A stretch of 44,509 bases of DNA from Escherichia phage JSSK01. Positions 1-44,509 of the stretch are shown here, one piece after another. How positions within the stretch are numbered: position 1 is the stretch's first letter; each line of letters starts with the position of its first letter. Location of the stretch: the sequence record OQ442786; one strand, written 5' to 3'. The notes beneath the pieces were generated by a model, which was not told the origin of the DNA, ran no database searches, and saw only the letters and a program-made list of their open reading frames with translations. The translations under genes were made by a program, and so were the position numbers.

Positions 1-128
1 GATGGACGAATACGAAGGCGTTTAGTAAACTTACATCACGCTGCTTGTGCTTGCATACTAAGCCCTGGTAAACCTGAAGCAGCAGCCCAGGCGGTGGAGA
101 CTGCGTAGGGTTCAGGGGCTTATGCCCG

Positions 129-160
129 AAACCCGGACCGCGAATCCGGGTTTTATTTTA
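129..160 (+). terminator. rho-independent terminator (stem CCCGGA/TCCGGG followed by TTTTATTTT)
   Basis: GC hairpin followed by T-run, read directly from sequence. Confidence 0.55.
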
Positions 161-164
161 CCAA

Positions 165-193
165 TTGACACCTAAGACTAATCAGACGATACT
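165..193 (+). promoter_or_regulatory. sigma70-like promoter TTGACA-17-GATACT
   Basis: consensus -35 hexamer, 17 bp spacer, 4/6 -10 hexamer. Confidence 0.45.
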
Positions 194-234
194 TAAATCA
201 CCTCCTGTTCCATCCCTCTGCTCTCCAGTTTTAT

Positions 235-265
235 CCCGGCCCTGACCCAGCCGGGATTTTTTTTA
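235..265 (+). terminator. strong rho-independent terminator (CCCGGC/GCCGGG stem plus T8)
   Basis: 6-bp GC stem, 9-nt loop, run of 8 T. Confidence 0.7.
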
Positions 266-286
266 TCTGTTTTCTGTAATGACTAG

Positions 287-315
287 TTGACTATTATCCT
301 CGACCCTATTATATT
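287..315 (+). promoter_or_regulatory. early promoter TTGACT-17-TATATT with AACGAGA leader box
   Basis: near-consensus hexamers with 17 bp spacer; leader shares ATCGA-AACGAGA box with promoters at ~40039 and ~41735. Confidence 0.55.
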
Positions 316-349
316 TACTTCATCGACAACGAGAACGGAGTAGAGAGAA

Positions 350-547
350 ATGGGCAACGTATCGACGATAGAAATAACCGAAGAACTCGAAGTTAAATGT
401 ATCGCATCAGTTATAGGGAATGGTTCGGTGGAAAAACTACAGATGAGGGCTGCTGCGGGCTACATACGCAGGGCTAATAGCGCGCAGACTGATGTTTTAC
501 GTAAACGTTACCTCGTGAAAGCGTTAGAAATACTGGAGAATAACTAA
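350..547 (+). CDS. hypothetical early protein (65 aa)
   Basis: ATG ORF after purine-rich GGAG...GAGAGAAA leader; first ORF downstream of promoter; no recognisable motif. Confidence 0.5.
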   Translation: MGNVSTIEITEELEVKCIASVIGNGSVEKLQMRAAAGYIRRANSAQTDVLRKRYLVKALEILENN

Positions 548-696
548 TGAAAATTACAGATATCGAAGCATTCAAAGACGCACAACTGATGGCACGCATC
601 GCCGTTAGCAACCTGAGCAACAGCATCCCAGCGGCTGCATTCTGGTTCGCCGCGATGCAGACACTGAAAGCAGCTTATGCAGGAGAGAAGAAATGA
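547..696 (+). CDS. hypothetical small protein (49 aa)
   Basis: not in track (<60 aa); ATG overlaps upstream stop (TAATG); its stop overlaps next ATG (ATGA). Confidence 0.35.
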   Translation: MKITDIEAFKDAQLMARIAVSNLSNSIPAAAFWFAAMQTLKAAYAGEKK

Positions 697-902
697 TCGA
701 CGTTATCGTTGGTGGCATCTATAAGAGTAATTACTCGTGGGGTGATGTAGGTGAAGTTAGTTTCATTGTAACTGCGGTTGGGTTGGACCACGTACTTATC
801 GCCGACTACCCATTGATGAAATTCAATGAATCCTATTCAGAATATTGTGTTGGTAGAAAGGAGTTCGAGGCTAAATTTAAGTTTGCAGGAGAGAAGAAAT
901 GA
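693..902 (+). CDS. hypothetical early protein (69 aa)
   Basis: ATGA start/stop coupling with flanking ORFs. Confidence 0.5.
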   Translation: MIDVIVGGIYKSNYSWGDVGEVSFIVTAVGLDHVLIADYPLMKFNESYSEYCVGRKEFEAKFKFAGEKK

Positions 903-1096
903 AAGTTAAAGCCGCTAAAATTCTCTGGTTAGCCGCCCTTGACTATGTGACAGAGGGTAAAGTGTACGATGTGTACAACCCGACAGCTACTGGTTTCGGT
1001 TATATAGACTCCGACGACGACTGCTATATTTTCATAGACTTTGGTAACGATGAAGGTGATGGCTTCCACGGCGTTAAATGGGAGATTGTAGAATGA
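899..1096 (+). CDS. hypothetical early protein (65 aa)
   Basis: ATGA-coupled ORF; preceded by the 19-nt junction repeat containing its SD. Confidence 0.5.
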   Translation: MKVKAAKILWLAALDYVTEGKVYDVYNPTATGFGYIDSDDDCYIFIDFGNDEGDGFHGVKWEIVE

Positions 1097-1251
1097 GCGA
1101 ACAAGGTCAAGTAAGCCAACCATTACGAGTAGGCCGTAAAGTCAGTCACGCCCCGTTCCCGTCACGCGAGGAACTGATGAAACGCAACAGTTTCCCGGGG
1201 CCGGACAAGAACAAGTATCTCAATCGCATGTGGGGAGAGCGTAAAGAATGA
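1093..1251 (+). CDS. hypothetical small protein (52 aa)
   Basis: not in track; ATGA coupling at both ends. Confidence 0.35.
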   Translation: MSEQGQVSQPLRVGRKVSHAPFPSREELMKRNSFPGPDKNKYLNRMWGERKE

Positions 1252-1421
1252 CTGACCGCGAATATGAGAAAGCATGCGTAGAGTCGGCGCTAGGTATGTA
1301 CGCTATTGAAGAGTGCGACAAGACGATTGCCGAATTAGAAAAGGCGTTATCTGTGGTACAGGAGCATCGTCGTGAACTGATTAACCGCTTCAACCTGAAC
1401 AAAGGTGATACCAATGCCTAA
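1248..1421 (+). CDS. hypothetical small protein (57 aa)
   Basis: not in track; ATGA coupling to upstream ORF. Confidence 0.35.
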   Translation: MTDREYEKACVESALGMYAIEECDKTIAELEKALSVVQEHRRELINRFNLNKGDTNA

Positions 1422-1704
1422 AATCACAATCGCATCACTCGAGCGCCGTATTCTGGTGCTTGAGTCAGAGAAACAGACGTTAGGCGGGCAACTGTCAATT
1501 AACGGTGAGTTTCAACTGGAGGCGTTTAAAGAGCTACTGGCTATTAAGACGCAAGAACCGAACGTGTACGCGGGGTTGTTCGTCGGTGACGACAGTTCTT
1601 CTCTGGCTTATTACAACACGGCAACTGCAGCTTCAAAGGACGGGGCCGACGTAATAATCCCGCTGTATGACAATGTTGTTGAGCCAGAAGATGAAAACGC
1701 CTGA
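1414..1704 (+). CDS. hypothetical early protein (96 aa)
   Basis: track ORF 1405-1704 begins at GTG; the in-frame ATG at 1414 (MPKIT...) is the likelier start. Confidence 0.5.
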   Translation: MPKITIASLERRILVLESEKQTLGGQLSINGEFQLEAFKELLAIKTQEPNVYAGLFVGDDSSSLAYYNTATAASKDGADVIIPLYDNVVEPEDENA

Positions 1705-1873
1705 GCCAGTAGTTATCGATGGCGTCCTGTGGAAACCCTACTCGGTTAACCACATCGACGCCGACGGGAAGAAGTTCAGCTTCTACATTTTTGCAATTAG
1801 CCGTGAGCACGCCGCTTGTGTGGTCGATGATATACGAGAGACGGCGTGGCTTGGTGATGAGATAGTGGGGTGA
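1691..1873 (+). CDS. hypothetical early protein (60 aa)
   Basis: track ORF 1667-1873; internal ATG at 1691 overlaps upstream stop. Confidence 0.45.
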   Translation: MKTPEPVVIDGVLWKPYSVNHIDADGKKFSFYIFAISREHAACVVDDIRETAWLGDEIVG

Positions 1874-1877
1874 GAGT

Positions 1878-1970
1878 ATGAGTCTCGAGGTGGTTATTGG
1901 CCTTGTAGCAGCAGGTTATTTTATCGGCGTATTGATTGGGTTTATGTGGGGTAGAGACAGTGTTCAGTGA
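1878..1970 (+). CDS. small hydrophobic peptide (30 aa, one predicted TM helix)
   Basis: not in track; GAGAG SD then ATG; sequence VVIGLVAAGYFIGVLIGFMW is membrane-like. Confidence 0.3.
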   Translation: MSLEVVIGLVAAGYFIGVLIGFMWGRDSVQ

Positions 1971-2130
1971 CATCAACGCAGCAATCGAAGAGGCAATCTG
2001 GCGCCGCTACAACGGAGAGCAGCAGCGGCACTTCTGCCTGGTGCAACGCGGCAACATGGTCGCCGTAGTGCAGGACCGTGATAACAAATATCCGAATGCG
2101 ATGTGGACGACGAGGAATTTCTTAGGATGA
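1936..2130 (+). CDS. hypothetical protein (start uncertain; in-frame GTG at 1960)
   Basis: track ORF; overlaps preceding peptide ORF. Confidence 0.4.
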   Translation: MGLCGVETVFSDINAAIEEAIWRRYNGEQQRHFCLVQRGNMVAVVQDRDNKYPNAMWTTRNFLG

Positions 2131-2324
2131 AACAGTTCCTCATAACCTTCAACTGGGCCGATGGTACAGGTGGCAACGGATTCGGCAACTGTAGCAGGTC
2201 ACCACTCAACGGCGATAAATTCACACATAAAGAGCTTAAAGATATAGAGCTCGACATTGCACGCATTATGGCTCGTGATGTTAAGGTTATAGTATTGAAT
2301 ATCGTGGAGATTGCGCCAGAATGA
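2127..2324 (+). CDS. hypothetical early protein (65 aa)
   Basis: track ORF 2103-2324; ATG at 2127 overlaps upstream stop. Confidence 0.45.
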   Translation: MKQFLITFNWADGTGGNGFGNCSRSPLNGDKFTHKELKDIELDIARIMARDVKVIVLNIVEIAPE

Positions 2325-2557
2325 TTACCAGCATTCCGAACCTGATTAAAGAATTCGGCACGATGGCCGAGACGTGCCGACAAACCGGCATCAACGAAAT
2401 GACGATTGCGAAGTACAGCAAAGACGTTAACTGCGAGCGCCACGTAATTTATAACAACCGTCTGATGACGCACGTTAAAACAAGCCCGGTGTTATTCACG
2501 CGCCGGGGTATCACTAAAACTGAGCAACGTATCGCACGAGAGGAGAGCGGGGAATGA
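2321..2557 (+). CDS. hypothetical early protein (78 aa)
   Basis: ATGA-coupled track ORF. Confidence 0.5.
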   Translation: MITSIPNLIKEFGTMAETCRQTGINEMTIAKYSKDVNCERHVIYNNRLMTHVKTSPVLFTRRGITKTEQRIAREESGE

Positions 2558-2655
2558 GACTACTAATCATCCCTAACGCCCGGGCCATTCCCGTAGCTAA
2601 CGACCATTACGGCGGCGACGGTAAAAGAGCACCACGCCACGGCCTATACAACTGA
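2554..2655 (+). CDS. hypothetical small protein (33 aa)
   Basis: not in track; ATGA coupling; followed by terminator. Confidence 0.3.
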   Translation: MRLLIIPNARAIPVANDHYGGDGKRAPRHGLYN

Positions 2656-2658
2656 TAC

Positions 2659-2684
2659 AAGCCCTCTACCGAGGGCTTTTCTGT
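2659..2684 (+). terminator. rho-independent terminator closing the early block
   Basis: AGCCCTC/GAGGGCT stem, TACC loop, TTTT. Confidence 0.55.
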
Positions 2685-2776
2685 ACATCCCGCCCAATCC
2701 CCTTATATAATCCATTTAGACGCGTAGGGCGCGTCTGGTGCGCTCTGATGGTCAGACGCATATGCAAGGGGATTCT

Positions 2777-3289
2777 ATGAAGCTGAAACTCAAGCAGCCA
2801 TCACCAGAGGTGGTGCAAGCTGCACATGAAGAAGCTGTTAGCGCAAACCGTCGCCGTAAACGACCGCGCGGTAAACAGAGCCTTTATCAATCATCCCGTA
2901 ATTCCGCCGCGTTGTGGGACCCGGACTATTGTGACGAATTGATTCGTTTCTTCGACCGCACGTCGTGGGAGGCTATGCCGACCGGTGCGCACGGAGACTA
3001 CAAAGCAGTCATTGCGGATAAACCGCCATCACTGGCTCGCTTCGCCTTACACATCGGTGTCACTATCCCGATTATTAAGCTGTGGCTGCGCGAGATTCCC
3101 TCATTTGCAGAAGCCTATGAAACGGCACAGGCGCTGGAAGAGGCGTATTTCACTGAGAATGGGGCCGCCGGTATCTCTGCTACGTTCGCCGCCGCTAAGC
3201 TGGGGCTGAATAAAACAGTTGTCGCCGAAGAAGTACGCGACGAGCCAATCAGTGAAGTAACAATTAAGGTGGTGTCCGGTGAACGTTAA
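2777..3289 (+). CDS. terminase small subunit (putative)
   Basis: 170-aa ORF directly upstream of and overlapping the large terminase; start reassigned to ATG 2777 with AAGGGG SD; basic N-terminus; call by position. Confidence 0.5.
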   Translation: MKLKLKQPSPEVVQAAHEEAVSANRRRKRPRGKQSLYQSSRNSAALWDPDYCDELIRFFDRTSWEAMPTGAHGDYKAVIADKPPSLARFALHIGVTIPIIKLWLREIPSFAEAYETAQALEEAYFTENGAAGISATFAAAKLGLNKTVVAEEVRDEPISEVTIKVVSGER

Positions 3290-4550
3290 TATCACGGCAA
3301 CGGAACCTCAAGGCGCATTTCTTGGGATGCATTGCAAGTTCCCTGCGTTCGTGGCTGGCTTCGGCACCGGGAAATCAGAGGTTATGTGTAACTCCGCGCT
3401 ACTGGACAGCATGGAGGGTGGCAGCGATTCTATCATCGCCATGTATGAGCCTACTTATGACCTGGTACGCCTTATCCTTGCGCCCCGTATGGAAGAGAAG
3501 CTGACGGACTGGGGTATCCGGTACAAATACAATAAGTCCGACAACATAATCTATACGTCATCCGGTCAATTTGGGGATTTTGTCCTGCGTACATTAGATA
3601 ACCCAGCACGAATCGTTGGTTACGAGTCATTTCGTGCAAAAATCGACGAGTTGGATACCCTGAACATGGAACACGCGGAGCACGCATGGAACAAAGTCAT
3701 CGCCCGTAACCGTCAGTTGCCGAGGACGTATAAACCTATTACGCCAAAACCTGCTAATACCGTTTCCGTGTTCACTACGCCGGAAGGATTCCGTTTCGTG
3801 CATGACCGCTGGGTTGTTAAAAAGAATCCTGGTTACGAGATGATTCAGGCGTCCACCCTGTCTAACCCGTTCCTGCCAGAAGATTATGTGCAGTCCTTAC
3901 GAGATACCTACCCCGGGCAGTTGATTGATGCCTACATCAACGGCGAGTTCGTAAACCTCACGGCTGGGACGGTCTACTACGCTTACGACCGCAGGAAAAA
4001 CAGCAGTCGCGAAACAATCAAGCCTGGTGAGACTCTGTATATTGGGCAGGATTTTAACGTAGGCCATATGGCGAGCACAGTCTACGTGCAACGCGGAAAG
4101 GTGTGGCACGCTGTCGCCGAGTTGGTTGATATGTTCGATACGCCGGATGTAGTGCGAGCCATAACGGAGCGCTGGAAAAGTAAGGGCCATTATATCGTTA
4201 TGTACCCGGACGCCAGCGGCAAGAACCGTAAAAGCAACAACGCCAGCACCTCCGACATCGCCCAGCTACAGCAGGCCGGTTTCGAAGTACGCGCTAAATC
4301 GACAAACCCACCGGTTAAAGACCGCGTATCTGCGATGAATAAGGCGCTTGAATCTGGTATGGTCATGATTAACGAACAGGCTTGCCCGGTTACTGCTCGA
4401 TGCCTGGAGCAGCAAGCCTACGACAAGAACGGCGAACCGGATAAATCAGGTGGTGTTGACCACCAGAATGATGGAACCACATACCCTATCGCGTATGAAA
4501 TGCCGATTCGCAAACCAGTTATTAACGTCCCGGTGACTTTCGCACTTTAA
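3279..4550 (+). CDS. terminase large subunit
   Basis: 423 aa; Walker A-like GFGTGKS near N-terminus; GTG start after AAGGTGG SD; immediately upstream of portal. Confidence 0.85.
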   Translation: MNVNITATEPQGAFLGMHCKFPAFVAGFGTGKSEVMCNSALLDSMEGGSDSIIAMYEPTYDLVRLILAPRMEEKLTDWGIRYKYNKSDNIIYTSSGQFGDFVLRTLDNPARIVGYESFRAKIDELDTLNMEHAEHAWNKVIARNRQLPRTYKPITPKPANTVSVFTTPEGFRFVHDRWVVKKNPGYEMIQASTLSNPFLPEDYVQSLRDTYPGQLIDAYINGEFVNLTAGTVYYAYDRRKNSSRETIKPGETLYIGQDFNVGHMASTVYVQRGKVWHAVAELVDMFDTPDVVRAITERWKSKGHYIVMYPDASGKNRKSNNASTSDIAQLQQAGFEVRAKSTNPPVKDRVSAMNKALESGMVMINEQACPVTARCLEQQAYDKNGEPDKSGGVDHQNDGTTYPIAYEMPIRKPVINVPVTFAL

Positions 4551-4562
4551 GAGGATTATTCA

Positions 4563-6044
4563 ATGTTAACTATGAACGGTCAGAATCAGGGTGTTAAGAC
4601 TAAACACCGGGAATGGCTGCATCACTTCAATAAATGGCAGAAGGTACGCCACGCGCTGGAAGGCGACCTTATTCGCTACCTGCGCAACGTCGGGAAGAAC
4701 GAGCCTGACCCGACCTACGCAGCACAGCGCCAGGAAGAATACGAGAATGGCGCTATCTGCTACAACTTCACTAAACGTACCCTGGCGGGGATGGTTGGTA
4801 GCGTCATGCGCAAAGACCCCGAACAAATTATTCCGCCTGAGCTTGAGTACCTGTTACGTAATGCGGATGGTTCTGGTGCCGGGCTGTGGCAGCACGCGCA
4901 GGACACTTTGATGGAGATTGACTCAGTGGGCCGTGGCGGGTTGCTGGTGGACGCCCCGGAGACAGCTGCGGCAACGGCAGCAGAGCAGAACGCAGGATTA
5001 TTAAACCCGGTCATCGCATTCTACACCGCAGAGAACATCATCAACTGGCGATTGACTCGCGTCGGTTCAGTGAACCGCGTAACGATGGTCGTGCTGCGTG
5101 AGGTATGGGAATACTCTGAACCGGGAGCAGAGTTCGAAACAAAGTTCGGTGAGCAGTACCGTGTTCTCGATTTGATTGACGGGCGCTACCGCCAGCGCAT
5201 TTACCGCTTCGACGCTGAAGGTGGCGCTCAGGGCGAAGTAATCGAAATCTTCCCGGAACTCGGCGAACAGTTACGCGGCAAAATCCCGTTCACGTTCATC
5301 GGGGCAAGCAACAACGATGCGACCATCGACGACGCCCCTTTGCTGCCGTTAGCTGAGCTTAATATCGGGCATTTCCGCAACAGCGCGGACAACGAGGAAT
5401 CCAGCTTCGTTGTAGGCCAGCCTACTCTGTTCATCGCCCCTGGCGAGAACATGAGCATGGAACAGTGGAAAGAAGCCAACCCTCACGGCGTGCGCATGGG
5501 GTCGCGTTCGGGTCATAACATAGGTTACGGCGGCAATGCATTTCTTGTTCAGGCAGGAGAGAACAACCTCGCCAAACAGAATATGCTGGATAAAGAGAAT
5601 CAGGCTATCCAGATTGGCGCGCAGCTTATCACCCCGACGCAGCAAATCACCGCTGAATCGGCCCGCCTGCAACGCGGCGCTGACACGTCCGTTATGGCGA
5701 CAATCGCACGTAACGTAAGCATGGCGTATACCGATGCGTTGCGCTGGGCGGCGGCGATGCTAGGGCTACGTGAAGACACAGAAATCGAGTTCAAGCTGAA
5801 TATGGAGTTCTTCCTGCAACCGATGACCGCTCCCGAACGAGCGCAGTGGATGGCGGATATTAACGCTGGCCTGCTACCCGCTACTGCTTATTACGCGGCA
5901 TTGCGCAAGGCCGGTGTAACTGACTGGACAGACGAAGATATTCGGAACGCTATCGAGGATGCGCCGCTGCCGTTAGGTACTGTTGCTCAGGTGGAGGGGG
6001 AGATTCCGCGGTCGGCACAGCAACAAGACGCCGCCCAGCAGTAA
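4563..6044 (+). CDS. portal protein
   Basis: 493-aa ORF directly downstream of terminase large subunit, acidic C-terminus; call by position and size. Confidence 0.8.
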   Translation: MLTMNGQNQGVKTKHREWLHHFNKWQKVRHALEGDLIRYLRNVGKNEPDPTYAAQRQEEYENGAICYNFTKRTLAGMVGSVMRKDPEQIIPPELEYLLRNADGSGAGLWQHAQDTLMEIDSVGRGGLLVDAPETAAATAAEQNAGLLNPVIAFYTAENIINWRLTRVGSVNRVTMVVLREVWEYSEPGAEFETKFGEQYRVLDLIDGRYRQRIYRFDAEGGAQGEVIEIFPELGEQLRGKIPFTFIGASNNDATIDDAPLLPLAELNIGHFRNSADNEESSFVVGQPTLFIAPGENMSMEQWKEANPHGVRMGSRSGHNIGYGGNAFLVQAGENNLAKQNMLDKENQAIQIGAQLITPTQQITAESARLQRGADTSVMATIARNVSMAYTDALRWAAAMLGLREDTEIEFKLNMEFFLQPMTAPERAQWMADINAGLLPATAYYAALRKAGVTDWTDEDIRNAIEDAPLPLGTVAQVEGEIPRSAQQQDAAQQ

Positions 6045-6054
6045 GTTCATCTAT

Positions 6055-6076
6055 AGCCCCGAAAGGGGCTTTCTTA
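6055..6076 (+). terminator. hairpin AGCCCC-GAAA-GGGGCT with short T-run (attenuator)
   Basis: read from sequence. Confidence 0.35.
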
Positions 6077-6080
6077 TAGT

Positions 6081-7157
6081 ATGCTATTAACTTTAGCACC
6101 GCAGGGTTTATCTATGAGCTTACTTACATCCCTAATCAGCCACCAGATTTGGCTGCAACGCACCGCATCCGGTGAGGTGAAAGACCTAGCACCGTTCATT
6201 CAGGAGATGCGGGACGAAATAAAACGGCAGGTGCTGTTATTCGGCGACGACGGTCGCTCCACACGGCGACTGAATAAACTGTTACGCGACCTTGAAGAAG
6301 CACTGGCGGGACTTACCGGTGACTGGCAAACAAAGCTGACAGAAGACCTTAAGGAGCTGGCGACGTATGAGGCTGAGTGGAACGTAAAGACACTTACCAC
6401 CAACGTTAACGCGGAATTTGTTACACCTACCGCCGAGCAGGTGTGGGCCGCTGCCGAGTTTCAACCTCTGTCGCTAAGTGACAAGCCCGTTGACTTCACC
6501 AAGCTGATGTCAGGCTGGGGTGAAGCGGAGGTCGCGCGCCTTGTAACTGGCGTTAAGATGGGCTTTGTGCAAGGCCAAACCACACGGCAGATTGTTAAAG
6601 AAGTAGTTGGTAAAGGCGGCCTGGCTGACGTATCAGAGAAACACGCTGCTACAGTAATCCGCACCGCGCTGTCCCACGTGTCCAACGAAGCCCGTAATGA
6701 GACGTACCGCCAGAACGACGACATTATCGAGAAATATGAGTGGGTGTCTACTCTTGATTCTAGGACCTCAGCCGTTTGCAAGGCCAGAGATGGGATGACG
6801 TGGGAAATCGGTAAGGGTCCGATGCCTCCGGCCCATTTTGGGTGCAGAAGTACCACTGCGCCTGTAATCAGTTCGGAGTTCTACTTCCTCGATAAAGGCG
6901 CAAAACGAGCGGCTAAGGGTGCGGACGGAGGTACTCAGGTAAGCGCAGACACCACTTACTACGAGTTCCTGAAACAACAACCGGCATGGTTTCAGGACCA
7001 GGCTCTAGGCCCGGTGCGGGGTAAGATTTTCCGTAACAGCGGTATATCGCCGGAAGAGTTTCGCGTAATATCTGTAGATGGTTTCGGGAATCCGCTCACG
7101 CTTAAGCAGATGGCGGAACTCGATAAACGTGTTGCTGATTATCTGAAAGGGGAATAA
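6081..7157 (+). CDS. head morphogenesis protein (Mu F / SPP1 gp7-like)
   Basis: motif LDSRTSAVCKARDG...PPAHFGCRS resembles the conserved D-R...DG...P-H-x-CR signature of the Mu F family; follows portal. Confidence 0.7.
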   Translation: MLLTLAPQGLSMSLLTSLISHQIWLQRTASGEVKDLAPFIQEMRDEIKRQVLLFGDDGRSTRRLNKLLRDLEEALAGLTGDWQTKLTEDLKELATYEAEWNVKTLTTNVNAEFVTPTAEQVWAAAEFQPLSLSDKPVDFTKLMSGWGEAEVARLVTGVKMGFVQGQTTRQIVKEVVGKGGLADVSEKHAATVIRTALSHVSNEARNETYRQNDDIIEKYEWVSTLDSRTSAVCKARDGMTWEIGKGPMPPAHFGCRSTTAPVISSEFYFLDKGAKRAAKGADGGTQVSADTTYYEFLKQQPAWFQDQALGPVRGKIFRNSGISPEEFRVISVDGFGNPLTLKQMAELDKRVADYLKGE

Positions 7158-7618
7158 TGATGGGCTTTTTCAAAGTAACTGATGTACCGTCGCGTCGCGT
7201 AGTCCAGTACGCCCGTGTGCCTGGCTCCGGCGAGAACGTGGTATTTATTGAAGATGAAAGTGTACTGGGTGCGCCCGTAGACGATATGCCGTTTGCAGAT
7301 AAAACCGGTATTGCGCTACCGGCGGCGGGCATGCTTTATGAGATTCAGTACCTGGCGGATGCTGGTGATGTGTATTTCTCCGTACAACCGCAGGACGCTG
7401 AACTGGCAGACGGCAGCGCAAATATCGCTGTCGAAGTTAAGGCGGGCAAAGCACCATATGCGCTGGCCTGGTACAAAGACGGGAAGGAAGTGGTTAACGC
7501 CCCGGAAGAGGCTTTGTCTCTGACGGTTAATTCTGTTGGGGAATACTTCGTTAAAGTTACTGATGCCGATGGTGTAGAGGCTGTCAGCAAAGTGGCGAAG
7601 GTCACTAAGCCAGAATAA
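7157..7618 (+). CDS. Ig-like domain protein (possible capsid surface protein)
   Basis: C-terminal YALAWYKDGKEV...GEYFVKVTDADG resembles an I-set Ig fold signature. Confidence 0.5.
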   Translation: MMGFFKVTDVPSRRVVQYARVPGSGENVVFIEDESVLGAPVDDMPFADKTGIALPAAGMLYEIQYLADAGDVYFSVQPQDAELADGSANIAVEVKAGKAPYALAWYKDGKEVVNAPEEALSLTVNSVGEYFVKVTDADGVEAVSKVAKVTKPE

Positions 7619-7622
7619 ACTT

Positions 7623-7643
7623 AGGCCCCGAAAGGGGCTTTTT
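7623..7643 (+). terminator. rho-independent terminator (GGCCCC-GAAA-GGGGC, T5)
   Basis: read from sequence. Confidence 0.65.
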
Positions 7644-7707
7644 AATGCCTGTGATTATTCCAGTTATTCCACCAAATTGTAAATGTAGGAATAAACTATT
7701 CGAATAG

Positions 7708-7736
7708 TTGACTTTTCACTAAAAATGTGCTAAGCT
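7708..7736 (+). promoter_or_regulatory. promoter TTGACT-17-TGcTAAGCT overlapped by 12-bp palindrome CTATTCGAATAG
   Basis: consensus -35, extended -10 TG, weak -10 hexamer; perfect palindrome at ~7696-7707. Confidence 0.4.
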
Positions 7737-7742
7737 CCACCT

Positions 7743-7943
7743 GAGCTTGTGAAGTATGAACAAGCGACCGCGGCGCGGGCAGGTAACGGAGCGGGACGTA
7801 AGTCCTGAGTGTAGTTACGCTGACGCGTTCGGAAGGGCCATACTCTATTGCTTGTGTAAAAAGTAACTGGTTTACTGAGATTACGCCGTTTCTATGTTTA
7901 AATGATAAGGACTAGCGCCCCGCTTTAAGGCGGGGCTTTACTT
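7743..7943 (+). ncRNA. candidate ~200-nt transcript (sRNA or leader) between promoter and terminator
   Basis: no ORF of 60 aa or more on either strand; only a 36-aa Arg-rich ORF (~7756-7866) with no clear SD. Confidence 0.25.
7915..7943 (+). terminator. terminator/attenuator hairpin (GCCCCGC-TTTAAG-GCGGGGC) upstream of spanin SD
   Basis: 7-bp GC stem followed by TTTACTT. Confidence 0.45.
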
Positions 7944-7960
7944 ATCGAGAAAGGAGAAAC

Positions 7961-8347
7961 ATGAATCTTAAAGCAACTGTCGTAGCGGGGGCATGTTTCA
8001 TCATCCTGGCTTACGCACACGGCATCTACCAGTATCGCAGCGGCTGGAACGGAGGCCGGGCGAATCTCGTTTCGCAGCAACAGCAGAAAGCACAGGCTGA
8101 GTTAGCTAAGAAAACACAACGGCAGCAGCAGGATGAATCGAAGGCCGCAGCCGCCGGCAACGAAGGCAAGACGAAATCAGAGGTGATTACCCGTGAAGTC
8201 GTTAAGTACATTAAAACGCCTGGTCGCAGCGTGTGCACTTTTGACCCTGAGCGCGTGCAGCTCAAGTCCCGCGCCGTCGCAAACGCCAATTCCATCCCCG
8301 GATACGACGATGATGCAGCCGCCGTGCAAACTGGCACTGCCAAGTAA
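7961..8347 (+). CDS. i-spanin (Rz-like inner-membrane spanin subunit)
   Basis: AAGGAG SD; N-terminal TM helix (VVAGACFIILAYAHGIY) then Gln/Ala/Lys-rich segment; contains embedded +1-frame lipoprotein gene. Confidence 0.55.
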   Translation: MNLKATVVAGACFIILAYAHGIYQYRSGWNGGRANLVSQQQQKAQAELAKKTQRQQQDESKAAAAGNEGKTKSEVITREVVKYIKTPGRSVCTFDPERVQLKSRAVANANSIPGYDDDAAAVQTGTAK

Positions 8348-8456
8348 CGACGCGGATGAGGATTTAGCTATTGACGTCCAGAACGCAGAATGTGTACGGC
8401 AACTGAGACTTAAAGTGTTCATGTTGCAGGATTACGTGAGGAATATTCTGGAATAG
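8193..8456 (+). CDS. o-spanin (Rz1-like outer-membrane lipoprotein), embedded/overlapping in +1 frame
   Basis: GTG start after GAGGTGA SD; signal peptide with lipobox LSAC; Pro-rich mature region with a Cys. Confidence 0.6.
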   Translation: MKSLSTLKRLVAACALLTLSACSSSPAPSQTPIPSPDTTMMQPPCKLALPSNDADEDLAIDVQNAECVRQLRLKVFMLQDYVRNILE

Positions 8457-16843: not shown

Positions 16844-16951
16844 GTAATGTGATAGAATAATTTTGCGCCTAGTGTCGCACACGAAAAGTGGGTGGTTCCC
16901 GTCTGGCGCATTTACCGTTAACCTGAAACCTCTTAACCAAAGGATTAAAGA

Positions 16952-17371
16952 ATGAAACTTTCTGATTTTTATTTCGAAGAGAAAGCACTGGTAGGCAAGA
17001 AGATGCCGATTCTGCTACCAAACGGCGAAGACTCTGGCGAGTGGCTTAATGTTGTAAGCCCGGATGCAGATGCTGCCGTTAAAGCGGGGCGTGCTTTCAT
17101 TATCGCGTACCGTCGCGGGTTGGCGCGTTTTGAAGAACTGGAAAAGGCCGCCAAAGAATCTGGCGACTATACTGAATATAACCTGGCGGTTAACGAACTG
17201 GCGGAAGACCTGAACCGACAACTCGCGGCAGAAGTCGTAAACGGCTGGAGCTTTGACGACGAGCCTTTCTCTAAGGAAGCATTTAACAAATTGCTAGACC
17301 AGTTCAAAGGGCTTGGAACACAAGTAGCGGCGTTTCATAACGCTGAACGTAAAGCATTACAGGAAAAGTAG
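16952..17371 (+). CDS. tail assembly chaperone (G-like)
   Basis: 139-aa acidic ORF immediately upstream of tape measure; AGGA SD. Confidence 0.65.
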   Translation: MKLSDFYFEEKALVGKKMPILLPNGEDSGEWLNVVSPDADAAVKAGRAFIIAYRRGLARFEELEKAAKESGDYTEYNLAVNELAEDLNRQLAAEVVNGWSFDDEPFSKEAFNKLLDQFKGLGTQVAAFHNAERKALQEK

Positions 17372-17736
17372 ACGCGCTGTACAGGTTCGCCACCTATGAG
17401 TTCGTTGATAAGCATAAAATCAGAGAGTTTGATTCTATAGCTGACGGACACGAACAGGCGCTTATCGCGATGGGTGTAATCGATAAGAAAAAACGTGCAG
17501 CGCGACGGGGTGGGCCAGAATGCCCGCCCCTTTTTATATCCACCTTTGAGACGTATTGCGACATTAAGTTTACGCGACACGTGCGCGAGGACGCTGTAGT
17601 ATTGTTTGCAAGAGAATCCGTTACGTGGCAAGACCTGAAAGCCTATCTCGATGTTACGCAAAAACAGCTTAGTCTGTTCGAGATAGACATTATCATGGGC
17701 TTAGAAGCAATCTTTGAAGGTAGAAATCATGGCTGA
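17353..17736 (+). CDS. tail assembly chaperone frameshift extension (GT-like, -1 frame)
   Basis: -1 frame is open from ~17353 to 17736 and overlaps the tape measure start; joins the G frame at AGGAAAAG just before its UAG. Confidence 0.5.
   Translation, partial: SITGKVDALYRFATYEFVDKHKIREFDSIADGHEQALIAMGVIDKKKRAARRGGPECPPLFISTFETYCDIKFTRHVREDAVVLFARESVTWQDLKAYLDVTQKQLSLFEIDIIMGLEAIFEGRNHG
17362..17371 (+). other. putative -1 programmed ribosomal frameshift site (A-GGA-AAA-G then UAG)
   Basis: Lys codon AAG preceded by A-run directly before the stop; analogous to lambda G/GT. Confidence 0.4.
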
Positions 17737-20002
17737 TACCGCTAGCTTGATAGTACGAGTATCATCGACCGGCGTCGATAAAACCACATCACAACTGAAC
17801 GGGCTTACCAAAGCCGCAGGTGCTGCCGCGGCTGCCGTTGTCAGTCTGGAAACCGCAAAACAGGTGTTCAGTGCGCTGGTGGACTCTCAGCGCAACTTCG
17901 ATAAGCTGAACTCCGGCCTCATCACAATGACCGGGAGCGCCGAGAATGCGGCTAAGGCTTTCAGCGTCCTGCAACAGTTCGCAAAAGAGACTCCATACGG
18001 GCTTAACCAGGCGGTTGAGGGCTTCACTAAACTTGTAGCCCTCGGCCTGAACCCCAGCAAAGAGGCGTTAATCTCCTACGGCAATACCGCCGCGGCGATG
18101 GGTAAAGACCTTAATCAGATGATTGAGGCCGTGGCGGACGCCAGTACATTTGAGTTTGAGCGACTGAAAGAGTTTGGTATCAAGTCGTCACAGCAGGCAG
18201 ATACAGTGTCGTTCACGTTCCGCGGCGTTACCACCACGGTTAAAAAGAACTCCGAAGAGATTCAGAAATACCTCCTTAACATCGGCAACACAGATTTCGC
18301 GGGGGCGATGGAGACACGCTCTAAGACGCTAGACGGTCAGTTATCGAGCCTCGCCGACTCCTTCGATGGTCTTGTTCTTGCGGTAGCGCAATCCGGTTTT
18401 GGTGACGCGGTAGGCGAACAAGCGGCAACAGCGGAAGATGCTATTACAGCGCTCACCGACGCTATAGCGTCTAATGAGATAGCCGCCACGCTCCAGGACT
18501 GGACGACACTGTTCAATGAGTCGTTCAAGTTTATTTCTGACGCCTTGAACGACCTGGCATATGACACCGAGGACAAATCCGCGGATATGTCCGACTCGCT
18601 GGGTACTATACCGGATGCTATCCGTGAGTGGCTGCCCGACATCCAGCAGACATTCCACGAGGTTATTGCGTGGTTCCAGCGCATTGACGATTACGCCGTA
18701 GCGTTAGGACAGACCCTTGCCGACGTGTTTGACCCGAGCAAAACTGCAGCGCTCACATTTAAAAACCTGACCGCAGAGGCCGACGCCGCATACGCCGCCA
18801 GCATAAAACGCGCAGAGGCGGAATCACAGGCCATTACAGACAGGTCTAAGCAGCGTAAGAAAGAAATTGAGGAACAGCGCAAGCAGTACGACGAGCGCAA
18901 GAAGCAAGAAATTGACTTAGCCAGCCTTGTTAATAAAAATGGTGGAACTGGCAGCACCGGAAACACCGACGATAAAGCAGCAAAAGCCGCCGCCAAGAAA
19001 GCAGAACAATTGCGGAATCAGGCGCAAGATTACCTCGACACTTTGGCCCGCCAGAACAACGATGAGTTAAAGGCTATCGACGCGCAGGAACAGCAGAAAC
19101 TGGCTAAGGCAAAAGAGTTCTACAGCCAGGGCGCGCTGTCACTGAAAGAATACGAGCAAGCAAAAACGGCTATTGTCCTGGAGGCAGGGCAAAAACGACA
19201 AGATGAACTAGATAAACGCCAGAAAGAAGCCCAGGAAAAGCAACAGAAAGGCGACGACTTCATGGCTCAGATTATGGGTCAGAACGCAACTGAGCTTGAG
19301 CTTCTCGACATCCAGGAACAGCAGAAACTGGCTGTCGCCGATAAGTATCGAGAACAGGGGCTTATTAACGAGGAGCAGTATCAAGCGGCGCTTAACGCTA
19401 TCAATGAGCAATACGCCACAAAACGCGCTGACGCAACGGCAACGGCCTTTGGTAACATGGCCTCAAACATCGGGTCTGCGTTGGGTGAGGCTTCTGGCGC
19501 GTACAAGGCATTCGCTATCGTACAGGCCACCATAGCCACGTACACCGCGGCTATCGAGGCGTACAAGTCCACGGCGGCTATCCCTGTAGTTGGCCCGTTC
19601 CTGGCCCCTGTAGCCGCTGCCGCTGCCGTTGGGGCTGGTATGGCGCAGGTTTCCGCTATCAGGTCCGCGCGTGAGCAGGGCGGTCAGTTATCTGCGGGGC
19701 AGGCTTCCACCATCGCCGAACGCGGTAAACCAGAAGTTATCATGCCGGCTGGCGCATCTCGTGTTCGCACAGCACAGCAGATGAAAGAAATTATGGGGCA
19801 AAACGGGTCTTCTTCCGGCCCGTCTAATGTTACTATCGTAAACAACACGAGTTCTCAAATCGGCAACGTATCCACTGAGCAAGATGATGAAGGCCGTTTG
19901 CGAATCATCATCGAGGAGCAGGTGGCTGCCTCTTTGCAGAACAGCAACAGCAAGATTAGCAAGGCCCGCAAAGCCACAAGAAATGCGCCGGGGTTCAAAT
20001 AA
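17714..20002 (+). CDS. tail tape measure protein
   Basis: 762 aa, longest ORF in tail block; repeated EQQKLA coiled-coil segments; Gly/Ala-rich hydrophobic C-terminal region. Confidence 0.9.
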   Translation: MKVEIMADTASLIVRVSSTGVDKTTSQLNGLTKAAGAAAAAVVSLETAKQVFSALVDSQRNFDKLNSGLITMTGSAENAAKAFSVLQQFAKETPYGLNQAVEGFTKLVALGLNPSKEALISYGNTAAAMGKDLNQMIEAVADASTFEFERLKEFGIKSSQQADTVSFTFRGVTTTVKKNSEEIQKYLLNIGNTDFAGAMETRSKTLDGQLSSLADSFDGLVLAVAQSGFGDAVGEQAATAEDAITALTDAIASNEIAATLQDWTTLFNESFKFISDALNDLAYDTEDKSADMSDSLGTIPDAIREWLPDIQQTFHEVIAWFQRIDDYAVALGQTLADVFDPSKTAALTFKNLTAEADAAYAASIKRAEAESQAITDRSKQRKKEIEEQRKQYDERKKQEIDLASLVNKNGGTGSTGNTDDKAAKAAAKKAEQLRNQAQDYLDTLARQNNDELKAIDAQEQQKLAKAKEFYSQGALSLKEYEQAKTAIVLEAGQKRQDELDKRQKEAQEKQQKGDDFMAQIMGQNATELELLDIQEQQKLAVADKYREQGLINEEQYQAALNAINEQYATKRADATATAFGNMASNIGSALGEASGAYKAFAIVQATIATYTAAIEAYKSTAAIPVVGPFLAPVAAAAAVGAGMAQVSAIRSAREQGGQLSAGQASTIAERGKPEVIMPAGASRVRTAQQMKEIMGQNGSSSGPSNVTIVNNTSSQIGNVSTEQDDEGRLRIIIEEQVAASLQNSNSKISKARKATRNAPGFK

Positions 20003-20505
20003 TGAGCGACTTATATTTCCCACGTAGCCTTAAGCCGATTGTATCGAAAGGCTACTCGACGACCAGACGTAACAACATCTGGAGCGTTGATTTAGCCGGT
20101 GGTGGGGTGCGCCAGGGCCGTGACACGTATTACGACGTGTTCCCTGTAAGCGTAACCCTGATTACATCAGCGCTAGGACGGCAGGCGTTTCTGTCGTTCC
20201 TTGAGAAAGTCGATGGCGGCGCGTCAAGTTTCTGGATGGTGCACGACTTCGGCATGGGTATCGAGGATTATCAGGTAACCATCACGTCCACCATCGCCGA
20301 GTCCACCGAAGACGGGATTAACTGGACGATTACTTTCACGGCAACCGCGGAGAAATCACCGTTCCAGGACCTTGAGAACCAGTGCCTGATTAACAATCTG
20401 CCAGATTTGTACGGTTGCTACGGCGACGGGCTGGGATGTTTCCTTAAAGCCTATGGAACCGCACAATCAACGTTTCCACGAATTTGGGACCCTATGCAAT
20501 CATGA
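20002..20505 (+). CDS. minor tail protein
   Basis: ATGA-coupled to tape measure; position of lambda M/L-like proteins. Confidence 0.55.
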   Translation: MSDLYFPRSLKPIVSKGYSTTRRNNIWSVDLAGGGVRQGRDTYYDVFPVSVTLITSALGRQAFLSFLEKVDGGASSFWMVHDFGMGIEDYQVTITSTIAESTEDGINWTITFTATAEKSPFQDLENQCLINNLPDLYGCYGDGLGCFLKAYGTAQSTFPRIWDPMQS

Positions 20506-21017
20506 GCCAGGAATCAGTAGAAGCAGCCTATCGCCGTAAGCTGGCCTCAAACCCCGACGGCGAGATGGACTATATCACGTTGCAAATCAGCCACCCGTTG
20601 CTGTCAAAGACGTATTATCTTGTGCGCGGGCTGCAGGAACTTACGGCAACACTGGAGACGGGCGAAACTATCACGTTCGAACCTACCCCGATGGAAGCGT
20701 CGGGGGCCGCCAACAACAGTGACATGGACCAGACGACGACGTTTACTTTACCGGATATTCTCAATCAACTTGATGATGAGATGGATAAAATCCCGATGAG
20801 TAACACCGAGTTGCCGAAATTCATCTTCCGCCGTTACGTCGGCACTGACCTGTCTTACCCGGCTGACGGCCCGGTCGTGTACGAGTTACAGGCTATCAAC
20901 CAGGAGAAGGGCGAGTTCTCCGCAGATGTCGGTACACCTATGCTGAACCAACGAAGCACTGGTATACTGATGACACCTAAAGAGATACCGTTATTACGCG
21001 GCCTGTTGACCACATGA
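20484..21017 (+). CDS. minor tail protein
   Basis: overlapping ORF in tail-tip block. Confidence 0.55.
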   Translation: MGPYAIMSQESVEAAYRRKLASNPDGEMDYITLQISHPLLSKTYYLVRGLQELTATLETGETITFEPTPMEASGAANNSDMDQTTTFTLPDILNQLDDEMDKIPMSNTELPKFIFRRYVGTDLSYPADGPVVYELQAINQEKGEFSADVGTPMLNQRSTGILMTPKEIPLLRGLLTT

Positions 21018-21379
21018 ATATTAACGACTACACAGGCATACCTTACGACTTTCGCAAACGCAATTGCTGGCATCACGTGCGCATTGTCCGCGCGGATGCC
21101 GGGTTAGAAACCCCTGCGTTCGACGTTACAAGCCCAACGGCAATTAACGAAGCGTTTGATGAAGGGCACCGCAACACGAAGGGGCTTACAAAAATTGATA
21201 AGCCTGAAAACTTCTGCGCGGTACTTATGGGGTATCGCCGCGGGGGTCGTATCGTGTGGCATGCGGGAGTTTACTTCGACGGGATGGTTAGCCATTGCGA
21301 GCTTGCTTCTCGTCAGGTACGGCTTGACAGGCTGGCGGACCTCAGAGACACGTACACGGAGATTGAATTTTGGCGATAA
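21014..21379 (+). CDS. tail assembly protein (putative, Cys/His motif CWHH...SHCE)
   Basis: 121-aa ORF; position analogous to lambda K; peptidase-like Cys/His residues are tentative. Confidence 0.4.
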   Translation: MNINDYTGIPYDFRKRNCWHHVRIVRADAGLETPAFDVTSPTAINEAFDEGHRNTKGLTKIDKPENFCAVLMGYRRGGRIVWHAGVYFDGMVSHCELASRQVRLDRLADLRDTYTEIEFWR

Positions 21380-23925
21380 TCCTGCACTACACGCGAAACG
21401 CCGATGGCGCTTTCGACCGTACAAAACACGTCGGGACGCCGATGGAGTTTGTCGTTAACCATATCCCTGACGGCGTGCCTGTGCGCGTCTACATCGGTGA
21501 GATTGGTGCTGATACGGATGTAACCGACGACTTCGATGCGCTTAAAGACGAAGACGCCGTGTACCACATTATTGAGGGTGCAGGTAGCGGGGCGCTTGGT
21601 GCTGTTAGTAAGGTGTTTGGTTTTATCCTTAAGCCAATCGCTAAGTTGTTCGGCCTGAACATGTCTGCAAACGCCAACTACACGGCGACTAATAACCAGA
21701 CAACATCACCAAATAACAGCCTCACAGACCGCTCAAACAAGCCGCGTCCTTACGAGCGCTCTTATGACATCTGCGGGACCGTGCAGACAATCCCTAATGA
21801 CCTGATGCAGACGTATAAAGCGTTCGACAGCACCGGTAACTTGCTGGAGTACTCCTTTTATGACGCAGGGCGCGGACATCTGCATATTGCGGCGGATGGC
21901 GTCACAGAAGGCGACACCCTGATAAGCGATATCACAGGTTCCTCTGTTGCCGTGTATGCGCCGTATACGTCACCGAACAACACCACATCTCCGCAACTAC
22001 AAATCGGCGACGTCATTGCCCAGAAACTCTATGTGACATACTCCAACGACGACGTTGACGGTATTGTACTGAAAGCGCCAAACGACATTGGGGCCAACCC
22101 AAGCTCCGGTGGAACCGCCAAACGTATTTCGACCACCGGCTACCTATATGACCCGTCGGGTGACTCTGCTTTTTCTGAGTTTCTTAGTGTTGGTGATGTC
22201 GCAGTGTTGAGCAATTTCGACGTTAAGGACGTCACTAACCTAAACGGCTCGTTTGAGGTTTTATACGTCGACGACTTTGAGGTTCGGTTGTACGTCGGGG
22301 ATATAGGTAACTGGGGTAACCTTAATAACGGAGAGACTTACGCACTTACAGAGCGTTCGGATACGTTTATAGGCCCAAGCAACACCTATGACGTATCTCT
22401 TACGGACTGGTATTACATGGTGCGCGGAGAAGTCGACCGGGTTCTCGCTAACGTTGCCGGGCAGAACGGCCTCTACAAATACGACGGCGGCTATAACCGC
22501 ACCAGCGTAACCGTAGAACTCCAGTACCAGATGATTGACTCTCAGCGTAACCCGTTGAGCGATATTTACACGGTACAGGCTACGATTACTGGTAATAGCA
22601 CGGATTACGTTGGTACGTCTATCTACGGGCAGTTGCCGACCGCGTCTCGTTTCCGCGCCCGTATGCGCCGTATAACGAATTTTGATAAGGACTATGACGG
22701 AACGGTAAGCGACGAGATAACATTCATTAACCTGTATGGGCAGTCTCTGGACACCACTCCACACTACGGCAACCGAACTACCGTACATTGCGCCCGTAAA
22801 CAGACGCCGCGGGCCGCCAGTATCGATAACCCTGAACTGCGCATGATTGCGACCGAGATGTGCTACAAATACCTCGGCAATGGGGTATTCGATACAGTAA
22901 TGACACCGAACACGCAAGCCGTACAATCTCTAATTCGACTGGCGCGCGACCCCGCAGTAGGCAATCTGGAACTGACAACGGCAAACATGGACAAGTTACT
23001 TGCTGTGCAGGAAGAAATTGAGTCCTATTTCGGAAGTGAATTAGCAGGGCAATTCTGCTACACGTTCGACGACTATGACACCACGATGCAGGACATCGTT
23101 CAGACCATAGCGGAAGCCGTGTTCTGTACTGCGTACCGTAAAGGTGCGGATATTATGCTGCGATTCGACCGTCCTGTCGCGGGGCCTGAAATGGTGTTCA
23201 CCCACCGCAGCAAAACTACCGGTACTGAGAAATGGACCCGCACGTTCAACGATTCGACAACCTACGATAGCCTGTCGTTCTCATACATCGACCCGGATAC
23301 TAACGTACAGGAGACGATTTATATCCCGGAGGAACTCGGCGCAAATACCGAGGAATACGAATCGAAGGGCGTGCGCAACTACCAGCAGGCGTACTGGCTT
23401 GCGTGGCGTCGATATCAGCGCAATGCGTTAAGTAAAGTTGTCGTAGAGTTCGAAGCTACCGAAGAGGGGGCACTCGCTACACCGGGCGGCGTAATCAGTG
23501 TCGTTAAAGGCTCGCGTATCGCGCCGCAGGATGGCTATGTTGTTGCCGTTAATGGGCTTACGCTGACACTGTCACAGCCGGTTACGTTTACCCCCGGCGA
23601 TGACCACTCCATCATCCTCAAGAAGCGCGATGGCTCCGTGCAGAGTATTTCTGTTATCAAAGGAAACCACGACCGCGAAGTGATTATGCTCTCCGCGCCG
23701 GAGGAAGCAATATACACGGGGAATAGCGCACTAAAAACTGAGTTTTCATTCGGCAACGAAGCGAGGCATAATGCACAGAAGATAGTTGTTTCTTCAATCG
23801 ACCCGGGCGACGACCGCACGGTCAAGATTACAGGCTACAACTATGATGAAGGTTTCTATAAATACGACGGCGTCGCGCCATACGGCAGCGGTTTCTCCGA
23901 CGGATTCAGCAATGGTTTTAATTAA
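21370..23925 (+). CDS. tail tip / host specificity protein (J-like)
   Basis: 851-aa ORF after the tail assembly genes; TTG start in track, true start uncertain. Confidence 0.65.
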   Translation: MAIILHYTRNADGAFDRTKHVGTPMEFVVNHIPDGVPVRVYIGEIGADTDVTDDFDALKDEDAVYHIIEGAGSGALGAVSKVFGFILKPIAKLFGLNMSANANYTATNNQTTSPNNSLTDRSNKPRPYERSYDICGTVQTIPNDLMQTYKAFDSTGNLLEYSFYDAGRGHLHIAADGVTEGDTLISDITGSSVAVYAPYTSPNNTTSPQLQIGDVIAQKLYVTYSNDDVDGIVLKAPNDIGANPSSGGTAKRISTTGYLYDPSGDSAFSEFLSVGDVAVLSNFDVKDVTNLNGSFEVLYVDDFEVRLYVGDIGNWGNLNNGETYALTERSDTFIGPSNTYDVSLTDWYYMVRGEVDRVLANVAGQNGLYKYDGGYNRTSVTVELQYQMIDSQRNPLSDIYTVQATITGNSTDYVGTSIYGQLPTASRFRARMRRITNFDKDYDGTVSDEITFINLYGQSLDTTPHYGNRTTVHCARKQTPRAASIDNPELRMIATEMCYKYLGNGVFDTVMTPNTQAVQSLIRLARDPAVGNLELTTANMDKLLAVQEEIESYFGSELAGQFCYTFDDYDTTMQDIVQTIAEAVFCTAYRKGADIMLRFDRPVAGPEMVFTHRSKTTGTEKWTRTFNDSTTYDSLSFSYIDPDTNVQETIYIPEELGANTEEYESKGVRNYQQAYWLAWRRYQRNALSKVVVEFEATEEGALATPGGVISVVKGSRIAPQDGYVVAVNGLTLTLSQPVTFTPGDDHSIILKKRDGSVQSISVIKGNHDREVIMLSAPEEAIYTGNSALKTEFSFGNEARHNAQKIVVSSIDPGDDRTVKITGYNYDEGFYKYDGVAPYGSGFSDGFSNGFN

Positions 23926-23937
23926 AGAGGACTCTAT

Positions 23938-26892
23938 ATGTCAAGCGGATGCGGTGACGTTTTAAGCTTGGCGGATTTACAAACCGCCAAGAAACACCAG
24001 ATTTTCGAAGCTGAGGTTATTACTGGTAAATCCGGCGGTGTTGCTACTGGTGCTGATATTGATTACGCGACCAACGCAGTTACAGGGCAGACACAGAAGA
24101 CACTGCCGGCTGTGTTGCGTGACGCAGGTTTTAAACTGGCAGATTTTGATTTCACGTCAGGCGGTACACTATCCGCTAACGACCGAAACACCGCAGTTTT
24201 GTGGCCGTCGTCCTCTGGCGGTGACGGGGATTGGTACTATTGGTTGGGTGCTCTGCCAAAAATTATCCCAGCGTCATCTTCTCCGCAGTCCACCGGTGGC
24301 GTGGCAGATGGGGCGTGGCAACCCGTCGGGTCGGTCGTACTGAGGCAGCAAATATCTAATGTAAACGGTGCAACTCTGTACCCAGATTTACATATGGCGC
24401 GATGGAAGGACGAATACGACCTACGCGCATGGGGCGCCGTGGGCGACGGTGTAACTGATGATACTCAATCTATTTTTAATGTATTAGCAGCTTCTCCCAA
24501 CAATTGGATTATAGACGGCAGGGGTTTGACTTATAAAGTTTCCCAATTACCTGACATTAGTAAATTTAAGAATGCTGCATTCGTTTACGAGCGCGTAGCC
24601 GGGCAACCGCTTACTTATGTAGCTGATGGCTTCTTTAACAGCTCACTAACTAAGGTGACGGATACCCCGTTCTACAACGCATGGACGCAGGATAAAACTT
24701 TCGTCTACGACCATGTTATTTACGCCCCGTTTATGGCGGGCGAACGACATGGCGTTCAAAACTTACATGTAGCTTGGGTTCGCTCTGGTGACGACGGGCA
24801 GACTTGGTCAATGCCTGAGTGGTTGACTCCAATCCATGCCGACTATAACGCCAGTGTTTCTGCAGACAGAGTTAACTACCACTGCATGAGCATGGGTACG
24901 TGCGGCAACCGATTATATGCAGTTATAGAAACCCGCTACTTGTCTAATATGCGGATGAAGAAGGCAGAACTTTGGTCACGCCCGATGCCGTATTTTAGAC
25001 ACCCAACCGGCGGAATAACTATTAGTTCTGGCTCCACTACTGCTACCATTGTTATAGAAAATCATGGCCTAAAAGCAGGAGATGCGGTTAACTTCTCTAA
25101 TACATCGGCAACTGGCGTATCGGGTAATATGACGGTTGCGTCTATAATTAACCGAAATACGTTCACTGTTACGCTCTCAAGCCCTGCGGGTTCCACCATA
25201 AACAATGCGGGGGTTACCTGGAACTTCGCAACGCGATTCTGGGACAGCCCGTGGGAAATTACCGAATTGCCGGGGGTGGCATACTCCACTAACGCTGATT
25301 TGTGTGTCACGGAGACACATAGTTTTGCGGTTATAGATGATACTAACTACACTATCGCTGTCGGCTACCACAACGGCGATGTGTCCCCTCGTCGTCTTGG
25401 CGTCTTGTATTTTAGTAACGTTTATGACAACCCAGGCGTATTCGTTCGTCGCACTGTCGCTCAGGCATACGCTGATAACGCTTCTGAACCGTGCGTGAAA
25501 AGTTATGGAGGTGTGCTCTACCTTACCACACGCGGCACATTACCTACTTCCCCTGGCTCTACACTGGCGATGAGCACCGATTCTGGGCAAAACTGGAGCT
25601 ACTTGCGATTTCCGAACAATGTACATCACTCCAATCTTCCGTTCGCTAAAGTAGGTGACTATCTCTACATCTTTGGTACAGAACGTGCCTTTGGTGAGTG
25701 GGAAGGGGGTGAGCCGGACAGTCGCTATGAAGGTTCGTATCCACGGACCTTTATGTGCAAAGTTAATGTGTCGTCATGGCCTTCATCTTTAGATGATGTT
25801 CAGTGGTTTAATATTACCGACCAAATATACCAGGGCCATATCGTTAACTCTGCAGTCGGCGTCGGCTCTGTCTGTGTTAAAGATGGCTGGTTGTACTATA
25901 TCTTTGGAGGGGAAGACTTCTTCTCTCCCTGGAGCATAGGGGATAACAGTGCGAAGTTATGGTACAAACATGATGGGCACCCGGCTGACTTATATAGCTA
26001 CCGGATAAAGATTGAAGACCACCCGTATGTATCACGTGATTTCAAATACGGAGCAACTCCTAACCGTACAATACCTGTCGCCATGGGGGTAGATGGTGTA
26101 CGCCATGTAGAAGCACCTTTAACGTTTGACAATGATGTAAGCGTGTACTCCCTGCGTGTAACGGGGCTGGAATACGATGGCACACAACAGTCTGCCGTTC
26201 GTGCGCGGTTTGATGGTGATTACGGGCTGATTTCAAAAACAGTCCCGACTAAAACTCCATCTGCTCAACGACTGATTGTTAGTGGCGGTGATGGCGCATC
26301 CAGTTCCGACGGTGCATTGCTGCAGCTGTACGGGTCGAACCATGCAACGCCTAACAGGGCTATTATGTATGCGTCAGGAGGCTTCTACTCATACGACAAT
26401 TTCCTTCCTTACTTAGACTCGCAAGTGTCTTTAGGTTCGGCAGGTAATAGGTGGACTACGGTGTACGCGACCACCGGTACGATAAACACGTCTGACGGTA
26501 CACTTAAGACGAACAAAGAGGAAATTGAGGAACAACTCCTTACCGCGTGGGAAGATATACATGTAATATCTTTTAAGTGGCTTGAAAGCCTAGCAACCAA
26601 AGGTGACACTGCAAGGATACACTTCGGTGTGATAGCCCAAGATGTGCGAGACATATTGGTCAAACATGGGCTTATGGAGAAAGATTCTACCGATTGTAAA
26701 TATGCTTTCTTGTGCTACGACTCAATTGAAGCTGTGTATGATATTGATGAAGATGGACGGACTGTACAAGTATCCCCTCCCGGCGGCAGATGGGGGGTTA
26801 GGGCGGACCAGATGTTCTTCATAGAGATTGCGTATCAGCGTAAGAAGATGCGCGAGTTCGAGAAGAGGCTGGCAGCACTAGAAGATAAATAA
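23938..26892 (+). CDS. tailspike / tail fibre with C-terminal intramolecular chaperone (peptidase S74-like) domain
   Basis: AGAGGA SD; GAVGDGVTDDT motif (~24431-24465); two Asp-box-like motifs SGDDGQTW and STDSGQNW; C-terminal SDGTLKTNKEEIE matches the self-cleavage motif of endosialidase/T5 L-fibre chaperone domains. Confidence 0.8.
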   Translation: MSSGCGDVLSLADLQTAKKHQIFEAEVITGKSGGVATGADIDYATNAVTGQTQKTLPAVLRDAGFKLADFDFTSGGTLSANDRNTAVLWPSSSGGDGDWYYWLGALPKIIPASSSPQSTGGVADGAWQPVGSVVLRQQISNVNGATLYPDLHMARWKDEYDLRAWGAVGDGVTDDTQSIFNVLAASPNNWIIDGRGLTYKVSQLPDISKFKNAAFVYERVAGQPLTYVADGFFNSSLTKVTDTPFYNAWTQDKTFVYDHVIYAPFMAGERHGVQNLHVAWVRSGDDGQTWSMPEWLTPIHADYNASVSADRVNYHCMSMGTCGNRLYAVIETRYLSNMRMKKAELWSRPMPYFRHPTGGITISSGSTTATIVIENHGLKAGDAVNFSNTSATGVSGNMTVASIINRNTFTVTLSSPAGSTINNAGVTWNFATRFWDSPWEITELPGVAYSTNADLCVTETHSFAVIDDTNYTIAVGYHNGDVSPRRLGVLYFSNVYDNPGVFVRRTVAQAYADNASEPCVKSYGGVLYLTTRGTLPTSPGSTLAMSTDSGQNWSYLRFPNNVHHSNLPFAKVGDYLYIFGTERAFGEWEGGEPDSRYEGSYPRTFMCKVNVSSWPSSLDDVQWFNITDQIYQGHIVNSAVGVGSVCVKDGWLYYIFGGEDFFSPWSIGDNSAKLWYKHDGHPADLYSYRIKIEDHPYVSRDFKYGATPNRTIPVAMGVDGVRHVEAPLTFDNDVSVYSLRVTGLEYDGTQQSAVRARFDGDYGLISKTVPTKTPSAQRLIVSGGDGASSSDGALLQLYGSNHATPNRAIMYASGGFYSYDNFLPYLDSQVSLGSAGNRWTTVYATTGTINTSDGTLKTNKEEIEEQLLTAWEDIHVISFKWLESLATKGDTARIHFGVIAQDVRDILVKHGLMEKDSTDCKYAFLCYDSIEAVYDIDEDGRTVQVSPPGGRWGVRADQMFFIEIAYQRKKMREFEKRLAALEDK

Positions 26893-26896
26893 AACT

Positions 26897-26920
26897 AAGG
26901 CCCCAAACGGGGCCTTTTCT
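26897..26920. terminator. bidirectional terminator (AGGCCCC-AAAC-GGGGCCT, TTTTCT)
   Basis: between convergent tailspike and minus-strand replication genes. Confidence 0.7.
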
Positions 26921-27058
26921 CTACTCTTCCGATAACTTCTCCAGTACAAACGCCAGTTGCGCATTAGCGGCGTCTCTCTGTTGCCGTAGTCGCAGAACCT
27001 CCTCTTCGAGTTCCTTGATACGTTTTTGCAATGCCGGAATCGGGGCTATGATGTTCAT
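26921..27058 (-). CDS. hypothetical small coiled-coil protein (45 aa)
   Basis: not in track; ATGA coupling with Toprim gene stop; ends at terminator. Confidence 0.25.
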   Translation of the reverse strand: MNIIAPIPALQKRIKELEEEVLRLRQQRDAANAQLAFVLEKLSEE

Positions 27059-27570
27059 CTGGTAAATTTCCTCGCAAGATACGTTATTTCTTCTTCACAA
27101 AGTTCATCAAGGTCGTTAGATACAAATCCTCTGGTGAATGTTTTGCTGAACTTTAATCCAGCTTTATCATTGTCGCCAGCGCACACCCAGTCATACGGCA
27201 AAAGTGACATTTGCTGCCGTAGGTCTGTTGATATATTTGACCCCAGTGCGCTTACAGCATTGAACCCGCAATTCATCAAGGCTACGGCTTTGAATATGCT
27301 TTCGGTAACAAATACCACCCCGCTTTCCGGCAAATACTCAAGCCCCCATAAACACGGCCTTGTTGTTCTGGTAAAGTACCGCGCGTCTTTAGGGTTTTTA
27401 CAGTTCTTTTCGGCATGTGGTTTGTAATGCTGGTATCCGCGAAGCCTACCGTCAAACCCCCACAGGTAAAACGTAGCTACTCCAGGGGCTAAGACTACCC
27501 GGAGACGGTCGGCGTCAAACCCACGCGCCAGCAGATGCGCCTTAAGTAGTAACTCCTCACAATCCATCAT
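27055..27570 (-). CDS. Toprim-domain protein (DnaG-like primase core or nuclease)
   Basis: VFVTESIFKA (conserved Glu) and CAGDNDKAG (DxD) in Toprim-like order. Confidence 0.5.
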   Translation of the reverse strand: MMDCEELLLKAHLLARGFDADRLRVVLAPGVATFYLWGFDGRLRGYQHYKPHAEKNCKNPKDARYFTRTTRPCLWGLEYLPESGVVFVTESIFKAVALMNCGFNAVSALGSNISTDLRQQMSLLPYDWVCAGDNDKAGLKFSKTFTRGFVSNDLDELCEEEITYLARKFTR

Positions 27571-28991
27571 TTCTTACCTCGTCTCTTCATGTAATTAAGC
27601 AATTCTTCCTGTACTGATTTCTTCTCGTCTGTACGAGCGGCGACAACCTCGTCAAGAGTGTCTTTAGCAACGATGTGGTAGAGGAACACCGGGCGCTCGT
27701 GCCCTGCCTGCTTCTGGCGGACAGGGCCTATACGCTCAACCACCTGCAAATAGTGCTCAAGGTTCCAACCTTGTGAAATAAACGCCAGATGGTGACCGCC
27801 GTCCTGTAAATTCAAACCATGACCGGCTGACGCAGGGTGTACGCACAAGATTTCGATTTCACCTCGGTTCCACGCTTCCATCTGCTTATTACCCTTAGCA
27901 CCTTTGGCAAATGCCTGTGCCTGCGGGAATCGCTTAAGGATGCGCTCCAGTTCGTGCTTGAACTGATAGGCTACAAGCAACGGCGCACCCTGTAACTCCT
28001 CAACAATGGACTCAAGCGCATCAAGTTTAGTGTCGTGCACTTTCTCCCATTCTTTGGTTGCTTCGCCATCTGGTCCCGATACATACACGGCACCAGAAGC
28101 AATCTGCAGGCACTTCGACGTCTTCGCTGCCGCGTTAGCCGCTTCAACTTCTCCGCTCTCCAGTTCCGCGAATAACTTTTCCTCCATATCTATGTACGCC
28201 TGACGCGCTTTCTTCGGCAGGTCGATTTCAACCGGTACAATAATCGGCGCTTCACACCCGAACCACTCGGCGGCGTCAATCGTGAGGCTAATATCCTTCA
28301 TCTTCTGGTGAATTTCACTATCCGCGCCAGGGCGCGCATGATACTCCCGCGCCATAGCCGATTTGCCTTTCTGCACCGAGTTAAACCAGCGGTCGGTGAA
28401 TGCGGTGTATGAAGACCCCAGGCGCTCGCCAGCGTCGATAAACCAGTTCTGGCCCCACAAATCCTTGAGGCCGTTAGGTGATGGTGTACCTGTAAGGTTA
28501 ATGAAACGCTTAACCTTACCGAACGCCACTTTGCTTAGCGCCTTCGCCCGCTTGCTTCCGCCAGAACGGCTGCGGAAAGATTTAAGCTTCGTGCTTTCAT
28601 CGGCAACGATAACAGTAAAAGGCCAGTCGTCTTTTCCGTAGTAGTCAATCAGCCACTCAATAACTTCGTAGTTTGTGCAAACCACGTTAGCATCAGACTC
28701 CAGCGCCGCGATGCGGCGCTTCTCCGAACCAGTTGCATCGACTACACTCAGGCAAGGAAAGTTCCATTTCTCTTGTTCTGCGGGCCACGTGCCTGACGCA
28801 ACACGTAACGGGGCGAGGATTAACACGCGGTCGCCGTCATTAAGTTGGCCGTTGCGGAACAGTCGGTTTAATGTCCACAGTACGCTGCCAGTCTTCCCGG
28901 CACCCATGCTTGCCCAAATATTACAGCGATGGTGCCGCAACATGAACGAAGTCATGAGCTTCTGGTACTCGCGCCTTTGAAACTTAGACAT
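27567..28991 (-). CDS. SNF2/DEAD-like superfamily 2 helicase
   Basis: start reassigned to ATG 28991 (MSKFQ, GAGG SD); Walker A GAGKTGS, DEST box (VIVADEST), helicase C-terminal QVVERIGPVRQ. Confidence 0.85.
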   Translation of the reverse strand: MSKFQRREYQKLMTSFMLRHHRCNIWASMGAGKTGSVLWTLNRLFRNGQLNDGDRVLILAPLRVASGTWPAEQEKWNFPCLSVVDATGSEKRRIAALESDANVVCTNYEVIEWLIDYYGKDDWPFTVIVADESTKLKSFRSRSGGSKRAKALSKVAFGKVKRFINLTGTPSPNGLKDLWGQNWFIDAGERLGSSYTAFTDRWFNSVQKGKSAMAREYHARPGADSEIHQKMKDISLTIDAAEWFGCEAPIIVPVEIDLPKKARQAYIDMEEKLFAELESGEVEAANAAAKTSKCLQIASGAVYVSGPDGEATKEWEKVHDTKLDALESIVEELQGAPLLVAYQFKHELERILKRFPQAQAFAKGAKGNKQMEAWNRGEIEILCVHPASAGHGLNLQDGGHHLAFISQGWNLEHYLQVVERIGPVRQKQAGHERPVFLYHIVAKDTLDEVVAARTDEKKSVQEELLNYMKRRGKK

Positions 28992-29667
28992 GATTAGCCT
29001 CGTAAACTGCTTTCGCAAACCCTCTCGGAGTAAGGCTGCGGATTGTCTTTGTCCGCACTGATTTACCGCCAAGTTTGTTGTGCTGGTCGGAGTACCCATC
29101 AACAACGGCAACACATGATTTAACCGGCATAACAAAACCGTTACCCGCCCAAATACATGTCTTCTTAGGGTACGCGTCCCGTGGTTTTATGTATTCAGGG
29201 AACATTGGGTGTGTGTCGTTTTCCGGTAGATAGCCGCCGTATTCGTAGGGATTGAACGCGTAGTCGGGCCTACGCCATAAAGACGAAAGAACGCTAACAG
29301 GGTTCTCAATCATATACGGTACTTTGTACTTTTTAGCCAGACGCGCTGCCACTTTGCATGTAATCACAGCCTCTACCTGAAACGTTGGGTTCTTCTTACG
29401 CTTCGTTTCGAAATGCGCCGCGCCACTAACGGCTAAATCTGTGCAAGGAGGGAACGCAAAAATAATATCCGGCGAAACCTCGAAGTCGAACTTATTATCA
29501 ATCCACGCGTTTATATAGTGGATGTTCTCGTGTTCAACCTTTGCACCCAATCGTGCGTAGTCGCCGTGGTCAGCGCCATCGTAGTTGAAACAGTAGCAAG
29601 TATGGCCTGCTTCTGCCCACGGTTGGGCCATAAGGCCCGAACCGTCAAACAATGACCAAACAATCAT
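28984..29667 (-). CDS. DNA (cytosine-5)-methyltransferase-like protein (compact, atypical)
   Basis: motif I LFDGSG, motif IV PPCT (Cys ~75), motif VI ENP (~121) with spacing similar to C5-MTases; only 227 aa. Confidence 0.55.
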   Translation of the reverse strand: MIVWSLFDGSGLMAQPWAEAGHTCYCFNYDGADHGDYARLGAKVEHENIHYINAWIDNKFDFEVSPDIIFAFPPCTDLAVSGAAHFETKRKKNPTFQVEAVITCKVAARLAKKYKVPYMIENPVSVLSSLWRRPDYAFNPYEYGGYLPENDTHPMFPEYIKPRDAYPKKTCIWAGNGFVMPVKSCVAVVDGYSDQHNKLGGKSVRTKTIRSLTPRGFAKAVYEANHV

Positions 29668-29855
29668 TTCGCCACCAGAACTAACTCTTTACGCCCGAAC
29701 GCCGTAACGTTACCAGTTACATCTTCAATAACCAGTTTACCGTTCGACTCGACGAACACCGTATCAACGGCAACAGGGCGACGGGTCTTAACGTTGAAAA
29801 TCATGTCGCCCGGTACGATGTCGCGTGCTGGTTTGCGGTCATATTCGTGTTTCAT
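29664..29855 (-). CDS. hypothetical protein (63 aa)
   Basis: track ORF, ATGA-coupled to methyltransferase gene; downstream of conserved promoter cassette. Confidence 0.45.
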   Translation of the reverse strand: MKHEYDRKPARDIVPGDMIFNVKTRRPVAVDTVFVESNGKLVIEDVTGNVTAFGRKELVLVAK

Positions 29856-29885
29856 TTCTCAATTCCTTATATTGTTGGTGTGTGA

Positions 29886-30173
29886 CTAACTATAATAGCT
29901 CGCTATTAGGGTGTCAACCTGTTTAAACGAACCGACGACAAAAACATTCGCACCACGTTTACGCATCCGCTCGTGCTCGCGTAACTGGTGCGGGTCAGGC
30001 TTCGTGTTTTCGTCTTTCTTAACCTCGACGAACCAGACGATGCCGCCTGGGAGAATTGCCAGCAGGTCGGGAGCACCCGAACGTCCTTCGTAGGAGAGCT
30101 TACGAACGAGGCCCCCCAGGGCCTCGAATCGGTCTTTTGCGTATTTCTGTATTTTGCCCTCAGGAGTACTCAT
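29886..30173 (-). CDS. VRR-NUC domain nuclease
   Basis: GAPDLLAILPGGIVWFVEVKK matches the VRR-NUC signature (PD...EVK). Confidence 0.65.
   Translation of the reverse strand: MSTPEGKIQKYAKDRFEALGGLVRKLSYEGRSGAPDLLAILPGGIVWFVEVKKDENTKPDPHQLREHERMRKRGANVFVVGSFKQVDTLIASYYS
29889..29917 (-). promoter_or_regulatory. replication-module promoter cassette copy 1 (TTGACA-17-TATAGT)
   Basis: plus-strand text AACTATAATAGC...CTATT...GTGTCAAC; three near-identical copies. Confidence 0.55.
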
Positions 30174-30254
30174 CTATACACCCCTCACGTTTCGTGTGCT
30201 CAATCCCGCAGCGCGGACAGATTCGACAGTCTTCTTCATAGAACCAGTAGATTT

Positions 30255-30386
30255 TCATTCCAGCACCCATAGATAAATTGCGATGAACATTCCCAATATG
30301 GCAACCATCATTCCGTATTGGCCCTCGTGACAGTAGACACCGGCGGCGAATCCCGCCAGTAACGCGATAATCAGTTTACTTAGCAT
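30255..30386 (-). CDS. hypothetical small membrane peptide (43 aa)
   Basis: not in track; overlaps 3' end of polymerase gene; hydrophobic. Confidence 0.25.
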   Translation of the reverse strand: MLSKLIIALLAGFAAGVYCHEGQYGMMVAILGMFIAIYLWVLE

Positions 30387-32547
30387 AACGTTTTAACTCC
30401 TGACCTTCCGCTACAAGAGGGAACCCTTCGGCCCATTCTGGTAATTCGCACATCAACCGCTCAAGCTCTGCGACATTGTATTCTGGTAAATCCGGTGTCT
30501 CGCAGATAATTTCATCGTGAACATGGAGCACAATCGGGTAGCCGTTTGCCTCTACGTTCAGCAGCGCGTTAGCCAGCAAATCACGGCACAGCGCCTGAGT
30601 GCAGTTTTCCACCAGTTTACCAGAGTAGGTGTACTGGAAGCCCCACTGACGGGTTAACTGGTTCTCCCCCTGGTACTTGATGCGCACGTTAGTAGACACT
30701 TTTCCATCTTCGTCTGTCTCTTTCGACACGCTTAACCCGACACCTGGATAAGACATAACGCGGCCCGACGGCAACGTCATGCGCAACCACCAACCGGCGA
30801 CTTTGTTGCCGTTGTTGTCTGTCTCTACGTTGCGCGAAAACTTAACGCCGCGGGGACCTGCGGTGAACTCTTTACCGGGATTACGGATTGCTGCCATAGC
30901 TGCGTCTTCAATATCGCGCCAGAATTGGACTATTGCAGGATTAGCTTCCCGGTACATGCGCTTTAAAGCGTCACAGGTGCGCCAAACTTTCTTATCAAGG
31001 ATATATGAGGGTCGGTCATCTTTTTCACCAGGACGTGGTGGTCGCTTGGCTTCCTGAATACGCGCCCATTCGTATCCGCGTGCGGTAGCGGCCCAAATAT
31101 GGTCCGGGAATGTACCGTCTAAAGTGTTAGTCATGTCATTCAAATCAAGACCTAAGTTTTTAGCAAACGTGACGAAAGCACCGACGCCCCCCGCGTAGCC
31201 GAGTCCCAGAACCATTGCTTTGGCTATTTGTCTTTGGTCCTTTGTTACGGCTTCATATGCAACATTGAACACCGTTGATGCGAGTTTCTTATACACATCA
31301 ACCCCGTTTACAAATACTTCGATTAAATCGTCTTCACCCGCCAGCCACGCAAGACCGCGGCCTTCGACGTTAGAGTAATCGGCAACGACAAACTTATGCC
31401 CTGCTTCCGGTATGATGCAGCTGCGCACCGTCGATGCCGTTAGTTTGGCTACATCGAAACGGCGGTGCGCACGGCCTTTAAGTAACGCAGAAATGCCTTT
31501 ATCCAGTTCGTCGTCGTGATAGTACCCGCGAGCCAGGTTCTGCGGCTGGAAGCCTTTACCCGCAAATCGTAACGTACGTTTAGCTCCACCATACTGGATG
31601 CAACCGCGACGTCGGTCGTCCGACGAGCGGCCTAACAGCAGCGGGTTATATTTCGTGGACGCTGTTGACGCGGCCCCGAGGCGCATTTCGATAATCATCC
31701 GGGCGTCGTCCGGTAAATCATCATCTGCCAACAGGTCGTTAAGCGTCGACTTCTGTGCATTGTGTATGCGGTGCGCGGGCGCAAGTTCACGCAGAATCGG
31801 AAGGAAGTCTTTACCGGTAAGCGAGCCGCCGTATTTACGTTGAGCTTCTTCCTGTAACTGTGCCTTGTGCTTCTCTACGGCTTCAATCGCGGCTTCCGCC
31901 AGTGCGACGTCAACCTTAAATCCGCGGTCGTTGATTAACTGGTCAAGTTCCAGTACACGGTCTTCGAACTCGGAGTTACCCCAACGCGGCAGCTTATGGA
32001 AGACTTCACGCATCGCAGTGATGTCGCTCACGGCGTACCTGATGAACATCGCCCACTCGTCAGGGTGAGTTTCTGCGGTGTAGCGGCGGATTTTGTAGTT
32101 CTTCGGCGTCGGTTTAGAGAAACGCTTAATCAGAGCCTTGCCGCGTTTATCTTTCGCGTTGTCTGCAGACACGCCCAGCACTTCGCACAGCGCATCAAGA
32201 GAACCCGGCAGCGCGTGACGGAACGCCCAAATCATAGTATCAATGGTGTTACTTACCGGAATATCAAAGTCCCAGCAGTGTTTCATGATTAGGCGATCGA
32301 AAAGTCCACCGTTGTGCCACACCATCCTGATGCGGCTGTTGGGCTTAACAAGGCGGCGCAGTGCGCGGTGTAAATCCCCCGGCATGTCGCTGCCGTCGGT
32401 GCAATCCCATACCTGCACAGGCTCATCGTCAAAAGCATAGGTACAGATTAGCACTTCGGTTGACGGGTGTTCGGCGTAAGCGTAAGAACCGACTTTCTTC
32501 AAATCGGCTTCTGAGAATGTTTCAAAGTCTAAGAACAGGTAACTCAT
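30376..32547 (-). CDS. family A DNA polymerase with 3'-5' exonuclease domain
   Basis: Exo I motif LFLDFETFS; motif A DYSNVEGR; motif B RQIAKAMVLGLGYAGG; motif C HVHDE. Confidence 0.9.
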   Translation of the reverse strand: MSYLFLDFETFSEADLKKVGSYAYAEHPSTEVLICTYAFDDEPVQVWDCTDGSDMPGDLHRALRRLVKPNSRIRMVWHNGGLFDRLIMKHCWDFDIPVSNTIDTMIWAFRHALPGSLDALCEVLGVSADNAKDKRGKALIKRFSKPTPKNYKIRRYTAETHPDEWAMFIRYAVSDITAMREVFHKLPRWGNSEFEDRVLELDQLINDRGFKVDVALAEAAIEAVEKHKAQLQEEAQRKYGGSLTGKDFLPILRELAPAHRIHNAQKSTLNDLLADDDLPDDARMIIEMRLGAASTASTKYNPLLLGRSSDDRRRGCIQYGGAKRTLRFAGKGFQPQNLARGYYHDDELDKGISALLKGRAHRRFDVAKLTASTVRSCIIPEAGHKFVVADYSNVEGRGLAWLAGEDDLIEVFVNGVDVYKKLASTVFNVAYEAVTKDQRQIAKAMVLGLGYAGGVGAFVTFAKNLGLDLNDMTNTLDGTFPDHIWAATARGYEWARIQEAKRPPRPGEKDDRPSYILDKKVWRTCDALKRMYREANPAIVQFWRDIEDAAMAAIRNPGKEFTAGPRGVKFSRNVETDNNGNKVAGWWLRMTLPSGRVMSYPGVGLSVSKETDEDGKVSTNVRIKYQGENQLTRQWGFQYTYSGKLVENCTQALCRDLLANALLNVEANGYPIVLHVHDEIICETPDLPEYNVAELERLMCELPEWAEGFPLVAEGQELKRYAK

Positions 32548-32564
32548 TATTTTTGACCCCTAGT

Positions 32565-32587
32565 AAAAAGGCCCAATGAAGGGCCTT
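32565..32587 (-). terminator. attenuator hairpin between SSB and polymerase genes
   Basis: GGCCC stem with T-run on the minus strand. Confidence 0.4.
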
Positions 32588-32606
32588 AGTTAAATTGATT
32601 CAGATA

Positions 32607-33233
32607 TTAGCGGCGGCGACGTTCGCGGCGCGGTGCTTCATCTTCTTCGTCGTCTTCCAGGTCATTGACGCTCGCAGCGACTTTAGAACCGCCGAACGCT
32701 TTGCCTTCACCGACGTACTTAATCGCCAGCAGGTTAACCCCGAGAACTTTATATTTCTGGCTGAACCAGATTTCGACGCTTACGTTAGCGACACAGCCAC
32801 TGTAAACCTGTTCGCCTTCAATCTGTTCGCCGTCTACGTTGAAGTCCTGCTCCACCTGAGTCTCACCTTTTTTAGAGGTTACAATCAGCGGCTGCTTCTG
32901 CGCCTTCGCTTTGAAGTAGAAGCCTTCTGGGAAGTCTTCAAACGGGTTATCACGCTCAGCAATGTCTTTAATCGCGCATTTATCCATGTGCTTACCTTCG
33001 CCGTAGTTGGACTTCATCCATTTCTCGGCAGCAGCTGCGCCTAACGCTTCCTCAACCACAGCGTAAACAGTGTCGTAGAGTGCATCGATTTGAGCGTGGT
33101 CAGGCGGCAGGATGATAGTCGCGCTATACTGGCCTTTAGTGATGGAGCCATCATCGTTTTCACGGTCTTTTTCTCGTTCGAATACGTTAACCCATGCAGT
33201 GTTTACTTTACGCAGATTCAGTTTAATTCCCAT
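32607..33233 (-). CDS. single-stranded DNA-binding protein (gp2.5-like / DUF2815-like, putative)
   Basis: 208 aa, acidic DLEDDEEDE C-terminal tail; between PD-(D/E)XK nuclease and DNA polymerase. Confidence 0.45.
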   Translation of the reverse strand: MGIKLNLRKVNTAWVNVFEREKDRENDDGSITKGQYSATIILPPDHAQIDALYDTVYAVVEEALGAAAAEKWMKSNYGEGKHMDKCAIKDIAERDNPFEDFPEGFYFKAKAQKQPLIVTSKKGETQVEQDFNVDGEQIEGEQVYSGCVANVSVEIWFSQKYKVLGVNLLAIKYVGEGKAFGGSKVAASVNDLEDDEEDEAPRRERRRR

Positions 33234-33287
33234 CTTAATTTCTCGCTTTTCAGTTTACTCCTGGAAGCTGCCAGGCCAGTGATTAGA

Positions 33288-33316
33288 ACTATAATAGCTA
33301 ACTATTCAGGTGTCAA
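33288..33316 (-). promoter_or_regulatory. replication-module promoter cassette copy 2 (TTGACA-17-TATAGT)
   Basis: plus-strand text GAACTATAATAGCTAACTATTCAGGTGTCAACAC. Confidence 0.55.
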
Positions 33317-33320
33317 CACT

Positions 33321-34562
33321 TTATTCTAAATCTTTTTCACTAACCCGATTCCACTCAGGACGTTTGTCGTTTGCCGTTGCGACACATGGCGCTCCTGGCT
33401 TACGGGTAATGAAGTCTTTCAGTTCATCTTCCGGTATGACTTTAACAGCTTCGGTTGGCGTCATGAGCACTTGCTTCATTAGCGCTATGCCATACTTGCC
33501 AGCAACTTTCTCCGCGTCTTTCCACGCACGATTACCTGGGCGTCCTTCTACCAGTTTGTACCCCGGCACTTTCTTACCGGAATGCAGCGCGGCAGCCATA
33601 GCTTTCTCAACCTTGTCGATGTGCTGGCGCAACAACGGCAACTTCTCATACTCAGCTACAAGTTGCTCCGTCGTCAGTTCCAGCGCAAAGTCGTCCTCCA
33701 GTTCTTCCGCCAGTACAGCGTTAACGGTTTTTGTACGCGCGGCGCATTGTTCAGAGAACCGACACCACTGACAACCATCGACAGACGGCTTAAAGTCAGA
33801 TGCTTTCAGGTTCTTCTTGCCGCGGGAATAGGCATCGAGCGCTAACAGTGCTCGTTTTTGTGCAAACTTAGCGAACAGTTCAAGGCCTTCAACCGAGATG
33901 TCCCACTCCGACGCACCGCCAGCGCACGGCTGGAAAATTACCAGACGAACCACGGTGATGTTATAACGCCTCTTGAGTCGGCGATAAACACCGAGAGCGT
34001 AAAGCATAAGCTGCTTGTTTTCTTTCGCTTCGACACGATGCCGTCCTGTTTTCAGGTCGCCGATAATGAGCATATGCTCGTCAGTGTTCGCCAGTTCCTG
34101 AACGGCAACAAGGTCAGCGGTTCCGAACGTCTCAACGCCTTCGTAACCCGGATGCAATACCTCAGTAAGATTTACCCGCATTTCCAGCTTGGCGTAAGTC
34201 GCTACGTCGATAATCGCTTTGCAGTAGTCGGTGTACTTGCGCACCTGCTCAATCATGTCAGCCGTAATCAGTACCGCGCCTTTCATCTGGCTAATTAGCG
34301 CCTTAATCTGGCCTTTACCCTCGTCCAGCACGTAAGCGCCGACTTCACGCTCCAACGGCAACGCAGTGCCGCGTATATAGGCGTTGAGATGGACCTCAGC
34401 TATGGTGTGCATGGCGGTTCCTGATACAGCGGCTTTACCCGACGTGTTAGGGATATCTTTTTCACACGCCAGCGACGCAGCGCATGACAGCCACTTTTTA
34501 GCGCCTGACGGTGACAGTAAGGCGTGTACATCATTATTGCCGCCTCGTTCTTTTAGTTTCAT
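33321..34562 (-). CDS. PD-(D/E)XK exonuclease (DUF2800 / Cas4-RecB-like) with C-terminal Cys cluster
   Basis: start reassigned to ATG 34562 (MKLKE); N-terminal LLSPSGAKKWLSCAASL typical of DUF2800; C-terminal CQWCRFSEQC. Confidence 0.6.
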   Translation of the reverse strand: MKLKERGGNNDVHALLSPSGAKKWLSCAASLACEKDIPNTSGKAAVSGTAMHTIAEVHLNAYIRGTALPLEREVGAYVLDEGKGQIKALISQMKGAVLITADMIEQVRKYTDYCKAIIDVATYAKLEMRVNLTEVLHPGYEGVETFGTADLVAVQELANTDEHMLIIGDLKTGRHRVEAKENKQLMLYALGVYRRLKRRYNITVVRLVIFQPCAGGASEWDISVEGLELFAKFAQKRALLALDAYSRGKKNLKASDFKPSVDGCQWCRFSEQCAARTKTVNAVLAEELEDDFALELTTEQLVAEYEKLPLLRQHIDKVEKAMAAALHSGKKVPGYKLVEGRPGNRAWKDAEKVAGKYGIALMKQVLMTPTEAVKVIPEDELKDFITRKPGAPCVATANDKRPEWNRVSEKDLE

Positions 34563-34859
34563 GCTCTTAAACTCCCACCCCATTTAACTTTACGCGTTTT
34601 GCGCTTGTAGGCGCACGTGTCACCGCTACGGTTGAATATAATCAGCCAAGTCGAGTTGCTTACTCGAAAAGGCTGGTGACATTTAATAAAGAGAAGTCGC
34701 GCTTTACGGTTCGTCATTCTGCAATCTCCACAATACGCGCATTAGTGAAACTGCGTGCGAAGCCGAATGTGTAGAAGATGTACTGGGCTTCGTCCAAACG
34801 TGCGTAGCGGCTGTGTTCCTGGTCTTTACCGTCTATTTCTACAATTATCGCGTACCTTG

Positions 34860-35132
34860 TCATACCCTGCTCTCCCACTGGTCGATTAAATGTCGCGTCT
34901 TATGTTCGCAGTGCATAGCCCACCCATACATCGACTCAAAGACATAAAAGTCTGGCTTGGCGAATGTCGTGCGCTTAATCTGTGACACGTGACGACCTAT
35001 ATCTTTAGGCCGCGGTACTTTGCCTAAGTAAGCCATCTCTTCCATCTGGTGCGCCCCGGACGGCGCACGCAACAGCCATAGTGCCTCTGTGTTGTCCCGC
35101 CTGTCGACGGCGCGGTAGAGTTGGTAAATCAT
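34860..35132 (-). CDS. hypothetical protein (90 aa)
   Basis: track ORF in coupled minus-strand gene chain. Confidence 0.45.
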   Translation of the reverse strand: MIYQLYRAVDRRDNTEALWLLRAPSGAHQMEEMAYLGKVPRPKDIGRHVSQIKRTTFAKPDFYVFESMYGWAMHCEHKTRHLIDQWESRV

Positions 35133-35332
35133 TTCCTTACCCTCGCAGAATTAATCCACGTGAAAACATCGTCAATAGAAAAATCGCCGTCGAAAACCTT
35201 CTCAACTTTGCTGGCCTTCTTGACCGTCGTAGGGTGTTTGTTGTCTACCGCCTGAAATACGTAAACCAAATCATTTTCAGCGACAACGCTGCCAGAAATC
35301 ATAAGACCACTTTTCTTAGCTAAAATAGCCAT
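35129..35332 (-). CDS. hypothetical protein (67 aa)
   Basis: track ORF, ATGA-coupled. Confidence 0.45.
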   Translation of the reverse strand: MAILAKKSGLMISGSVVAENDLVYVFQAVDNKHPTTVKKASKVEKVFDGDFSIDDVFTWINSARVRK

Positions 35333-35343
35333 AATTCCGACCC

Positions 35344-35559
35344 TCAGTAGTACGGCGCAAATTCACCTTTAACGGCGGGACGAATTGTATGTACCGCCGT
35401 TTTATCGGTTGGGTACATGTCCGCCCAATATTCGCCAGCGGCATAGTCAAGAGTCCCGCGCCACGCACCATTCAAAACAAAGAATTGCTGACAACCAACA
35501 TATGAGTCACTTATTTCTACAACTATTTGTTCGTTTATTACTTTGTATACGTTACTCAT
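35344..35559 (-). CDS. hypothetical protein (71 aa)
   Basis: track ORF. Confidence 0.45.
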   Translation of the reverse strand: MSNVYKVINEQIVVEISDSYVGCQQFFVLNGAWRGTLDYAAGEYWADMYPTDKTAVHTIRPAVKGEFAPYY

Positions 35560-35602
35560 TATTACGACCCTCAGTTAAAGCGGCCCGAAGGCCGCCAGAT
35601 AA

Positions 35603-36127
35603 TTATTCTTCTTCGAAATACTTGTTCTTGATTGCTGTCAAGCGTTCCAGGTATTCAGCCAGGTCTTCGTCTTTAATCGCTGCAATCTTCATTTTCTTAC
35701 CAGTGAACTCTTCCAGCAGTTCATCAGAATCGTCGCACGCGGCATCGCTAGGACCTTCATTAATTGCATCGTCGATGGCCTGAATCTGGTCACGAAGAGA
35801 CTGGTAATCGACCTCTTCTTTCTCTTCTTCCGGTTCTGGCGTAGGCTCCTCTACTTTAGGTTTACGCGGCTTGCGTTTCGGCTTCTCTTCTTCTGCTGGT
35901 TTGGTGTCAACGACGTCTTCACCTTCGACCTCAATGTCTCTTACCGCGTCGAACGCTTCTTTAACCACATGAGCTACCGTCTTTTCTTCGACCGTGATTT
36001 CTTTTGTTGCAACAGTAGGCTTTATTGTTGCGGATTCAGCAATGACTACTTGTTTCGAACTATTCGCGGCAATCAGTTCATGTGCAACTACGAAACGTTC
36101 CAGCAATACTAAGAATTTCTCTAACAT
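35603..36127 (-). CDS. highly acidic protein (174 aa), unknown function
   Basis: long Glu/Asp-rich stretches (EVEGEDVVD..., PEPEEEKEEVD...). Confidence 0.5.
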   Translation of the reverse strand: MLEKFLVLLERFVVAHELIAANSSKQVVIAESATIKPTVATKEITVEEKTVAHVVKEAFDAVRDIEVEGEDVVDTKPAEEEKPKRKPRKPKVEEPTPEPEEEKEEVDYQSLRDQIQAIDDAINEGPSDAACDDSDELLEEFTGKKMKIAAIKDEDLAEYLERLTAIKNKYFEEE

Positions 36128-36151
36128 TTGTTTCTCTCCTGTTTGTGTAAG

Positions 36152-36379
36152 TTACTCACCGTCGCCTTCAGTAAGGCTATCGTCTATTAGTTCAAATTTA
36201 CCGTTTGAGTGTTGAATAGCTTCTTGCCCGCAATGGTCACAGACAACAAGTTTATCGAACCCATCAAACTCATCCCCTACTACGCAAGAAAGTACAAATT
36301 TATGTTTTGTGCACACTTCTTGCGGAGCGCCGAAAATTGCTCGAAAACCTTTAGCTATGGCCCCAGTGATTGTGTTCAT
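36152..36379 (-). CDS. zinc-ribbon-like small protein
   Basis: CxxC pairs (CTKH...C and CDHCG). Confidence 0.5.
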   Translation of the reverse strand: MNTITGAIAKGFRAIFGAPQEVCTKHKFVLSCVVGDEFDGFDKLVVCDHCGQEAIQHSNGKFELIDDSLTEGDGE

Positions 36380-36407
36380 ATCTGCCCCTCTCGTTTGGTA
36401 TGGGCTA

Positions 36408-36436
36408 ACTATAATAGCGAACTATTCACATGTCAA
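36408..36436 (-). promoter_or_regulatory. replication-module promoter cassette copy 3 (TTGACA-17-TATAGT)
   Basis: plus-strand text TAACTATAATAGCGAACTATTCACATGTCAATGG. Confidence 0.55.
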
Positions 36437-36500
36437 TGGGCTTTTCTAAAATAATTAATATGGTACTATTCACATATCAACTGACTAAGGAGTAACTGAC

Positions 36501-36716
36501 ATGCAACCATCTGAACTAGGCATCCGTGTAGAGCAACGCCGTAAAGAACTCGGTATCTCCCAGCGCCGTCTGGCTGTTCTGGCCGGCGTTTCCCAGGGCG
36601 CGATTAACCAGCTTGCACTCGGGGTAACTCAGGACGTACGCCCGGCAACGCTGTTTAAACTGGCGGAAGTGCTGGAAGTAGACGCCAAGTGGCTGGCGCT
36701 AGGTGAAGGGGCGTAA
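36501..36716 (+). CDS. XRE-family HTH transcriptional regulator (Cro/CI-like)
   Basis: ISQRRLAVLAGVSQGAINQL is a classic HTH_XRE signature; AAGGAG SD; stop codon lies in terminator loop. Confidence 0.7.
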   Translation: MQPSELGIRVEQRRKELGISQRRLAVLAGVSQGAINQLALGVTQDVRPATLFKLAEVLEVDAKWLALGEGA

Positions 36717-36731
36717 CGCCCCTTTCTTTTT
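36708..36731 (+). terminator. rho-independent terminator (GGGGCG-TAA-CGCCCC, TTTCTTTTT)
   Basis: read from sequence. Confidence 0.6.
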
Positions 36732-36733
36732 AC

Positions 36734-38956
36734 CTATTCCAAATCCTCCTCTGTCACCACCAGCATCTCATTTGGTTCGTATAGTGTCTTCGGCCTTAAT
36801 CTATCACCTATTCTTTCGGGTATACGATATGTTCTCGGTACTACTTCGCCGTTAGCATCGCAACCAAGCATTAGTTCTCCATCTTTCAACATTTTATCAA
36901 GATGGGTGTTAGTCACAGAGAAGTCACCGGAACGAGCCACTATCTGCTGCTGAGTAAAACCGCGACCTGTGTCATCTGACTGTTGCAGGTCTTCCAGTGC
37001 CGAAAGTATTGACTCCTTCCTTACTTCATCCCTGCCGCGTTTAACTTCTTCCTTTACTTTTTGCTTACCTTCTTTCGTCAACCCTTCTTCCCGCTCTTTC
37101 TCCTCGTCAGTTTTGAACGGCTCGAAACCCCACGGCATCAACACAAGCGCCTTGTGTGGTTCAGGCAGGTCCAGGTTTACGATTGTGCCGTATTCCTCTG
37201 TGCTACCCAGGAACTCAACCGCTCGGTATTCTTTAGGCGGCGGCGCTTCACGGAACTGTACCGACTCCAGCACCATGCCAACCGTCTTCTGCTGAGGCCC
37301 GTGCTTGAATTTCGAGTGATATACGTTTATCTGACGGTCGGTTGCACGTTCGATTGTCAGTTCCACGTCAACACCCGCATACAGCGCCCCACTGCCGCGT
37401 GCTTTCTTTCCACCCTTCGGCGTATGGTGGACAACGCCTACTGCGGCTTTAGTTGCATCGCGTACTTCTTTCAGAATGGCGATAACTTTACCCATGCCGA
37501 TTGCTGTTGATGAACTGTTCTCGTCGAACTTATCAATCGTCAGTGCCAGGGTCTGGTTAAGGGTGTCGAACGCAACCATGCCAATTGGCTCGTCGCCAGC
37601 AGTTTCGCGCATTAACTTAATCAGGCTTTTAAGTTTGCCGACTTCGCCCATATCGATGACGTGTACATAATCTTTACCTTCCCCGCCATATTTAGCCGCT
37701 AGTGCATCAATACGGGTGCGTGTAGCTGCGCCACCCTCACCATCAATATAGAAATGGTGGCAACGCTGGGTATCCGCCCCCGCAAACCTGTACCCGGCGG
37801 CGCTGAGGCACATCATCCCCAGCGTATAGAACGATTTGTACGTGCCAGATTCCCCGACGATATCCCAGATACAATCCGACGGCATGTACCCCTCAACGAC
37901 GAAATCAGCCTTTACCGGCTCCGGTAACTCGTCCTCCTCTGAGTCCTCGTCGTCTTCCAGGTCGTCGAGGCTGCAAGTTACTGGGTCCTCGTTCTCTGTG
38001 CGGTGTAGTTCTTCAATCTCTTCTTCCGGTAAATCAGGCAGAGCCGCACGAATGCTGTTAATGCTGATAGGTTGCTTATCTATGTTAAGCTCGTCGGGTA
38101 GGCCACACATACGCAGGGCCAAATGCTGCCTACGGTTAAGCTCGGTGCAAGCGCCGTTGTTTGTATGCTGGCAGACAAAGCGCACTTCTTTACCGTCGAG
38201 CATTATGCTGGTGGAGCCCTTGCCTGTATGCAGATGTTCGTTAGGGCATGGCACTTCGTACCCGCGCCCGGAAGATAAAGCGTCAAGGCCAAGCTCGGCT
38301 TCGCAGAAGTGTGCTATATCCGCGTTAAGCCCATGCTCATCAGCGGCAAGTGTTTTAGCCTCACGCTTACGCAACCCCATCTCTTCGGCTTTCTTGATGT
38401 ACCGCTCAGCACGGATAACACGCCCTTCTGTAACCGTTATCTTCGACTCTTTATGCGGCAGGTAGATAAGGCGGTTGCCGTCTTCTGTGCAGTGGTCACG
38501 CAACGCTTCGTCTATTTCTAACTCTGCACAAATAGCACGTTGCACCATCCACGCGTCGTTAGAGTTAAACGGCGTGCGAGCTGGAACCAGAACGCGGAAA
38601 GCGTAATCTCCGTTTTTACATGCGTGCTGATGCGATGCCGTTGTGTGCAGAATATTGAAGAACGGCGCGTTCTTGAATTTGCGTGTCAGGTCGCGGTACT
38701 GAGTACGGTTGAGATGGTCGAAATCGAACTTAACCACACTGTCTTCCAGGATAGCGTTTTTACGGCGACCACCAACAGGCGCAATAGCTTTCTGTTTAAT
38801 CTTGGCAGCGTCGTACTCTTCCTTAGTCCATGACGGGTCCACGGATAAACGCTTCGATGTATCGCAGACATACTCGACAAACTGCTCCAGCGGCATTTCA
38901 CGCGCTACAGGGTTTTTATCGAATGTGTTACGCAGCGTTGCAAAAACAATATTCAT
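36734..38956 (-). CDS. DNA primase/helicase (AEP-type primase-like N-terminal region + RecA-like ATPase)
   Basis: Walker A GESGTYKS, Walker B-like MVAFDTLNQ, sensor VVHHTPKGG; N-terminal DxD (FDFDHL) and His-rich block suggestive of AEP primase. Confidence 0.75.
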   Translation of the reverse strand: MNIVFATLRNTFDKNPVAREMPLEQFVEYVCDTSKRLSVDPSWTKEEYDAAKIKQKAIAPVGGRRKNAILEDSVVKFDFDHLNRTQYRDLTRKFKNAPFFNILHTTASHQHACKNGDYAFRVLVPARTPFNSNDAWMVQRAICAELEIDEALRDHCTEDGNRLIYLPHKESKITVTEGRVIRAERYIKKAEEMGLRKREAKTLAADEHGLNADIAHFCEAELGLDALSSGRGYEVPCPNEHLHTGKGSTSIMLDGKEVRFVCQHTNNGACTELNRRQHLALRMCGLPDELNIDKQPISINSIRAALPDLPEEEIEELHRTENEDPVTCSLDDLEDDEDSEEDELPEPVKADFVVEGYMPSDCIWDIVGESGTYKSFYTLGMMCLSAAGYRFAGADTQRCHHFYIDGEGGAATRTRIDALAAKYGGEGKDYVHVIDMGEVGKLKSLIKLMRETAGDEPIGMVAFDTLNQTLALTIDKFDENSSSTAIGMGKVIAILKEVRDATKAAVGVVHHTPKGGKKARGSGALYAGVDVELTIERATDRQINVYHSKFKHGPQQKTVGMVLESVQFREAPPPKEYRAVEFLGSTEEYGTIVNLDLPEPHKALVLMPWGFEPFKTDEEKEREEGLTKEGKQKVKEEVKRGRDEVRKESILSALEDLQQSDDTGRGFTQQQIVARSGDFSVTNTHLDKMLKDGELMLGCDANGEVVPRTYRIPERIGDRLRPKTLYEPNEMLVVTEEDLE

Positions 38957-39150
38957 TTCTTTTTCTCCGCACGTTCTAAGGCTTCCTGCATACGGCGCAT
39001 TGCGCGGTTCATCTTTACCGGCGCGAAGAAATCGGCGCCGTGTTTCTGTCGGCGTAGCTGTGGAACTATTAACTTTGTCATTGTATAATCCTTATGCTTA
39101 CTTTGATGGTTTGTACTTTAGCCCCGACGTTCTAGCGTTGGGGTTTCTTT

Positions 39151-39441
39151 TTACCGTTTAGCCAACCCTTCCAGCAAATTTTTATACTCTTCAAAATATT
39201 CCTCGACCAAATCATCGCCGAAATAGAAGTCGATATACTCGAGATTATCTCTTACGTTAAGCGATGCCGACATGGTGCTTAGTTGGCGTAAGCTAATTAG
39301 CTTCATTTCTGTTTCTACGCAGAAAGGCCGGTAGGTATCAAGATGGCAAGAGATATTGAAGCATAAAGCGAACTCTCCTGCCACGGAGTGAACCATATAC
39401 ACTTCGTTTTCTGCTTTATTGTGGAAAATTACGCCTTTCAT
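39151..39441 (-). CDS. hypothetical protein (96 aa)
   Basis: track ORF, ATGA-coupled to upstream HTH gene. Confidence 0.45.
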   Translation of the reverse strand: MKGVIFHNKAENEVYMVHSVAGEFALCFNISCHLDTYRPFCVETEMKLISLRQLSTMSASLNVRDNLEYIDFYFGDDLVEEYFEEYKNLLEGLAKR

Positions 39442-39620
39442 TTCACGTTCTCCTTAATCCATGCTTCGACTTTATTACGGTCAAATGTTCCCGGTAAACG
39501 GCGGCCCATAATCTTAATACAGCAGTCAGGGAATTTGCCGCTGCGCAACCAGTTATTAATTGTCTGACGTGTCACCCCGATACGTTCAGCTACTTCATTC
39601 TGCGTCATATAATGCGACAT
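39438..39620 (-). CDS. small HTH DNA-binding protein (AlpA/excisionase-like fold)
   Basis: start reassigned to ATG 39620 (AGGAGAT SD); MTQNEVAERIGVTRQTINNWLRSGKFP is HTH-like; first gene of minus-strand operon. Confidence 0.55.
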   Translation of the reverse strand: MSHYMTQNEVAERIGVTRQTINNWLRSGKFPDCCIKIMGRRLPGTFDRNKVEAWIKENVK

Positions 39621-39651
39621 TTTTATATCTCCTGTTTGTTTGGTGAAACTG

Positions 39652-39680
39652 AGTATAGGATAGCGGGAATGTAAAAGCAA
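39652..39680 (-). promoter_or_regulatory. candidate leftward promoter TTGCTT-17-TATACT
   Basis: read on minus strand upstream of HTH gene. Confidence 0.4.
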
Positions 39681-39717
39681 CCAATCTCTGTAATATTTAA
39701 TCTTTACAAAAATGTTA

Positions 39718-39747
39718 TTGAAAGTTCTTGACACATGTTTGTATAAT
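39718..39747 (+). promoter_or_regulatory. candidate rightward promoter TTGAAA-18-TATAAT
   Basis: perfect -10 hexamer; adjacent TTGACA is only 8 bp from the -10. Confidence 0.4.
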
Positions 39748-39753
39748 GGTTTT

Positions 39754-39973
39754 GGGACTTGTATATATTACGGAGTTGACGAACCCTCCCCGAGGGATTC
39801 GTCAACCCCTCCCAGACAGCTGAGATGCTTGCCTTGGGGTTTAAGGATAAGTGTATCTAAATCTCATTTAAAGAAGTAACCCGCTGAAATATCTACTGTT
39901 TCTTAATGTGCCGTAGATTCGCAACCGTAAAAATGTAACGATTATTGGGCAGGCTTAAGCCTGCCCTTTAGTT
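39754..39973 (+). ncRNA. candidate ~215-nt non-coding transcript ending at intrinsic terminator
   Basis: no ORF longer than ~15 codons; imperfect palindrome GTTGACGAA...TTCGTCAAC; CCCTCCCCGA boxes. Confidence 0.25.
39947..39973 (+). terminator. rho-independent terminator (GGGCAGGCTT/AAGCCTGCCC perfect inverted repeat, TTTAGTT)
   Basis: 10-bp perfect inverted repeat followed by T-rich run. Confidence 0.6.
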
Positions 39974-40038
39974 ACCAAGTAATAAGAATAAAGGCACAAC
40001 CCTCCCCGAAGAATCACAACGGCAACGTAACTATTCTC

Positions 40039-40067
40039 TTGCACACCCCAACATAATAGGTTACTAT
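40039..40067 (+). promoter_or_regulatory. early promoter TTGCAC-17-TACTATTCA with AACGAGACA leader box
   Basis: near-identical to promoter at ~41735. Confidence 0.55.
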
Positions 40068-40101
40068 TCACTTATCGAAACGAGACATAAGGAATTTAGA
40101 G

Positions 40102-40320
40102 ATGAACAAAGCGACCGCAAGCGTAGTTTCCGCAATCAAAGAAGTTTACGGCATCGATATCTCAGAGCGCGTAATTATCGGGAACAAGCGCAACTTCTTT
40201 ACGTTCGACACCGACGGAATGGATGAAAATGATTTTGTTAACGTACAACGTTTCGCTAACGGTAAAGGACTTCGTAACGAGCCAGCGGGTTACAAGAAAT
40301 TTGCTATCTACTTTAAATAA
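40102..40320 (+). CDS. hypothetical early protein (72 aa)
   Basis: AAGGAA SD; first ORF of right-end early block. Confidence 0.5.
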   Translation: MNKATASVVSAIKEVYGIDISERVIIGNKRNFFTFDTDGMDENDFVNVQRFANGKGLRNEPAGYKKFAIYFK

Positions 40321-40329
40321 GACAGAGGA

Positions 40330-40524
40330 GTGATGGTTATGTTTAAGAAGGGTCAGTTGGTTAAAACAAAACGCGGCGGACAGTACGTAATAGTTACCCA
40401 GAATGAGGATGAATATAGTACCGCTGTAGACGTATGGGGTCTTGTACGAAAGAAACATGGTTACGCTTTCAGAGATAATTTAACACTCATCGGCAACAAT
40501 TTTAAATTCAAAGGGGCGAAGTGA
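40330..40524 (+). CDS. hypothetical early protein (64 aa)
   Basis: track ORF with GAGGAG SD. Confidence 0.5.
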   Translation: MMVMFKKGQLVKTKRGGQYVIVTQNEDEYSTAVDVWGLVRKKHGYAFRDNLTLIGNNFKFKGAK

Positions 40525-40709
40525 TGGAAGAATTAATTTACGACGTATACGTAGGAGGAAGATTTAGTTATTCAACAAGAAGCAGGGGAGAGGCATTTAA
40601 CCATTGCTATGCGTTAACAAAGTTAGGTTTCAACGCGGAATTTAAATCCAGAACGGCATCGAATCATGATGCTCGTGCCGACGACTCTGAGGGAGGTTGC
40701 CGTGAATAA
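40521..40709 (+). CDS. hypothetical early protein (62 aa)
   Basis: ATGA-coupled. Confidence 0.45.
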   Translation: MMEELIYDVYVGGRFSYSTRSRGEAFNHCYALTKLGFNAEFKSRTASNHDARADDSEGGCRE

Positions 40710-40731
40710 TATTTCAATTGTGGAGGTTGGT

Positions 40732-40926
40732 ATGAGTCCGTATAACGAATTCCGCTTACGCCGTCTGATTGGCGGTCTGCGCGCCGCCGAGTTTGGTGTT
40801 GAATGCTGGGAAAAGGCGAAGTACACCCCGTTGAAGTCGTGGCATTTGGCTCATGCTAAGGAGGTAGCACAGTACCGTGAGTACAAGTTAAACAGTTTTC
40901 TTAAGCACCACGGGGTTGAGTTATGA
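40732..40926 (+). CDS. hypothetical early protein (64 aa)
   Basis: track ORF 40666-40926; start moved to ATG 40732 with GGAGG SD. Confidence 0.45.
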   Translation: MSPYNEFRLRRLIGGLRAAEFGVECWEKAKYTPLKSWHLAHAKEVAQYREYKLNSFLKHHGVEL

Positions 40927-41078
40927 GAATTCGAATAACTGACCGCAGGCTTATAGATTTCGGTATCTCGGTAGGTGATGTTTTTCTGGCGTTCAGCAGC
41001 AACCATTATGGTTTTATGATTGAGTACAAAGGGTCGTTATTGTTCGTGTATCGGGATGAATGCGAGGTTCTGGTATGA
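40923..41078 (+). CDS. hypothetical small protein (51 aa)
   Basis: not in track; ATGA coupling. Confidence 0.35.
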   Translation: MRIRITDRRLIDFGISVGDVFLAFSSNHYGFMIEYKGSLLFVYRDECEVLV

Positions 41079-41218
41079 GGGAAGCATTCGAACGGTGGGC
41101 CATCGTCGAGGGTCTGCCGGTTAACAAGGGTTCAAAGAAAGAGTACCTGAACGTTAAGACACGTCTCGCGTGGCGGGCGTGGAAAGCTGGTGTTCAAACT
41201 GCGATGAATACGAGGTGA
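41075..41218 (+). CDS. hypothetical small protein (47 aa)
   Basis: not in track; ATGA coupling. Confidence 0.35.
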   Translation: MREAFERWAIVEGLPVNKGSKKEYLNVKTRLAWRAWKAGVQTAMNTR

Positions 41219-41221
41219 GAT

Positions 41222-41422
41222 ATGGGTGAGTGGATTAAGTGTAGTGAGATGCTGCCGGGCAACGGTAGTACAGATAAAGAATTCCTGGTGTATGAAACGT
41301 TAAATAACGCAGTTCAACACGATTATTACATCGTTCCTGATGACGGGAGAAAGCCTTTCTGGAATCACTACGATAAGTACGTGACTCACTGGATGCCGTT
41401 ACCTGAGCCGCCGGAAGTGTGA
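41222..41422 (+). CDS. DUF551-like protein
   Basis: EWIKCSEMLP near N-terminus and VTHWMPLPEPP at C-terminus match the DUF551 signature. Confidence 0.6.
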   Translation: MGEWIKCSEMLPGNGSTDKEFLVYETLNNAVQHDYYIVPDDGRKPFWNHYDKYVTHWMPLPEPPEV

Positions 41423-41454
41423 TGTTCAATAGTTTGGGATTTTACTGAGTGACT

Positions 41455-41510
41455 TACGCTGCTACACAGCAGCGTACAACTTTAACTTAGTGTCGTCAAA
41501 AGGCGACACT
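41455..41510 (+). promoter_or_regulatory. two tandem hairpins without U-tract (possible RNase III processing or regulatory sites)
   Basis: ACGCTGCT-ACAC-AGCAGCGT (8-bp perfect stem) and AGTGTCG-N8-CGACACT (7-bp stem) in a 135-nt intergenic gap. Confidence 0.35.
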
Positions 41511-41556
41511 TTCACCAAACGCAACAATCGAAGTGACTATTGCAGGAGACGCAACA

Positions 41557-41727
41557 ATGAAACTGAATGACATCGTAACCTGGACCGGTAGAAACGGAGA
41601 AAAGCGATTCGGGCTTATTGTTGCGTCAGACGGCAACAAGTACCGTGTTATGCGATGGCGTCAGTGGGCACGACGCCCGAGGTACTACTGGATTCGTGGC
41701 GAACGATTATCGTTAAAACACCAATAA
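41557..41727 (+). CDS. hypothetical protein (56 aa)
   Basis: track ORF 41533-41727; ATG 41557 has AGGAG SD. Confidence 0.45.
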   Translation: MKLNDIVTWTGRNGEKRFGLIVASDGNKYRVMRWRQWARRPRYYWIRGERLSLKHQ

Positions 41728-41734
41728 AATTTAC

Positions 41735-41763
41735 TTGCACACCGGGATAGAATAGGCTACTAT
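41735..41763 (+). promoter_or_regulatory. early promoter TTGCAC-17-TACTATTCA with AACGAGACA leader box
   Basis: near-identical to promoter at ~40039. Confidence 0.55.
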
Positions 41764-41795
41764 TCATTTACACAAACGAGACAGAGGAAAACGAA

Positions 41796-41981
41796 ATGTT
41801 AGAAGTTAAAGTTACAAAAAGAGACAGTGAACTGACTAAAGGCATCTTCAAAGTAGGAACCGTTATAGACCTGGATTTAGCTGACATGGTTGTGTACCAC
41901 GGTGGGATTGAGTGGAACGTGGCGCGGACCGACAACGGCTTCAAGTTACCAGGAAGTGAGACTCACTTTGCAGCAGTTTGA
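41796..41981 (+). CDS. hypothetical early protein (61 aa)
   Basis: GAGGAAAA SD; first ORF after promoter. Confidence 0.5.
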   Translation: MLEVKVTKRDSELTKGIFKVGTVIDLDLADMVVYHGGIEWNVARTDNGFKLPGSETHFAAV

Positions 41982-42085
41982 AATATGGTTCCGGAGCCGG
42001 TTTGGGTTCACCCCGGCCCGGAAAGACAATGGCTACGCTGAACCAGAGGTTCAGCGGATGTGGGTACGGTGGAAGGAGAAACAGC

Positions 42086-42412
42086 GTGAACAGTAAAAAC
42101 GAAGTATTCGAATACCTGATTGACCGGCTACGGCAGCAGGTAGGTAGCAACCAGTGCGAAGACCTCGCGTATGAGGTGCATTCGCCCAATAATCAGTTAC
42201 GTGATGCTTCGGCGCAGATTAAGGAGTTGCATATGGCGCTGGTCAAAGCTACCGGTGACGCGGAGGCGTACAAACTTATTCGCGAACAGGAGCAATCCGG
42301 TTGCCGTAAAGAAGACGCGCAGGAATGCGAGCACGATTGGAGGGTTAAAACATACCCCTGGAGTAATGAAACCTATGAATACTGCCCTTTATGCCGGGAG
42401 GTGCACCAATGA
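42086..42412 (+). CDS. Cys-rich (zinc-binding-like) protein; start uncertain
   Basis: track ORF 41978-42412 begins at TTG; in-frame GTG 42086 has strong AAGGAG SD, ATG 42029 has none; C-terminal CRKEDAQECEHD...YCPLC. Confidence 0.4.
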   Translation: MNSKNEVFEYLIDRLRQQVGSNQCEDLAYEVHSPNNQLRDASAQIKELHMALVKATGDAEAYKLIREQEQSGCRKEDAQECEHDWRVKTYPWSNETYEYCPLCREVHQ

Positions 42413-42612
42413 CATCGCTCCTTTTCATCTGGGTATTGTCAGCGGGTCAGATGCACCTGGCGGCAACAGAAACGTTTTATTCTATGGAGGCGTGCCAGTC
42501 AGCGGCACGCGCCGCAGAGAACGCGCACTTCTTGTTTCAGGGCGACAAGCCTAACGATTCAGAGGTACGCGCTATCTGCTCACCTAAGCGACTTGGTAAA
42601 CAGGAGAAGTGA
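42409..42612 (+). CDS. small protein with N-terminal signal-peptide-like segment
   Basis: track ORF 42391-42612; ATG 42409 overlaps upstream stop; hydrophobic MTSLLFIWVLSAGQMHLAA then polar domain with two Cys. Confidence 0.45.
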   Translation: MTSLLFIWVLSAGQMHLAATETFYSMEACQSAARAAENAHFLFQGDKPNDSEVRAICSPKRLGKQEK

Positions 42613-42878
42613 TTATGGTACAGAGATATTTATTACAAGGCGGTTTAATAGGGCCGCACGACGATGGTGACTGGGTTGGTTACGAAGACTACGCGGAACT
42701 TGAGCGTAAGTTCAATGAACTCAGGACATGGCGTACGCAGATGCTCAATGCCGCTTTCGACTTTTTAGCGTGGGCAGAAAAAGCGGAAGCCGAGTTACAG
42801 AAATACAAAGACCAGTTCCCTGATTACGTCGAGTGCGCGAACTGTGGGTCAGTTACACATGTGGAAGGAGCGCAGTGA
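42609..42878 (+). CDS. hypothetical protein, paralog A of tandem pair
   Basis: shares G-[DE]-[WY]-V-x-YEDYA-[EK]-LE-x-K block with the next ORF; track start is GTG, ATG at 42615 possible. Confidence 0.5.
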   Translation: MIMVQRYLLQGGLIGPHDDGDWVGYEDYAELERKFNELRTWRTQMLNAAFDFLAWAEKAEAELQKYKDQFPDYVECANCGSVTHVEGAQ

Positions 42879-42880
42879 TT

Positions 42881-43111
42881 ATGGTTATTCGTAAAGGCTT
42901 TTATGAAGATGGTAATTTCGATAGTAAAGTAAATGGGGAGTACGTAAGCTACGAAGACTACGCGAAACTCGAAGCCAAACTTCTGGAAATAAAAGCAGCA
43001 GCCAGTTGTCTTGTGCGAGAAGCGAGTAAGGTGTATAGCGATTATAGTGACGTTATAGCGCCTGAGTTTGTAGACCAGCAAACCATATACGAACTAGGTA
43101 TTCTGCTATGA
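42881..43111 (+). CDS. hypothetical protein, paralog B of tandem pair
   Basis: track ORF 42833-43111; start moved to ATG 42881 just after upstream stop. Confidence 0.5.
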   Translation: MVIRKGFYEDGNFDSKVNGEYVSYEDYAKLEAKLLEIKAAASCLVREASKVYSDYSDVIAPEFVDQQTIYELGILL

Positions 43112-43401
43112 GCCTCGCAACTGACATCCTGAAACGAAGCGGCCTTGCGCCGCTGTCGCCGAGAGGTAAAACACAGATATACAAGCGTCGGGGTAACGCG
43201 CTGTTCCCTGAGATTCAGGCCAGACGCAAAGCTGTCCGCGCCTGTGGATTCCAGAACGGGAAGGCCGTAAACCTCGGTGAGTTTAAAACACAGGAACGCG
43301 CTGCAATCTCTAATCGGTTATTTAATTACTGGAAATCGCTGGGATACGATGATATCCCGACGAAACCACAGAGACGACAATACATCTGGAGACATAAATA
43401 A
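43108..43401 (+). CDS. hypothetical basic protein (97 aa)
   Basis: ATGA-coupled track ORF. Confidence 0.5.
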   Translation: MSLATDILKRSGLAPLSPRGKTQIYKRRGNALFPEIQARRKAVRACGFQNGKAVNLGEFKTQERAAISNRLFNYWKSLGYDDIPTKPQRRQYIWRHK

Positions 43402-43476
43402 ACCGTTATTAGGATAATTCCTACCCGTGGTATCCTCCAGTTACTGCATACTTAATACGCACCTGGAGGATTCATC

Positions 43477-44509: not shown

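What the first reader, a model, noticed from the sequence alone, without database searches (positions are those of the whole stretch)
678..902. 19-nt perfect direct repeat forming two consecutive gene junctions in the early block
TGCAGGAGAGAAGAAATGA occurs at ~678-696 and ~884-902. Each copy encodes the C-terminal AGEKK-stop of one ORF and the SD plus ATG of the next. This looks like a recombination junction used for modular exchange of early genes.
Basis: seen in the sequence. Interest (0 to 1): 0.35.

Follow-up and report, generated by a model that had tools for sequence, protein, structure and literature searches.

The report
Repeated junction flanking a swappable gene
A 19-base stop/start junction is repeated on both sides of a small accessory gene in a Kagunavirus-type coliphage, and related phages gain, lose and re-pair genes exactly at this junction; it is a clean example of an already described way that phage genomes shuffle genes.

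Summary
TGCAGGAGAGAAGAAATGA occurs exactly at 678-696 and 884-902. It is the longest exact direct repeat in the window (0.004 such pairs expected by chance). Each copy holds the last codons (AGEKK-stop) of one gene, an AGGAG ribosome-binding site, and the overlapping ATG of the next gene.

The window is a Kagunavirus-like siphophage (Guernseyvirinae). Some relatives lack exactly 206 bp (one repeat copy plus gene B) and keep one copy. Across relatives, the junction after gene A is followed by at least eight different genes. B itself has four different right-hand neighbours. An unrelated cassette (E) has the same flanks. Similarity between genomes switches at the repeats.

B's tail and junction follow the upstream gene's tail in each genome. 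The same gene family is flanked by lineage-specific repeats, with precise empty sites, in two unrelated phage groups.

Best reading: a portable translational-coupling junction that also serves as short homology for inserting, deleting and re-pairing cassettes. The principle is already known (lambdoid boundary sequences, T4 PeSLs), so this is a new member of a known kind. The enzymatic mechanism is inferred, not shown.

The parts
547..696 (+). Gene A (49 aa, phrog_2180, unknown function). It is conserved across Guernseyvirinae and its last 19 nt are junction copy J1.
   Evidence: A homologues were found in 58 loci, and 40 of them end in the exact 19-mer.
678..696 (+). J1, junction copy 1: codons A-G-E-K-K-stop of A, SD AGGAG (681-685), 7-nt spacer, ATG of B (693-695) overlapping the TGA stop (694-696).
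693..902 (+). Gene B (69 aa, phrog_20019, unknown function). A rare accessory cassette, and the unit that is present or absent in relatives.
   Evidence: (20 of 50,697 phage records).
884..902 (+). J2, junction copy 2: codons A-G-E-K-K-stop of B, SD AGGAG (887-891), ATG of C (899-901) overlapping the TGA stop (900-902).
697..902 (+). The 206-bp indel unit (equivalently 678-883): B body plus one junction copy. It is absent from 22664BS2, K-01 and BEU33.
   Evidence: Alignment A1.
899..1096 (+). Gene C (65 aa, no family match). A second optional cassette of the same slot. Its own 3' junction ATGGGAGATTGTAGAATGA is not a J copy.
1093..1251 (+). Gene D (52 aa, DUF2737). It is the conserved right border of the variable slot. 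In some relatives its 3' end carries the 15-nt J core, followed by an extra cassette.
165..315 (+). Two sigma-70 promoter-like sites (165-193, 287-315) upstream of the small-gene block. They are possible promoters of the operon that contains the junctions.
   Evidence: The number of sites is not above the shuffle expectation, so this is only suggestive.

Best explanation
J is a portable translational-coupling junction. It comprises the last five codons plus stop of the upstream gene, a strong Shine-Dalgarno site, and the overlapping start codon of the next gene. Its home position is the conserved 3' end of gene A. Cassette B carries a second identical copy at its own 3' end.

Because the two copies are identical, short-homology recombination between them removes, adds or re-pairs cassettes while always leaving an intact stop/SD/start junction. 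Every product therefore stays expressed. The recombination could be unequal exchange between co-infecting genomes, looping-out within one genome, single-strand annealing, or copy-choice during replication.

Shown: the repeat; the precise one-copy empty alleles; multiple alternative neighbours; similarity breakpoints at the repeats; co-variation of the two copies within genomes; and the same architecture for an unrelated cassette and in unrelated phage lineages.

Inferred: that the crossover occurs inside the repeat, which enzymes do it, and how the first duplication in each lineage arose.
For: (1) Precise indel. BUCT825, GZMU_E2010 and phiSD1 have A-J-B-J-C. 22664BS2, K-01 and BEU33 have A-J-C, lacking exactly 206 bp with one J left.

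(2) All four B/C combinations exist: B+C+ (window), B+C- (L051/L061, VT223, SZH-1), B-C+, and B-C-. B's right neighbour is C, D, f29 (ST20) or an f11 remnant (SETP13), always across J. The only sequence shared between B and those neighbours' alternative contexts is J.

(3) The exact J after gene A is followed by 8 different gene families in 40 loci.

(4) Unrelated cassette E (64 aa...LAGEKK*) sits as A-J-E-J'-D with an 18/19 copy in the 5 genomes read at sequence level: L013=L055, L099, L115, L116, and L028, whose downstream sequence matches E. Two further GenBank records match E but were not read.

(5) Breakpoints. VT223 vs the window is 88.5% identical in A and 98.9% in B. WAO78-1 is 83% in B and 96% in C. 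The switches fall across J1 and J2.

(6) Co-variation. In SETP13, A ends TGCAGGAGAACAAAAATGA and B ends TGCAAGAGAACAAAAATGA.

(7) B homologues outside this slot have other tails: RP180 VGGVESD*, Av-05 HSDAA*.

(8) Replication in unrelated lineages. IME207 and BUCT_XGG carry B flanked by GGAG(A/G)AAACAAAATGA. C1 and Skate lack exactly 206 bp and keep one junction (alignment A2). In the lambdoid-type contig L127, B is flanked by TGAGCTGATGGAG; L177 is the empty site; L172 has a different cassette with the same flanks.

(9) The longest common substring between B's 5' flank and its 3' end within a genome is 19, 14, 12 and 13 nt in four lineages. Unrelated cross-genome pairs give at most 9 nt, and no value of 12 or more occurred in 2,100 shuffles.
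Against: Other cassettes of the same slot (C, f11, f13, f26) are exchanged precisely at ATGA with only about 5 nt of flank identity. Long repeats are therefore not necessary, and selection for intact genes alone can produce gene-boundary joints.

Nineteen bp is at or below the minimal efficient length for RecA-dependent recombination in E. coli (my own knowledge). No Red-beta, Erf or RecT-type annealing protein is annotated in the closest relative; only a DUF2800 nuclease is.

A simple crossover model does not by itself explain why both copies are of the local type in each lineage. Homogenisation, or a mechanism that duplicates the junction on insertion, is also needed.

No B-plus and B-minus pair that is near-identical genome-wide was found, so no very recent event is documented. 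All evidence is comparative.
Confidence: 0.7

Rival explanations
1. Footprint only. One ancient illegitimate recombination fused B to the last codons of A and so created the duplication. Later spread of B happened by ordinary homologous recombination in the long flanking genes. On this view J is a scar and not a site that is used.
For: Gene-boundary joints without long repeats are common in the same slot. The literature treats illegitimate recombination followed by selection as the main alternative model (PMC3233612). B homologues elsewhere have different tails, which fits a fusion event.
Against: B is joined through J to four different right-hand neighbours, and no other sequence is shared there. 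E has the same flanks. The two copies co-vary in SETP13. Lineage-specific flank repeats recur in IME207-like and L127-like phages, each with a precise empty site. A single scar cannot account for these repeated, independent patterns.
Confidence: 0.15
2. Insertion-generated duplication. The cassette enters a stop/start junction by a process that copies the local junction twice. This could be copy-choice template switching or repair of a staggered break, similar to a target-site duplication. The repeat would then be a product of insertion rather than a pre-existing homologous site.
For: In each of four lineages both flanks are of the local type and differ between lineages. A crossover between a foreign junction and a local junction would not give this directly.
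Against: No transposase, integrase or homing endonuclease lies in or next to the cassettes; B is 69 aa with no Pfam family. In the window the segment between the repeats has neither its own start nor its own stop, so an in-frame insertion would have to be exact. In L127 and L172 the repeat is followed on the left by a shared linker AGCCA(G/A)CAATGA that travels with two different cassettes, which fits recombination among existing junction variants better.
Confidence: 0.1
3. Convergent selection. Both junctions are identical because each independently evolved to the same optimal ribosome-binding, coupling or regulatory sequence. One example would be a translational operator recognised by a phage protein.
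For: J contains a canonical AGGAG at 7 nt from the ATG and is unstructured. The A-end junction is about twice as conserved as the rest of A at third-codon positions, 0.077 vs 0.176.
Against: Neighbouring junctions of the same operon are quite different, for example ATGGGAGATTGTAGAATGA and GGGAGAGCGTAAAGAATGA, so there is no single optimum. Identity covers 4 nt upstream of the SD and all synonymous sites. It also does not explain the precise empty sites or the breakpoints.
Confidence: 0.04
4. Chance repeat of a purine-rich ribosome-binding region.
For: SD plus purine spacer plus ATGA is a common pattern. The same 19-mer also occurs in unrelated GC-rich phage contigs.
Against: The expectation is 0.0036 pairs per window, with 0 of 100 shuffles matching. 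The copies sit at consecutive junctions. The comparative evidence above also argues against chance.
Confidence: 0.01

Closest known systems
Conserved 'boundary' or 'linker' sequences between genes of lambdoid phages (Susskind & Botstein 1978; Clark et al. 2001, HK620; cited through PMC3233612 and PMC2327257)
   Same: A short sequence conserved at gene boundaries, flanking alternative genes in related phages and proposed to target homologous recombination so that whole genes are exchanged. The block here even contains nin-like genes (DUF2737; 'Nin protein' annotations). I found the same architecture in a lambdoid-type contig group.
   Different: The host genome is a Kagunavirus-type Guernseyvirinae siphophage whose closest relative (BUCT825) has no integrase or annealing recombinase annotated. 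The element is not intergenic: it is coding (a shared C-terminal pentapeptide) plus SD plus an overlapping stop/start. I could not read Clark et al. 2001 itself, so the detailed comparison rests on secondary descriptions.
PeSL cassettes (promoter-early stem-loops) of T4-type phages (Arbiol et al. 2010, PMC2839356)
   Same: An ORFan is flanked by two copies of a conserved regulatory element in one phage and replaced by a single copy in a close relative. The element supplies expression signals to whatever follows it. Recombination between copies is proposed to excise or insert cassettes.
   Different: PeSLs are about 100 bp and consist of a sigma-70 promoter plus a terminator stem-loop. J is 19 nt with no promoter and no structure, and acts at the level of translation. 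Mini-circles were shown experimentally for PeSLs; nothing has been shown experimentally here.
Deletion between short direct repeats in phage genomes (classical T7 and T4 work; my own knowledge, not retrieved)
   Same: Loss of the segment between two short direct repeats plus one repeat copy, leaving one copy. This is exactly the A-J-B-J-C to A-J-C relation.
   Different: Those are spontaneous, mostly deleterious or neutral laboratory deletions at arbitrary repeats. Here the repeat is a functional junction, the products are all in-frame and expressed, and the reverse (gain and re-pairing) is also seen.
Integron gene cassettes (attC x attI)
   Same: Small promoterless ORFs inserted one after another at a fixed site and expressed from upstream signals. 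Cassettes are bounded by a repeated element.
   Different: No integrase is present. J has no imperfect inverted repeat or folded attC-like structure. The repeat lies inside coding sequence.

Membership tests
Boundary-sequence-mediated modular exchange (lambdoid model) | A short sequence conserved at a gene boundary among related phages | tested here: met
   The exact 19-mer ends gene A in 40 of 58 loci, and most of the rest differ by 1-3 nt. Third-codon variability is 0.077 in J vs 0.176 in the rest of A.
Boundary-sequence-mediated modular exchange (lambdoid model) | The same sequence is joined to different, non-homologous genes in different genomes | tested here: met
   Eight gene families follow A-J. 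Four different genes follow B-J.
Boundary-sequence-mediated modular exchange (lambdoid model) | Mosaic similarity breakpoints coincide with the sequence | tested here: met
   VT223 goes from 88.5% to 98.9% across J1. WAO78-1 goes from 83% to 96% across J2. Only a few pairs were examined; no formal breakpoint statistics were run.
Boundary-sequence-mediated modular exchange (lambdoid model) | Recombination actually occurs within the sequence | not testable with these tools
   This needs crosses or deep sequencing of lysates.
PeSL-type regulatory cassettes | A composite sigma-70 promoter plus stem-loop terminator of about 100 bp | tested here: not met
   There is no promoter-like site at 678-696 or 884-902. 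The folding z-scores of +0.27 and +1.55 show no structure.
PeSL-type regulatory cassettes | An ORFan flanked by two element copies in one phage, with a single copy in a relative | tested here: met
   Alignments A1 and A2; L127 vs L177.
PeSL-type regulatory cassettes | Circular excision products (mini-circles) | not testable with these tools
   This requires inverse PCR on infected cells or lysates.
Integron cassette array | A tyrosine-recombinase integrase next to the array, and attC sites with imperfect inverted repeats | tested here: not met
   No integrase is annotated in the whole BUCT825 genome. J is unstructured.
Transposable element with target-site duplication | A transposase gene and terminal inverted repeats inside the duplicated target | tested here: not met
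   The 187-bp segment between the repeats encodes only the body of a 69-aa protein with no Pfam family. No transposase is annotated.

The most novel reading that the evidence does not exclude
Small accessory ORFs such as phrog_20019 (B) may form a recombinase-independent cassette system targeted at translationally coupled stop/start junctions. The cassette would move between unrelated phage families: Guernseyvirinae, Skate-like/Shuimuvirus-type siphophages and lambdoid-type phages. On entry, the local junction would be duplicated or homogenised, so the cassette inherits the C-terminal tail and ribosome-binding site of its new upstream neighbour. That would make 'tail plus SD plus ATGA' junctions a general att-like currency for gene flow among phages, possibly through J+ORF mini-circles.
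Probability: 0.15. Interest if true: 0.6.

Novelty: new member of a known kind. Interest (0 to 1): 0.4.

Why it matters
How phage mosaicism arises is a long-running question. [quoted passage not shown] The other is random illegitimate joining followed by selection (PMC3233612).

This locus is an unusually clean natural case for the targeted model:
- The repeat is a perfect 19 nt.
- Precise empty sites exist.
- Two unrelated cassettes share the same flanks.
- The two copies co-vary within genomes.
- The same gene family shows lineage-specific flank repeats in several unrelated phage groups.

It also shows that the boundary element can be a coding/translational junction rather than an intergenic or transcriptional one. 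That explains why the shuffled genes share a C-terminal pentapeptide.

In practice, the phage is cultivable on E. coli, so the model can be tested directly. Annotators and phage engineers should expect the 206-bp cassette to be unstable.

Tried and rejected
- **B as a tandem duplicate of A:** rejected. Nucleotide identity of the gene bodies is about 0.23, which is random, and they fall in different PHROG families.
- **RNA structure or riboregulator at J:** no significant folding.
- **Promoter or terminator cassette at J (PeSL-like):** none found.
- **Function of A, B, C:** Pfam gave nothing and PHROGs gave only 'unknown function' families. Only D matches DUF2737. I ran no further search on B, because its function does not bear on the finding.
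- **Dedicated recombinase:** the whole-genome annotation of BUCT825 shows no integrase, transposase, Erf, RecT or Red-beta. It shows only a DUF2800 nuclease, polymerase, helicases and an HNH-type 'endonuclease' in the lysis region.
- **Kagunavirus literature on this region:** nothing specific was found. The one breeding study that includes a Kagunavirus (22664BS2) analysed recombination only in other phage families.
- **The 12 GC-rich contigs with the identical 19-mer:** I asked whether they are related to the window. They are not. The shared 19-mer there is probably chance or convergence, and I left it as a side observation.
- **Similarity of RP180's B tail to the usual D tail:** too weak to use.

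Full report
**Observation.** The 19-mer TGCAGGAGAGAAGAAATGA occurs exactly twice in the window, at 678-696 and 884-902 on the + strand. No further match appears even with three mismatches allowed, and none appeared in 100 dinucleotide-preserving shuffles. Identity ends sharply at both sides. It is the longest exact direct repeat in the whole 44.5-kb window; the others are 16 nt or shorter. About 0.004 such pairs are expected by chance.

Copy 1 (J1) is the 3' end of ORF A (547..696, 49 aa...AAYAGEKK*) and contains the ATG of ORF B (693..902, 69 aa). Copy 2 (J2) is the 3' end of B (...KFKFAGEKK*) and contains the ATG of ORF C (899..1096). In each copy AGGAG lies 7 nt before the ATG, and the stop overlaps the start as ATGA.

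**Context.** The window is a Kagunavirus-like siphophage of the Guernseyvirinae. The closest records are Escherichia phages BUCT825, vB_EcoS_XY1 and vB_VIPECOTH07, and 388 phage records match the region. In BUCT825 the run of small, translationally coupled genes lies between the lysis cassette and the terminase genes, so calling it 'early' is unverified. Two sigma-70-like sites precede it.

A is phrog_2180 and B is phrog_20019, both of unknown function. C has no family. The next gene, D (1093..1251), is DUF2737. Most junctions in the block are ATGA overlaps preceded by GGAG, but their sequences differ from one another.

**Presence/absence.** BUCT825, GZMU_E2010 and phiSD1 have A-J-B-J-C with both copies perfect, even though phiSD1's B body is only about 87% identical. 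22664BS2, K-01 and BEU33 have A-J-C. They lack exactly 206 bp, which is one copy plus the B body, and retain a single J.

**Wider sample.** A scan of IMG/VR for the exact 19-mer gave 46 contigs, of which 33 are Guernseyvirinae-like with gene A upstream of the 19-mer. A protein-based search for A gave 51 loci. In 58 loci in total, gene A ends in the exact 19-mer in 40 and in 1-3-nt variants in most others.

The slot between A and D can be empty, or it can hold C, B, B+C, or one of at least six other unrelated small genes (E=f19, f11, f13, f17, f26, f29). All four B/C combinations exist. B's right-hand neighbour across J2 is C (window group, WAO78-1, phiSD1), D (L061, VT223, SZH-1), f29 (ST20) or a truncated f11 (SETP13). 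J is the only sequence that B-carrying and B-lacking genomes share at that position. These re-pairings are therefore most simply explained by exchange within J.

**A second cassette.** E (64 aa) is unrelated to B, yet it also ends ...LAGEKK* and sits as A-J-E-J'-D with an 18/19 copy at its 3' end. This holds in the five genomes read at sequence level: L013=L055, L028, L099, L115 and L116. Two further GenBank records match E but were not read.

The 3' flank of f17 is 16/19 identical to J in both slots where it occurs. Some D genes end in the 15-nt J core (GGGGAGAGAAGAAATGA...WGEKK*), and four of five of these are followed by an extra cassette. In RP180 that extra cassette is B itself.

**Breakpoints.** Against the window, Jerseyvirus VT223 is 88.5% identical in the A body and 98.9% in the B body. 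WAO78-1 is 83% identical in B and 96% in C. phiSD1 runs 100% (ORF1), 91% (A), 87% (B), 72% (C) and 93% (D). Similarity thus switches at gene junctions, including J1 and J2.

**Co-variation.** In Jerseyvirus SETP13, A ends with the Jersey-type variant TGCAGGAGAACAAAAATGA (AGEQK*) and B ends with TGCAAGAGAACAAAAATGA (AREQK*). The two copies share three substitutions relative to the Kagunavirus type. Outside this slot, B homologues end differently: RP180 ...FTFVGGVESD*, Av-05 ...FIYHSDAA*.

**Replication in unrelated phages.** In IME207 (Shuimuvirus) and BUCT_XGG_PSM_3377 (Skatevirus), B lies between TTGGGAGAAACAAAATGA and G(T/C)GGAGGAAACAAAATGA. The upstream gene ends ...LGETK* and B ends ...VEETK*. 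Phages C1 and Skate lack exactly 206 bp and have one junction (alignment A2).

In a lambdoid-type contig (L127), B is flanked by TGAGCTGATGGAG, with upstream tail ...ELMESQQ* and B tail ...CELMEVGG*. L177 is the empty site with a single copy and the same downstream gene. L172 carries a different 49-aa cassette ending ...DELMEVAE* between the same repeats.

The longest identical run between B's 5' flank and its 3' end within a genome is 19, 14, 12 and 13 nt in these four lineages. Unrelated cross-genome pairs give at most 9 nt, and no value of 12 or more occurred in 2,100 shuffles. In three other contexts (RP180, Av-05, the L122 group) there is no flank repeat.

**Interpretation.** J is first of all a functional junction. 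It has a strong, unstructured ribosome-binding site embedded in the last codons of the upstream gene, with stop/start overlap, which is the standard arrangement for translational coupling (established knowledge). Its nucleotide conservation at the end of A is about twice that of the rest of A at third-codon positions.

Because a cassette that carries a second copy can be lost, gained or re-paired through the repeat without disturbing expression, the junction also works as a portable recombination joint. The crossover within J, the enzymes, and the origin of the duplication in each lineage are inferred, not shown.

Nineteen bp is short for RecA-dependent exchange (my own knowledge), and no annealing recombinase is annotated. 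RecA-independent routes therefore seem more likely: slippage or copy-choice, single-strand annealing after a break, or the phage's own nuclease. I cannot discriminate between them.

A simple crossover between foreign and local junctions does not explain why both copies are local in every lineage. Either the copies are homogenised, or insertion itself duplicates the junction.

Cassettes with intact repeats (B, E) are rare: B is in 20 of 50,697 records and E in 4. The common cassette C has no repeat. This fits the idea that intact repeats make a cassette unstable, but that is inference.

**Limits.** Other cassettes in the same slot are exchanged exactly at ATGA with only about 5 nt of shared flank. 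Selection on random joints therefore also contributes, and J is not required for every exchange.

[quoted passage not shown] It was supported for lambdoid phages by Clark et al. (2001), as summarised in PMC3233612 and PMC2327257.

The closest experimentally studied analogue is the PeSL element of T4-type phages. There, an ORFan flanked by two PeSLs in RB49 corresponds to a single PeSL in phi1, and mini-circles were detected (PMC2839356). J shares that topology and logic, but it is 19 nt, has no promoter or stem-loop, lies in coding sequence and acts on translation. It fails the defining features of integron cassettes and transposons: no integrase or transposase, no attC-like structure.

I therefore file it as a new member of a known kind. 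It is of moderate interest because it is clean, replicated across lineages and testable in a cultivable coliphage.

Noticed in passing
L007, L011, L012, L021, L023, L025, L029, L030, L036, L043, L044, L047 (IMG/VR; e.g. L012 6524-6542): Twelve GC-rich (55-61%) metagenomic phage contigs, unrelated to the window, carry the identical 19-mer inside a ~33-nt conserved block ATCGACGCCGCCAT+J (...IDAAIAGEKK*, SD, ATG). At least 5 different upstream and 6 different downstream sequences flank it, so this is a conserved junction between variable genes on both sides. The 19-mer identity with the window may be chance or convergence.
   Followed up: partly
L110 (IME207) 672-689 and 881-898; L113 (phage C1); L114 (Skate); L109: In Shuimuvirus, Skatevirus and Deseoctovirus phages the same gene family (phrog_20019) is a 206-bp presence/absence cassette flanked by that lineage's own junction repeat GGAG(A/G)AAACAAAATGA. 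In BUCT_XGG_PSM_3377 the gene has a premature stop (…CVGRK*) while the junction is retained.
   Followed up: yes
L127 668-680 and 877-889; L172 649-663 and 795-809; L177 652-663: In a lambdoid-type group, the gene upstream (116 aa) has alternative tails: ELMEVGE*, ELMESQQ*, ELMEATR*, ELMEVNHASS*. Two unrelated cassettes (a B homologue and a 49-aa Cys-rich ORF) are each bracketed by GAGCTGATGGAG. L177 is the single-copy empty site.
   Followed up: yes
L103 (Raoultella phage RP180) ~2633-2660 and 2811-3020: In RP180, gene A has an in-frame stop inside the junction (GCAGGATAGAAGAAATGA, …AAYAG*). B sits after D instead of after A. D there ends with the 15-nt J core, so D itself is bracketed by J-like sequences.
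   Followed up: partly
L053, L065, L068 (=L042), L081, L103: 3' end of gene D: A variant D ending …WGEKK* (GTGGGGAGAGAAGAAATGA, the J core) occurs in 5 loci, and in 4 of them it is followed by an extra cassette (f24, f30, f31, B). The common ending …WGERKE* is mostly followed directly by the MTDREYEK gene. The sample is small and the genomes are related, so this is only suggestive.
   Followed up: partly
L041/L082 ~3290; L112 (SETP13) 907-945: These look like decayed genes next to junctions. D is reduced to 'MS*' in L041/L082, and a 13-aa remnant of the f11 gene lies after B in SETP13.
   Followed up: no
window 29888-29918, 33287-33317, 36407-36437 (- strand): There are three copies of a 31-nt element. 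On the minus strand it reads TTGACA, 17 nt, TATAGT, with a palindrome (TAATAGC…GCTATTA) in the spacer. This looks like a repeated promoter with an operator.
   Followed up: no
window 6056-6077, 7625-7646, 14385-14406: A repeated GCCCCGAAAGGGGC hairpin followed by a T-rich tail. These are probably intrinsic terminators that share one sequence.
   Followed up: no
window 1217-1229 and 1423-1435: A 13-nt imperfect repeat (ATCTCAATCGCAT / ATCACAATCGCAT) with the same 206-nt spacing as J1/J2. It lies inside D and the MPKITIASL gene and is probably chance.
   Followed up: no
window 19052-19105 / 19280-19333 and 42664-42703 / 42933-42972: Two imperfect direct repeats (54 nt at 74% identity, 40 nt at 78% identity), spaced 228 and 269 nt. 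They may be internal duplications within genes.
   Followed up: no
window 125-160 and 232-262: Read by eye, there are two hairpins followed by T-runs (acccggaccgcgaatccgggttttatttt; cccggccctgacccagccgggatttttttt) just after the endolysin gene. They are interleaved with the two promoter-like sites at 165-193 and 287-315. The consensus scan did not list these hairpins.
   Followed up: no

What the first reader, a model, noticed from the sequence alone, without database searches (positions are those of the whole stretch)
7644..7945. ORF-poor promoter-to-terminator unit upstream of the spanin genes (candidate small RNA or 36-aa Arg-rich peptide)
A 300-bp gap holds a terminator (~7623-7643), a promoter (TTGACT-17-TGcTAAGCT) overlapped by the perfect 12-bp palindrome CTATTCGAATAG, about 200 nt with no ORF of 60 aa or more on either strand, and a second hairpin terminator (~7915-7943) just before the spanin SD. 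The only internal ORF is 36 codons (MNKRPRRGQV..., ~7756-7866) without a convincing SD. The layout fits a small regulatory RNA or a structured leader attenuating spanin expression.
Basis: seen in the sequence. Interest (0 to 1): 0.55.

Follow-up and report, generated by a model that had tools for sequence, protein, structure and literature searches.

The report
Conserved structured leader RNA before capsid operon
The 300-base "gap" is a real non-coding RNA unit, conserved across a whole subfamily of E. coli and Salmonella phages. It consists of a strong promoter, an ~90-nt folded RNA domain with clear compensatory mutations, and a hairpin just before the spanin, scaffold and capsid genes; its function is still unknown.

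Summary
The window is a Kagunavirus (Guernseyvirinae).

**What the unit contains**
- An extended -10 sigma-70 promoter at 7708-7736.
- A two-hairpin RNA domain at 7745-7832, made of helices P1-P4.
- An AU-rich spacer.
- A GC hairpin with a U-rich tail at 7917-7945, 15 nt before the spanin ribosome-binding site.

**Evidence that it is a functional RNA**
- The transcribed part diverges 1.5-2% among relatives. The third codon positions of the adjacent spanin gene diverge 12.9%.
- Over 42 distinct sequences, 97.9% of cells in the proposed pairs are paired, and 11 pairs change on both sides.
- The 36-codon ORF is not conserved: it has no ATG in two lineages and frameshifts in others.

**Distribution**
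- Homologous units sit at the same place in Jerseyvirus (269 GenBank records) and more distantly in phiEap-2/Cornellvirus.
- A paralog heads the early operon in some Kagunaviruses.
- There is no match in Rfam, HK022 put, E. coli genomes or the literature searched.

**Interpretation**
- This is the only strong promoter for spanin, scaffold and capsid, and a strong terminator lies upstream, so the RNA must serve as the operon's 5' leader.
- My best guess (about 0.4) is a cis-acting leader that makes transcription read through terminators, as HK022 put does.
- Rival readings are a small RNA, an attenuator or aptamer, and an mRNA stabiliser.

The parts
7623..7643 (+). Strong intrinsic terminator ending the terminase-portal-morphogenesis-Ig(Hoc-like) gene block
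   Evidence: Sequence. Annotated as a terminator in phage Shashou. The same hairpin recurs at 6055-6070, 14383-14403 and 15172-15191(-).
7654..7709 (.). Conserved upstream control region. It holds TTATTCC at 7655 and 7664, the inverted copy GGAATAA at 7688, and the palindrome AACTATTCGAATAGTT at 7694-7709. It also holds a leftward promoter-like site, TTTACA-18-(TG)AATAAT, at 7683-7654.
   Evidence: Sequence conservation among relatives begins at 7656. The repeats are kept in the A, J and C types, but the palindrome only in A. In relatives a minus-strand cargo gene sits just to the left.
7708..7736 (+). Extended -10 sigma-70 promoter: TTGACT, 17 nt ending in TGn, then TAAGCT. Predicted start of transcription is about 7743-7744.
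   Evidence: In relatives TG is invariant while n varies among C, A and G. The hexamers are kept as TAAGCT, TACGCT or TAACCT. The start site is inferred, not mapped.
7745..7765 (+). P1, the 5'-terminal hairpin (GCUUGU / ACAAGC, 9-nt loop)
   Evidence: Minimum-energy fold. The J type replaces it with ACGCU-UUC-AGCGU, and the B and L028 types with GCUUGUG/CGCAAGC.
7768..7832 (+). Long irregular hairpin. P2 pairs 7768-7778 with 7824-7832. P3 pairs 7780-7787 with 7814-7822. P4 pairs 7792-7797 with 7802-7807 and has a GUAA loop. The internal loops GGAG and AGUGUA are conserved.
   Evidence: 97.9% of cells are paired. Examples of pair types: P2, CG:24 UA:13 AU:4; P4, AU:24 CG:9 GC:9.
7833..7854 (+). 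Conserved single-stranded tail AAGGGCC...UCUAUUG. Recombination between the A and B 3' modules falls just after it.
   Evidence: GGAAGG is invariant and UAUUG nearly so across A, B and J. Hybrid units are seen in L093, L114 and L119.
7855..7914 (+). AU-rich, weakly structured spacer (GC about 0.33) that is nevertheless under constraint in the A type
   Evidence: 2.0% per-site divergence against 12.9% at spanin third codon positions. Composition.
7917..7945 (+). GC-rich hairpin (8 pairs, TTAA loop) with tail TTTACTTATC. It is a moderate intrinsic terminator in the A type.
   Evidence: The stem covaries in the J type (GCCCGGC/GCCGGGC against GCCCGAC/GTCGGGC) and in the C type. The U-tail is absent in J and C.
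7756..7866 (+). 36-codon ORF, rejected as a gene
   Evidence: no ATG in the J and B types, and frameshifted or truncated forms in A variants. It overlaps P1-P4.
7951..10292 (+). Downstream operon served by this leader: ribosome-binding site AAGGAG (7951-7956), i-spanin 7961-8347, o-spanin 8193-8456, scaffold (to 9240), major capsid protein 9243-10292, then a terminator at 10308-10329
   Evidence: No other plus-strand promoter-like site was found between 7945 and 9500.
39718..39975 (+). Early-operon head. Here the window carries a different promoter-leader-hairpin cassette. In about 20 related phages a paralog (B type) of the finding's RNA occupies this slot.

Best explanation
The region is the head of the late structural transcription unit of a Kagunavirus.

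**Layout**
- A host sigma-70 promoter of the extended -10 type (7708-7736) starts a transcript at about 7743.
- The first ~90 nt fold into a conserved two-hairpin domain: P1, then a long P2-P3-P4 hairpin with invariant internal-loop bases.
- An AU-rich stretch and a GC hairpin follow (7917-7936). The same RNA then continues into the spanin, scaffold and major capsid genes.

**Shown**
- The RNA is non-coding, folded as described and under purifying selection.
- It is present subfamily-wide at this position.
- It is necessarily the 5' leader of the capsid operon.

**Inferred mechanism**
- The domain acts in cis on its own transcription complex or transcript. It most likely binds the elongating host RNA polymerase as it emerges, as HK022 put RNA does.
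- Polymerases that started at this promoter would then read through the leader hairpin/terminator and the later terminators of the operon, for example 10308-10329.
- Transcripts that do stop at 7936-7945 would give a ~200-nt by-product RNA in A-type phages.
For: **Conservation**
- The 290-bp unit is 94-99% identical in 35 loci, and 82.8% in one (L028). The flanking genes are 84-92% identical.
- 180 GenBank records carry it.
- Per-site divergence is 1.5% in the domain and 2.0% in the spacer, against 12.9% at spanin third codon positions.

**Structure**
- The minimum-energy fold of 7743-7840 equals the comparative model, at -38.3 kcal/mol and z = -2.7.
- RNAalifold on an unfitted MAFFT alignment finds P2 and P3 with 5 compensated pairs.
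- On the alignment fitted to the covariance model, 97.9% of cells are paired, 11 pairs and 85 cells change on both sides, and 0 of 500 shuffles reach this. Slid controls give 29-40% paired.

**Not coding**
-.

**Must be a leader**
- A strong terminator lies upstream at 7623-7643.
- No other plus-strand promoter-like site lies before the capsid gene.
- The ribosome-binding site is 15 nt after the hairpin.

**The domain is used at operon heads generally**
- The B-type paralog, with the same promoter type, sits at the early rightward promoter in some Kagunaviruses.
- Domain and 3' module recombine between the two loci (L093, L114, L119).
- Other, non-homologous promoter-leader-hairpin cassettes fill the same two slots in relatives.
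- A-type units work in Jerseyvirus backgrounds (L034, L035, L048). This suggests that no co-evolved phage partner is needed.

**No known protein antiterminator**
- None was recognised among 20 small or regulatory proteins of a close relative; the two regulatory ones matched only helix-turn-helix regulator families and the 18 small ones only families of unknown function.

**Terminators lie inside the co-directional gene arrays**
-.

**Precedents for RNA-only cis antitermination**
- HK022 putL and putR: about 70 nt, two stem-loops, directly after the early promoters (PMC9378689).
- Tn916 canT, where an annotated small ORF likewise proved to be RNA (PMC11658703).
Against: - No read-through or polymerase binding has been measured. 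The mechanism is inference from position and architecture.
- There is no sequence or structure similarity to put: models R1 and R2 find nothing in HK022 (putL sequence).
- A pure antiterminator would not need the AU-rich spacer, yet that spacer is as conserved as the domain in the A type.
- In the J and C types the leader hairpin lacks a U-tract. There is little to antiterminate within the leader itself, and few strong terminators lie downstream.
- Virulent phages often manage with leaky terminators alone.
Confidence: 0.4

Rival explanations
1. It is a discrete trans-acting small RNA of about 200 nt, running from the promoter at 7708 to the terminator at 7917-7945. The folded 5' domain binds a protein and the AU-rich 3' part base-pairs with host or phage mRNAs. 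Read-through into the spanin genes is secondary.
For: - It has its own promoter and, in the A type, a hairpin followed by UUUACUUAU.
- The whole transcribed length, including the unstructured AU-rich spacer next to the terminator, is under constraint. That layout is typical of Hfq-type small RNAs (textbook knowledge).
- Two paralogs per genome occur in some phages.
Against: - The J and C versions lack a U-tract after the hairpin, so a defined 3' end is not a conserved property.
- The unit is the only promoter for the capsid operon.
- It always lies in sense orientation directly before an operon's first ribosome-binding site.
- No complementarity above chance was found elsewhere in the phage genome: the best are 12-13 nt with E of 0.18-1.8 depending on the BLAST task.
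- No similarity to E. coli genomes was found. Host targets were not searched properly.
Confidence: 0.2
2. It is an attenuator or riboswitch-like leader. The P2-P4 domain is an aptamer for a metabolite, a signalling nucleotide or a protein. Its folded or unfolded state decides whether the hairpin at 7917-7936 terminates transcription or masks translation of the late operon.
For: - Invariant unpaired bases sit in internal loops flanked by freely covarying stems, which is the usual look of an aptamer.
- A hairpin and ribosome-binding site follow downstream.
- In the window's type, a 17-nt stretch of P4 (7790-7806) is 82% complementary to 7908-7924, which includes the 5' arm of the terminator.
- The duplex energy is -34.5 kcal/mol against -26.6 +/- 3.1 for shuffles, p about 0.01.
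Against: - The same test is not significant for the A', A'', J, B and hybrid units (p 0.11-0.24).
- Variants that changed both strands of P4 kept the pre-terminator sequence unchanged, so the alternative pairing does not covary.
- The J and C hairpins are poor terminators.
- The domain is swapped between different 3' modules.
- No Rfam riboswitch matches.
Confidence: 0.15
3. It is a stabilising and processing leader. The 5'-terminal hairpin and compact domain protect the late mRNA from 5'-end-dependent decay. RNase E cuts in the AU-rich spacer, and the hairpin at 7917-7936 becomes the protective 5' end of the spanin-capsid mRNA.
For: - P1 starts 1-2 nt after the predicted transcription start in all types.
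- A stable, covarying hairpin is kept about 14 nt before the ribosome-binding site even where it cannot terminate.
- Several unrelated structured leaders occupy the same slots.
Against: - A stabiliser needs only generic stems. It does not explain invariant loop and junction bases kept across three genera.
- It does not explain 2% divergence in the spacer.
Confidence: 0.15
4. It is a lambda PR'-type late leader controlled by a protein antiterminator. The promoter fires constitutively, transcripts stop at the hairpin, and a phage protein loaded at the promoter allows read-through into the lysis and head genes.
For: - The layout copies lambda's PR' - 194-nt 6S RNA - tR' - lysis genes - head genes (textbook knowledge).
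- Conserved protein-binding-like repeats lie just upstream of the -35 hexamer.
- A -10-like hexamer is repeated at the start of the transcript: TAAGCT/TGAGCT in A and TACGCT/TACGCT in J.
Against: - No Q- or N-like family was detected among 20 small or regulatory proteins of a close relative.
- A DNA-loaded factor does not explain the covarying RNA structure.
- The second hexamer has G at position 2 in the A and B types and also forms the 5' strand of P1.
- The early-locus paralog lacks the upstream repeats.
Confidence: 0.08

Closest known systems
HK022 put RNAs (putL, putR)
   Same: - Cis-acting RNA placed directly after sigma-70 promoters.
- Two copies per genome, at the heads of two operons.
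- Two adjacent stem-loops with bulges and internal loops, about 70-90 nt.
- No dedicated phage protein is known.
- Terminators lie downstream (PMC9378689).
   Different: - No sequence or model similarity.
- This element is in virulent Guernseyvirinae, at a late promoter, not in a lambdoid early region.
- The 3' spacer is conserved as well.
- No function has been tested.
Lambda PR' - 6S RNA - tR' late leader (Q antitermination)
   Same: - A promoter, a leader of about 200 nt, a terminator, then lysis (spanin) and head genes in that order.
   Different: - No Q-like protein was found.
- Here the RNA itself is structured and covaries, which lambda's leader does not need (own knowledge).
Tn916 canT and Bacillus EAR processive antitermination RNAs
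   Same: - An RNA element in a leader that lets polymerase pass several terminators in cis.
- In Tn916, a small ORF annotated inside the element turned out not to be coding (PMC11658703).
   Different: - Those are in Gram-positive mobile elements or operons.
- Sizes differ (canT is about 340-450 nt).
- No homology was tested or expected.
Leader-derived phage small RNAs (P4 CI RNA, P1/P7 C4 RNA)
   Same: - A small stable RNA made from the 5' part of an operon transcript that regulates that same operon (own knowledge).
   Different: - Those pair with repeated target sites in the same leader, and C4 is in Rfam. No such repeats or Rfam match are found here.
Moron-type promoter-to-terminator units
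   Same: - A self-contained promoter ... terminator block sits between two conserved genes, next to a slot holding variable cargo genes.
   Different: - It carries no protein gene.
- It is not accessory: it is present in nearly all members and feeds the essential capsid operon.

Membership tests
HK022 put RNA | Lies in the transcript directly downstream of a sigma-70 promoter at the head of a long operon | tested here: met
   P1 begins 1-2 nt after the predicted start site. The late locus carries it in all members and the early locus in some. The start site itself is predicted, not mapped.
HK022 put RNA | Two adjacent stem-loops of about 70 nt with bulges | tested here: inconclusive
   There are two adjacent hairpins (P1 and P2-P4) spanning 88 nt. 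The general shape is alike, but no 3D or detailed correspondence can be judged.
HK022 put RNA | Sequence or profile similarity to putL/putR | tested here: not met
   Model R1 found no match at E of 1 or less in the whole HK022 genome. The putL sequence extracted shows no alignable core.
HK022 put RNA | Factor-independent terminator read-through that depends on the beta' zinc-binding domain | not testable with these tools
   Needs transcription assays and rpoC mutants.
Terminator-bounded trans-acting small RNA | Own promoter and a Rho-independent terminator that defines the 3' end | tested here: inconclusive
   Met in the A type. The hairpin in the J and C types has only 3 U in the 8 nt after the stem.
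Terminator-bounded trans-acting small RNA | Conserved complementarity to target mRNAs | tested here: inconclusive
   Only chance-level 11-13-nt matches were found in the phage genome. Host mRNAs were not searched at the needed sensitivity.
Riboswitch / transcription attenuator | Conserved structured sensor domain | tested here: met
Riboswitch / transcription attenuator | Mutually exclusive terminator and antiterminator pairings, conserved among members | tested here: not met
   Significant only for the window's own type (p about 0.01). Other types give p of 0.11-0.24, with no covariation.
Lambda Q-type late leader | A Q-family antiterminator gene in the genome | tested here: not met
   PHROGs scan of 20 small or regulatory proteins of phage Shashou gave only families of unknown function for the 18 small proteins, and mainly helix-turn-helix DNA-binding/regulator-type families for the other two. 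Not every protein was scanned.
Any Rfam 15 family | Score at or near the family's gathering threshold | tested here: not met
   There were no gathering-level hits in the window. The best sub-threshold hits for the A, B, J and C units lie at 9-22.4 bits, far below threshold, and are inconsistent between types.
Small protein gene (36 aa) | An ORF kept intact among homologs | tested here: not met
tRNA / tmRNA | ARAGORN detection | tested here: not met
   none in the window.

The most novel reading that the evidence does not exclude
The P2-P4 domain is a new aptamer class carried by virulent phages. It would bind a small molecule, a signalling nucleotide or a host protein and so gate transcription or translation of the spanin-capsid operon and, in some phages, the early operon. 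The other unrelated structured leaders found in the same two slots would be alternative sensors.
Probability: 0.1. Interest if true: 0.85.

Novelty: new variant of a known kind. Interest (0 to 1): 0.62.

Why it matters
- Guernseyvirinae (K1-specific E. coli phages and Jersey-like Salmonella phages) are widely isolated and used as therapy and biocontrol candidates. Their gene regulation is essentially unstudied.
- This RNA sits at the single entry point to capsid and spanin expression in several hundred sequenced genomes. It is often annotated as a hypothetical protein or not annotated at all.
- If it reprograms host RNA polymerase by itself, it would be an RNA-only antiterminator from a phage group unrelated to HK022, and it is easy to test in E. 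coli.
- Even if its role is different, it is a well-supported new structured RNA family. It comes with natural modular variants: A, B, J and C types, plus hybrids between them.
- It also corrects a recurrent mis-annotation, the 36-aa ORF.

Tried and rejected
- **tRNA/tmRNA:** none found.
- **Rfam:** nothing at gathering threshold or at permissive E-values for any of the four types.
- **36-aa peptide:** rejected.
- **Host mimic or host-derived sequence:**
  - No match in 5,426 E. coli genomes.
  - The pattern scan of one genome per GTDB species gave only chance hits in GC-rich genomes. The exception is a 738-bp contig identical to the Jerseyvirus type, probably contamination.
- **put homology:** none.
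- **Antiterminator pairing between P4 and the terminator:** attractive in the window, but not general.
- **Replication origin or primer RNA:** GC-skew extremes lie near 27 kb and 38-39.5 kb and follow gene orientation. Nothing is seen at 7.8 kb.
- **Palindrome CTATTCGAATAG as an operator:** not conserved outside the A type.
- **Shared TTGCCGTW motif as a signal:** enriched genome-wide (25 against 7.5 expected), but mostly inside genes on the opposite strand, so probably a codon effect.
- **Intragenomic targets:** none above chance.
- **Q/N-like proteins:** none found.
- **Secondary structure of the Cornellvirus (C) version:** could not be resolved with only two divergent sequences.
- **Literature:** searches for Kagunavirus, Jerseyvirus or Guernseyvirinae combined with RNA, antitermination or promoter terms found nothing on this element. 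One broad search was uninformative. The one Kagunavirus RNA-seq paper reports gene-level data only.

Full report
**1. What is there**

- A canonical terminator lies at 7623-7643.
- The promoter is TTGACT, a 17-nt spacer ending in TGC, then TAAGCT, at 7708-7736.
- The palindrome at 7696-7707 is really 16 bp, at 7694-7709.
- No ORF of 60 aa or more lies inside the region on either strand. One 36-codon ORF lies at 7756-7866.
- A GC hairpin at 7917-7936 has the tail TTTACTTATC.
- The spanin ribosome-binding site AAGGAG (7951-7956) and ATG (7961) follow.

**2. Context**

The window is a K1G-like Kagunavirus of the Guernseyvirinae.
- Upstream lie portal, head-morphogenesis and an Ig/Hoc-like gene.
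- Downstream lie overlapping i- and o-spanin genes, scaffold, major capsid protein, a terminator at 10308-10329, and then the head-completion and tail genes.
- No other plus-strand promoter-like site lies between the hairpin and the capsid gene.
- A strong terminator closes the upstream block.
- Capsid mRNA must therefore begin at 7708-7736 and include this region as its 5' leader. This is an inference from layout, but a strong one.

**3. Conservation and distribution**
- The 342-bp interval is found in 180 GenBank phage records. Of these, 172 are at 95% identity or more.
- In 36 IMG/VR and GenBank loci that hold the whole unit (L001-L037 apart from the cut contig L006), it is 94-99% identical in 35, and 82.8% in L028. 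The Hoc-like gene is 84-91% identical and the spanin gene 88-98% identical in most of them, falling to 77-81% in three mosaic loci (L034, L035, L037).
- Per-site divergence from the window over 48 distinct sequences:

| Segment | Divergence |
|---|---|
| Folded domain | 1.5% |
| AU-rich spacer | 2.0% |
| Hairpin | 2.2% |
| Promoter spacer region | 4.7% |
| Upstream repeats | 7.4% |
| Spanin third codon positions | 12.9% |

- So the transcribed part is under purifying selection along its whole length.
- Typical Jerseyviruses carry a diverged homolog, the J type, at the same place: 269 records.
- Three Jerseyvirus-like loci carry the Kagunavirus (A) type together with a Kagunavirus-like Hoc gene. 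This shows exchange of the block.
- phiEap-2 and Cornellvirus FSL SP-031 carry a more distant version, the C type. It has the same upstream repeats and the CGGAAGGG motif.
- The broadened model R2 scores phiEap-2 at 21.3 bits, E = 7e-4, at the right position. The Cornellvirus copy alone is not significant.
- Some more distant relatives have unrelated promoter-leader-hairpin cassettes in the same slot.

**4. Not a protein**
- The ATG of the 36-codon ORF is deleted in the J type and replaced in the B and L028 types.
- A-type variants carry indels that give 9-, 17-, 34-, 41- or 48-aa products.
- Most other differences change the amino acid.
- The ORF lies across the conserved helices.

**5. Structure**
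- The 98 nt from 7743 fold into one dominant structure, which takes 41% of the ensemble at -38.3 kcal/mol and z = -2.7.
- P1 pairs 7745-7750 with 7760-7765.
- The long hairpin has three helices:
  - P2 pairs 7768-7778 with 7824-7832.
  - P3 pairs 7780-7787 with 7814-7822.
  - P4 pairs 7792-7797 with 7802-7807 and has a GUAA loop.
- RNAalifold on a plain MAFFT alignment of 32 distinct sequences recovers P2 and P3. Five pairs are compensated, for example CG:16 UA:12 AU:4.
- I built a covariance model from the A-type sequences. It found the B and J types at 91 and 38-43 bits and aligned 42 distinct sequences.
- On that alignment:
  - 97.9% of 1166 cells are paired.
  - 11 of 29 pairs and 85 cells change on both sides.
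  - No shuffle out of 500 reaches these values.
  - Sliding the partners by 1-3 columns drops pairing to 29-40%.
- The alignment is fitted to the model, so these numbers lean its way. The unfitted result and the single-sequence fold agree with it.
- P1 and P4 are rebuilt with different sequences in the J type: ACGCU-UUC-AGCGU, and GGGCG-UCACAA-CGCCC.
- Unpaired bases are nearly invariant: ACCGCG, the internal loops (GGAG or GAAG opposite AGYGUA), and the tail GGAAGGGCC...UAUUG.

**6. Promoter and upstream region**
- Across the types, TG of the extended -10 is invariant while the next base varies. The -35 hexamer is TTGACT, TAGACT or GTGGAT, and the -10 hexamer is TAAGCT, TACGCT or TAACCT.
- Conservation begins at 7656.
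- The region 7654-7694 holds TTATTCC twice plus the inverted GGAATAA.
- On the minus strand, a promoter-like TTTACA-18-(TG)AATAAT is present.
- Many relatives have 300-800 bp inserted exactly between the Hoc-like gene and this point. The insert carries minus-strand genes:
  - a methyltransferase-like ORF in L011,
  - a lipoprotein-like ORF in L004,
  - other coding sequences in phiEap-2 and GRNsp27.
- So this is a divergent promoter region beside a cargo slot that is empty in the window.
- The palindrome is specific to the A type.

**7. The 3' half**
- The hairpin before the ribosome-binding site is kept in all types, with compensatory changes.
- Its tail is UUUACUUAU in A, UUAGCGUAU in J and UGUUACGAU in C.
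- Only the A type looks like a working, probably leaky, terminator.
- A defined ~200-nt RNA is therefore at most an A-type property.

**8. A paralog at the early operon**
- The core pattern occurs twice in several Kagunavirus contigs.
- The second copy (B type) has the same promoter type and domain, with P4 rebuilt as GUGCC-AUUA-GGCAC, but a different 3' module and a larger terminator.
- It lies in the divergent early promoter region, equivalent to window 39600-40010.
- About 20 GenBank records have it.
- Hybrids (L093, L114, L119) join an A-like domain to the B 3' module just after UCUAUUG.
- At that locus the window has a different cassette: promoter 39718-39747, a ~200-nt leader, and a hairpin at 39947-39966 with the similar tail TTTAGTTACC. 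Its 3' part is shared by 334 records.

**9. Comparison with what is known**
- No Rfam family matches any type.
- No tRNA was found.
- No E. coli genome matches.
- Only chance hits occur across GTDB species genomes.
- No put-like match occurs in HK022.
- No paper on it was found.

**10. How it most likely works**

The same domain serves an early and a late promoter. It always starts at the 5' end of the transcript. It is swapped as a module and works in different phage backgrounds. No phage antiterminator protein is recognisable. Both operons contain intrinsic terminators.

These points fit a cis-acting RNA that acts on the host transcription complex. Known examples are HK022 put and Tn916 canT. 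I put this at about 0.4.

Against it stand three points: the lack of any similarity to put, the unexplained constraint on the spacer, and the weak terminators in J and C.

| Reading | Probability | Basis |
|---|---|---|
| Put-like cis antitermination | about 0.4 | Points above |
| Trans-acting small RNA | 0.2 | Spacer constraint and the A-type terminator |
| Attenuator or aptamer | 0.15 | Invariant loops and the A-type P4/pre-terminator complementarity, which does not generalise |
| Stabilising or processing leader | 0.15 | 5'-terminal P1 and the hairpin kept before the ribosome-binding site |
| Q-type protein control | 0.08 | Layout only |

That the region is a functional structured non-coding RNA serving as the capsid-operon leader I hold at about 0.9.

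**11. Verdict**

This is a real, well-supported and apparently undescribed structured RNA family of the Guernseyvirinae. It is a new variant of a known kind, the promoter-proximal regulatory leader RNA. The mechanism is open and directly testable in E. coli.

Noticed in passing
window 7644-7656, and L011 1400-2128, L004 1682-2026: The junction between the Hoc-like gene's terminator and 7656 is a variable cargo slot. Relatives carry minus-strand genes there: a 242-aa DNA methyltransferase-like ORF, a 114-aa lipoprotein-like ORF, and others. The window has none. That leaves an apparently orphan leftward promoter-like site (7683-7654) facing the terminator.
   Followed up: partly
window 39718-39975: The early rightward operon is headed by a second, unrelated promoter - ~200-nt structured leader - hairpin cassette. 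The hairpin is GGGCAGGC-TTAA-GCCTGCCC with tail TTTAGTTACC, much like the late one. Only 20 GenBank records share the whole cassette, but 334 share its 3' part.
   Followed up: partly
L363 1180-1570, L365, L371; L352, L358, L360: More distant relatives (capsid protein 87-91% identical) have other leader types in front of the spanin genes. One type has a consensus TTGACA-17-TATAAT promoter like the window's early one and long covarying GC hairpins with GUAA loops. Another is built from five or more TTGCGAG repeats.
   Followed up: no
window 6055-6070, 7623-7643, 14383-14403, 15172-15191: Nearly the same terminator hairpin (A)GGCCCCGAAAGGGGC(T) is reused at four places in the genome, on both strands.
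   Followed up: no
3' modules of most leader types (e.g. L053 ~9745-9770, L361 ~1720-1760, window 39905-39916 and 40015-40026): A UUGCCGUAA-like block, sometimes with a complementary ACGGCAA nearby, recurs shortly before the final hairpin in otherwise unrelated leaders. TTGCCGTW is also enriched genome-wide (25 against 7.5 expected), so its meaning is unclear.
   Followed up: partly
L196 (NZ_JACVEL010000048.1, 738 bp): A 738-bp contig in a Taishania pollutisoli assembly is identical to the Jerseyvirus-type unit. It is most likely phage contamination of that assembly.
   Followed up: no
window 7731-7748: The -10 hexamer is echoed a few bases downstream at the start of the transcript: TAAGCT...TGAGCT in A and B, and TACGCT...TACGCT in J. 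It doubles as the 5' strand of P1. It could be a sigma-dependent pause signal or a coincidence.
   Followed up: partly
L394 (phage Shashou) 24885-27266: A close relative has an intein with a homing endonuclease inside its helicase gene, according to the record's annotation. This was not examined in the window.
   Followed up: no

What the first reader, a model, noticed from the sequence alone, without database searches (positions are those of the whole stretch)
7961..8456. Embedded Rz/Rz1-type spanin pair placed in the head-morphogenesis region, far from the holin and endolysin
A 128-aa N-terminal TM protein contains, in the +1 frame, an 87-aa lipoprotein gene (GTG start after GAGGTGA SD, lipobox LSAC, Pro-rich mature part) that runs past its stop. 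This is the hallmark of embedded/overlapped spanins. The pair sits between the head morphogenesis and scaffold genes, about 35 kb from the holin/endolysin cassette at the right end, and is preceded by its own promoter-like and terminator-like elements.
Basis: partly seen in the sequence, partly recalled or inferred. Interest (0 to 1): 0.6.

Follow-up and report, generated by a model that had tools for sequence, protein, structure and literature searches.

The report
Known overlapped spanin pair of Kagunavirus
The two overlapping genes are a real but already catalogued phage outer-membrane-disruption (spanin) pair of the "Jersey" family, and their position among the head genes, apart from the holin and endolysin, is the published normal arrangement for this phage group.

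Summary
Window 7961-8347 encodes a 128-aa protein with an N-terminal transmembrane segment. Window 8193-8456, in the +1 frame with a GTG start after GAGGTGA, encodes an 87-aa lipoprotein precursor with lipobox LSAC and Cys22. The two genes overlap by 155 nt.

The window is a complete, circularly permuted Kagunavirus (Guernseyvirinae) genome, about 96.6% identical across this region to many E. coli phages. The pair belongs to the "Jersey" i-/o-spanin families of Kongari et al. 2018, which are of the overlapped class with a 155-bp overlap and o-spanin Cys45 and Cys67. A 2019 genome announcement for phage Schulenberg already states that these spanins are genetically separate from the holin/antiholin and endolysin.

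Fifty-four related loci keep the frame. All 53 whose start region is held keep a lipobox cysteine, and 49 of them keep the start site.

- The architecture is overlapped, not embedded.
- The "35 kb" separation follows from where the circular genome was opened. The short way round is about 7.9 kb on the same strand.
- The terminator-like hairpin lies between the promoter-like site and the gene, inside a conserved structured leader of about 220 nt.

Two by-products came out of the check. Many database records truncate the o-spanin to 47-48 aa. The leader RNA appears to be undescribed.

The parts
7961..8347 (+). i-spanin gene: 128 aa, N-terminal transmembrane segment at about residues 5-23, periplasmic domain with conserved Cys92
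   Evidence: ORF. phrog_2536 'Rz-like spanin' at 3.4e-56. KD maximum 1.72 at residues 5-23. Cys92 is present in 49 of 50 distinct homologues. The single-sequence AF2 model has a helix at 3-62 and low confidence beyond it.
8193..8456 (+). o-spanin gene: 87-aa lipoprotein precursor in the +1 frame, overlapping the i-spanin gene by 155 nt and running 109 nt past its stop
   Evidence: ORF. phrog_1267 at 5.3e-20 over residues 9-86. The frame and the start site are conserved. Third-position periodicity appears in the o-only part. Cys45 and Cys67 are present, as in the Jersey family. The AF2 model has a helix at 54-86 with pLDDT 82-93.
8193..8258 (+). Signal peptide and lipobox of the o-spanin (MKSLSTLKRLVAACALLTLSA|C). 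The Cys22 codon TGC is at 8256-8258 and the +2 residue is Ser.
   Evidence: Pattern match. The lipobox Cys is kept in all 53 related loci whose start region is held. A one-residue register shift (LSAC|SSS against LASC|SS) preserves a valid lipobox.
8180..8186 (+). Shine-Dalgarno sequence GAGGTGA of the o-spanin, inside the i-spanin coding sequence
   Evidence: Sequence. GAGGT or GGAGG is conserved 6-9 nt before the GTG or ATG start in 49 of 53 loci.
7952..7956 (+). Shine-Dalgarno sequence AGGAG of the i-spanin
   Evidence: Sequence. AAAGGAG or AAAGGGG is conserved in the Kagunavirus and Jerseyvirus loci; phiEap-2 and Klebsiella 37P2 differ.
7708..7736 (+). Promoter-like site: TTGACT, 17 nt, TAAGCT with a TG-extended -10
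   Evidence: Sequence. The position is conserved, and the Jersey clade has TAGACT-17-TACGCT. TGnTA[AC]GCT is present in all 40 distinct leaders. It did not reach the threshold of the scan.
7737..7960 (+). Conserved leader between the promoter-like site and the i-spanin start. It contains the blocks ACCGCGG, GCGTTCGGAAGGGCC and TATTGCTT.
   Evidence: Alignment. The RNAalifold structure has 9 compensated pairs. 98.3% of cells are paired, against 32-53% when partners are slid. There is no Rfam match.
7917..7945 (+). Terminator-like hairpin GCCCCGC-TTTAAG-GCGGGGC with tail TTTACTTAT, ending 6 nt before the i-spanin SD
   Evidence: Scan. Compensatory stem changes occur in relatives: GCCCTGC/GCAGGGC, GCCCGGC/GCCGGGC and GCCCGAC/GTCGGGC.
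8457..8485 (+). Right boundary of the pair: promoter-like TTGCCT-17-TATTCT directly after the o-spanin stop, ahead of the scaffold gene (ATG 8539)
   Evidence: Sequence. TTGCC and the TATTCT hexamer are conserved in the Kagunavirus and Jerseyvirus loci; phiEap-2 has TTGCAA (for context). It matches 8 of 12 consensus positions and was not reported by the scan.
43477..43785 (+). Holin 1 of the separate lysis cassette
   Evidence: phrog_2359 holin at 7.8e-30. TTG start behind GGAGGA.
43778..44050 (+). Holin 2, or antiholin
   Evidence: phrog_2508 holin at 6.2e-33 on residues 52-141 of the longer ORF. ATG at 43778 behind GGAGG.
44028..44509 (+). Endolysin (soluble phage lysozyme). The ORF continues across the window junction to window 1-25.
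   Evidence: PF00959 at 2.4e-25. Junction translation. The junction is contiguous in other records, which annotate it as endolysin.

Best explanation
This is the two-component spanin of a Kagunavirus, a member of the 'Jersey' i-spanin and o-spanin families, in the overlapped gene arrangement.

Shown here:
- One gene encodes a small protein with a single N-terminal membrane anchor.
- A second gene in the +1 frame starts at a conserved GTG inside the first, behind its own ribosome-binding site, and encodes a lipoprotein precursor.
- The mature form of that lipoprotein (Cys22 to Glu87) has a Pro/Ser-rich linker, two conserved cysteines and a confidently predicted C-terminal helix.

Inferred from what is established for lambda Rz/Rz1 and other tested spanins:
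- The i-spanin sits in the inner membrane with its C-terminal domain in the periplasm.
- The o-spanin is lipidated at Cys22 and sorted to the inner leaflet of the outer membrane. Ser at +2 is not an inner-membrane retention signal.
- The two C-terminal domains bind across the periplasm, and homodimers are covalently linked through the conserved periplasmic cysteines.
- Once holin-released endolysin has removed the peptidoglycan mesh, the complex fuses or disrupts the outer membrane, which completes lysis.

The genes are probably read from a promoter-like site about 250 nt upstream, through a structured leader and a leaky hairpin. They are also probably read as part of the late structural transcripts, which would keep their timing in step with virion assembly.
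For: - Anatomy: the transmembrane segment, SD plus GTG, lipobox LSAC with Cys22 and Ser at +2, and a 155-nt overlap in the +1 frame.
- Family: phrog_2536 at 3.4e-56 and phrog_1267 at 5.3e-20, both named 'Rz-like spanin'. Identity to the Jerseyvirus jersey proteins is 64.8% (i) and 66.3% (o) (locus L003), above the 40%/40% family threshold of PMC6139136.
- That paper lists K1G, K1H and K1ind1-3 in the Jersey overlapped family. It gives a 155-bp overlap and constant Cys45 and Cys67, exactly as found here.
- Comparative data: the frame is open in all 54 loci and the lipobox Cys is kept in all 53 with the start region held. The variants LSAC|SSS and LASC|SS both remain valid lipoboxes. The start codon is GTG or ATG at the same site in 49 of 53 loci. 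Codon-position periodicity is seen in each frame. i-spanin Cys92 is present in 49 of 50.
- No other convincing lipoprotein candidate lies elsewhere in the genome, and none follows the endolysin.
- The same pair at the same place, after the minor capsid or head morphogenesis gene, occurs in Jerseyvirus, phiEap-2, Klebsiella phage 37P2 and Dhillonvirus KarlBarth.
- Separation from the holin and endolysin is published for phage Schulenberg.
Against: - I found no genetic or biochemical test of any Jersey-family spanin.
- Curated libraries give nothing above threshold. Pfam's best hit is DUF2514 at E = 0.042. NCBIfam P2_Rz1 (LysC) scores 14.3 bits against a cut-off of 27. Similarity to experimentally tested spanins is therefore not demonstrable by sequence.
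- Lipoprotein and membrane-segment calls come from pattern and hydropathy rules, not from SignalP, LipoP or TMHMM.
- The single-sequence AF2 model of the i-spanin is poor beyond residue 62, so the second helix and the beta-linker described for the family were not reproduced.
- Interaction between the i- and o-spanin could not be modelled.
Confidence: 0.88

Rival explanations
1. The lipoprotein is a superinfection-exclusion or receptor-blocking protein, in the manner of T5 Llp or the Cor proteins, and the overlapping membrane protein is unrelated to lysis.
For: It is a small outer-membrane-type lipoprotein encoded away from the lysis cassette. No experiment on this family was found.
Against: - It is always paired, in an overlapping frame, with a type-II-like membrane protein across Kagunavirus, Jerseyvirus, unclassified Guernseyvirinae and Dhillonvirus.
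- The best-conserved part is the C-terminal helix with two cysteines, as in other o-spanins.
- No exclusion-protein family appeared in Pfam, NCBIfam or PHROGs. Every PHROG hit was a spanin family.
- The genome has no other spanin candidate, so it would otherwise lack one.
Confidence: 0.03
2. Only the short 47-48-aa product from ATG 8310 or 8313 is made, as annotated in most database records. The upstream lipoprotein signal would be an untranslated by-product of the i-spanin frame.
For: RefSeq Golestan, Schulenberg, Bas70, phiWAO78-1 and Jersey UPWr_S1 all annotate a 144-147-nt gene. PHROG 5672 is a 47-residue profile.
Against: - There is no SD before 8310 or 8313 (upstream sequence CCATCCCCGGATACGACG).
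- The GTG at 8193 is preceded by GAGGTGA and is replaced by ATG in five relatives.
- In L040 a stop codon lies two codons before that GTG, so no start further upstream is possible there.
- The signal peptide and lipobox are maintained in every clade even though their sequences differ. In L042 a new signal peptide and lipobox replace the degenerated old one.
- phrog_1267 aligns to residues 9-86.
- Kongari et al. use the 155-bp-overlap model.
- A 47-aa soluble cytoplasmic peptide could not act in the periplasm.
Confidence: 0.04
3. The pair is an envelope-associated module with a role other than lysis, tied to head or virion morphogenesis, which would explain why it sits among the head genes.
For: It lies between the Hoc-like or head morphogenesis genes and the scaffold gene in every clade examined.
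Against: - Periplasmic or outer-membrane targeting is incompatible with cytoplasmic head assembly.
- The architecture and cysteine pattern are those of spanins.
- Spanin genes unlinked to the holin and endolysin are known, for example T4 pseT.3/pseT.2.
- The position is simply 7.9 kb downstream of the lysis cassette on the same strand of a circular map.
Confidence: 0.05

Closest known systems
Jersey i-spanin and o-spanin families (Kongari et al. 2018, BMC Bioinformatics 19:326; members include Jersey, SETP3, K1G, K1H, K1ind1-3 and HK578)
   Same: - Overlapped architecture with a 155-bp overlap.
- o-spanin cysteines at positions 45 and 67.
- 64.8% (i) and 66.3% (o) identity to the Jerseyvirus jersey proteins.
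- The same genomic position.

   Different: Nothing of substance. This is another Kagunavirus allele, about 97-99% identical in protein to deposited phages.
Phage Schulenberg (MK931438) i-spanin/o-spanin, as described in its genome announcement (PMC6763661)
   Same: The same genus and the same gene order. [quoted passage not shown]
   Different: The deposited Schulenberg o-spanin gene model is the truncated 147-nt version. The 87-aa GTG-start model fits the comparative data better.
Phage P2 LysB/LysC (prototype of the overlapped class)
   Same: The o-spanin gene starts inside the i-spanin gene in another frame and extends beyond it (class definition and P2 listing).
   Different: There is no significant sequence similarity. 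NCBIfam P2_Rz1 scores 14.3 bits against a cut-off of 27. From my own knowledge, P2 lysB/lysC lie next to the holin and endolysin.
Lambda Rz/Rz1
   Same: The same inferred topology and role: an inner-membrane anchor plus an outer-membrane lipoprotein, both with periplasmic cysteines.
   Different: In lambda, Rz1 is wholly embedded in Rz and is the last gene of the lysis cassette. Here the o-spanin runs 109 nt past the i-spanin stop and the pair is unlinked. The mature o-spanin is longer (66 aa) and has a predicted C-terminal helix, whereas lambda Rz1 lacks helical structure.
T4 PseT.3/PseT.2
   Same: [quoted passage not shown] The o-spanin is larger than lambda's, with a C-terminal helix and two periplasmic cysteines.
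   Different: The T4 genes are of the separated, non-overlapping class, and no sequence relationship was detected (one search lists only other PHROG families).

Membership tests
Two-component spanin (functional class) | i-spanin: small protein with a single N-terminal transmembrane domain and a periplasmic C-terminal domain | tested here: met
   KD 19-residue maximum of 1.72 at residues 5-23. The AF2 helix runs from residue 3. Topology is inferred, not predicted with a dedicated tool.
Two-component spanin (functional class) | Periplasmic domain of the i-spanin is largely alpha-helical or coiled-coil | tested here: inconclusive
   The single-sequence AF2 model gives a helix at 3-62 only. Residues 73-128 have pLDDT below 50.
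Two-component spanin (functional class) | o-spanin: lipoprotein signal with a lipobox Cys and no inner-membrane retention residue (Asp) at +2 | tested here: met
   LSAC with Cys22 and Ser at +2. The lipobox Cys is kept in all 53 loci whose start region is held, and +2 is S, Q, P, G or A.
Two-component spanin (functional class) | Adjacent i and o genes in an embedded, overlapped or separated arrangement | tested here: met
   155-nt overlap in the +1 frame.
Two-component spanin (functional class) | Periplasmic cysteines available for intermolecular disulfides | tested here: met
   i-spanin Cys92 in 49 of 50 homologues. o-spanin Cys45 and Cys67.
Two-component spanin (functional class) | Required for outer-membrane disruption; complements lambda Rz/Rz1 mutants | not testable with these tools
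   This needs genetics. No published test of this family was found.
Two-component spanin (functional class) | C-terminal i-o interaction spanning the periplasm | not testable with these tools
   Only monomer prediction is available.
Jersey i-/o-spanin families (Kongari 2018) | At least 40% identity over at least 40% of the length to family members | tested here: met
   64.8% (i) and 66.3% (o) identity to Jerseyvirus jersey (L003), matched over most of the length. Threshold.
Jersey i-/o-spanin families (Kongari 2018) | Overlapped architecture with a 155-bp overlap; o-spanin Cys45 and Cys67 | tested here: met
   8193-8347 is 155 nt. Cys are at positions 45 and 67, matching.
Lambda-type embedded Rz/Rz1 | o-spanin gene entirely contained within the i-spanin gene | tested here: not met
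   The o-spanin stop at 8456 lies 109 nt beyond the i-spanin stop at 8347.
P2 LysC family (NCBIfam NF038368) | Score at or above the curated cut-off of 27 bits | tested here: not met
   14.3 bits, E = 0.036.
PHROG 2536 and PHROG 1267 ('Rz-like spanin') | Significant full-length profile match | tested here: met
   3.4e-56 over residues 1-128 and 5.3e-20 over residues 9-86.

The most novel reading that the evidence does not exclude
The spanin pair itself is ordinary. What sits directly in front of it may not be. A leader of about 220 nt is conserved across Kagunavirus and Jerseyvirus. It starts at a promoter-like site and ends in a hairpin with compensatory changes just before the i-spanin ribosome-binding site. 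Its 5' end can pair with the stretch between the hairpin and the SD. The leader could be an undescribed regulatory RNA. One possibility is a small RNA ended at the hairpin. Another is an attenuator or antitermination target that gates read-through into the spanin, scaffold and capsid genes, in the way lambda pR'-6S-tR' gates its late genes.
Probability: 0.25. Interest if true: 0.45.

Novelty: already known. Interest (0 to 1): 0.1.

Why it matters
For the spanins, little. The pair, its family, its overlapped architecture and its separation from the holin and endolysin are all in print and in many annotations.

There is a practical point. Most deposited records of this phage group, including a RefSeq record and a curated one, call the o-spanin as a 47-48-aa fragment without its signal peptide. 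PHROG 5672 has inherited that truncation. The 87-aa GTG-start model should replace it, because o-spanin detection depends on the correct start codon.

The conserved structured leader and the paired GAATA-N3-TATTC modules flanking the spanins are possible handles on late transcription in Guernseyvirinae. I found no account of that transcription in the searches I ran.

Tried and rejected
- **Rfam.** Scans of the whole window at gathering thresholds and of 7600-8560 at E <= 1 found nothing. ARAGORN found no tRNA or tmRNA.
- **Pfam and NCBIfam.** Neither gave a hit above threshold for either spanin, so membership rests on PHROGs and on the published family.
- **TTATTCC motif.** It is not enriched genome-wide (9 found, 5.07 expected). 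Only the local cluster and the composite GAATA-N3-TATTC (2 found, 0.12 expected) stand out.
- **Structure prediction.** Single-sequence AF2 of the i-spanin was too poor beyond residue 62 to test the helix-beta-helix layout. I ran no fold search because the models are of low confidence.
- **36-aa ORF at 7756-7866.** It is annotated as a hypothetical protein in relatives. I rejected it as a gene because its ATG and 5' part are deleted in the Jersey clade, while the surrounding RNA blocks and pairings persist.
- **Lipobox-like N-terminal extension of holin 2.** It starts at GTG 43670 and reads MKSLGWASLLLFSGC. It has no SD, so I judged it to be chance and did not follow it in relatives.
- **Kagunavirus transcriptome paper (PMC12645636).** It does not mention spanins.
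- **Large protein-database searches.** I did not run them, because the answer did not depend on them.
Full report
**What is at the coordinates**

The window holds an ATG ORF at 7961-8347 (128 aa) and a GTG ORF at 8193-8456 (87 aa). The second starts 232 nt after the first, so it is in the +1 frame. It overlaps the first by 155 nt and runs 109 nt beyond its stop. GAGGTGA lies at 8180-8186, six bases before the GTG.

The 128-aa protein begins MNLKATVVAGACFIILAYAHGIY. Its best 19-residue Kyte-Doolittle window (residues 5-23) scores 1.72, which is in the transmembrane range.

The 87-aa protein begins MKSLSTLKRLVAACALLTLSA|CSSSP. This matches a PROSITE-style lipoprotein rule that I coded myself, with the lipidated Cys at position 22 and Ser at +2. 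The mature part is 12% proline, carries cysteines at positions 45 and 67, and ends in a helix at residues 54-86. A single-sequence AlphaFold model predicts that helix with pLDDT 82-93.

**Is it more than chance?**

I collected 54 related loci from GenBank phages and IMG/VR.

- All 54 keep the +1 frame open. All 53 whose start region is held keep a cysteine in a lipobox-like context after a basic and then hydrophobic N-terminus. L054 is cut at its contig end.
- The lipobox variants are LSAC, LASC, LNGC, LSGC, LTGC and ITGC.
- Within Kagunavirus two variants coexist, ...LLTLSAC|SSSP and ...LSTMLASC|SSP. The cysteine moves by one residue and both remain valid lipoboxes.
- In L042 the ancestral signal region has decayed and now contains a stop. 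A new signal peptide and lipobox (MNKLFLSAVIIGITGC) lies further downstream. Kongari et al. describe the same transition for FSL_SP-031.
- At the codon homologous to 8193, 44 loci have GTG and 5 have ATG, each behind GAGGT or GGAGG. The four exceptions use a nearby ATG.
- In L040 a stop codon lies two codons before that GTG, so no start further upstream is available there.
- Across 43 distinct ungapped sequences, per-site entropy in the o-only segment is 0.585 at o-frame third positions, against 0.19 and 0.08 at the other two. In the i-only segment it peaks at i-frame third positions, 0.603 against 0.27 and 0.22.

Both frames are therefore under coding selection. The 87-aa model is the right one.

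**Where the window comes from**

The 861-nt region is 96.6% identical to many E. coli phages of the genus Kagunavirus, subfamily Guernseyvirinae. The last 300 and first 300 bases of the window are contiguous in other records, at 100% coverage and 99.5% identity, and those records annotate the stretch as endolysin. The window is thus a whole genome opened inside the endolysin gene.

**The lysis cassette and the real distance**

- Holin 1 lies at 43477-43785 (phrog_2359) and holin 2 at 43778-44050 (phrog_2508).
- The endolysin starts at GTG 44028, runs off the right end and finishes at window 1-25. It matches PF00959 at 2.4e-25 and has no N-terminal membrane segment.
- The spanins are 35 kb away in window coordinates. 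On the circular map they are only about 7.9 kb downstream, on the same strand. Between them lie a block of small genes, the terminase, the portal, the head morphogenesis gene and a Hoc-like gene.
- In the circular record of phage Bas70 the same arc is 7.5 kb.

The pair is truly unlinked from the holin and endolysin. "Far" is mostly a matter of where the circle was cut.

**What it is**

Both proteins match PHROG families named 'Rz-like spanin'. The i-spanin hits phrog_2536 at 3.4e-56 over its full length, and the o-spanin hits phrog_1267 at 5.3e-20 over residues 9-86. Pfam and NCBIfam give nothing above threshold. DUF2514 comes in at E = 0.042, and P2_Rz1/LysC scores 14.3 bits against a cut-off of 27.

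The spanin census of Kongari et al. 2018 (PMC6139136) defines a 'Jersey' i-spanin family and a matching o-spanin family. Each has 27 members, including K1G, K1H, K1ind1-3, SETP3 and HK578, and both are placed under the overlapped architecture. The paper states that the Jersey spanins overlap by 155 bp and that Cys45 and Cys67 of the o-spanin are constant. The window matches on all three points.

Its proteins are 64.8% (i) and 66.3% (o) identical to those of Jerseyvirus jersey. That is above the paper's family threshold of 40% identity over 40% of the length. The i-spanin's single periplasmic cysteine, Cys92, is kept in 49 of 50 distinct homologues. This fits the paper's generalisation about intermolecular disulfides.

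**Is the placement new?**

No.

[quoted passage not shown] The deposited record shows the same gene order.
- The same position, after the head morphogenesis or minor capsid gene, is found in Jerseyvirus, phiEap-2, Klebsiella phage 37P2 and the Dhillonvirus KarlBarth.
- Unlinked spanins are also known from T4.

**Mechanism**

*Shown here:* the two gene products, their targeting signals, the conserved cysteines, the conserved C-terminal helix of the o-spanin, and a separate start signal for the o-spanin inside the i-spanin gene.

*Inferred from tested spanins (lambda Rz/Rz1, T4 PseT.3/PseT.2, as summarised):*
- The i-spanin is anchored in the inner membrane.
- The lipidated o-spanin sits in the outer membrane.
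- The two form a disulfide-stabilised complex spanning the periplasm.
- After the endolysin degrades the murein, the complex destroys the outer membrane by fusing it with the inner membrane.

I found no experiment on a Jersey-family member. That is the main reason confidence is 0.88 and not higher.

**Rivals**

- *An exclusion lipoprotein.* This fits poorly. The lipoprotein is invariably paired, in an overlapping frame, with a membrane protein across several genera. The cysteine and helix pattern is that of spanins. The genome has no other spanin candidate.
- *Only the short 47-48-aa product is made.* Most records annotate it this way. The start-site and lipobox conservation argue against it.
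- *A role in head assembly.* This conflicts with export of both products to the cell envelope.

1. The arrangement is overlapped (P2 type), not embedded (lambda type).
2. The 35 kb depends on where the circular genome was opened.
3. The promoter-like TTGACT-17-TAAGCT (7708-7736, TG-extended -10) did not reach the threshold of the consensus scan, although it is positionally conserved.
4. The terminator-like hairpin (7917-7936, tail TTTACTTAT) is real. It lies between that promoter-like site and the i-spanin ribosome-binding site, so it is a leader element and not the pair's own 3' terminator.
5. There is no terminator after the o-spanin. A conserved TTGCCT-17-TATTCT follows its stop codon directly, then a hairpin and the scaffold gene.

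**By-product 1: annotation**

RefSeq Golestan, the curated Schulenberg record, Bas70, phiWAO78-1 and Jersey UPWr_S1 all annotate the o-spanin as a 144-147-nt gene. That model starts at an internal ATG and lacks the signal peptide and lipobox. PHROG 5672 is a 47-residue profile built from such calls.

**By-product 2: the leader**

The 342-nt space between the Hoc-like gene and the i-spanin contains, in order:
- a terminator at 7624-7643;
- an invariant block TATTCCAGTTATTCC, which also reads as a minus-strand promoter TTTACA-18-AATAAT;
- the plus-strand promoter-like site;
- a leader of 197-225 nt in 39 of the 40 distinct sequences, with blocks conserved between Kagunavirus and Jerseyvirus. One Jersey strain, L003, has a 151-nt leader with an internal deletion.

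RNAalifold on 24 sequences gives 37 pairs, 9 of them with compensatory changes. 98.3% of cells are paired, against 32-53% when the 3' partners are slid by one to three columns. No shuffle out of 500 reaches the observed covariation score. Two caveats apply. The structure was derived from this same alignment, and most of the changes separate just two clades.

The terminal hairpin changes in a compensated way in three lineages. Rfam has no match. The 36-aa ORF annotated inside the leader in some records is not conserved.

The composite motif GAATA-N3-TATTC occurs only twice in the genome, once on each side of the spanin pair and each time just before a TTGAC (0.12 expected). This hints at a shared regulator. 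Any resemblance to lambda's pR'-6S RNA-tR' arrangement is my own analogy and was not tested.

**Verdict**

Interest is low for the finding itself. The leader RNA is the only part worth a further look.

Noticed in passing
window 7737-7960: A leader of about 220 nt sits between a promoter-like site and the i-spanin start. It is conserved across Kagunavirus and Jerseyvirus and has a covarying secondary structure: 9 compensated pairs, and 98.3% of cells paired against 32-53% in slid controls. Its 5' end can pair with the stretch between the terminal hairpin and the SD. There is no Rfam match. It may be a small RNA or an attenuator.
   Followed up: partly
window 7689-7701 and 8472-8484: The palindrome-like motif GAATA-N3-TATTC occurs only twice in the 44.5-kb genome (0.12 expected). 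One copy lies on each side of the spanin pair, and each is followed by TTGAC. The flanking sequences (TTGTA..TGT.GGAATAA) are also similar, as if a promoter or operator module had been duplicated.
   Followed up: partly
window 7654-7683, minus strand: The block ATTATTCCAGTTATTCC...TTGTAAA is nearly invariant. On the minus strand it reads as a 10-of-12 sigma-70 promoter (TTTACA-18-AATAAT with TG). In relatives it faces small minus-strand genes that are inserted at this spot: Bas70_0006, WAO781_gp07 and a sliding-clamp gene in Schulenberg. The window lacks any such insert, so this intergenic space is an insertion hotspot, ranging from 253 to 1117 nt in the Kagunavirus and Jerseyvirus loci.
   Followed up: partly
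window 8310-8456, and loci L001, L002, L003, L056, L057: Most deposited records, including RefSeq Golestan and the curated Schulenberg record, annotate the o-spanin as a 47-48-aa fragment from an internal ATG, without a signal peptide or lipobox. PHROG 5672 is a 47-residue profile of this truncated form.
   Followed up: yes
window 7756-7866: A 36-aa ORF is annotated as a hypothetical protein in relatives. Its start and 5' part are deleted in the Jersey clade while the surrounding RNA blocks persist, so it is probably not a gene.
   Followed up: partly
window 43670-44050: In the frame of holin 2, a GTG at 43670 would add an N-terminal extension MKSLGWASLLLFSGC that matches the lipoprotein pattern. 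It overlaps the 3' end of holin 1. No SD precedes it, so it is probably chance.
   Followed up: no
window 29888-29931, 33287-33330, 36407-36450; also 16808-16844 and 40038-40074: Two sets of repeated intergenic elements. Read on the minus strand, the first set gives TTGACA-17-TATAGT-type promoters with GAATAG in the spacer. The second set is an inverted pair, GAATAGTACCCTATTAT. In some relatives (L012, L024-L026) a copy of the second type replaces the terminator upstream of the spanin leader.
   Followed up: no
locus L042 (IMG/VR 3300045988_013393), 2501-3089: A Kagunavirus-like contig in which the i-spanin is shortened to 118 aa and the old o-spanin signal region has decayed to include a stop. 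A new signal peptide and lipobox (MNKLFLSAVIIGITGC) starts downstream. This looks like a natural intermediate between the overlapped and separated architectures, like the FSL_SP-031 case in Kongari et al. 2018.
   Followed up: partly

What the first reader, a model, noticed from the sequence alone, without database searches (positions are those of the whole stretch)
17353..17371. Tail chaperone -1 frameshift at a non-canonical slippery sequence next to the stop codon
The G-like chaperone ORF ends with CAG-GAA-AAG-UAG. The -1 frame is open from ~17353 through 17736 and overlaps the tape measure start, giving the conserved G/GT arrangement. The slip site is A-GGA-AAA-G directly before the stop rather than the lambda-type GGGAAAG, which suggests a stop-codon-assisted single-tRNA slip.
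Basis: partly seen in the sequence, partly recalled or inferred. Interest (0 to 1): 0.4.

Follow-up and report, generated by a model that had tools for sequence, protein, structure and literature searches.

The report
Tail chaperone frameshift beside its stop
This is the usual phage trick of making a second, longer tail-assembly chaperone by a backward ribosome slip, here at a minimal A-AAG site directly before the stop codon; the same fusion is already annotated in the close relative phage K1G, so it is real but ordinary.

Summary
The chaperone ORF (16952-17371) ends CAG GAA AAG TAG. The -1 frame is open from 17353 to 17736 and ends inside the tape-measure start (ATG 17729). The window is a Kagunavirus, a K1G-like E. 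coli siphophage. The two ORFs match Pfam tail-chaperone families PF08748 and PF23812, and together they cover one PHROG built from fused proteins. In 81 related loci (45 distinct junctions, down to about 45% protein identity) the G ORF always ends A_AAG_TAR. The shared shift window can be as short as 10 nt. The -1 frame shows coding-type conservation from the first codon after the junction, and three lineages have no start codon there. A -1 ribosomal slip giving ...ALQEK-VDALYRF... is therefore strongly supported. That exact junction is already in GenBank/RefSeq for K1G (ADA82267.1, YP_009168804.1). I found no experimental proof. No conserved downstream RNA structure or upstream Shine-Dalgarno-like element exists, so the always-adjacent stop is the likely helper. 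In this lineage G_GAA_AAG also appears selected for two-tRNA re-pairing, so "single-tRNA" is unresolved. Novelty is low. Side finds: a conserved terminator-like hairpin inside T, and an int-alpA-like leader RNA.

The parts
16952..17371 (+). gpG-like tail assembly chaperone ORF (139 aa), the product of normal 0-frame translation. It ends ...ALQEK followed by TAG.
   Evidence: ORF list. Pfam PF08748 Phage_TAC_4 at 22.4 bits, above the 21.1 cutoff. phrog_15027 and phrog_313 'tail assembly chaperone'. The exact protein is in NCBI as JSSK01_33.
17350..17352 (+). TAA in the -1 frame. It sets the 5' limit of the region where a -1 shift can occur.
   Evidence: Sequence read. Script reports the -1 frame open from 17353.
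17362..17368 (+). Shift site G_GAA_AAG. The invariant core is A_AAG at 17365-17368. tRNA-Lys re-pairs from AAG to AAA. tRNA-Glu could re-pair from GAA to GGA, with a G-U pair in the middle position.
   Evidence: A_AAG is invariant in 45 of 45 distinct contexts. G precedes GAA in all GAA lineages. One relative (RP180) has the lambda-type heptamer G_GGA_AAG.
17369..17371 (+). 0-frame TAG stop immediately 3' of the shift codon. The fourth base is A. Proposed kinetic helper: a slowly decoded A site.
   Evidence: The stop is adjacent in all 81 loci: TAG in 30 contexts, TAA in 15, TGA in 0. Fourth base: A 35, C 9, T 1, G 0. More distant relatives with the canonical T_TTT_TTC heptamer do not have the stop directly adjacent.
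17368..17736 (+). T segment read in the -1 frame after the slip (GTA GAC GCG CTG ... TGA; 122 aa). The fusion gpGT is 16952..17368 joined to 17368..17736, 261 aa in total.
   Evidence: PF23812 Phage_TAC_18, E = 1.1e-18. phrog_15027 positions 137-259. Third-position variation fits only the -1 frame: 31 of 33 third positions vary against 19 of 33 at positions 1 and 2. The fusion aligns seamlessly across the junction. The identical K1G fusion is in NCBI.
17374..17379 (+). GCG CTG, read as Ala-Leu in the -1 frame. Invariant as GCG-YTG including the wobble G of GCG. This is a possible 3' context element, and the constraint is unexplained.
   Evidence: No conserved structure accounts for it.
17729..20002 (+). 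Tape measure protein gene. Its ATG at 17729 overlaps the T stop (ATGGCTGA).
   Evidence: phrog_1538 'tail length tape measure protein', E = 1.4e-194. K1G annotation has the same 8-nt overlap.

Best explanation
This is the gpG/gpGT tail-assembly-chaperone pair of a Kagunavirus (Guernseyvirinae).

Most ribosomes translate 16952-17368 and terminate at TAG 17369, giving gpG (139 aa). A minority slip back one nucleotide on A_AAG (17365-17368). The single E. coli tRNA-Lys (anticodon UUU) leaves AAG and re-pairs with AAA. These ribosomes then read GTA GAC GCG CTG... in the -1 frame to TGA 17734, giving the 261-aa fusion gpGT with the junction ...ALQEK-VDALYRF....

By analogy with lambda, the G part binds the tape measure protein and the T part recruits the major tail protein.

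Shown here:
- the ORF arrangement;
- homology of both parts to chaperone families;
- the invariant A_AAG_TAR junction;
- coding-type conservation of the -1 frame from the junction onward;
- the absence of a conserved start codon for T;
- the absence of a conserved RNA structure or upstream Shine-Dalgarno-like stimulator.

Inferred:
- The adjacent stop, in a weak A/C fourth-base context, provides the pause that lets the P-site tRNA-Lys slip while the A site is empty.
- In this lineage the preceding G_GAA lets tRNA-Glu re-pair on GGA, raising efficiency.
- The low G:GT ratio and its role in tail assembly.
For: Gene identity:
- The 0-frame ORF matches PF08748 and phrog_15027 positions 1-138. The -1 frame matches PF23812 and phrog_15027 positions 137-259. 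A tape measure gene follows.

Existing annotation:
- RefSeq K1G and GenBank fKuEco01 carry a two-piece joined CDS here.
- The K1G fusion built with the QEK-VDALY junction is found exactly as ADA82267.1 / YP_009168804.1 / QNO11738.1.

Conservation of the site:
- All 81 loci (45 contexts, 15 clusters at 80% identity) end the G ORF with A_AAG_TAR. AAG is only 38% of Lys codons in these genes.
- The preceding codon (GAA, GCA, GGA, GTA or TCA) always ends in A, although GCA is 20%, GTA 27%, TCA 24% and GGA 10% of their codon families.
- In L023, L024, L078 and L079 the -1 frame opens only 10 nt before the end of the stop, so the shift must occur on C_GCA_AAG_TAA.

The -1 frame is translated from the junction:
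- Third-codon-position variation fits only the -1 frame.
- Conserved residues (K-V-x-A-L, FDxI..GH) lie before the first ATG.
- Lineages L031-L033 have no ATG, GTG or TTG in the first 37 codons.

No other stimulator found:
- Downstream folding is no better than shuffled sequence: z = -0.42 over 99 nt and +0.75 over 49 nt.
- The consensus fold gives only 3 pairs with no covariation.
- There is no Rfam frameshift element.
- No upstream block is conserved.

Other support:
- Distant relatives with the canonical T_TTT_TTC heptamer do not have the stop directly adjacent.
- The phage encodes no tRNAs.
- Literature: A_AAG is the most shift-prone tetramer in E. coli but needs a stimulator, about 0.15% alone against 5.6% with a pseudoknot (PMC4066793). 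A_AAG-type sites are used in IS3, IS1222 and B. subtilis cdd, and 'shifty stop' frameshifting is an established concept (PMC5009743). Another phage chaperone slip site lies immediately before its stop (KL1, PMC3483164).
Against: - I found no experimental detection of the fusion protein in this phage group (literature searches).
- The site is not a canonical X_XXY_YYZ heptamer.
- A_AAG alone is barely shifty in reporter assays, so the efficiency here depends on a helper that I only infer.
- The stop is never TGA, the slowest stop in E. coli, which fits a pure 'slow termination' model poorly.
- The conserved YTG eight nucleotides after the stop could in principle be a weak start codon.
Confidence: 0.85

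Rival explanations
1. The product is the same, but the mechanism is ordinary two-tRNA (P-site and A-site) tandem slippage on the imperfect heptamer G_GAA_AAG during translocation. In this model the stop codon plays no kinetic role. Its adjacency only reflects where gpG has to end.
For: - In every lineage whose penultimate codon is GAA, the preceding base is G. This holds in six different codons (CAG, ATG, GCG, TCG, TTG, CTG), although TCG is only 13% of Ser codons and GCG 37% of Ala codons.
- One relative has mutated to the perfect lambda heptamer G_GGA_AAG.
- Stops are never TGA.
Against: - Six of 15 clusters have N_GCA_AAG and one has G_TCA_AAG. In these the P-site tRNA cannot re-pair, yet the arrangement persists.
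- The stop is adjacent in 45 of 45 contexts, while the -1 frame residue overlapping it varies widely (D, E, K, A, T, I) but always begins with a purine, which preserves the stop.
- Relatives with a strong canonical heptamer have the stop further away.
Confidence: 0.35
2. T is made as a separate protein, either by independent initiation or by termination-reinitiation. The start would be the conserved CTG/TTG at 17377, or the ATG at 17470. There would then be no frameshift and no fusion protein.
For: - Gene callers annotate a separate ORF starting at this CTG (Bas74) or TTG (Shashou), with AGGA taken as the ribosome-binding site.
- The Leu codon is always YTG.
- An ATG at 17470 gives an 88-aa ORF.
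Against: - This model does not explain the invariant A_AAG, the exclusive use of AAG over AAA, or the A-ending penultimate codon.
- AGGA is absent in the GCA, GTA and TCA lineages.
- CTG is a very poor bacterial start codon (general knowledge).
- The ATG equivalent to 17470 is missing in L028-L033, and L031-L033 have no start codon at all in the first 37 codons.
- Protein-level conservation begins right at the junction, including the invariant Ala codon before YTG.
- PHROG 15027 and the K1G records treat it as one fused protein.
- In lambda the T domain works only when fused to G (established knowledge; Xu, Hendrix and Duda).
Confidence: 0.06
3. The frame change is not translational. It could be transcriptional slippage on the A run, a sequencing or assembly error, or a chance overlap of a non-functional ORF.
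For: None specific. The A4 run is the only homopolymer in the overlap.
Against: - Four A residues are far below the run length known to give RNA polymerase slippage (general knowledge).
- The same two-frame arrangement is present in 81 independent loci and 98 GenBank records.
- The -1 ORF has a strong Pfam match and a coding substitution pattern.
Confidence: 0.01

Closest known systems
Phage lambda gpG/gpGT -1 programmed frameshift, and the conserved tail-chaperone frameshift of dsDNA tailed phages (Levin, Hendrix and Casjens 1993; Xu, Hendrix and Duda 2004; reviewed in PMC5009743)
   Same: - Two overlapping ORFs lie just upstream of the tape measure gene.
- The second ORF is in the -1 frame, has no start of its own, and is expressed as a C-terminal extension.
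- The A-site codon is AAG read by tRNA-Lys.
- No strong RNA stimulator is present.
   Different: - Lambda uses the perfect heptamer G_GGA_AAG several codons before the G stop. Here the site is G_GAA_AAG (N_GCA_AAG in sister lineages), and the stop follows immediately.
- The G and T domains belong to other Pfam families (PF08748, PF23812).
- A reverse-strand gene module separates G from the upstream tail genes.
Annotated tail assembly chaperone fusion of Escherichia phage K1G (ORF22A/22B; ADA82267.1, YP_009168804.1) and of fKuEco01 (QNO11738.1)
   Same: The gene, the slip sequence CAGGAAAAGTAG and the junction QEK-VDALY are all the same. The DNA is 95% identical.
   Different: - The window's G has one extra residue (139 aa against 138).
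- The K1G join is an annotation, not an experiment. The closest record (fEg-Eco19) and many other relatives list the two ORFs as separate or hypothetical proteins.
A_AAG tetranucleotide and hexanucleotide -1 sites in bacteria: IS3 (A_AAG plus pseudoknot), IS1222 (G_CGA_AAG), Bacillus subtilis cdd (A_CGA_AAG near the gene end)
   Same: - The minimal Z_ZZN motif A_AAG is decoded by the shift-prone tRNA-Lys(UUU).
[quoted passage not shown]
   Different: The IS elements rely on a 3' pseudoknot or hairpin, and cdd on an upstream Shine-Dalgarno-like sequence. Neither is found or conserved here. The adjacent stop is the only conserved neighbour.
'Shifty stop' frameshifting (Weiss et al. 1987; prfB CUU_UGA +1; +1 at CCC_UGA in Listeria phage structural genes)
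   Same: A stop codon in the A site immediately 3' of a slippery P-site codon, so the shift competes with termination.
   Different: The well-studied cases are +1 shifts, and this one is -1. The stop here is TAG or TAA, never TGA. Dependence on release-factor level is untested.
Burkholderia phage KL1 gp18/gp19 (PMC3483164)
   Same: The predicted chaperone -1 slip site lies immediately upstream of the stop codon of the short form.
   Different: KL1 has a canonical heptamer (GGGAAAC) followed by TGA. The protein family is unrelated.

Membership tests
gpG/gpGT-type tail assembly chaperone with programmed -1 frameshift | Two overlapping ORFs immediately 5' of the tape measure gene, with the second in the -1 frame | tested here: met
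   G is 16952-17371. The -1 frame is open 17353-17736. The tape measure ATG is at 17729.
gpG/gpGT-type tail assembly chaperone with programmed -1 frameshift | Both parts are homologous to known chaperone G and T domains | tested here: met
   PF08748 at 22.4 bits (cutoff 21.1). PF23812 at 67.6 bits (cutoff 27). phrog_15027 is covered end to end by the two frames.
gpG/gpGT-type tail assembly chaperone with programmed -1 frameshift | The downstream frame is translated from the junction and lacks its own conserved start | tested here: met
   Third-position variation is 31/33 against 19/33 in the -1 frame only. L031-L033 have no ATG, GTG or TTG in the first 37 codons.
gpG/gpGT-type tail assembly chaperone with programmed -1 frameshift | Canonical X_XXY_YYZ slippery heptamer in the overlap | tested here: not met
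   The window has G_GAA_AAG and sister lineages have N_GCA_AAG, G_GTA_AAG or G_TCA_AAG. Only RP180 has G_GGA_AAG. Non-canonical sites are accepted in this family (Xu et al. 2004; PRFect motif classes), so this does not exclude membership.
gpG/gpGT-type tail assembly chaperone with programmed -1 frameshift | Chaperone genes directly follow the major tail protein gene | tested here: not met
   A 2.4-kb reverse-strand module (14406-16799) lies between the 390-aa tail protein gene (13205-14377, phrog_290) and G. The K1G neighbourhood also has reverse-strand genes here, but a different set.
gpG/gpGT-type tail assembly chaperone with programmed -1 frameshift | The fusion protein is made at a low fixed ratio and is required for tail assembly | not testable with these tools
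   This needs proteomics, reporter assays and phage genetics. I found no published experiment for this phage group.
A_AAG (Z_ZZN) minimal -1 shift sites of bacteria | A_AAG in the 0-frame phase, decoded in a host with a single tRNA-Lys(UUU) | tested here: met
   The phase is confirmed and the motif is invariant in 45 of 45 contexts. The phage has no tRNA genes. E. coli having one tRNA-Lys is established knowledge (PMC5009743).
A_AAG (Z_ZZN) minimal -1 shift sites of bacteria | A 3' RNA structure or 5' Shine-Dalgarno-like stimulator at the proper spacing | tested here: not met
   Fold z-scores are -0.42 and +0.75. The consensus fold has 3 pairs and no covariation. There is no Rfam hit and no conserved upstream block. 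AGGA lies only 1 nt before the A_AAG core and is absent in the GCA, GTA and TCA lineages. Only the Jersey-like lineage has a candidate hairpin (L020, -17 kcal/mol, z = -1.65).
Shifty-stop frameshifting | A stop codon immediately 3' of the slippery codon, conserved | tested here: met
   TAG or TAA directly follows AAG in all 81 loci. The overlapping -1 codon varies but always begins with a purine.
Shifty-stop frameshifting | Efficiency depends on the stop and on release-factor activity | not testable with these tools
   This needs reporter mutants (stop changed to sense, fourth base changed) and RF1 titration.

The most novel reading that the evidence does not exclude
Across the Guernseyvirinae, the chaperone frameshift signal may be nothing more than A_AAG followed by an RF1-readable stop (TAG or TAA, never TGA) in a weak A/C fourth-base context, plus an invariant GCG-YTG 3' context.

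This would be a structure-free, termination-competition-driven -1 frameshift. Its efficiency, and so the G:GT ratio, would track release-factor activity in the infected cell. The conserved terminator-like hairpin inside the T ORF would add a second, transcriptional control on the ratio of G to GT and tape measure protein.
Probability: 0.35. Interest if true: 0.45.

Novelty: already known. Interest (0 to 1): 0.2.

Why it matters
The practical value is for annotation.
- The closest record (fEg-Eco19) and many of the records listed give the T part as a separate or hypothetical protein.
- One genome paper states that there is no slippery sequence here (PMC6776780).
- The comparative result pins the site to A_AAG_TAR, so the join can be annotated uniformly across the subfamily.

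For mechanism, the family offers a natural series for testing how much a neighbouring stop codon and P-site re-pairing each contribute to -1 frameshifting in E. coli without any RNA structure. The series runs from N_GCA_AAG through G_GAA_AAG to G_GGA_AAG, always with an adjacent stop. This would be a useful model, but it does not change the concept.

Tried and rejected
Checks on the frameshift signal:
- **Downstream stimulator.** Single-sequence folds of 49 and 99 nt and a 9-lineage consensus fold gave nothing conserved. A long-range pairing of GCGCUGU with ACAGGCGC (near 17452) appears in the window's minimum-energy fold but is not conserved. A hairpin exists only in the Jersey-like lineage.
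- **Upstream Shine-Dalgarno-like stimulator.** No conserved block was found. A GGGAAG 10 nt upstream occurs only in the Jersey-like lineage.
- **Rfam scan of 16800-17800.** No frameshift element was found.
- **Other slip sites upstream in the overlap.** Excluded, because the -1 frame opens only at 17353 here, and only 10 nt before the end of the stop in L023/L024.
- **Independent start for T at ATG 17470 or CTG 17377.** Rejected on comparative grounds.
- **Transcriptional slippage and sequencing error.** Rejected: the A run is only 4 long and 81 loci agree.

Searches with limited yield:
- A protein word-index search with the fused query returned only 5 hits and was uninformative.
- Literature searches for an experimental demonstration in Kagunavirus, Guernseyvirinae or Jerseyvirinae found none.
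- The Jerseyvirinae taxonomy paper cited in the Shashou record (PMID 25663216) is not held in the library.
- GCGCTGT first looked invariant as a nucleotide block. Shashou-like phages have GCGTTG, so only GCG-YTG is invariant.

Full report
**1. The observation**

The sequence at 17340-17380 reads aacgctgaacgTAAagcattacaggaaaagTAGacgcgctg.
- The ORF 16952..17371 (139 aa) ends GCA TTA CAG GAA AAG TAG.
- One base back, a TAA at 17350-17352 closes the -1 frame. That frame is then open from 17353 to the TGA at 17734-17736: SITGKVDALYRF...EGRNHG.
- This TGA overlaps the ATG at 17729 of a 757-aa tape measure protein (phrog_1538, E = 1.4e-194).
- A -1 shift can join the two frames only within 17353-17371, and the only slippery run there is GGAAAAG.

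**2. What the genes are**

- The window is a Kagunavirus (Guernseyvirinae, K1G-like E. coli siphophage). It is 98.2% identical over 16900-17800 to fEg-Eco19 and 95% identical to K1G.
- The 0-frame ORF matches Pfam Phage_TAC_4 and PHROG 15027 'tail assembly chaperone' at profile positions 1-138.
- The -1 frame matches Pfam Phage_TAC_18 (E = 1.1e-18) and the same PHROG at positions 137-259, beginning at its 4th codon. That PHROG is therefore built from fused proteins.
- RefSeq K1G (NC_027993) and GenBank fKuEco01 annotate a two-piece joined CDS over exactly this region.
- I built the K1G fusion with the junction QEK-VDALY. It is found letter for letter as ADA82267.1 / YP_009168804.1 / QNO11738.1, 'tail assembly chaperone'.
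- Other records split the region into two genes, starting the second at CTG (Bas74) or TTG (Shashou).
- The Shashou paper says there is 'no canonical slippery sequence' (PMC6776780).

**3. Comparative test**

I collected 81 related loci from IMG/VR and GenBank, down to about 45% G-protein identity. They give 45 distinct 42-nt junction contexts and 15 clusters at 80% identity.

The junction:
- Every G ORF ends A_AAG followed at once by TAG (30 contexts) or TAA (15), never TGA.
- The last codon is always AAG, although AAG is only 38% of Lys codons in these genes.
- The penultimate codon varies (GAA, GCA, GGA, GTA, TCA) but always ends in A, against family frequencies of 10-27% for the four-fold codons.
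- In L023/L024 (the same contigs as L078/L079) the -1 frame opens only 10 nt before the end of the stop (TAA C GCA AAG TAA). The shift there must happen on A_AAG, and tRNA-Ala cannot re-pair on CGC.

The -1 frame downstream of the stop:
- Variable columns pile up at the third position of the -1 frame only: 31 of 33, against 19 of 33 at positions 1 and 2.
- The fused proteins align without a break. Conserved residues (K-V-x-A-L, FDxI..GH) lie before the first ATG.
- The ATG equivalent to 17470 is missing in L028-L033. L031-L033 have no ATG, GTG or TTG in the first 37 codons.

This rules out a conserved independent start. It makes a -1 ribosomal shift at A_AAG the only consistent reading.

**4. 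Stimulators**

- The 49 and 99 nt after the stop fold no better than shuffled sequence (z = +0.75 and -0.42).
- A nine-lineage consensus fold gives three invariant pairs that are explained by the amino acids they encode.
- Rfam has no match at the site.
- No upstream block is conserved.
- Only the Jersey-like lineage has a candidate hairpin 2 nt after the stop (-17 kcal/mol, z = -1.65).
- Reporter data show that A_AAG is the most shift-prone tetramer in E. coli but is nearly silent alone: about 0.15%, against 5.6% with a pseudoknot (PMC4066793).

Something must therefore help, and the only conserved neighbour is the stop codon.
- Its fourth base is A (35 contexts) or C (9), T once and never G. 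From my own knowledge of Poole, Brown and Tate 1995, A and C are the weak termination contexts in E. coli.
- The -1 codon that overlaps the stop encodes D, E, K, A, T or I but always starts with a purine, which keeps the stop.
- More distant relatives (Vibrio Queuovirinae) carry the canonical heptamer T_TTT_TTC, and their stop is one or six codons further on.

**5. Single tRNA or two?**

In all lineages where the penultimate codon is GAA, including this window, the preceding base is G. This holds in six different codons: CAG, ATG, GCG, TCG, TTG and CTG.
- That points to selection for G_GAA_AAG, on which tRNA-Glu can re-pair with GGA using a central G-U pair.
- RP180 has gone one step further, to the lambda heptamer G_GGA_AAG.

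So the invariant core is one tRNA plus the stop. This lineage probably also benefits from a second re-pairing tRNA, in the E/P or the P/A sites. The product is ...ALQEK-VDALY... under every model, so mass spectrometry cannot separate them. Reporter mutants can.

**6. Comparison with known systems, and novelty**

The system works like lambda G/GT and belongs to that class by gene order, homology and frame. Two features depart from the classic pattern:
- The canonical heptamer is absent.
- The chaperone genes do not directly follow the major tail gene. A reverse-strand module intervenes here; K1G also has reverse-strand genes at this position, but a different set.

The shift site belongs with the A_AAG minimal sites of IS3, IS1222 and cdd, but it lacks their RNA or Shine-Dalgarno-like stimulators (PMC5009743). 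The adjacent stop recalls 'shifty stops', which are best known for +1 shifts. A stop-adjacent chaperone slip site has also been predicted in phage KL1 (PMC3483164).

The very same fusion has been in GenBank for K1G, so the feature is already known at the annotation level. What I could not find described is the subfamily-wide invariance of A_AAG_TAR and its lack of any RNA stimulator. I also found no experiment.

**7. Unexplained and incidental observations**

- The hexamer GCG-YTG, starting 5 nt after the AAG, is invariant including the wobble G of GCG. GCG is only 37% of Ala codons in these genes, so this is a nucleotide-level constraint of unknown cause.
- Inside the T ORF, a GC-rich hairpin followed by a T run (17507-17530 plus TTTTTAT, -22.6 kcal/mol) is conserved in many lineages. 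It shows compensatory changes in the outer stem.
- An int-alpA-like RNA motif sits in the leader of G, here and in relatives.

**8. Verdict**

The stop-assist step is plausible but inferred, and the 'single-tRNA' part is unresolved. The feature is an ordinary, already annotated chaperone frameshift with a minimal site, and its interest is low.

Noticed in passing
window 17507-17537 (+): An intrinsic-terminator-like element lies inside the T (-1 frame) coding region: GGGGTGGGC-CAGAAT-GCCCGCCCC followed by TTTTTAT (9 pairs, 8 of them G-C, -22.6 kcal/mol). It encodes ..GGPECPPLF.. and sits about 139 nt after the slip site and about 200 nt before the tape measure ATG. The hairpin plus T run recurs in many Guernseyvirinae lineages, with compensatory changes in the outer stem (for example GC:7/AU:6 and AU:10/GC:4/CG:2; 0 of 500 shuffles reach the covariation score). 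It is lost in some lineages. It may be a partial terminator or a 3'-end stabiliser that sets G mRNA above tape measure mRNA.
   Followed up: partly
window 16862-16929 (+); also L004 1412-1476, L034 1111-1175, L001 1463-1527, L031 1418-1462, L019 1415-1461, L028 1417-1461: The 5' leader of the chaperone/tape-measure operon matches the Rfam int-alpA RNA motif (RF02996). The window scores 27.2 bits, below the gathering score of 35.8. The match recurs at the same position in six relatives (25.7-35.8 bits, one of them at the gathering score). The motif is known from upstream of integrase and alpA genes and has no known function. Here it precedes a tail gene of a lytic phage.
   Followed up: partly
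window 14406-16799 (-): A reverse-strand module interrupts the + strand tail genes, between the 390-aa tail protein gene (13205-14377) and G. It contains a Rha/KilAC antirepressor-like protein (14406-15077), a 76-aa ORF (15197-15427), a metallophosphoesterase / 'DNA repair exonuclease' (15424-16644) and a superinfection-immunity protein (16593-16799). The exonuclease and Imm genes also lie next to G in K1G, Bas74 and fKuEco01, but the K1G neighbourhood shown has no Rha/KilAC gene and has a polynucleotide kinase instead.
   Followed up: partly
window 17374-17379 (+): GCG-YTG (Ala-Leu in the -1 frame) is invariant at the nucleotide level, including the wobble G, across all 45 junction contexts. 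Neighbouring third positions are saturated with changes. No structure explains this. It is also the codon that gene callers pick as a start for a separate T ORF.
   Followed up: partly
L035 (Vibrio phage 1.207.B), L037 (Vibrio phage ALK), L036 (Serratia phage Tlacuache): Distant homologues of the same G protein (27-33% identity) also have an unannotated -1 frame T ORF running into the tape measure start. The two Vibrio phages carry the canonical T_TTT_TTC heptamer. Tlacuache has a C_CGA_AAG hexamer like those of cdd and IS1222. None of these records annotates a frameshift.
   Followed up: partly
L020 1918-1966 (Jersey-like Salmonella phage lineage): The lineage with C_GCA_AAG_TAA cannot re-pair its P-site tRNA. 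It has a lineage-specific candidate hairpin starting 2 nt after the stop (GCGCUGUGUG...CACGGCAGCGC, -17 kcal/mol, z = -1.65). This may compensate as a 3' stimulator.
   Followed up: no

What the first reader, a model, noticed from the sequence alone, without database searches (positions are those of the whole stretch)
23938..26892. Tailspike combining a GDGxTDDT motif, Asp-box-like motifs and a self-cleaving C-terminal chaperone domain
The 984-aa tailspike ends in a ~133-aa module starting at SDGTLKTNKEEIE (~26491), matching the auto-proteolytic intramolecular chaperone of endosialidases and T5 L-shaped fibres. The body holds GAVGDGVTDDT (a motif I associate with beta-helix polysaccharide depolymerases) and two SxDxGxxW Asp-box-like motifs (~24784 and ~25576) typical of sialidase beta-propellers. 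This points to a capsule or O-antigen depolymerase whose specificity, possibly polysialic acid, cannot be fixed by eye.
Basis: partly seen in the sequence, partly recalled or inferred. Interest (0 to 1): 0.6.

Follow-up and report, generated by a model that had tools for sequence, protein, structure and literature searches.

The report
Known K1-capsule endosialidase tailspike
This gene encodes the well-studied 63D/K1G-type endosialidase tailspike of a K1-specific E. coli phage, an enzyme that cuts the polysialic-acid capsule and sheds its own C-terminal folding domain; it is real but ordinary.

Summary
An ORF at 23938-26892 (+) encodes 984 aa. It has GDGVTDDT at aa 169-176, two Asp boxes (aa 283-290 and 546-553) and a 133-aa C-terminal module starting at Ser852 (nt 26491).

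It is not an unusual combination. It is the standard bacteriophage endosialidase architecture:
- All four endosialidase Pfam domains plus Peptidase_S74 score far above threshold.
- The catalytic body is about 79% identical to the solved phi92 endosialidase (4HIZ) and about 51% to endoNF of phage K1F.
- The whole gene is 99.4% nt identical to phage BUCT825 and 95-97% to phage 63D, K1G and K1H.
- The window is a complete K1-specific Kagunavirus genome.

The endoNF catalytic residues map to H271, R485, E517, R532 and R583 here. The autoproteolytic Ser-Lys dyad maps to S852/K857. All are conserved.

Published work on near-identical enzymes (K1H, JSSK01, 63D) already shows K1 capsule degradation, a processed ~93 kDa product (predicted 92.8 kDa here) and trimers.

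The GDGxTDDT motif lies in the endosialidase N-terminal extension, at the junction where Kagunavirus tailspikes swap receptor-binding modules. There is no beta-helix depolymerase body.

Verdict: already known, low interest.

The parts
23925..23931 (+). Shine-Dalgarno sequence AAGAGGA, 6 nt before the ATG. It overlaps the stop codon of the upstream 851-aa tail protein gene.
   Evidence: Read directly from the sequence. The 63D record AB015437 annotates an RBS at the equivalent position.
23938..26892 (+). Endosialidase (endo-N-acetylneuraminidase) tailspike gene, 984 aa, 108.2 kDa precursor
23938..24192 (+). aa 1-85: virion-anchor module specific to Guernseyvirinae tailspikes. It is nearly identical in Kagunavirus and Jerseyvirus spikes that carry unrelated receptor-binding bodies.
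   Evidence: Alignment with the UTEC10, fEg-Eco19 and CTH7 tailspikes. tblastn finds aa 1-138 at about 70% identity in hundreds of Salmonella phages.
24193..24432 (+). aa 86-165: Tail_spike_N-type neck/linker (PF18668 matches aa 97-131). It is shared with K1F endoNF (57% identity) and resembles the N-terminal domains of CBA120 TSPs.
24433..24636 (+). aa 166-233: endosialidase N-terminal extension (PF12218), containing GDGVTDDT (aa 169-176, nt 24442-24465)
   Evidence: Pfam E=3.7e-38. Aligned to 4hiz and 1v0e from residue 166.
24637..26016 (+). aa 234-693: six-bladed beta-propeller catalytic domain (PF12217). Asp boxes are at nt 24784-24807 and 25573-25596. Catalytic residues are H271 (24748-24750), R485 (25390-25392), E517 (25486-25488), R532 (25531-25533) and R583 (25684-25686).
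   Evidence: Pfam E=4.4e-224. Residue mapping to endoNF H350/R549/E581/R596/R647.
24988..25236 (+). aa 351-433: beta-barrel domain inserted in the propeller (PF12195)
   Evidence: Pfam E=1.3e-41
26017..26490 (+). aa 694-851: stalk (tailspike) domain (PF12219). It ends at Thr851, the predicted C-terminus of the mature 92.8 kDa protein.
   Evidence: Pfam E=8.7e-75. The 4hiz chain ends exactly at the residue aligned to T851. The K1F mat_peptide ends at the aligned residue 910. Mass.
26491..26889 (+). aa 852-984: C-terminal intramolecular chaperone / autoprotease domain (Peptidase_S74), 15.4 kDa. The dyad is Ser852 (26491-26493) and Lys857 (26506-26508).
   Evidence: Pfam E=1.4e-13. 3gw6 endoNF CIMCD E=3.4e-41, and T5 pb1 4uw8. 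Dyad mapping.
26897..26916 (.). Hairpin AAGGCCCCAAACGGGGCCTT with T-runs on both strands. It is a likely bidirectional intrinsic terminator between the convergent late (tail) genes and the minus-strand replication genes.
   Evidence: The scan total was not above the shuffle expectation, so the function is inferred from position.

Best explanation
The gene encodes the tailspike endosialidase (endo-N-acetylneuraminidase, 63D/K1G type) of a K1-capsule-dependent Kagunavirus, a siphovirus of E. coli. The inferred mechanism comes from homology to characterised enzymes. The 108-kDa precursor trimerises under the guidance of its C-terminal 133-aa intramolecular chaperone domain. Once the stalk is folded, the Ser852/Lys857 dyad cuts the Thr851-Ser852 bond and releases the 15-kDa domain. 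The mature 92.8-kDa trimer attaches to the tail tip through its N-terminal ~140 aa, which are common to Guernseyvirinae spikes. Its beta-propeller active site (E517, R532, R583, with H271 and R485) hydrolyses alpha-2,8-linked polysialic acid of the K1 capsule. This lets the phage tunnel to the outer membrane.
For: Domain content: PF12218, PF12217, PF12195, PF12219 and PF13884 all score far above their gathering thresholds and appear in canonical order. Solved structures: 4hiz (phi92 endosialidase) matches aa 166-851 at 1304 bits. The endoNF entries 1v0e and 3gvl score 767 bits. The endoNF chaperone domain 3gw6 matches aa 756-984. Near-identical genes: 99.4% nt to BUCT825 'endo-N-acetylneuraminidase', 96.9% to the cloned 63D endo-N gene AB015437, and 96.1% and 95.2% to K1G and K1H 'tailspike 63D sialidase'. 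Protein identity to both 63D and K1G is 98%. The endoNF residues H350, R549, E581, R596 and R647 and the dyad S911/K916 are all conserved. The residue lists come from PMC12632334 and the dyad from PMC3742443. Experiments on orthologues: recombinant K1H depolymerase runs at 93 kDa 'after proteolysis', is mostly trimeric, degrades K1 capsule in vitro and rescues mice (PMC5696595). JSSK01 ORF40 has the same domains and K1-specific activity (PMC11641727). The 63D enzyme is listed among characterised endosialidases (PMC5380687). The predicted mature mass is 92.8 kDa. Context: the gene follows the tape-measure, distal-tail and 851-aa J-like tail genes, and the whole window is collinear with Kagunavirus BUCT825.
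Against: Nothing here contradicts it. No experiment was done on this exact protein. It differs from 63D at 21 positions and from K1G at 22, none of them at catalytic or dyad residues. The stalk residue equivalent to endoNF Q853 is Leu794 here, as in the phi92-type enzyme, so processivity and secondary polySia binding may differ from endoNF. Machida et al. reported a tetramer for the 63D enzyme (as cited in PMC5380687), whereas K1H was trimeric.
Confidence: 0.96

Rival explanations
1. A chimeric depolymerase in which a pectate-lyase-like beta-helix module, signalled by GDGxTDDT, is fused to a sialidase propeller. This would give two catalytic activities.
For: The motif GAVGDGVxDD does start the PF12708 beta-helix domain of the Kagunavirus UTEC10 tailspike at the same alignment position. 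There is a weak PF12708 match here (E=0.051).
Against: The PF12708 match is 13.8 bits against a cutoff of 27 and covers 20 residues with no significant stretch. Residues 166-233 align continuously to the endosialidase N-terminal extension in the crystal structures 4hiz and 1v0e. No sequence is left unaccounted for between aa 166 and 984.
Confidence: 0.01
2. The enzyme is a phi92-like bifunctional, non-processive endosialidase that also cuts alpha-2,9 linkages (K92 or alternating polymers), rather than a strict alpha-2,8 K1 enzyme.
For: The catalytic body is much closer to phi92 gp143 (78.9%) than to K1F endoNF (51.3%). phi92 gp143 is reported as bifunctional (PMC13450770 citing Schwarzer 2015). 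Leu794 replaces endoNF Q853, as in phi92-type proteins.
Against: All close relatives were isolated on, and depend on, K1 hosts. No alpha-2,9 activity has been reported for 63D-type or K1H-type enzymes in the papers read. About 21% divergence from phi92 leaves room for different regioselectivity.
Confidence: 0.15
3. A catalytically dead, binding-only spike: a polysialic-acid lectin.
For: None specific. Single substitutions are known to convert endosialidases into binding-only proteins (reference list in PMC5380687).
Against: All mapped catalytic residues are conserved. 98%-identical orthologues are active.
Confidence: 0.02

Closest known systems
Endo-N-acetylneuraminidase of coliphage 63D (AB015437 / BAA32990) and the 'tailspike 63D sialidase' of Kagunavirus K1G and K1H; nearest record is Escherichia phage BUCT825
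   Same: Same length (984 aa), same domain order and same genomic position. Protein identity is 98% to 63D and K1G, and 99.5% to BUCT825.
   Different: Only 21-22 scattered substitutions, none at catalytic or cleavage residues.
Phage phi92 endosialidase gp143 (PDB 4HIZ) and phAPEC8-type homologues
   Same: 78.9-79.4% identity over aa 166-851. Same propeller, barrel, stalk and chaperone layout, and the same mature C-terminus (...GTINT).
   Different: A different, shorter N-terminal attachment region, found on a myovirus. The chaperone domain is about 26 aa longer because of inserts in one loop region. phi92 is reported to cut alpha-2,9 as well as alpha-2,8.
Phage K1F endosialidase endoNF (PDB 1V0E, 3GVL; chaperone domain 3GW6)
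   Same: The fold and mechanism reference. About 51% identity over the body and 49% in the chaperone domain. Catalytic H/R/E/R/R residues and the Ser-Lys dyad are conserved.
   Different: K1F has a T7 gp17-type N-terminal adaptor instead of the Guernseyvirinae anchor. The stalk is only 38% identical, and Q853 is replaced by Leu.
Peptidase S74 / intramolecular chaperone auto-cleavage domains of T5 pb1 (4UW8), GA-1 neck appendage (3GUD) and MYRF
   Same: The same C-terminal domain with a Ser...Lys (+5) dyad. The length of 133 aa matches T5 pb1 (PMC4690869 abstract).
   Different: In those proteins the domain is attached to unrelated upstream fibre, spike or transcription-factor bodies.

Membership tests
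Bacteriophage endosialidase (endo-N-acetylneuraminidase, GH58-type tailspike) | Six-bladed beta-propeller catalytic domain (PF12217) with an inserted beta-barrel (PF12195), preceded by the N-terminal extension (PF12218) | tested here: met
   E=4.4e-224, 1.3e-41 and 3.7e-38, all full-length profile matches. Continuous alignment to 4hiz and 1v0e.
Bacteriophage endosialidase (endo-N-acetylneuraminidase, GH58-type tailspike) | Stalk domain (PF12219) following the propeller | tested here: met
   E=8.7e-75, aa 694-851
Bacteriophage endosialidase (endo-N-acetylneuraminidase, GH58-type tailspike) | Catalytic and substrate-binding residues of endoNF (H350, R549, E581, R596, R647) conserved | tested here: met
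   H271, R485, E517, R532 and R583. Residue list from PMC12632334.
Bacteriophage endosialidase (endo-N-acetylneuraminidase, GH58-type tailspike) | Two Asp-box (SxDxGxxW) motifs in the propeller | tested here: met
   aa 283-290 and 546-553. All fixed motif positions (S, D, G, W) are invariant across the five aligned endosialidases.
Bacteriophage endosialidase (endo-N-acetylneuraminidase, GH58-type tailspike) | Hydrolysis of alpha-2,8-polysialic acid (K1 capsule) | not testable with these tools
   Shown experimentally for K1H and JSSK01 ORF40 (PMC5696595; PMC11641727). Over the catalytic body the K1H enzyme is 97.5% identical to this one, and the paper reports JSSK01 ORF40 as 97.8% identical to K1G.
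Peptidase S74 / C-terminal intramolecular chaperone domain (CIMCD) | PF13884 domain at the extreme C-terminus, immediately after the stalk | tested here: met
   aa 852-912, 51.3 bits against a cutoff of 22. The 3gw6 alignment runs through to residue 984.
Peptidase S74 / C-terminal intramolecular chaperone domain (CIMCD) | Catalytic Ser-Lys dyad (endoNF S911/K916; MYRF S578/K583), with the Ser as first residue of the released domain | tested here: met
   S852 and K857 lie in invariant columns. The K1F mat_peptide boundary is 910|911. Dyad described in PMC3742443.
Peptidase S74 / C-terminal intramolecular chaperone domain (CIMCD) | Actual autoproteolytic release | not testable with these tools
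   The K1H enzyme migrates at 93 kDa 'after proteolysis'. The predicted mature mass here is 92.8 kDa.
Pectate-lyase-like right-handed beta-helix depolymerase (PF12708) | Profile match above the gathering score, extending over beta-helix coils | tested here: not met
   13.8 bits against a cutoff of 27. Only profile positions 7-26 matched, with no significant stretch. The following residues belong to the endosialidase domains.
Guernseyvirinae (Kagunavirus/Jerseyvirus) tailspike | Conserved N-terminal anchor, and gene position directly after the J-like tail protein gene | tested here: met
   aa 1-138 are about 70% identical to Jerseyvirus spikes and aa 1-65 are nearly identical to Kagunavirus spikes. 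Synteny with K1G, UTEC10, fEg-Eco19 and CTH7.

The most novel reading that the evidence does not exclude
The body is about 79% identical to the bifunctional phi92 enzyme and only about 51% to endoNF, and it shares the phi92-type Leu at the endoNF Q853 stalk site. This 63D-type siphovirus endosialidase might therefore also cleave alpha-2,9 sialyl linkages and act non-processively. That would widen its capsule range to K92 or meningococcal group C-type polymers. None of the papers read here tested this for 63D-type or K1H-type enzymes.
Probability: 0.15. Interest if true: 0.25.

Novelty: already known. Interest (0 to 1): 0.07.

Why it matters
It has annotation and practical value only. It identifies the window as a K1-capsule-dependent Kagunavirus and its host receptor as polysialic acid. 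Such phages and their endosialidases are used as therapeutic and diagnostic reagents against neonatal-meningitis and urinary-tract K1 E. coli. No new biology follows from this locus. The architecture, mechanism, structure and activity are all published for close relatives.

Tried and rejected
- Beta-helix depolymerase reading of GDGxTDDT. Rejected: the PF12708 match is sub-threshold and the region aligns to endosialidase crystal structures.
- tRNA and Rfam scans of the whole window found nothing.
- The promoter and terminator scan of 23500-27700 was not enriched over shuffles. Only the hairpin at 26897-26916 is positionally convincing.
- The phi92 endosialidase paper (PMID 25475852) could not be read because it is not held. 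The residues that determine alpha-2,9 specificity could therefore not be mapped.
- One literature query failed on syntax.
- Structure prediction and fold search were deliberately not run. About 79% identity to 4HIZ over 686 residues and 98% to biochemically characterised enzymes already settles the fold.
- The large protein-database searches were not used, for the same reason.

Full report
**Observation.**
- A Shine-Dalgarno AAGAGGA lies 6 nt upstream of the ATG and overlaps the stop codon of the preceding 851-aa tail protein gene.
- Five nucleotides after the TAA stop there is a G+C-rich hairpin (26897-26916) with T-runs on both strands. It sits between this gene and the convergent minus-strand genes.
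- GDGVTDDT is at aa 169-176 (nt 24442).
- SGDDGQTW is at aa 283-290 (nt 24784).
- SDGTLKTNKEEIE begins at Ser852 (nt 26491), leaving 133 residues.
- In 20,000 shuffles of the protein, two or more Asp-box matches, or one GDGxTDDT match, each occurred at a frequency of 5e-5.

**What it is.** Pfam places every part of the protein from aa 97 onward:

| Domain | Residues | E-value |
|---|---|---|
| Tail_spike_N | 97-131 | 1e-13 |
| End_N_terminal | 167-233 | 3.7e-38 |
| End_beta_propel | 234-693 | 4.4e-224 |
| End_beta_barrel (nested) | 351-433 | 1.3e-41 |
| End_tail_spike | 694-851 | 8.7e-75 |
| Peptidase_S74 | 852-912 | 1.4e-13 |

- Against solved structures, aa 166-851 align without significant gaps to the endosialidase 4HIZ (1304 bits) and to endoNF of phage K1F (1V0E and 3GVL, 767 bits). 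The C-terminus aligns to the endoNF chaperone-domain structure 3GW6 and, more distantly, to T5 pb1 (4UW8) and the GA-1 neck appendage (3GUD).
- The gene is 99.4% nt identical to 'endo-N-acetylneuraminidase' of Escherichia phage BUCT825. It is 96.9% identical to the cloned endo-N gene of phage 63D (AB015437), and 96.1% and 95.2% identical to the 'tailspike 63D sialidase' of K1G and K1H.
- Protein identity is 98% to 63D and to K1G, with 21 and 22 substitutions respectively.
- The whole window is collinear with BUCT825. Its two ends abut in that genome, so the window is a complete, circularly permuted Kagunavirus genome.

**Mechanism, and which steps are shown.**
- The endoNF residues that the K1F deep-mutational-scanning paper lists as catalytic or substrate-binding are H350, R549, E581, R596 and R647 (PMC12632334). 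They map to H271, R485, E517, R532 and R583 here and are invariant in all five aligned endosialidases.
- The K1F RefSeq record annotates the mature protein as ending at residue 910 and the chaperone domain as starting at 911. The aligned bond here is Thr851|Ser852.
- The Ser-Lys dyad that drives autocleavage in endosialidases (PMC3742443) maps to Ser852/Lys857, with the same +5 spacing.
- The 4HIZ crystal chain ends at the residue aligned to Thr851.
- Predicted masses are 108.2 kDa for the precursor, 92.8 kDa for the mature chain and 15.4 kDa for the released domain.
- These steps are inferred for this protein but have been demonstrated for orthologues. Recombinant K1H depolymerase runs at 93 kDa 'after proteolysis', is mostly trimeric, degrades purified K1 capsule and rescues infected mice (PMC5696595). 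JSSK01 ORF40 has the same four Pfam domains and degrades K1 capsule specifically (PMC11641727). The 63D enzyme is listed among the characterised endosialidases (PMC5380687).

**The GDGxTDDT motif and modularity.** The Kagunavirus UTEC10 tailspike has GAVGDGVADD at the same alignment position, and there it opens a PF12708 pectate-lyase-like domain.

In the present protein the PF12708 match is only 13.8 bits (cutoff 27) over 20 residues. What follows is the endosialidase cap and propeller seen in the crystal structures.

Alignment of Guernseyvirinae spikes shows a nearly identical anchor (aa 1-65, recognisable to about aa 138) joined to different bodies:
- a P22-type beta-helix in Jerseyvirus CTH7;
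- a pectate-lyase-like beta-helix in UTEC10;
- an unassigned body plus an S74 chaperone domain in fEg-Eco19;
- the endosialidase here.

Per-domain identities show that the endosialidase cassette shared with K1F starts at about aa 86, while that shared with phi92/phAPEC8-type myoviruses starts at about aa 135-165. The protein is therefore a textbook example of tailspike module exchange, which was described long ago for K1 phages (reviewed in PMC5380687). It is not a new chimera.

**Comparison and residual uncertainty.** The catalytic body is closer to phi92 gp143 (78.9%) than to endoNF (51.3%).
- phi92 gp143 is reported to hydrolyse both alpha-2,8 and alpha-2,9 polysialic acid (PMC13450770).
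- The endoNF stalk residue Q853 is Leu794 here, as in the phi92-type protein. From memory, not verified here, Q853 is part of a secondary polySia-binding site.
- R837 and S848 are conserved as R778 and S789.
- So regioselectivity and processivity could resemble phi92. This is the only open question, and a modest one.
- The tetramer reported for the 63D enzyme conflicts with the trimer found for K1H and with the trimeric crystal structures. This is a literature discrepancy, not a feature of this sequence.

**Verdict.** Interest is low.

Noticed in passing
window 27055-27570 (-): A 171-aa Toprim-like ORF (PF13155, E=9.7e-5) lies between the small ORF downstream of the tailspike and the SNF2-type helicase gene. 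It is absent from BUCT825 and K1G. It is 96% identical to a hypothetical protein in the same slot of the non-K1 Kagunavirus UTEC10. fEg-Eco19 carries an HNH homing endonuclease in that slot. The slot therefore looks like a hotspot for optional or mobile genes.
   Followed up: partly
window 26921-27058 (-): A 45-aa ORF with a coiled-coil-like sequence (MNIIAPIPALQKRIKELEEEVLRLRQQRDAANAQLAFVLEKLSEE). It is conserved as a 138-nt 'hypothetical protein' in BUCT825, UTEC10 and fEg-Eco19. Its start overlaps the stop of the Toprim-like ORF (ATGA).
   Followed up: partly
window 14406-15077 (-): A 223-aa Rha/ANT (KilAC) regulatory or antirepressor-like protein is encoded on the minus strand, directly after the plus-strand 390-aa ORF (13205-14377) that aligns to BUCT825's annotated tail tube gene. 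The segment 14409-15423 has no counterpart in BUCT825, which carries different minus-strand genes there (annotated 'GTP-binding protein era' and 'polynucleotide kinase').
   Followed up: partly
window 1-44509: The window ends (44035-44509 and 1-1270) map to adjacent positions (15239-15713 and 15716-16985) of BUCT825. The window is therefore a complete, circularly permuted Kagunavirus genome. Identity to BUCT825 is mosaic (76-99% by segment), with several unmatched stretches (for example 1271-1690, 3208-3902 and 37976-39437).
   Followed up: partly
window 28984-29667 (-): A 227-aa ORF with no Pfam hit. It lies at the position where K1G annotates overlapping 'putative C-specific methylase' and 'Mte8-like protein' genes.
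   Followed up: no
L007 (fEg-Eco19) 1501-3837: This Kagunavirus tailspike has the same N-terminal anchor and a Peptidase_S74 chaperone domain (41% identical to the one here). Its central body of about 500 aa has no Pfam assignment. It is a possible uncharacterised depolymerase.
   Followed up: no

What the first reader, a model, noticed from the sequence alone, without database searches (positions are those of the whole stretch)
27055..38956. Apparently redundant priming functions: a standalone Toprim protein plus a primase-helicase
The 740-aa protein joins a primase-like N-terminal region (DxD and His-rich blocks) to a RecA-like ATPase, while a separate 171-aa Toprim-only protein is encoded 9 kb away next to the SNF2-like helicase. 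Either one is the true primase and the other a nuclease, or they prime different strands or origins.
Basis: partly seen in the sequence, partly recalled or inferred. Interest (0 to 1): 0.35.

Follow-up and report, generated by a model that had tools for sequence, protein, structure and literature searches.

The report
Anti-retron Toprim protein plus replicative primase-helicase
This Kagunavirus phage carries two primase-like genes, but only the large one looks like its replication primase; the small one is a relative of phage T5's "Rad" protein, an optional gene reported to disarm bacterial retron defences, so the apparent redundancy is mostly explained by existing knowledge.

Summary
ORF 27055-27570(-) encodes a 171-aa Toprim protein and ORF 36734-38956(-) a 740-aa primase-helicase, 9.2 kb apart in one minus-strand replication operon of a Kagunavirus (identical to Escherichia phage JSSK01).

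The 740-aa protein has an AEP (PrimPol/RepB'-like) fold with invariant DxD and a third Asp. This is followed by an invariant Cys/His zinc ribbon, a RepA-like AAA_25 ATPase and a C-terminal tail. This protein type is present in about 425 Guernseyvirinae-like records and, without any Toprim partner, in Dhillonvirus.

Three points argue that it is an accessory gene:
- It is present in only 64 of about 460 related phage records.
- It sits in a swappable gene slot.
- It is 48% identical to T5.076, which matches "Rad" (retron anti-defense) of a 2023 preprint at all five mutated residues.

T5 carries a complete DnaG-type primase elsewhere in its genome.

Best reading: the AEP-helicase is the replicative primase, and the Toprim protein is a Rad-family anti-retron factor. 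This is a new member of a known kind, of low to moderate interest. The Rad mechanism itself rests on one preprint.

The parts
27055..27570 (-). 171-aa Rad-like protein: a DnaG-type RNA-polymerase core (N-terminal subdomain, aa 1-84, plus Toprim, aa 85-171) with no zinc-binding domain and no helicase-binding domain
26921..27058 (-). 45-aa coiled-coil ORF, translationally coupled (ATGA) to the stop of the Toprim gene. It is the last gene of the operon and its function is unknown.
   Evidence: Conserved at 94% in K1ind2, which lacks the Toprim gene. Labelled 'exonuclease subunit' in relatives. Pfam gives only coiled-coil-like weak hits.
26897..26916 (-). GC-rich hairpin (aaggcccc-gttt-ggggcctt) followed by a T-rich run: a likely terminator between the convergent tailspike gene and the replication operon
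   Evidence: Read directly from the sequence. Not tested further.
27567..28991 (-). SNF2-family helicase immediately upstream of the Toprim gene. The mechanical ORF runs to 29135, but homologues are 474 aa.
   Evidence: Pfam SNF2-rel_dom 1.7e-12 and phrog_62 2.4e-169. K1ind2 homologue of 474 aa, 91% nucleotide identity.
36734..38956 (-). 740-aa primase-helicase: AEP domain, zinc ribbon, acidic linker, RepA-like ATPase and C-terminal tail
   Evidence: phrog_3228 'replicative helicase-primase', full length, 1062 bits. Identical to the Escherichia phage JSSK01 protein.
38357..38956 (-). AEP (archaeo-eukaryotic primase / PrimPol-like) domain, aa 1 to about 200, with D78-x-D80, S108-H109, R121, D154 and R162
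38102..38284 (-). Zinc-ribbon module, aa 225-285 (C237 P N x x x H243 ... C262 x H264 ... C270), followed by the LNRxQHLAL helix
   Evidence: C237, P238, N239, H243, C262, H264 and C270 are invariant in alignment A2. Metal binding is inferred, not tested.
37409..37924 (-). RepA/DnaB-like RecA-fold ATPase (AAA_25), aa 345-516, with Walker A GESGTYKS
   Evidence: Pfam AAA_25, 2.2e-17. 77% identical to K1ind2 across aa 309-740.
36737..37039 (-). C-terminal region, aa 640-740. A possible DNA-binding (winged-helix-like) tail by analogy only.
   Evidence: No Pfam or PDB sequence match. The analogy is to the AEP-PriCT/ZnBD-helicase-WH architecture of PrimPol-PV1 families (PMC5862659). Not tested.

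Best explanation
The two 'primases' are not redundant.

The 740-aa protein is the phage's replicative primase-helicase. An N-terminal AEP-type catalytic domain with its own zinc ribbon makes primers, and the fused RepA-like hexameric-type ATPase unwinds DNA. This is the arrangement known for AEP-helicase fusions of plasmids and phages.

The 171-aa protein is a member of the Rad (retron anti-defense) family, first described in T5-like phages. It keeps the fold and most active-site residues of a DnaG/T7-type primase catalytic core, but lacks the zinc-binding domain that DnaG-type primases need for template-directed initiation, and lacks any helicase-docking domain. It is an optional cargo gene placed at the 3' end of the replication operon. 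Its likely job is to neutralise host retron immunity early in infection by acting on the retron's msr-msd RNA or msDNA through its Toprim metal centre (E90, D133, D135).

Shown here: the folds, the conserved motifs, the homology to T5.076/Rad, the patchy cassette-like distribution, and the existence of AEP-helicase phages without the Toprim gene.

Inferred: primase activity of the AEP domain, and anti-retron activity of this particular homologue and its chemistry.
For: Toprim protein:
- There is no zinc ribbon and no C-terminal domain. TIGR01391 dnaG scores 14.7 bits against a cut-off of 283.6.
- It is 48% identical over 166 aa (E 9e-39) to T5.076, but shows no significant similarity to T5's own primase T5.121 (E 0.18).
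- T5.076 carries R13, P33, I88, D135 and E156, exactly the five residues mutated in Rad in bioRxiv 10.1101/2023.03.15.532788.
- That preprint reports that Rad blocks retrons Ec67, Ec78, Ec83, Ec48 and Se72 and lowers msr-msd RNA and msDNA. It also reports that 8-kb deletion mutants lacking the region are viable.
- T5 has a complete DnaG-type primase (Zn ribbon + DNAG_N + Toprim) next to its DnaB-like helicase, far from Rad.
- The gene is present in 64 records, against about 460 records sharing the replication module and about 425 with the same helicase C-terminus.
- K1ind2 has 91-94% identical flanks but a different 61-aa ORF in the slot.
- Rad is already used as an anti-retron category in surveys.

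740-aa protein:
- AEP fold by two methods.
- Invariant DxD, Asp and zinc ligands, and an AAA_25 domain.
- Dhillonvirus Gluttony has a 38%-identical orthologue in the same replication module and no hit to the Toprim HMM anywhere in its genome.
- The architecture matches published AEP-ZnBD-RepA-WH families.
Against: - Rad's function rests on one preprint, and the peer-reviewed version (PMC11555353) no longer mentions Rad.
- 'Degrades ncRNA' was inferred there from lower RNA levels, not from a nuclease assay.
- 48% identity does not guarantee the same target, and the preprint found that some homologues protected only moderately.
- One of the five Rad residues differs here (P33 corresponds to Y35).
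- The fold is that of a polymerase core with conserved K55 and R64-Y65 (equivalent to the DnaG K229-Y230 region), so RNA synthesis cannot be excluded.
- The gene is translationally coupled to the SNF2 helicase inside the replication operon, a context that would also suit a replication role.
Confidence: 0.62

Rival explanations
1. True division of labour. The AEP-helicase primes at the origin or on the leading strand, and the small DnaG-like core is a second, lagging-strand primase that boosts replication in the phages that carry it.
For: - Primase-core fold with conserved E90, D133, D135, D153, K55 and R64-Y65.
- The gene lies in the replication operon, ATGA-coupled to the SNF2 helicase.
- It is annotated 'DNA primase' by PHROG-based pipelines.
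Against: - There is no zinc-binding domain or helicase-docking domain. From established knowledge of E. coli DnaG and T7 gp4, the zinc-binding domain is needed for template recognition and de novo synthesis.
- The motif-IV Asp (E. coli D269) is Lys in 15 of 18 family members.
- The gene is absent from about 86% of close relatives with near-identical replication genes.
- The T5 homologue lies outside the replication module and within a region whose deletion is tolerated.
Confidence: 0.13
2. Split DnaG-type primase. The zinc ribbon in the 740-aa protein serves in trans as the missing zinc-binding domain for the 171-aa catalytic core, as the T7 zinc-binding domain can act in trans.
For: - The zinc ribbon (C237/H243/C262/H264/C270) is invariant, and its CPxxH...FxC pattern superficially resembles CHC2 primase fingers.
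- The small protein lacks its own zinc-binding domain.
Against: - The zinc ribbon is equally conserved in Dhillonvirus and other orthologues that have no Toprim partner.
- AEP domains are commonly followed by a PriCT or Zn-binding module of their own (PMC5862659).
- The Toprim gene occurs with both AEP types A and B.
- No Pfam Zn_ribbon_DnaG hit was found.
Confidence: 0.04
3. An accessory counter-defence or host-takeover factor with a target other than retrons. Examples would be another nucleic-acid-based defence, or interference with host DnaG/DnaB or host RNA.
For: - Accessory, cassette-like distribution.
- The T5 homologue sits in an 'anti-defence island' holding several activities.
- Weak PADLOC similarity to an RT-associated DnaG-like protein of DRT systems (E 2.7e-4).
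- The Rad data are unreviewed.
Against: The only experimental data for the family point to retrons, with several homologues active. No evidence for another target was found.
Confidence: 0.17

Closest known systems
Rad (retron anti-defense), SP15 ORF75 / T5.076 of T5-like phages (Azam et al., bioRxiv 10.1101/2023.03.15.532788)
   Same: - Same size class (171 versus 172 aa).
- 48% identity over almost the full length.
- Same Toprim_2 hit and the same ESxFK variant of primase motif IV.
- Conserved R16, D135 and E156, equivalent to Rad residues R13, D135 and E156.
- Accessory gene status.
   Different: - Different phage family and genomic context: here it lies at the end of the replication operon next to an SNF2 helicase, whereas in T5 it lies in the tRNA-rich anti-defence island.
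- P33 of Rad corresponds to Y35 here.
- Activity of this homologue is untested.
DnaG / T7 gp4 / T4 gp61 primase RNA-polymerase domain
   Same: - N-terminal subdomain with a (K/R)Y motif.
- Toprim Glu and DxD.
   Different: - No CHC2 zinc ribbon and no helicase-binding or fused helicase domain.
- Lacks the extra helical subdomain of cellular DnaG.
- The motif-IV Asp is replaced by Lys.
- Fails the dnaG equivalog model.
AEP-helicase fusions of mobile elements (PrimPol-PV1 supergroup families; RSF1010 RepB'; cyanophage S-2L PrimPol)
   Same: - AEP fold with DxD and a third Asp.
- A downstream Zn-binding module.
- A RepA-family ATPase and a C-terminal tail.
   Different: - No Pfam or PDB sequence-level match to any named AEP family.
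- The N-terminal family is narrow: 14 representative clusters among 1.8 billion proteins.
- Which published PV1 family it belongs to, if any, was not determined.
- The motif-II His is variable.
Toprim ribonucleases and nucleases (RNase M5, OLD, PARIS AriB)
   Same: A Toprim metal centre, with a proposed RNA target for Rad.

Membership tests
Rad (retron anti-defense) family | Full-length sequence homology to SP15 ORF75 / T5 Rad | tested here: met
   48.2% identity over 166 aa, E 9e-39, to T5.076. The family HMM scores T5.076 at 181 bits. T5.076 was identified as Rad by an exact match of all five mutated residues.
Rad (retron anti-defense) family | Conservation of the residues whose mutation weakened Rad (R13, P33, I88, D135, E156) | tested here: inconclusive
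   The window protein has R16, Y35, V88, D135 and E156: three identical, one conservative change and one different. Most family members have Pro at the P33 position (12 of 18).
Rad (retron anti-defense) family | Neutralises retron defence and lowers msr-msd RNA and msDNA | not testable with these tools
   Requires plaque assays and RNA measurements. Reported only for the SP15, T5, Privateer, Shigella-phage and vB_Sen_I1 homologues.
Rad (retron anti-defense) family | Dispensable accessory gene | tested here: met
   Present in 64 of about 460 related records. Precise replacement by another small ORF in K1ind2.
DnaG-type (bacterial/T7-like) primase | CHC2-type zinc-binding domain | tested here: not met
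   No Zn_ribbon_DnaG hit and no conserved Cys/His cluster in the 171-aa protein or its 17 aligned homologues. T5.121 scored positive with the same tool.
DnaG-type (bacterial/T7-like) primase | RNA-polymerase domain: N-terminal subdomain plus Toprim fold | tested here: met
   [not shown]
DnaG-type (bacterial/T7-like) primase | Full acidic active-site set (ExxxD, DxD, D) | tested here: inconclusive
   E90, D133, D135 and D153 are conserved. The position aligned to E. coli D269 is K94 (K in 15 of 18 members, D in 3).
DnaG-type (bacterial/T7-like) primase | Helicase-interaction domain or fused helicase | tested here: not met
   The protein ends about 20 residues after the Toprim fold. dnaG equivalog model: 14.7 bits against a cut-off of 283.6.
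AEP (archaeo-eukaryotic primase / PrimPol) superfamily, helicase-fused | AEP catalytic fold | tested here: met
   [not shown]
AEP (archaeo-eukaryotic primase / PrimPol) superfamily, helicase-fused | Motif I DxD and motif III Asp | tested here: met
   D78, D80 and D154 are invariant in 11 sequences of 28-70% identity. Their assignment to motifs I and III comes from position in the model's strands and was not verified by superposition.
AEP (archaeo-eukaryotic primase / PrimPol) superfamily, helicase-fused | Motif II (sxH) histidine | tested here: inconclusive
   The window has S108-H109, but several orthologues have Asp there. H111 is mostly conserved, not fully.
AEP (archaeo-eukaryotic primase / PrimPol) superfamily, helicase-fused | Fused helicase-type P-loop ATPase | tested here: met
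   AAA_25, E 2.2e-17, residues 345-516.
AEP (archaeo-eukaryotic primase / PrimPol) superfamily, helicase-fused | Primer synthesis activity | not testable with these tools
   No biochemical data were found for this family.

The most novel reading that the evidence does not exclude
Rad-type proteins, including this one, may be zinc-finger-less DnaG RNA-polymerase cores that disarm retrons by primase-like chemistry and not by hydrolysis. For example, they could bind the single-stranded msd DNA or the msr-msd RNA in the template groove and synthesise or extend RNA on it, or block the 2'-OH priming guanosine. In Kagunavirus the same protein might then moonlight at the replication fork alongside the SNF2 helicase to which it is translationally coupled.
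Probability: 0.1. Interest if true: 0.7.

Novelty: new member of a known kind. Interest (0 to 1): 0.27.

Why it matters
The main practical value is for annotation. In dozens of Kagunavirus and Jerseyvirus genomes, this gene is labelled 'DNA primase' by PHROG-based pipelines. It is more likely an anti-retron accessory gene, and that affects predictions of host range for phages considered for therapy.

A smaller mechanistic point also follows. The only described anti-retron protein has the complete fold of a primase catalytic core, not that of a Toprim nuclease, and it has a Lys in place of one metal-binding Asp. This sharpens the question of how Rad acts.

The finding does not reveal a new replication strategy.

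Tried and rejected
- **Sequence searches of the 740-aa N-terminus.** Pfam at E up to 10, NCBIfam, and PDB with a single sequence and with a profile all gave nothing. Only structure prediction revealed the AEP fold.
- **Word-indexed homology search with the N-terminal 309 aa.** It returned just 2 fragments. The full-length search returned only homologues of at least 86% identity. The exhaustive representative search was needed to get diverse sequences.
- **Does the Toprim gene travel with one variant of the AEP domain?** This would have suggested a split enzyme. It was rejected: the Toprim gene is found with both type A and type B, and each type is also found without it.
- **Is the small ORF downstream of the Toprim gene a detached zinc finger?** It is a Cys-free coiled coil.
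- **Does Dhillonvirus Gluttony's own 171-aa ORF (955-1470) hide a divergent Toprim?** There was no HMM hit anywhere in that genome.
- **Follow-up work on Rad.** I found only citations of the preprint. The published version omits Rad.
- **afdb50 fold library.** It was unavailable.
Full report
**Identity of the window.** The 740-aa protein is 100% identical to the 'replicative helicase/primase' of Escherichia phage JSSK01, found on a contig of 44,509 bp, which is the window's length. The 12-kb region is 90-94% identical to many Kagunavirus genomes (Guernseyvirinae) and matches 460 phage records in all.

**The replication operon.** Bases 27055-39734 form one minus-strand operon. In order of transcription it encodes:
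- an HTH protein
- the 740-aa primase-helicase (36734-38956)
- small ORFs
- a DUF2800/PD-(D/E)XK exonuclease
- a gp2.5/Enc34-type SSB
- a family-A DNA polymerase
- a VRR-NUC-like protein
- a C5-methylase-like protein
- an SNF2 helicase
- the 171-aa Toprim protein (27055-27570)
- a 45-aa coiled-coil ORF

A hairpin follows, facing the convergent tailspike gene. The helicase/Toprim and Toprim/45-aa junctions are both ATGA overlaps.

**The 171-aa protein: fold.** Pfam sees only a borderline Toprim_2 match at residues 87-147. PHROGs places it in 'DNA primase' families. Homologues in the 5.8-billion-protein collection are few (22) and all 160-180 aa long.

The alignment shows more than a Toprim domain. 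The N-terminal half carries F..LW..G.L.GYQ.Y...K...P..RYFT, which resembles the DnaG motif II/III region. It is followed by the Toprim Glu (E90), DxD (D133/D135) and D153.

The protein is therefore a minimal DnaG/T7-type RNA-polymerase domain. It lacks three things:
- a zinc-binding domain (none detected, whereas the same tool finds one in T5.121)
- a helicase-binding domain
- the acidic residue aligned with E. coli DnaG D269, which is Lys in 15 of 18 family members

**The 171-aa protein: relatives and distribution.** tblastn finds close copies (at least 60% identity) in only 67 phage records, and megablast in 64. In the 60 megablast records listed, it lies over or beside a helicase gene. By comparison, about 460 records share the replication module and about 425 share the helicase C-terminus.

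In K1ind2 the flanks are 91-94% identical, but the 508-bp gene is replaced by a 178-bp segment with an unrelated 61-aa ORF. The gene occurs with either of two very different AEP N-terminal variants of the primase-helicase, and each variant also occurs without it.

More distant homologues (about 48% identity) are found in T5-like phages, Erwinia jumbo phages and others. In T5 the homologue is T5.076, which lies among the tRNA genes and far from the replication genes. T5 has a complete DnaG-type primase, T5.121 (Zn ribbon + DNAG_N + Toprim), next to its DnaB-like helicase D6. The window's protein shows no significant similarity to T5.121 (E 0.18), against E 9e-39 to T5.076.

**Link to Rad.** A 2023 preprint (Azam et al., bioRxiv 10.1101/2023.03.15.532788) describes 'Rad', ORF75 of the T5-like phage SP15. 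It is a small protein with 'primase/helicase and TOPRIM/RNase domain', encoded in the tRNA-rich 'anti-defence island'. The preprint reports the following:
- Rad lowered msr-msd RNA and msDNA, but not RT or effector transcripts.
- Mutations R13E, P33T, I88T, D135H and E156H weakened it.
- Phages with an 8-kb deletion of the island were viable.

T5.076 has exactly R, P, I, D and E at positions 13, 33, 88, 135 and 156, so it is Rad. The window's protein has R16, Y35, V88, D135 and E156 at the aligned positions.

Rad is already used as an 'anti-retron' category in genome surveys. Two caveats apply. The peer-reviewed version of the study (PMC11555353) no longer mentions Rad. I also found no later mechanistic work.

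**The 740-aa protein.** Pfam detects only AAA_25 (RepA-like RecA-fold ATPase) at residues 345-516. The N-terminal 343 residues have no Pfam, NCBIfam or PDB sequence match. They belong to a narrow family: 14 representative clusters among 1.84 billion proteins, nearly all 715-771 aa long and apparently sharing this architecture.

An 11-sequence alignment down to 28% identity shows two sets of invariant residues:
- D78 and D80 (DxD), T106, R121 and D154, with R162 and P167 nearly invariant
- a Cys/His cluster: C237, P238, N239, H243, C262, H264 and C270

The order AEP, Zn-binding module, RepA-type ATPase and C-terminal tail is the architecture described for several PrimPol-PV1 families of mobile elements (PMC5862659). 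Which of those families it belongs to was not determined.

Orthologues at 29-39% identity occur in Dhillonvirus, Cornellvirus-like and other small siphoviruses. The complete genome of Dhillonvirus Gluttony has the same replication module and no hit to the Toprim-family HMM. The AEP-helicase therefore evidently suffices as the primase in those phages.

**Conclusion.** The apparent redundancy resolves into one conserved replicative AEP primase-helicase plus one optional gene. That gene has the fold of a DnaG primase core but belongs to the Rad anti-retron family.

What remains open is Rad's chemistry. Half of the protein is the primase-specific N-terminal subdomain, with conserved basic and aromatic residues. 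A polymerase-like or template-binding mechanism is therefore as compatible with the structure as hydrolysis. The lack of a zinc-binding domain and the Asp-to-Lys change argue against ordinary primase function.

I rate the finding as a new member of a known kind, of low to moderate interest, with value mainly for annotation.

Noticed in passing
window 37930-38956 (aa 1 to about 343 of the 740-aa protein); compare L004:14129-15163 (K1ind2) and L005:39167-40200 (SS7): The AEP N-terminal domain is exchanged as a module within Guernseyvirinae. 'Type A' (this window, SHAK7858; 38% identical to Dhillonvirus) and 'type B' (K1ind2, WAO78-1, SS7) share only 22-24% identity. Residues from about 325 to 740 stay 77-94% identical, and the breakpoint is at the acidic linker.
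   Followed up: partly
window 27059-27566 versus L004:4172-4349: There is a variable gene slot between the SNF2 helicase stop and the 45-aa ORF. K1ind2 carries an unrelated 61-aa ORF (MKLNVGDEIYSV...) where this phage has the Rad-like gene, and the flanks are 91-94% identical. The function of the alternative ORF is unknown.
   Followed up: partly
window 26921-27058 (-): A 45-aa Cys-free coiled-coil ORF is ATGA-coupled to the Toprim stop. It is conserved even in phages lacking the Toprim gene and is labelled 'exonuclease subunit' in some records without visible basis.
   Followed up: partly
window 27567-29135 (-): The mechanical SNF2 helicase ORF (522 aa, TTG start) overlaps the methylase ORF by about 150 bp. 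Homologues are 465-474 aa, so the real start is probably near 28991.
   Followed up: partly
window 30376-32547 (-): The family-A DNA polymerase (723 aa) matches Pfam DNA_pol_A only over residues 371-468. It also hits phrog_93 'endonuclease' over residues 441-537. This may simply reflect divergence of the palm and fingers region.
   Followed up: no
window 36752-36817 (aa 714-735 of the 740-aa protein): A short stretch, ERIGDRLRPKTLYEPNEMLVVT, resembles the start of the NusG KOW region (E about 1). This is probably chance.
   Followed up: no
window 27055-27570 (-): There is a weak PADLOC match (E 2.7e-4) to 'RTasDnaG-like', a DnaG-like protein associated with defence reverse transcriptases. This is curious given the anti-retron link, but it covers only the Toprim core.
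   Followed up: no
L001 (OR594183.1): The record's taxonomy line says Autographiviridae/Kayfunavirus and its name says 'vB_EcoM'. Its replication region is nevertheless about 92% identical to this Kagunavirus, so the record is probably mislabelled.
   Followed up: no
L003:8986-9504 and L007:12145-13035 (phage T5): T5 also carries two DnaG-fold proteins: the complete primase T5.121 in the replication module, and the ZBD-less T5.076 (Rad) among the tRNA genes. The same apparent 'redundancy' therefore recurs in an unrelated phage family.
   Followed up: yes

What the first reader, a model, noticed from the sequence alone, without database searches (positions are those of the whole stretch)
28984..29667. 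Compact atypical C5-methyltransferase-like protein translationally coupled to the SNF2-like helicase
The 227-aa protein has C5-MTase-like motif I (LFDGSG), a catalytic Pro-Cys (PPCT rather than the usual PCQ) and motif VI as ENP rather than ENV, with spacing close to canonical enzymes, but it is about 100 aa shorter than typical C5-MTases. Its last codons overlap the helicase start by 8 nt. No restriction endonuclease partner is apparent, so an orphan MTase protecting the genome from host restriction, or an enzyme with altered chemistry or substrate, is plausible.
Basis: partly seen in the sequence, partly recalled or inferred. Interest (0 to 1): 0.6.

Follow-up and report, generated by a model that had tools for sequence, protein, structure and literature searches.

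The report
Compact phage orphan cytosine-C5 methyltransferase gene
This is the short "Dcm-like" DNA cytosine methyltransferase gene that Jersey/Kagunavirus-type phages and many other phages carry in their replication operon; it is real and already annotated in public genomes, but no biochemical test of it turned up.

Summary
A 227-aa ORF lies at 28984-29667 (-). It contains LFDGSG, PPC and ENP, its stop overlaps the SNF2-like helicase ATG by 8 nt, and its ATG overlaps the stop of a 63-aa ORF by 4 nt.

The window is a near-complete Guernseyvirinae (Kagunavirus) phage genome. Phage Jersey has the same gene in the same arrangement, annotated "DNA methyltransferase". A 98%-identical copy is annotated "Dcm".

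The enzyme is short because the segment between motif VIII and the C-terminal motif is only about 29 residues. Residues 156-199 form a cassette that exists as two discrete alleles on otherwise 90-95% identical backbones, the pattern expected of a specificity module.

Best reading: an active orphan C5 DNA methyltransferase of unknown target, expressed with replication genes. Nothing supports altered chemistry. The verdict is already known and of low interest, although activity and specificity appear untested.

The parts
28984..29667 (-). 227-aa compact C5-methyltransferase-like gene (PHROG 757 family, 'Dcm-like')
29635..29652 (-). Motif I-like LFDGSG (residues 6-11), the presumed cofactor-binding loop
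   Evidence: Translation. F7, G9, S10 and G11 are invariant among 28 sequences of at least 59% identity. In the wider family the first Gly is usually Y/R/F/K.
29443..29451 (-). Motif IV PPC with the presumed catalytic Cys75
   Evidence: Translation. C75 is present in 63/64 and P73 in 59/64 diverse family members. hhalign aligns it to GFPCQ of M.HhaI and to SPCNDLS of DNMT3A.
29299..29307 (-). Motif VI ENP (Glu121 is the presumed proton donor to cytosine N3)
   Evidence: Translation. E121 64/64, N122 60/64, P123 64/64. Aligned to ENV of M.HhaI by hhalign.
29071..29202 (-). Residues 156-199: variable cassette around strand beta7, at the place of the target-recognition domain. This window carries the 'YSDQHNK' allele.
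   Evidence: Among 227-aa relatives, identity to the window is 87-95% in residues 1-155 and 89-100% in 200-227, but 50-59% in 156-199 in the 33 relatives with the other allele. Nucleotide identity to phage Jersey is 54% here against 90% in codons 1-155. Both alleles also occur on roughly 62%-identical backbones.
29005..29040 (-). C-terminal motif RSLTPRGFAKAV (residues 210-221), resembling motif X and/or motif IX
   Evidence: R210 62/64, S211 58/64, T213 58/64, P214 61/64, G216 62/64, A220 61/64. It lies at the start of the last helix, 215-225. Assignment to motif X is by eye against GRSWSVP of DNMT3A and GNSV of M.HhaI (aligned to each other). No residue-level structural alignment confirmed it.
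29664..29855 (-). Upstream 63-aa ORF of unknown function; its stop overlaps the methyltransferase ATG (ATGA)
   Evidence: phrog_4879, unknown function, E 2.7e-46. Present in phage Jersey as gp38. Not homologous to the small ORFs that precede the methyltransferase in Webervirus or Sashavirus.
27567..28991 (-). SNF2-like helicase (474 aa); its start overlaps the methyltransferase stop by 8 nt
   Evidence: PF00176 E 2.2e-12 and phrog_62 E 2.4e-168. Start context with the GAGG Shine-Dalgarno.
27055..27570 (-). Toprim/primase-like gene; it overlaps the helicase stop by 4 nt
   Evidence: Toprim_2 E 9.7e-5 and phrog_849 E 1.6e-48.
29889..29917 (-). Promoter-like site TTGACA-17-TATAGT (11/12) just upstream of the 63-aa ORF; candidate start of the transcription unit
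   Evidence: Consensus scan. Phage Jersey carries an annotated promoter at the equivalent place inside its VRR-NUC gene. This is a pattern match only.
26897..26916 (-). Terminator-like hairpin (8 bp, 6 G-C, T-rich tail) downstream of the primase-like gene; candidate end of the unit
   Evidence: This is a pattern match only.

Best explanation
The gene most likely encodes an active, stand-alone (orphan) SAM-dependent DNA cytosine-C5 methyltransferase of a large phage and prophage family of minimal size.

Inferred mechanism, by analogy with C5 methyltransferases:
1. The target cytosine is flipped out of the helix.
2. Cys75 of the PPC loop attacks C6, and Glu121 of ENP protonates N3.
3. The methyl group of SAM, held by the LFDGSG loop and the C-terminal RS..P motif, is transferred to C5.
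4. Beta-elimination releases the enzyme.

The enzyme is short for two reasons. The linker between motif VI and strand beta6 is only about 19 residues. The segment between beta7 (motif VIII region) and the C-terminal motif is only about 29 residues, where canonical enzymes have a target-recognition domain of about 80-130 residues. Sequence recognition is therefore probably carried by the small exchangeable cassette (residues 156-199) and perhaps by the 144-169 insertion. The target sequence is unknown.

The gene appears to be co-transcribed with a 63-aa ORF, the SNF2-like helicase and a Toprim primase-like gene. The enzyme would then be made while phage DNA replicates and would mark progeny DNA against a particular host restriction specificity, not against restriction in general.

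Shown here: the gene, the motifs, the fold class, purifying selection, the cassette polymorphism and the operon layout. Inferred: catalysis, the cofactor, DNA as substrate, the role of the cassette and the biological purpose.
For: - **Family.** phrog_757 'DNA methyltransferase' E 1.5e-85. There are 4830 clusters at 90% identity and 1225 representatives at 50% identity, nearly all 210-260 aa. tblastn finds it in 1543 of 50,697 phage records, commonly annotated as a cytosine methyltransferase.
- **Catalytic residues.** Across 64 members at 33-62% identity: C75 63/64, E121 64/64, N122 60/64. hhalign places PPC on PCQ and ENP on ENV of M.HhaI, and motifs I-IV on DNMT3A (E 1.3e-4).
- **Selection.** dN/dS 0.04 against RP180.
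- **Specificity-type polymorphism.** There are two discrete alleles of residues 156-199 on near-identical backbones. Among the 120 closest clusters, 79 carry the 'YSxQ' type and 36 the 'NPGW' type.
- **Context.** The gene always lies in replication or early modules, often beside another DNA methyltransferase. Examples are Dam-like in Dhillonvirus, N6 in Vequintavirus and phrog_954 in a Burkholderia prophage.
- **No partner.** No endonuclease partner, second methyltransferase or CmoA was found among the scanned replication-module ORFs or in the RP180 annotation.
- **Expression.** A gene annotated as a C-5 cytosine methylase is reported as transcribed in a phage listed among Guernseyvirinae papers, vB_Eco_K1B4 (PMC12645636).
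Against: - No biochemical or methylome evidence for this family was found in ten literature searches.
- The protein fails Pfam PF00145's gathering score. Only 5 of 64 family members reach E <= 0.1. A family profile finds DNMT2 and M.HaeIII in the PDB only at E 0.4-0.8.
- The canonical QxRxR of motif VIII is not recognisable (DAYPKKT in its place).
- The motif II acidic residue is Asn28 in this clade, against Asp in 59/64 of the wider family.
- The first Gly of motif I is not conserved family-wide.
- Separate motifs IX and X cannot both be identified.
- TM-scores to solved structures are modest (0.4-0.55).
- Kagunavirus phages are reported as highly sensitive to the restriction-modification systems tested. 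Any protective effect must be narrow.
Confidence: 0.7

Rival explanations
1. The protein has the C5-methyltransferase fold but transfers a group other than methyl. One candidate is carboxymethyl from Cx-SAM, as CmoX does, using Cx-SAM made by the host's CmoA.
Confidence: 0.06
2. The protein is a degenerate, catalytically weak or inactive relative retained for DNA binding or a regulatory or replication-accessory role, possibly working with the adjacent SNF2-like helicase.
For: Motif VIII arginines are not recognisable. The protein falls below Pfam's threshold. The target-recognition segment is minimal. The gene overlaps the helicase gene here, and a homologous helicase is adjacent in Dhillonvirus. 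Kagunavirus shows no restriction-resistance phenotype.
Against: The nucleophile Cys and the Glu of motif VI are nearly invariant or invariant across 64 diverse members, which is hard to explain without catalysis. dN/dS is 0.04. Gene order relative to the helicase is reversed in Dhillonvirus. In Vequintavirus, Webervirus and Sashavirus the neighbour is a different gene, so no fixed partnership exists.
Confidence: 0.12
3. The substrate is not double-stranded DNA. It could be a tRNA or other RNA (as for DNMT2), or single-stranded replication intermediates.
Against: DNA methyltransferases score higher than DNMT2 in both fold searches. The two-allele cassette looks like DNA-specificity swapping. 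The gene sits with DNA replication genes and other DNA methyltransferases.
Confidence: 0.05
4. It is one subunit of a split C5 methyltransferase (as in M.AquI or M.EcoHK31I), with the missing recognition part encoded by the overlapping 63-aa ORF upstream.
For: The 63-aa ORF is translationally overlapped (ATGA) and conserved in phage Jersey. Small ORFs also overlap the methyltransferase start in Webervirus and Sashavirus.
Against: Those small ORFs share no detectable similarity with each other. Dhillonvirus and Vequintavirus have no such ORF. The 63-aa protein matches only an unknown-function PHROG. The 227-aa protein already ends with a conserved C-terminal helix motif.
Confidence: 0.04

Closest known systems
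Phage 'Dcm-like' compact methyltransferases (PHROG 757), e.g. Salmonella phage Jersey gp37, Raoultella phage RP180 ORF33, Salmonella phage SHWT1 'Dcm', BASEL phages KarlBarth gp36 and JohannBauhin bas53_0073
   Same: Same family, length, motifs and operon position. Jersey has the identical layout: 63-aa ORF, 227-aa methyltransferase, 8-nt overlap, helicase. SHWT1 is 98% identical in protein. RP180 is 91% identical in DNA over the region.
   Different: Only the allele of the 156-199 cassette differs. The window, RP180 and SHWT1 carry the 'YSDQHNK' type and Jersey the 'DNPGWAK' type. I found no experimental characterisation of any of them.
Canonical bacterial C5 DNA methyltransferases (Pfam PF00145; M.HhaI, M.HaeIII, E. 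coli Dcm)
   Different: About 100 aa shorter. There is no large target-recognition domain: 29 residues between P181 and R210. The motif VI to beta6 linker is very short. It has ENP instead of ENV, no clear QxRxR, and one C-terminal motif instead of separate IX and X. It scores below Pfam's gathering threshold.
Catalytic domain of eukaryotic DNMT3A/DNMT3B
   Different: Sequence identity is only 12-18% and TM-scores 0.4-0.55. The protein lacks the PWWP and ADD domains. No evidence bears on DNMT3-type dimer or tetramer interfaces. An HMM search of the PDB did not retrieve DNMT3 at E <= 10. The resemblance may reflect shared compactness rather than close kinship.
CmoX, phage DNA cytosine C5-carboxymethyltransferase (PDB 8yf3; PMC12783734)
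   Same: C5-methyltransferase fold, phage-encoded, Pro-Pro-Cys nucleophile motif, and an Arg in the C-terminal cofactor-facing motif.
   Different: CmoX is about 100 aa longer and is usually encoded with CmoA and an amide ligase. None of these is present here.

Membership tests
PHROG 757 (phage 'DNA methyltransferase', compact Dcm-like) | Full-length significant match to the family profile | tested here: met
   E 1.5e-85, 287 bits, residues 1-226 on profile positions 15-219 of 247. A Burkholderia prophage relative also matches.
C5 DNA methyltransferase (Pfam PF00145 DNA_methylase) | Score at or above Pfam's gathering threshold | tested here: not met
   17.1 bits against a cut-off of 22, covering only residues 3-101. 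Only 5 of 64 family members reach E <= 0.1, and the best of them is only E 0.0038.
C5 DNA methyltransferase | Class I methyltransferase fold closest to solved C5 DNA methyltransferases | tested here: met
C5 DNA methyltransferase | Motif IV Pro-Cys with a conserved nucleophilic Cys | tested here: met
   P74-C75. Cys is present in 63/64 members. Aligned to PCQ of M.HhaI and PCN of DNMT3A.
C5 DNA methyltransferase | Motif VI Glu-Asn-Val | tested here: met
   ENP, with E121 64/64, N122 60/64 and Pro in place of Val in 64/64. Aligned to ENV of M.HhaI. Glu and Asn are present; the third residue differs.
C5 DNA methyltransferase | Motif I F-x-G-x-G and the motif II acidic residue (cofactor binding) | tested here: inconclusive
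   F7-D-G9-S-G11 is present and invariant in the close clade. The first Gly is replaced in most of the wider family. The motif II position is Asn28 here, against Asp in 59/64. Cofactor binding itself cannot be tested with these tools.
C5 DNA methyltransferase | Motif VIII Q-x-R-x-R before strand beta7 | tested here: inconclusive
   The sequence before beta7 is D164-A-Y166-P-K168-K-T170, with D, Y, K and T nearly invariant. No Arg pair is present. Which residue substitutes cannot be decided without a residue-level structural alignment. hhalign was not confident beyond motif VI.
C5 DNA methyltransferase | A target-recognition domain between motif VIII and motif IX, followed by motifs IX and X | tested here: inconclusive
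   Only 21-46 residues (median 29) lie between P181 and R210. A single conserved motif RS-x-TP-x-GFA-x-A follows. The 156-199 segment behaves like a swappable specificity cassette.
C5 DNA methyltransferase | SAM-dependent methylation of cytosine C5 in DNA | not testable with these tools
   No experimental report was found for this family in ten full-text searches.
Type II restriction-modification system | A cognate restriction endonuclease gene next to the methyltransferase | tested here: not met
   The neighbours are a 63-aa unknown ORF, a VRR-NUC resolvase-type nuclease, an SNF2 helicase, a Toprim primase-like gene and a DNA polymerase. The rest of the replication module holds exonucleases, an SSB-like protein and a helicase-primase. 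The RP180 and Jersey annotations list no restriction enzyme, apart from the VRR-NUC mislabelled as one in a single record.
CmoX-type C5 carboxymethyltransferase | SPPC motif, an Arg at the M.HhaI Asn304 position, and usually CmoA (a Cx-SAM synthase) in the same genome | tested here: inconclusive
   On the Arg: R210 may or may not be the equivalent residue, and DNMT3A has an Arg there too. The other two criteria are not met. The window has FPPC, not SPPC. No CmoA-like gene is present in the window or in the RP180 annotation. Criteria are from PMC12783734.
Split C5 methyltransferases (M.AquI, M.EcoHK31I type) | A second, co-conserved subunit gene supplying the missing C-terminal motifs | tested here: not met
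   The small upstream ORFs in different phage groups are unrelated and are absent in Dhillonvirus and Vequintavirus.

The most novel reading that the evidence does not exclude
The most novel reading not excluded concerns the 210-260-aa family as a whole. It may be the smallest self-sufficient C5 DNA methyltransferase scaffold known. It may read DNA in a DNMT3-like way, through short loops and perhaps dimerisation, with specificity set by a cassette of about 45 residues that phages exchange. Alternatively it may need the replication helicase to reach its sites. In either case it would be a new recognition mode for a bacterial or phage C5 enzyme, and a compact, re-targetable methyltransferase for engineering.
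Probability: 0.15. Interest if true: 0.55.

Novelty: already known. Interest (0 to 1): 0.22.

Why it matters
As a genome feature it matters little. The gene is a routinely annotated accessory of Jersey/Kagunavirus-type and many other enterobacterial phages.

What remains open is biochemical:
- Is a 227-aa protein without a normal recognition domain active by itself?
- What sequence does it mark?
- Do the two cassette alleles encode two specificities?

The answers would explain part of the host-range and restriction behaviour of therapeutic Salmonella and E. coli phages. They could also provide a very small C5 methyltransferase scaffold.

Tried and rejected
1. **Sequence searches of the PDB.** The protein alone gave nothing. 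A 64-sequence family profile gave only generic Rossmann-type hits, plus DNMT2 and M.HaeIII at E 0.4-0.8 over the N-terminal 85 residues.
2. **NCBIfam and PADLOC.** No hit for the methyltransferase.
3. **Residue-level mapping of the C-terminal half onto M.HhaI or DNMT3A.** hhalign against single sequences aligned only motifs IV-VII (M.HhaI) or I-IV (DNMT3A). A 120-sequence M.HhaI-family profile was too shallow (all members at least 71% identical) and gave no confident alignment past motif VI.
4. **MAFFT alignment of M.HhaI with DNMT3A** as a seed profile. It mis-aligned the middle and was not used for a search.
5. **Split-enzyme idea**, with the 63-aa ORF as a second subunit. Rejected because there is no homology among the upstream small ORFs.
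6. **Fixed methyltransferase-helicase partnership.** Rejected as a general rule because gene order and neighbours vary.
7. **Target-motif footprint in oligonucleotide statistics.** No clear candidate emerged. CCWGG is only mildly low (z about -2) and GGCC mildly low in the window and RP180. The dominant signal is GATC avoidance, which need not concern this enzyme.
8. **AFDB fold library.** Unavailable.
9. **The search for related loci with the diverse alignment.** It failed for lack of conserved stretches. The closer alignment worked.
10. **Literature.** Ten searches found annotations only, with no assay of this family. A Klebsiella phage study reports EcoRII resistance, but host Dcm confounds it.
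Full report
**What is there.** The minus strand carries an ATG-started ORF at 28984..29667 encoding 227 aa. Translating the sub-coordinates confirms LFDGSG (residues 6-11), PPC (73-75) and ENP (121-123). The last codons read ...GAG GCT AAT CAT GTC TAA. The ATG of the next gene (MSKFQRREYQ..., an SNF2-like helicase) lies inside them, giving an 8-nt overlap at 28984-28991. A GAGG Shine-Dalgarno sits 6 nt before that ATG. The methyltransferase ATG in turn overlaps the TGA of a 63-aa ORF (ATGA), and the helicase stop overlaps the start of a Toprim primase-like gene by 4 nt. A near-consensus promoter-like site (TTGACA-17-TATAGT, 29917-29889) precedes the 63-aa ORF. A strong terminator-like hairpin (26916-26897) follows the primase-like gene. 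These are pattern matches only, but phage Jersey has a promoter annotated at the equivalent spot.

**Where the window comes from.** The 3.4-kb region is 91% identical to Raoultella phage RP180 (Guernseyvirinae, Kagunavirus). It matches hundreds of Salmonella and Escherichia phages of that subfamily, so the window is essentially a whole phage genome of that type. The type phage Jersey has exactly the same arrangement: a 63-aa ORF, a 227-aa gp37 annotated 'DNA methyltransferase, similar to Dcm of phage TLS', an 8-nt overlap, then the helicase. Salmonella phage SHWT1 encodes a 98%-identical protein labelled Dcm, and its paper only lists the annotation. The feature is thus already in public annotation.

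**What the protein is.** Pfam's C5 methylase model scores 17.1 bits, below its cut-off of 22, and covers only residues 3-101. NCBIfam and PADLOC give nothing, and sequence searches of the PDB are uninformative. PHROG 757 'DNA methyltransferase' matches end to end (E 1.5e-85).

The family is large:
- 4830 clusters at 90% identity;
- 1225 representatives at 50% identity, nearly all 210-260 aa;
- tblastn hits in 1543 of 50,697 phage records, including Dhillonvirus, Vequintavirinae, Drexlerviridae (Webervirus) and Sashavirus;
- relatives in bacterial genome assemblies from many phyla; the one checked, in Burkholderia cenocepacia, lies among phage-type genes.

**Conservation and anatomy.** In 64 diverse members (33-62% identical to the window):
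- The nucleophile Cys75 is present in 63.
- Glu121 and Pro123 are present in all, and Asn122 in 60.
- F72-P73-P74 and T76 are nearly invariant.
- Further invariant or near-invariant positions are R132, P140, D164, Y166, K168, T170, W173, P181 and the C-terminal R210-S211-x-T213-P214-x-G216.

hhalign places PPC and ENP on PCQ and ENV of M.HhaI and motifs I-IV on DNMT3A. Both reference sequences were checked against PDB entries.

The 100 'missing' residues are accounted for by two features. The motif VI to beta6 link is a fixed 19 residues. The P181 to R210 segment has a median of 29 residues, where canonical enzymes carry the target-recognition domain.

Three canonical features are not clearly met:
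- QxRxR of motif VIII is replaced by DAYPKKT.
- The motif II acidic residue is Asn28 in this clade, against Asp in 59/64 of the family.
- The first Gly of motif I is not conserved in the wider family.

I could not obtain a residue-level structural alignment, so assigning the last motif to motif X rests on resemblance to GRSWSVP of DNMT3A and GNSV of M.HhaI. It is an inference.

**Evidence that it is a working, sequence-specific enzyme.** The gene is under strong purifying selection (dN/dS 0.04 at dS 0.45 against RP180). Among same-length relatives, residues 1-155 and 200-227 stay 87-100% identical to the window. Residues 156-199 fall into two discrete types. One is 'PEYIKPR...VKSCVAVVDGYSDQHNK', found in the window and RP180. 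The other is 'PDVIPAR...DVAVVAADSGDNPGWAK', found in Jersey and 33 of the 36 same-length (227-aa) clusters among the 37 nearest. At the DNA level, identity to Jersey drops from 90% to 54% in that block. Both types recur on backbones only about 62% identical. Among the 120 nearest clusters, 79 carry the first type and 36 the second. A module exchanged between lineages at the position of the recognition domain is what specificity swapping in DNA methyltransferases looks like. This is my inference and was not tested.

**Context and biology.** No restriction endonuclease, second methyltransferase or Cx-SAM synthase is encoded in the replication module I scanned or annotated in RP180 or Jersey. One RP180 record labels the 95-aa VRR-NUC protein 'restriction endonuclease', but RefSeq and PHROGs call it a Holliday-junction resolvase.

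The helicase neighbour is not a fixed partner:
- In Dhillonvirus the order is helicase then methyltransferase.
- In Vequintavirus the neighbour is a primase-helicase.
- In Webervirus the helicase is 1 kb away.
- In Sashavirus the neighbours are unrelated.

The small ORFs that overlap the methyltransferase start in different phages are unrelated to each other, which argues against a split enzyme.

The BASEL study reports Kagunavirus isolates as highly sensitive to the restriction-modification systems tested (PMC11990801). An earlier BASEL paper found no simple link between phage methyltransferase genes and restriction resistance (PMC8594841). Any protection is therefore narrow. A transcriptome of phage vB_Eco_K1B4, a paper retrieved by the Guernseyvirinae search, lists a gene annotated as a C-5 cytosine methylase among the transcribed phage genes (PMC12645636).

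**Alternative chemistry.** CmoX, a phage C5 carboxymethyltransferase, is a near fold neighbour. It owes its Cx-SAM selectivity to an Arg at the M.HhaI Asn304 position (PMC12783734). This family has a conserved Arg210 in the corresponding motif. DNMT3A, a normal SAM enzyme, also has Arg at that aligned position, and the CmoA and ligase companions are absent. I give this reading a low probability.

**Verdict.** The core interpretation, a compact orphan C5-methyltransferase-like enzyme, is supported by fold, family and conservation. The gene is an already annotated member of a very common phage family. What is unknown is its activity, its target and how so small a protein reads DNA. Interest is low (0.22), with a modest chance (about 0.15) that the family hides an unusual recognition mode.

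Noticed in passing
whole window (GATC sites at 695, 14657, 32295): GATC is almost absent. There are 3 sites against 135 +/- 11 in dinucleotide-preserving shuffles, and about 145 expected from a Markov model (z -11.8). RP180 (11 sites) and phage Jersey (7 sites) show the same. CTAG is also low (26 against 72). This suggests strong selection against Dam, MutH or GATC-specific restriction targets in a phage that has no Dam gene.
   Followed up: partly
window 29071-29202 (methyltransferase residues 156-199): There are two discrete alleles of this block among otherwise 87-95% identical methyltransferases. DNA identity to phage Jersey is 54% here against 90% upstream. Both alleles recur on distant backbones, which is a sign of cassette exchange between phage lineages.
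   Followed up: yes
window 29889-29917 (-) and 26897-26916 (-): A near-consensus sigma-70 promoter-like site lies inside the 3' end of the VRR-NUC gene. A strong hairpin with a T tract follows the primase-like gene. Together they bracket a four-gene unit: 63-aa ORF, methyltransferase, helicase, Toprim gene.
   Followed up: partly
window 27567-28991 (-): The SNF2-like replication helicase also matches defence-system helicase models in PADLOC: ZorD E 1.8e-14, DpdE E 7e-13 and DrmD E 1.3e-8. This probably reflects shared SNF2 ancestry only.
   Followed up: no
window 29886-30173 (-); L002 28476-28763: The 95-aa VRR-NUC protein is labelled 'restriction endonuclease' in the GenBank RP180 record, but 'Holliday junction resolvase' in RefSeq and in PHROGs. 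This is an annotation inconsistency that could mislead a search for a restriction partner.
   Followed up: partly
L003 4193-4516; L007 26433-26918 and 1845-3224; one search hits with 2-4 pieces: Homing or HNH endonuclease genes are inserted at different places in and around the helicase-methyltransferase module in related phages (KarlBarth, Jersey and others). This explains the fragmented DNA matches.
   Followed up: no
methyltransferase residues 9 and 28 (window 29641-29643 and 29584-29586): The first Gly of motif I is Y/R/F/K in most of the wider family. The motif II acidic position is Asn in this whole clade (28 of 28 sequences at >= 59% identity) but Asp in 59 of 64 diverse members. The cofactor pocket may differ between sub-clades.
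   Followed up: partly
window 14406-15077 (-): An Ant-like anti-repressor gene (phrog_63, E 6e-57) lies between the tail genes and a DNA repair exonuclease, in a phage of a group usually described as virulent.
   Followed up: no
L013 4674-5183: In a Burkholderia cenocepacia genome, among phage-type genes, the compact C5-like methyltransferase is followed directly by a second, unrelated DNA methyltransferase (phrog_954). Dhillonvirus (Dam-like) and Vequintavirus (N6) also pair it with another methyltransferase nearby.
   Followed up: no
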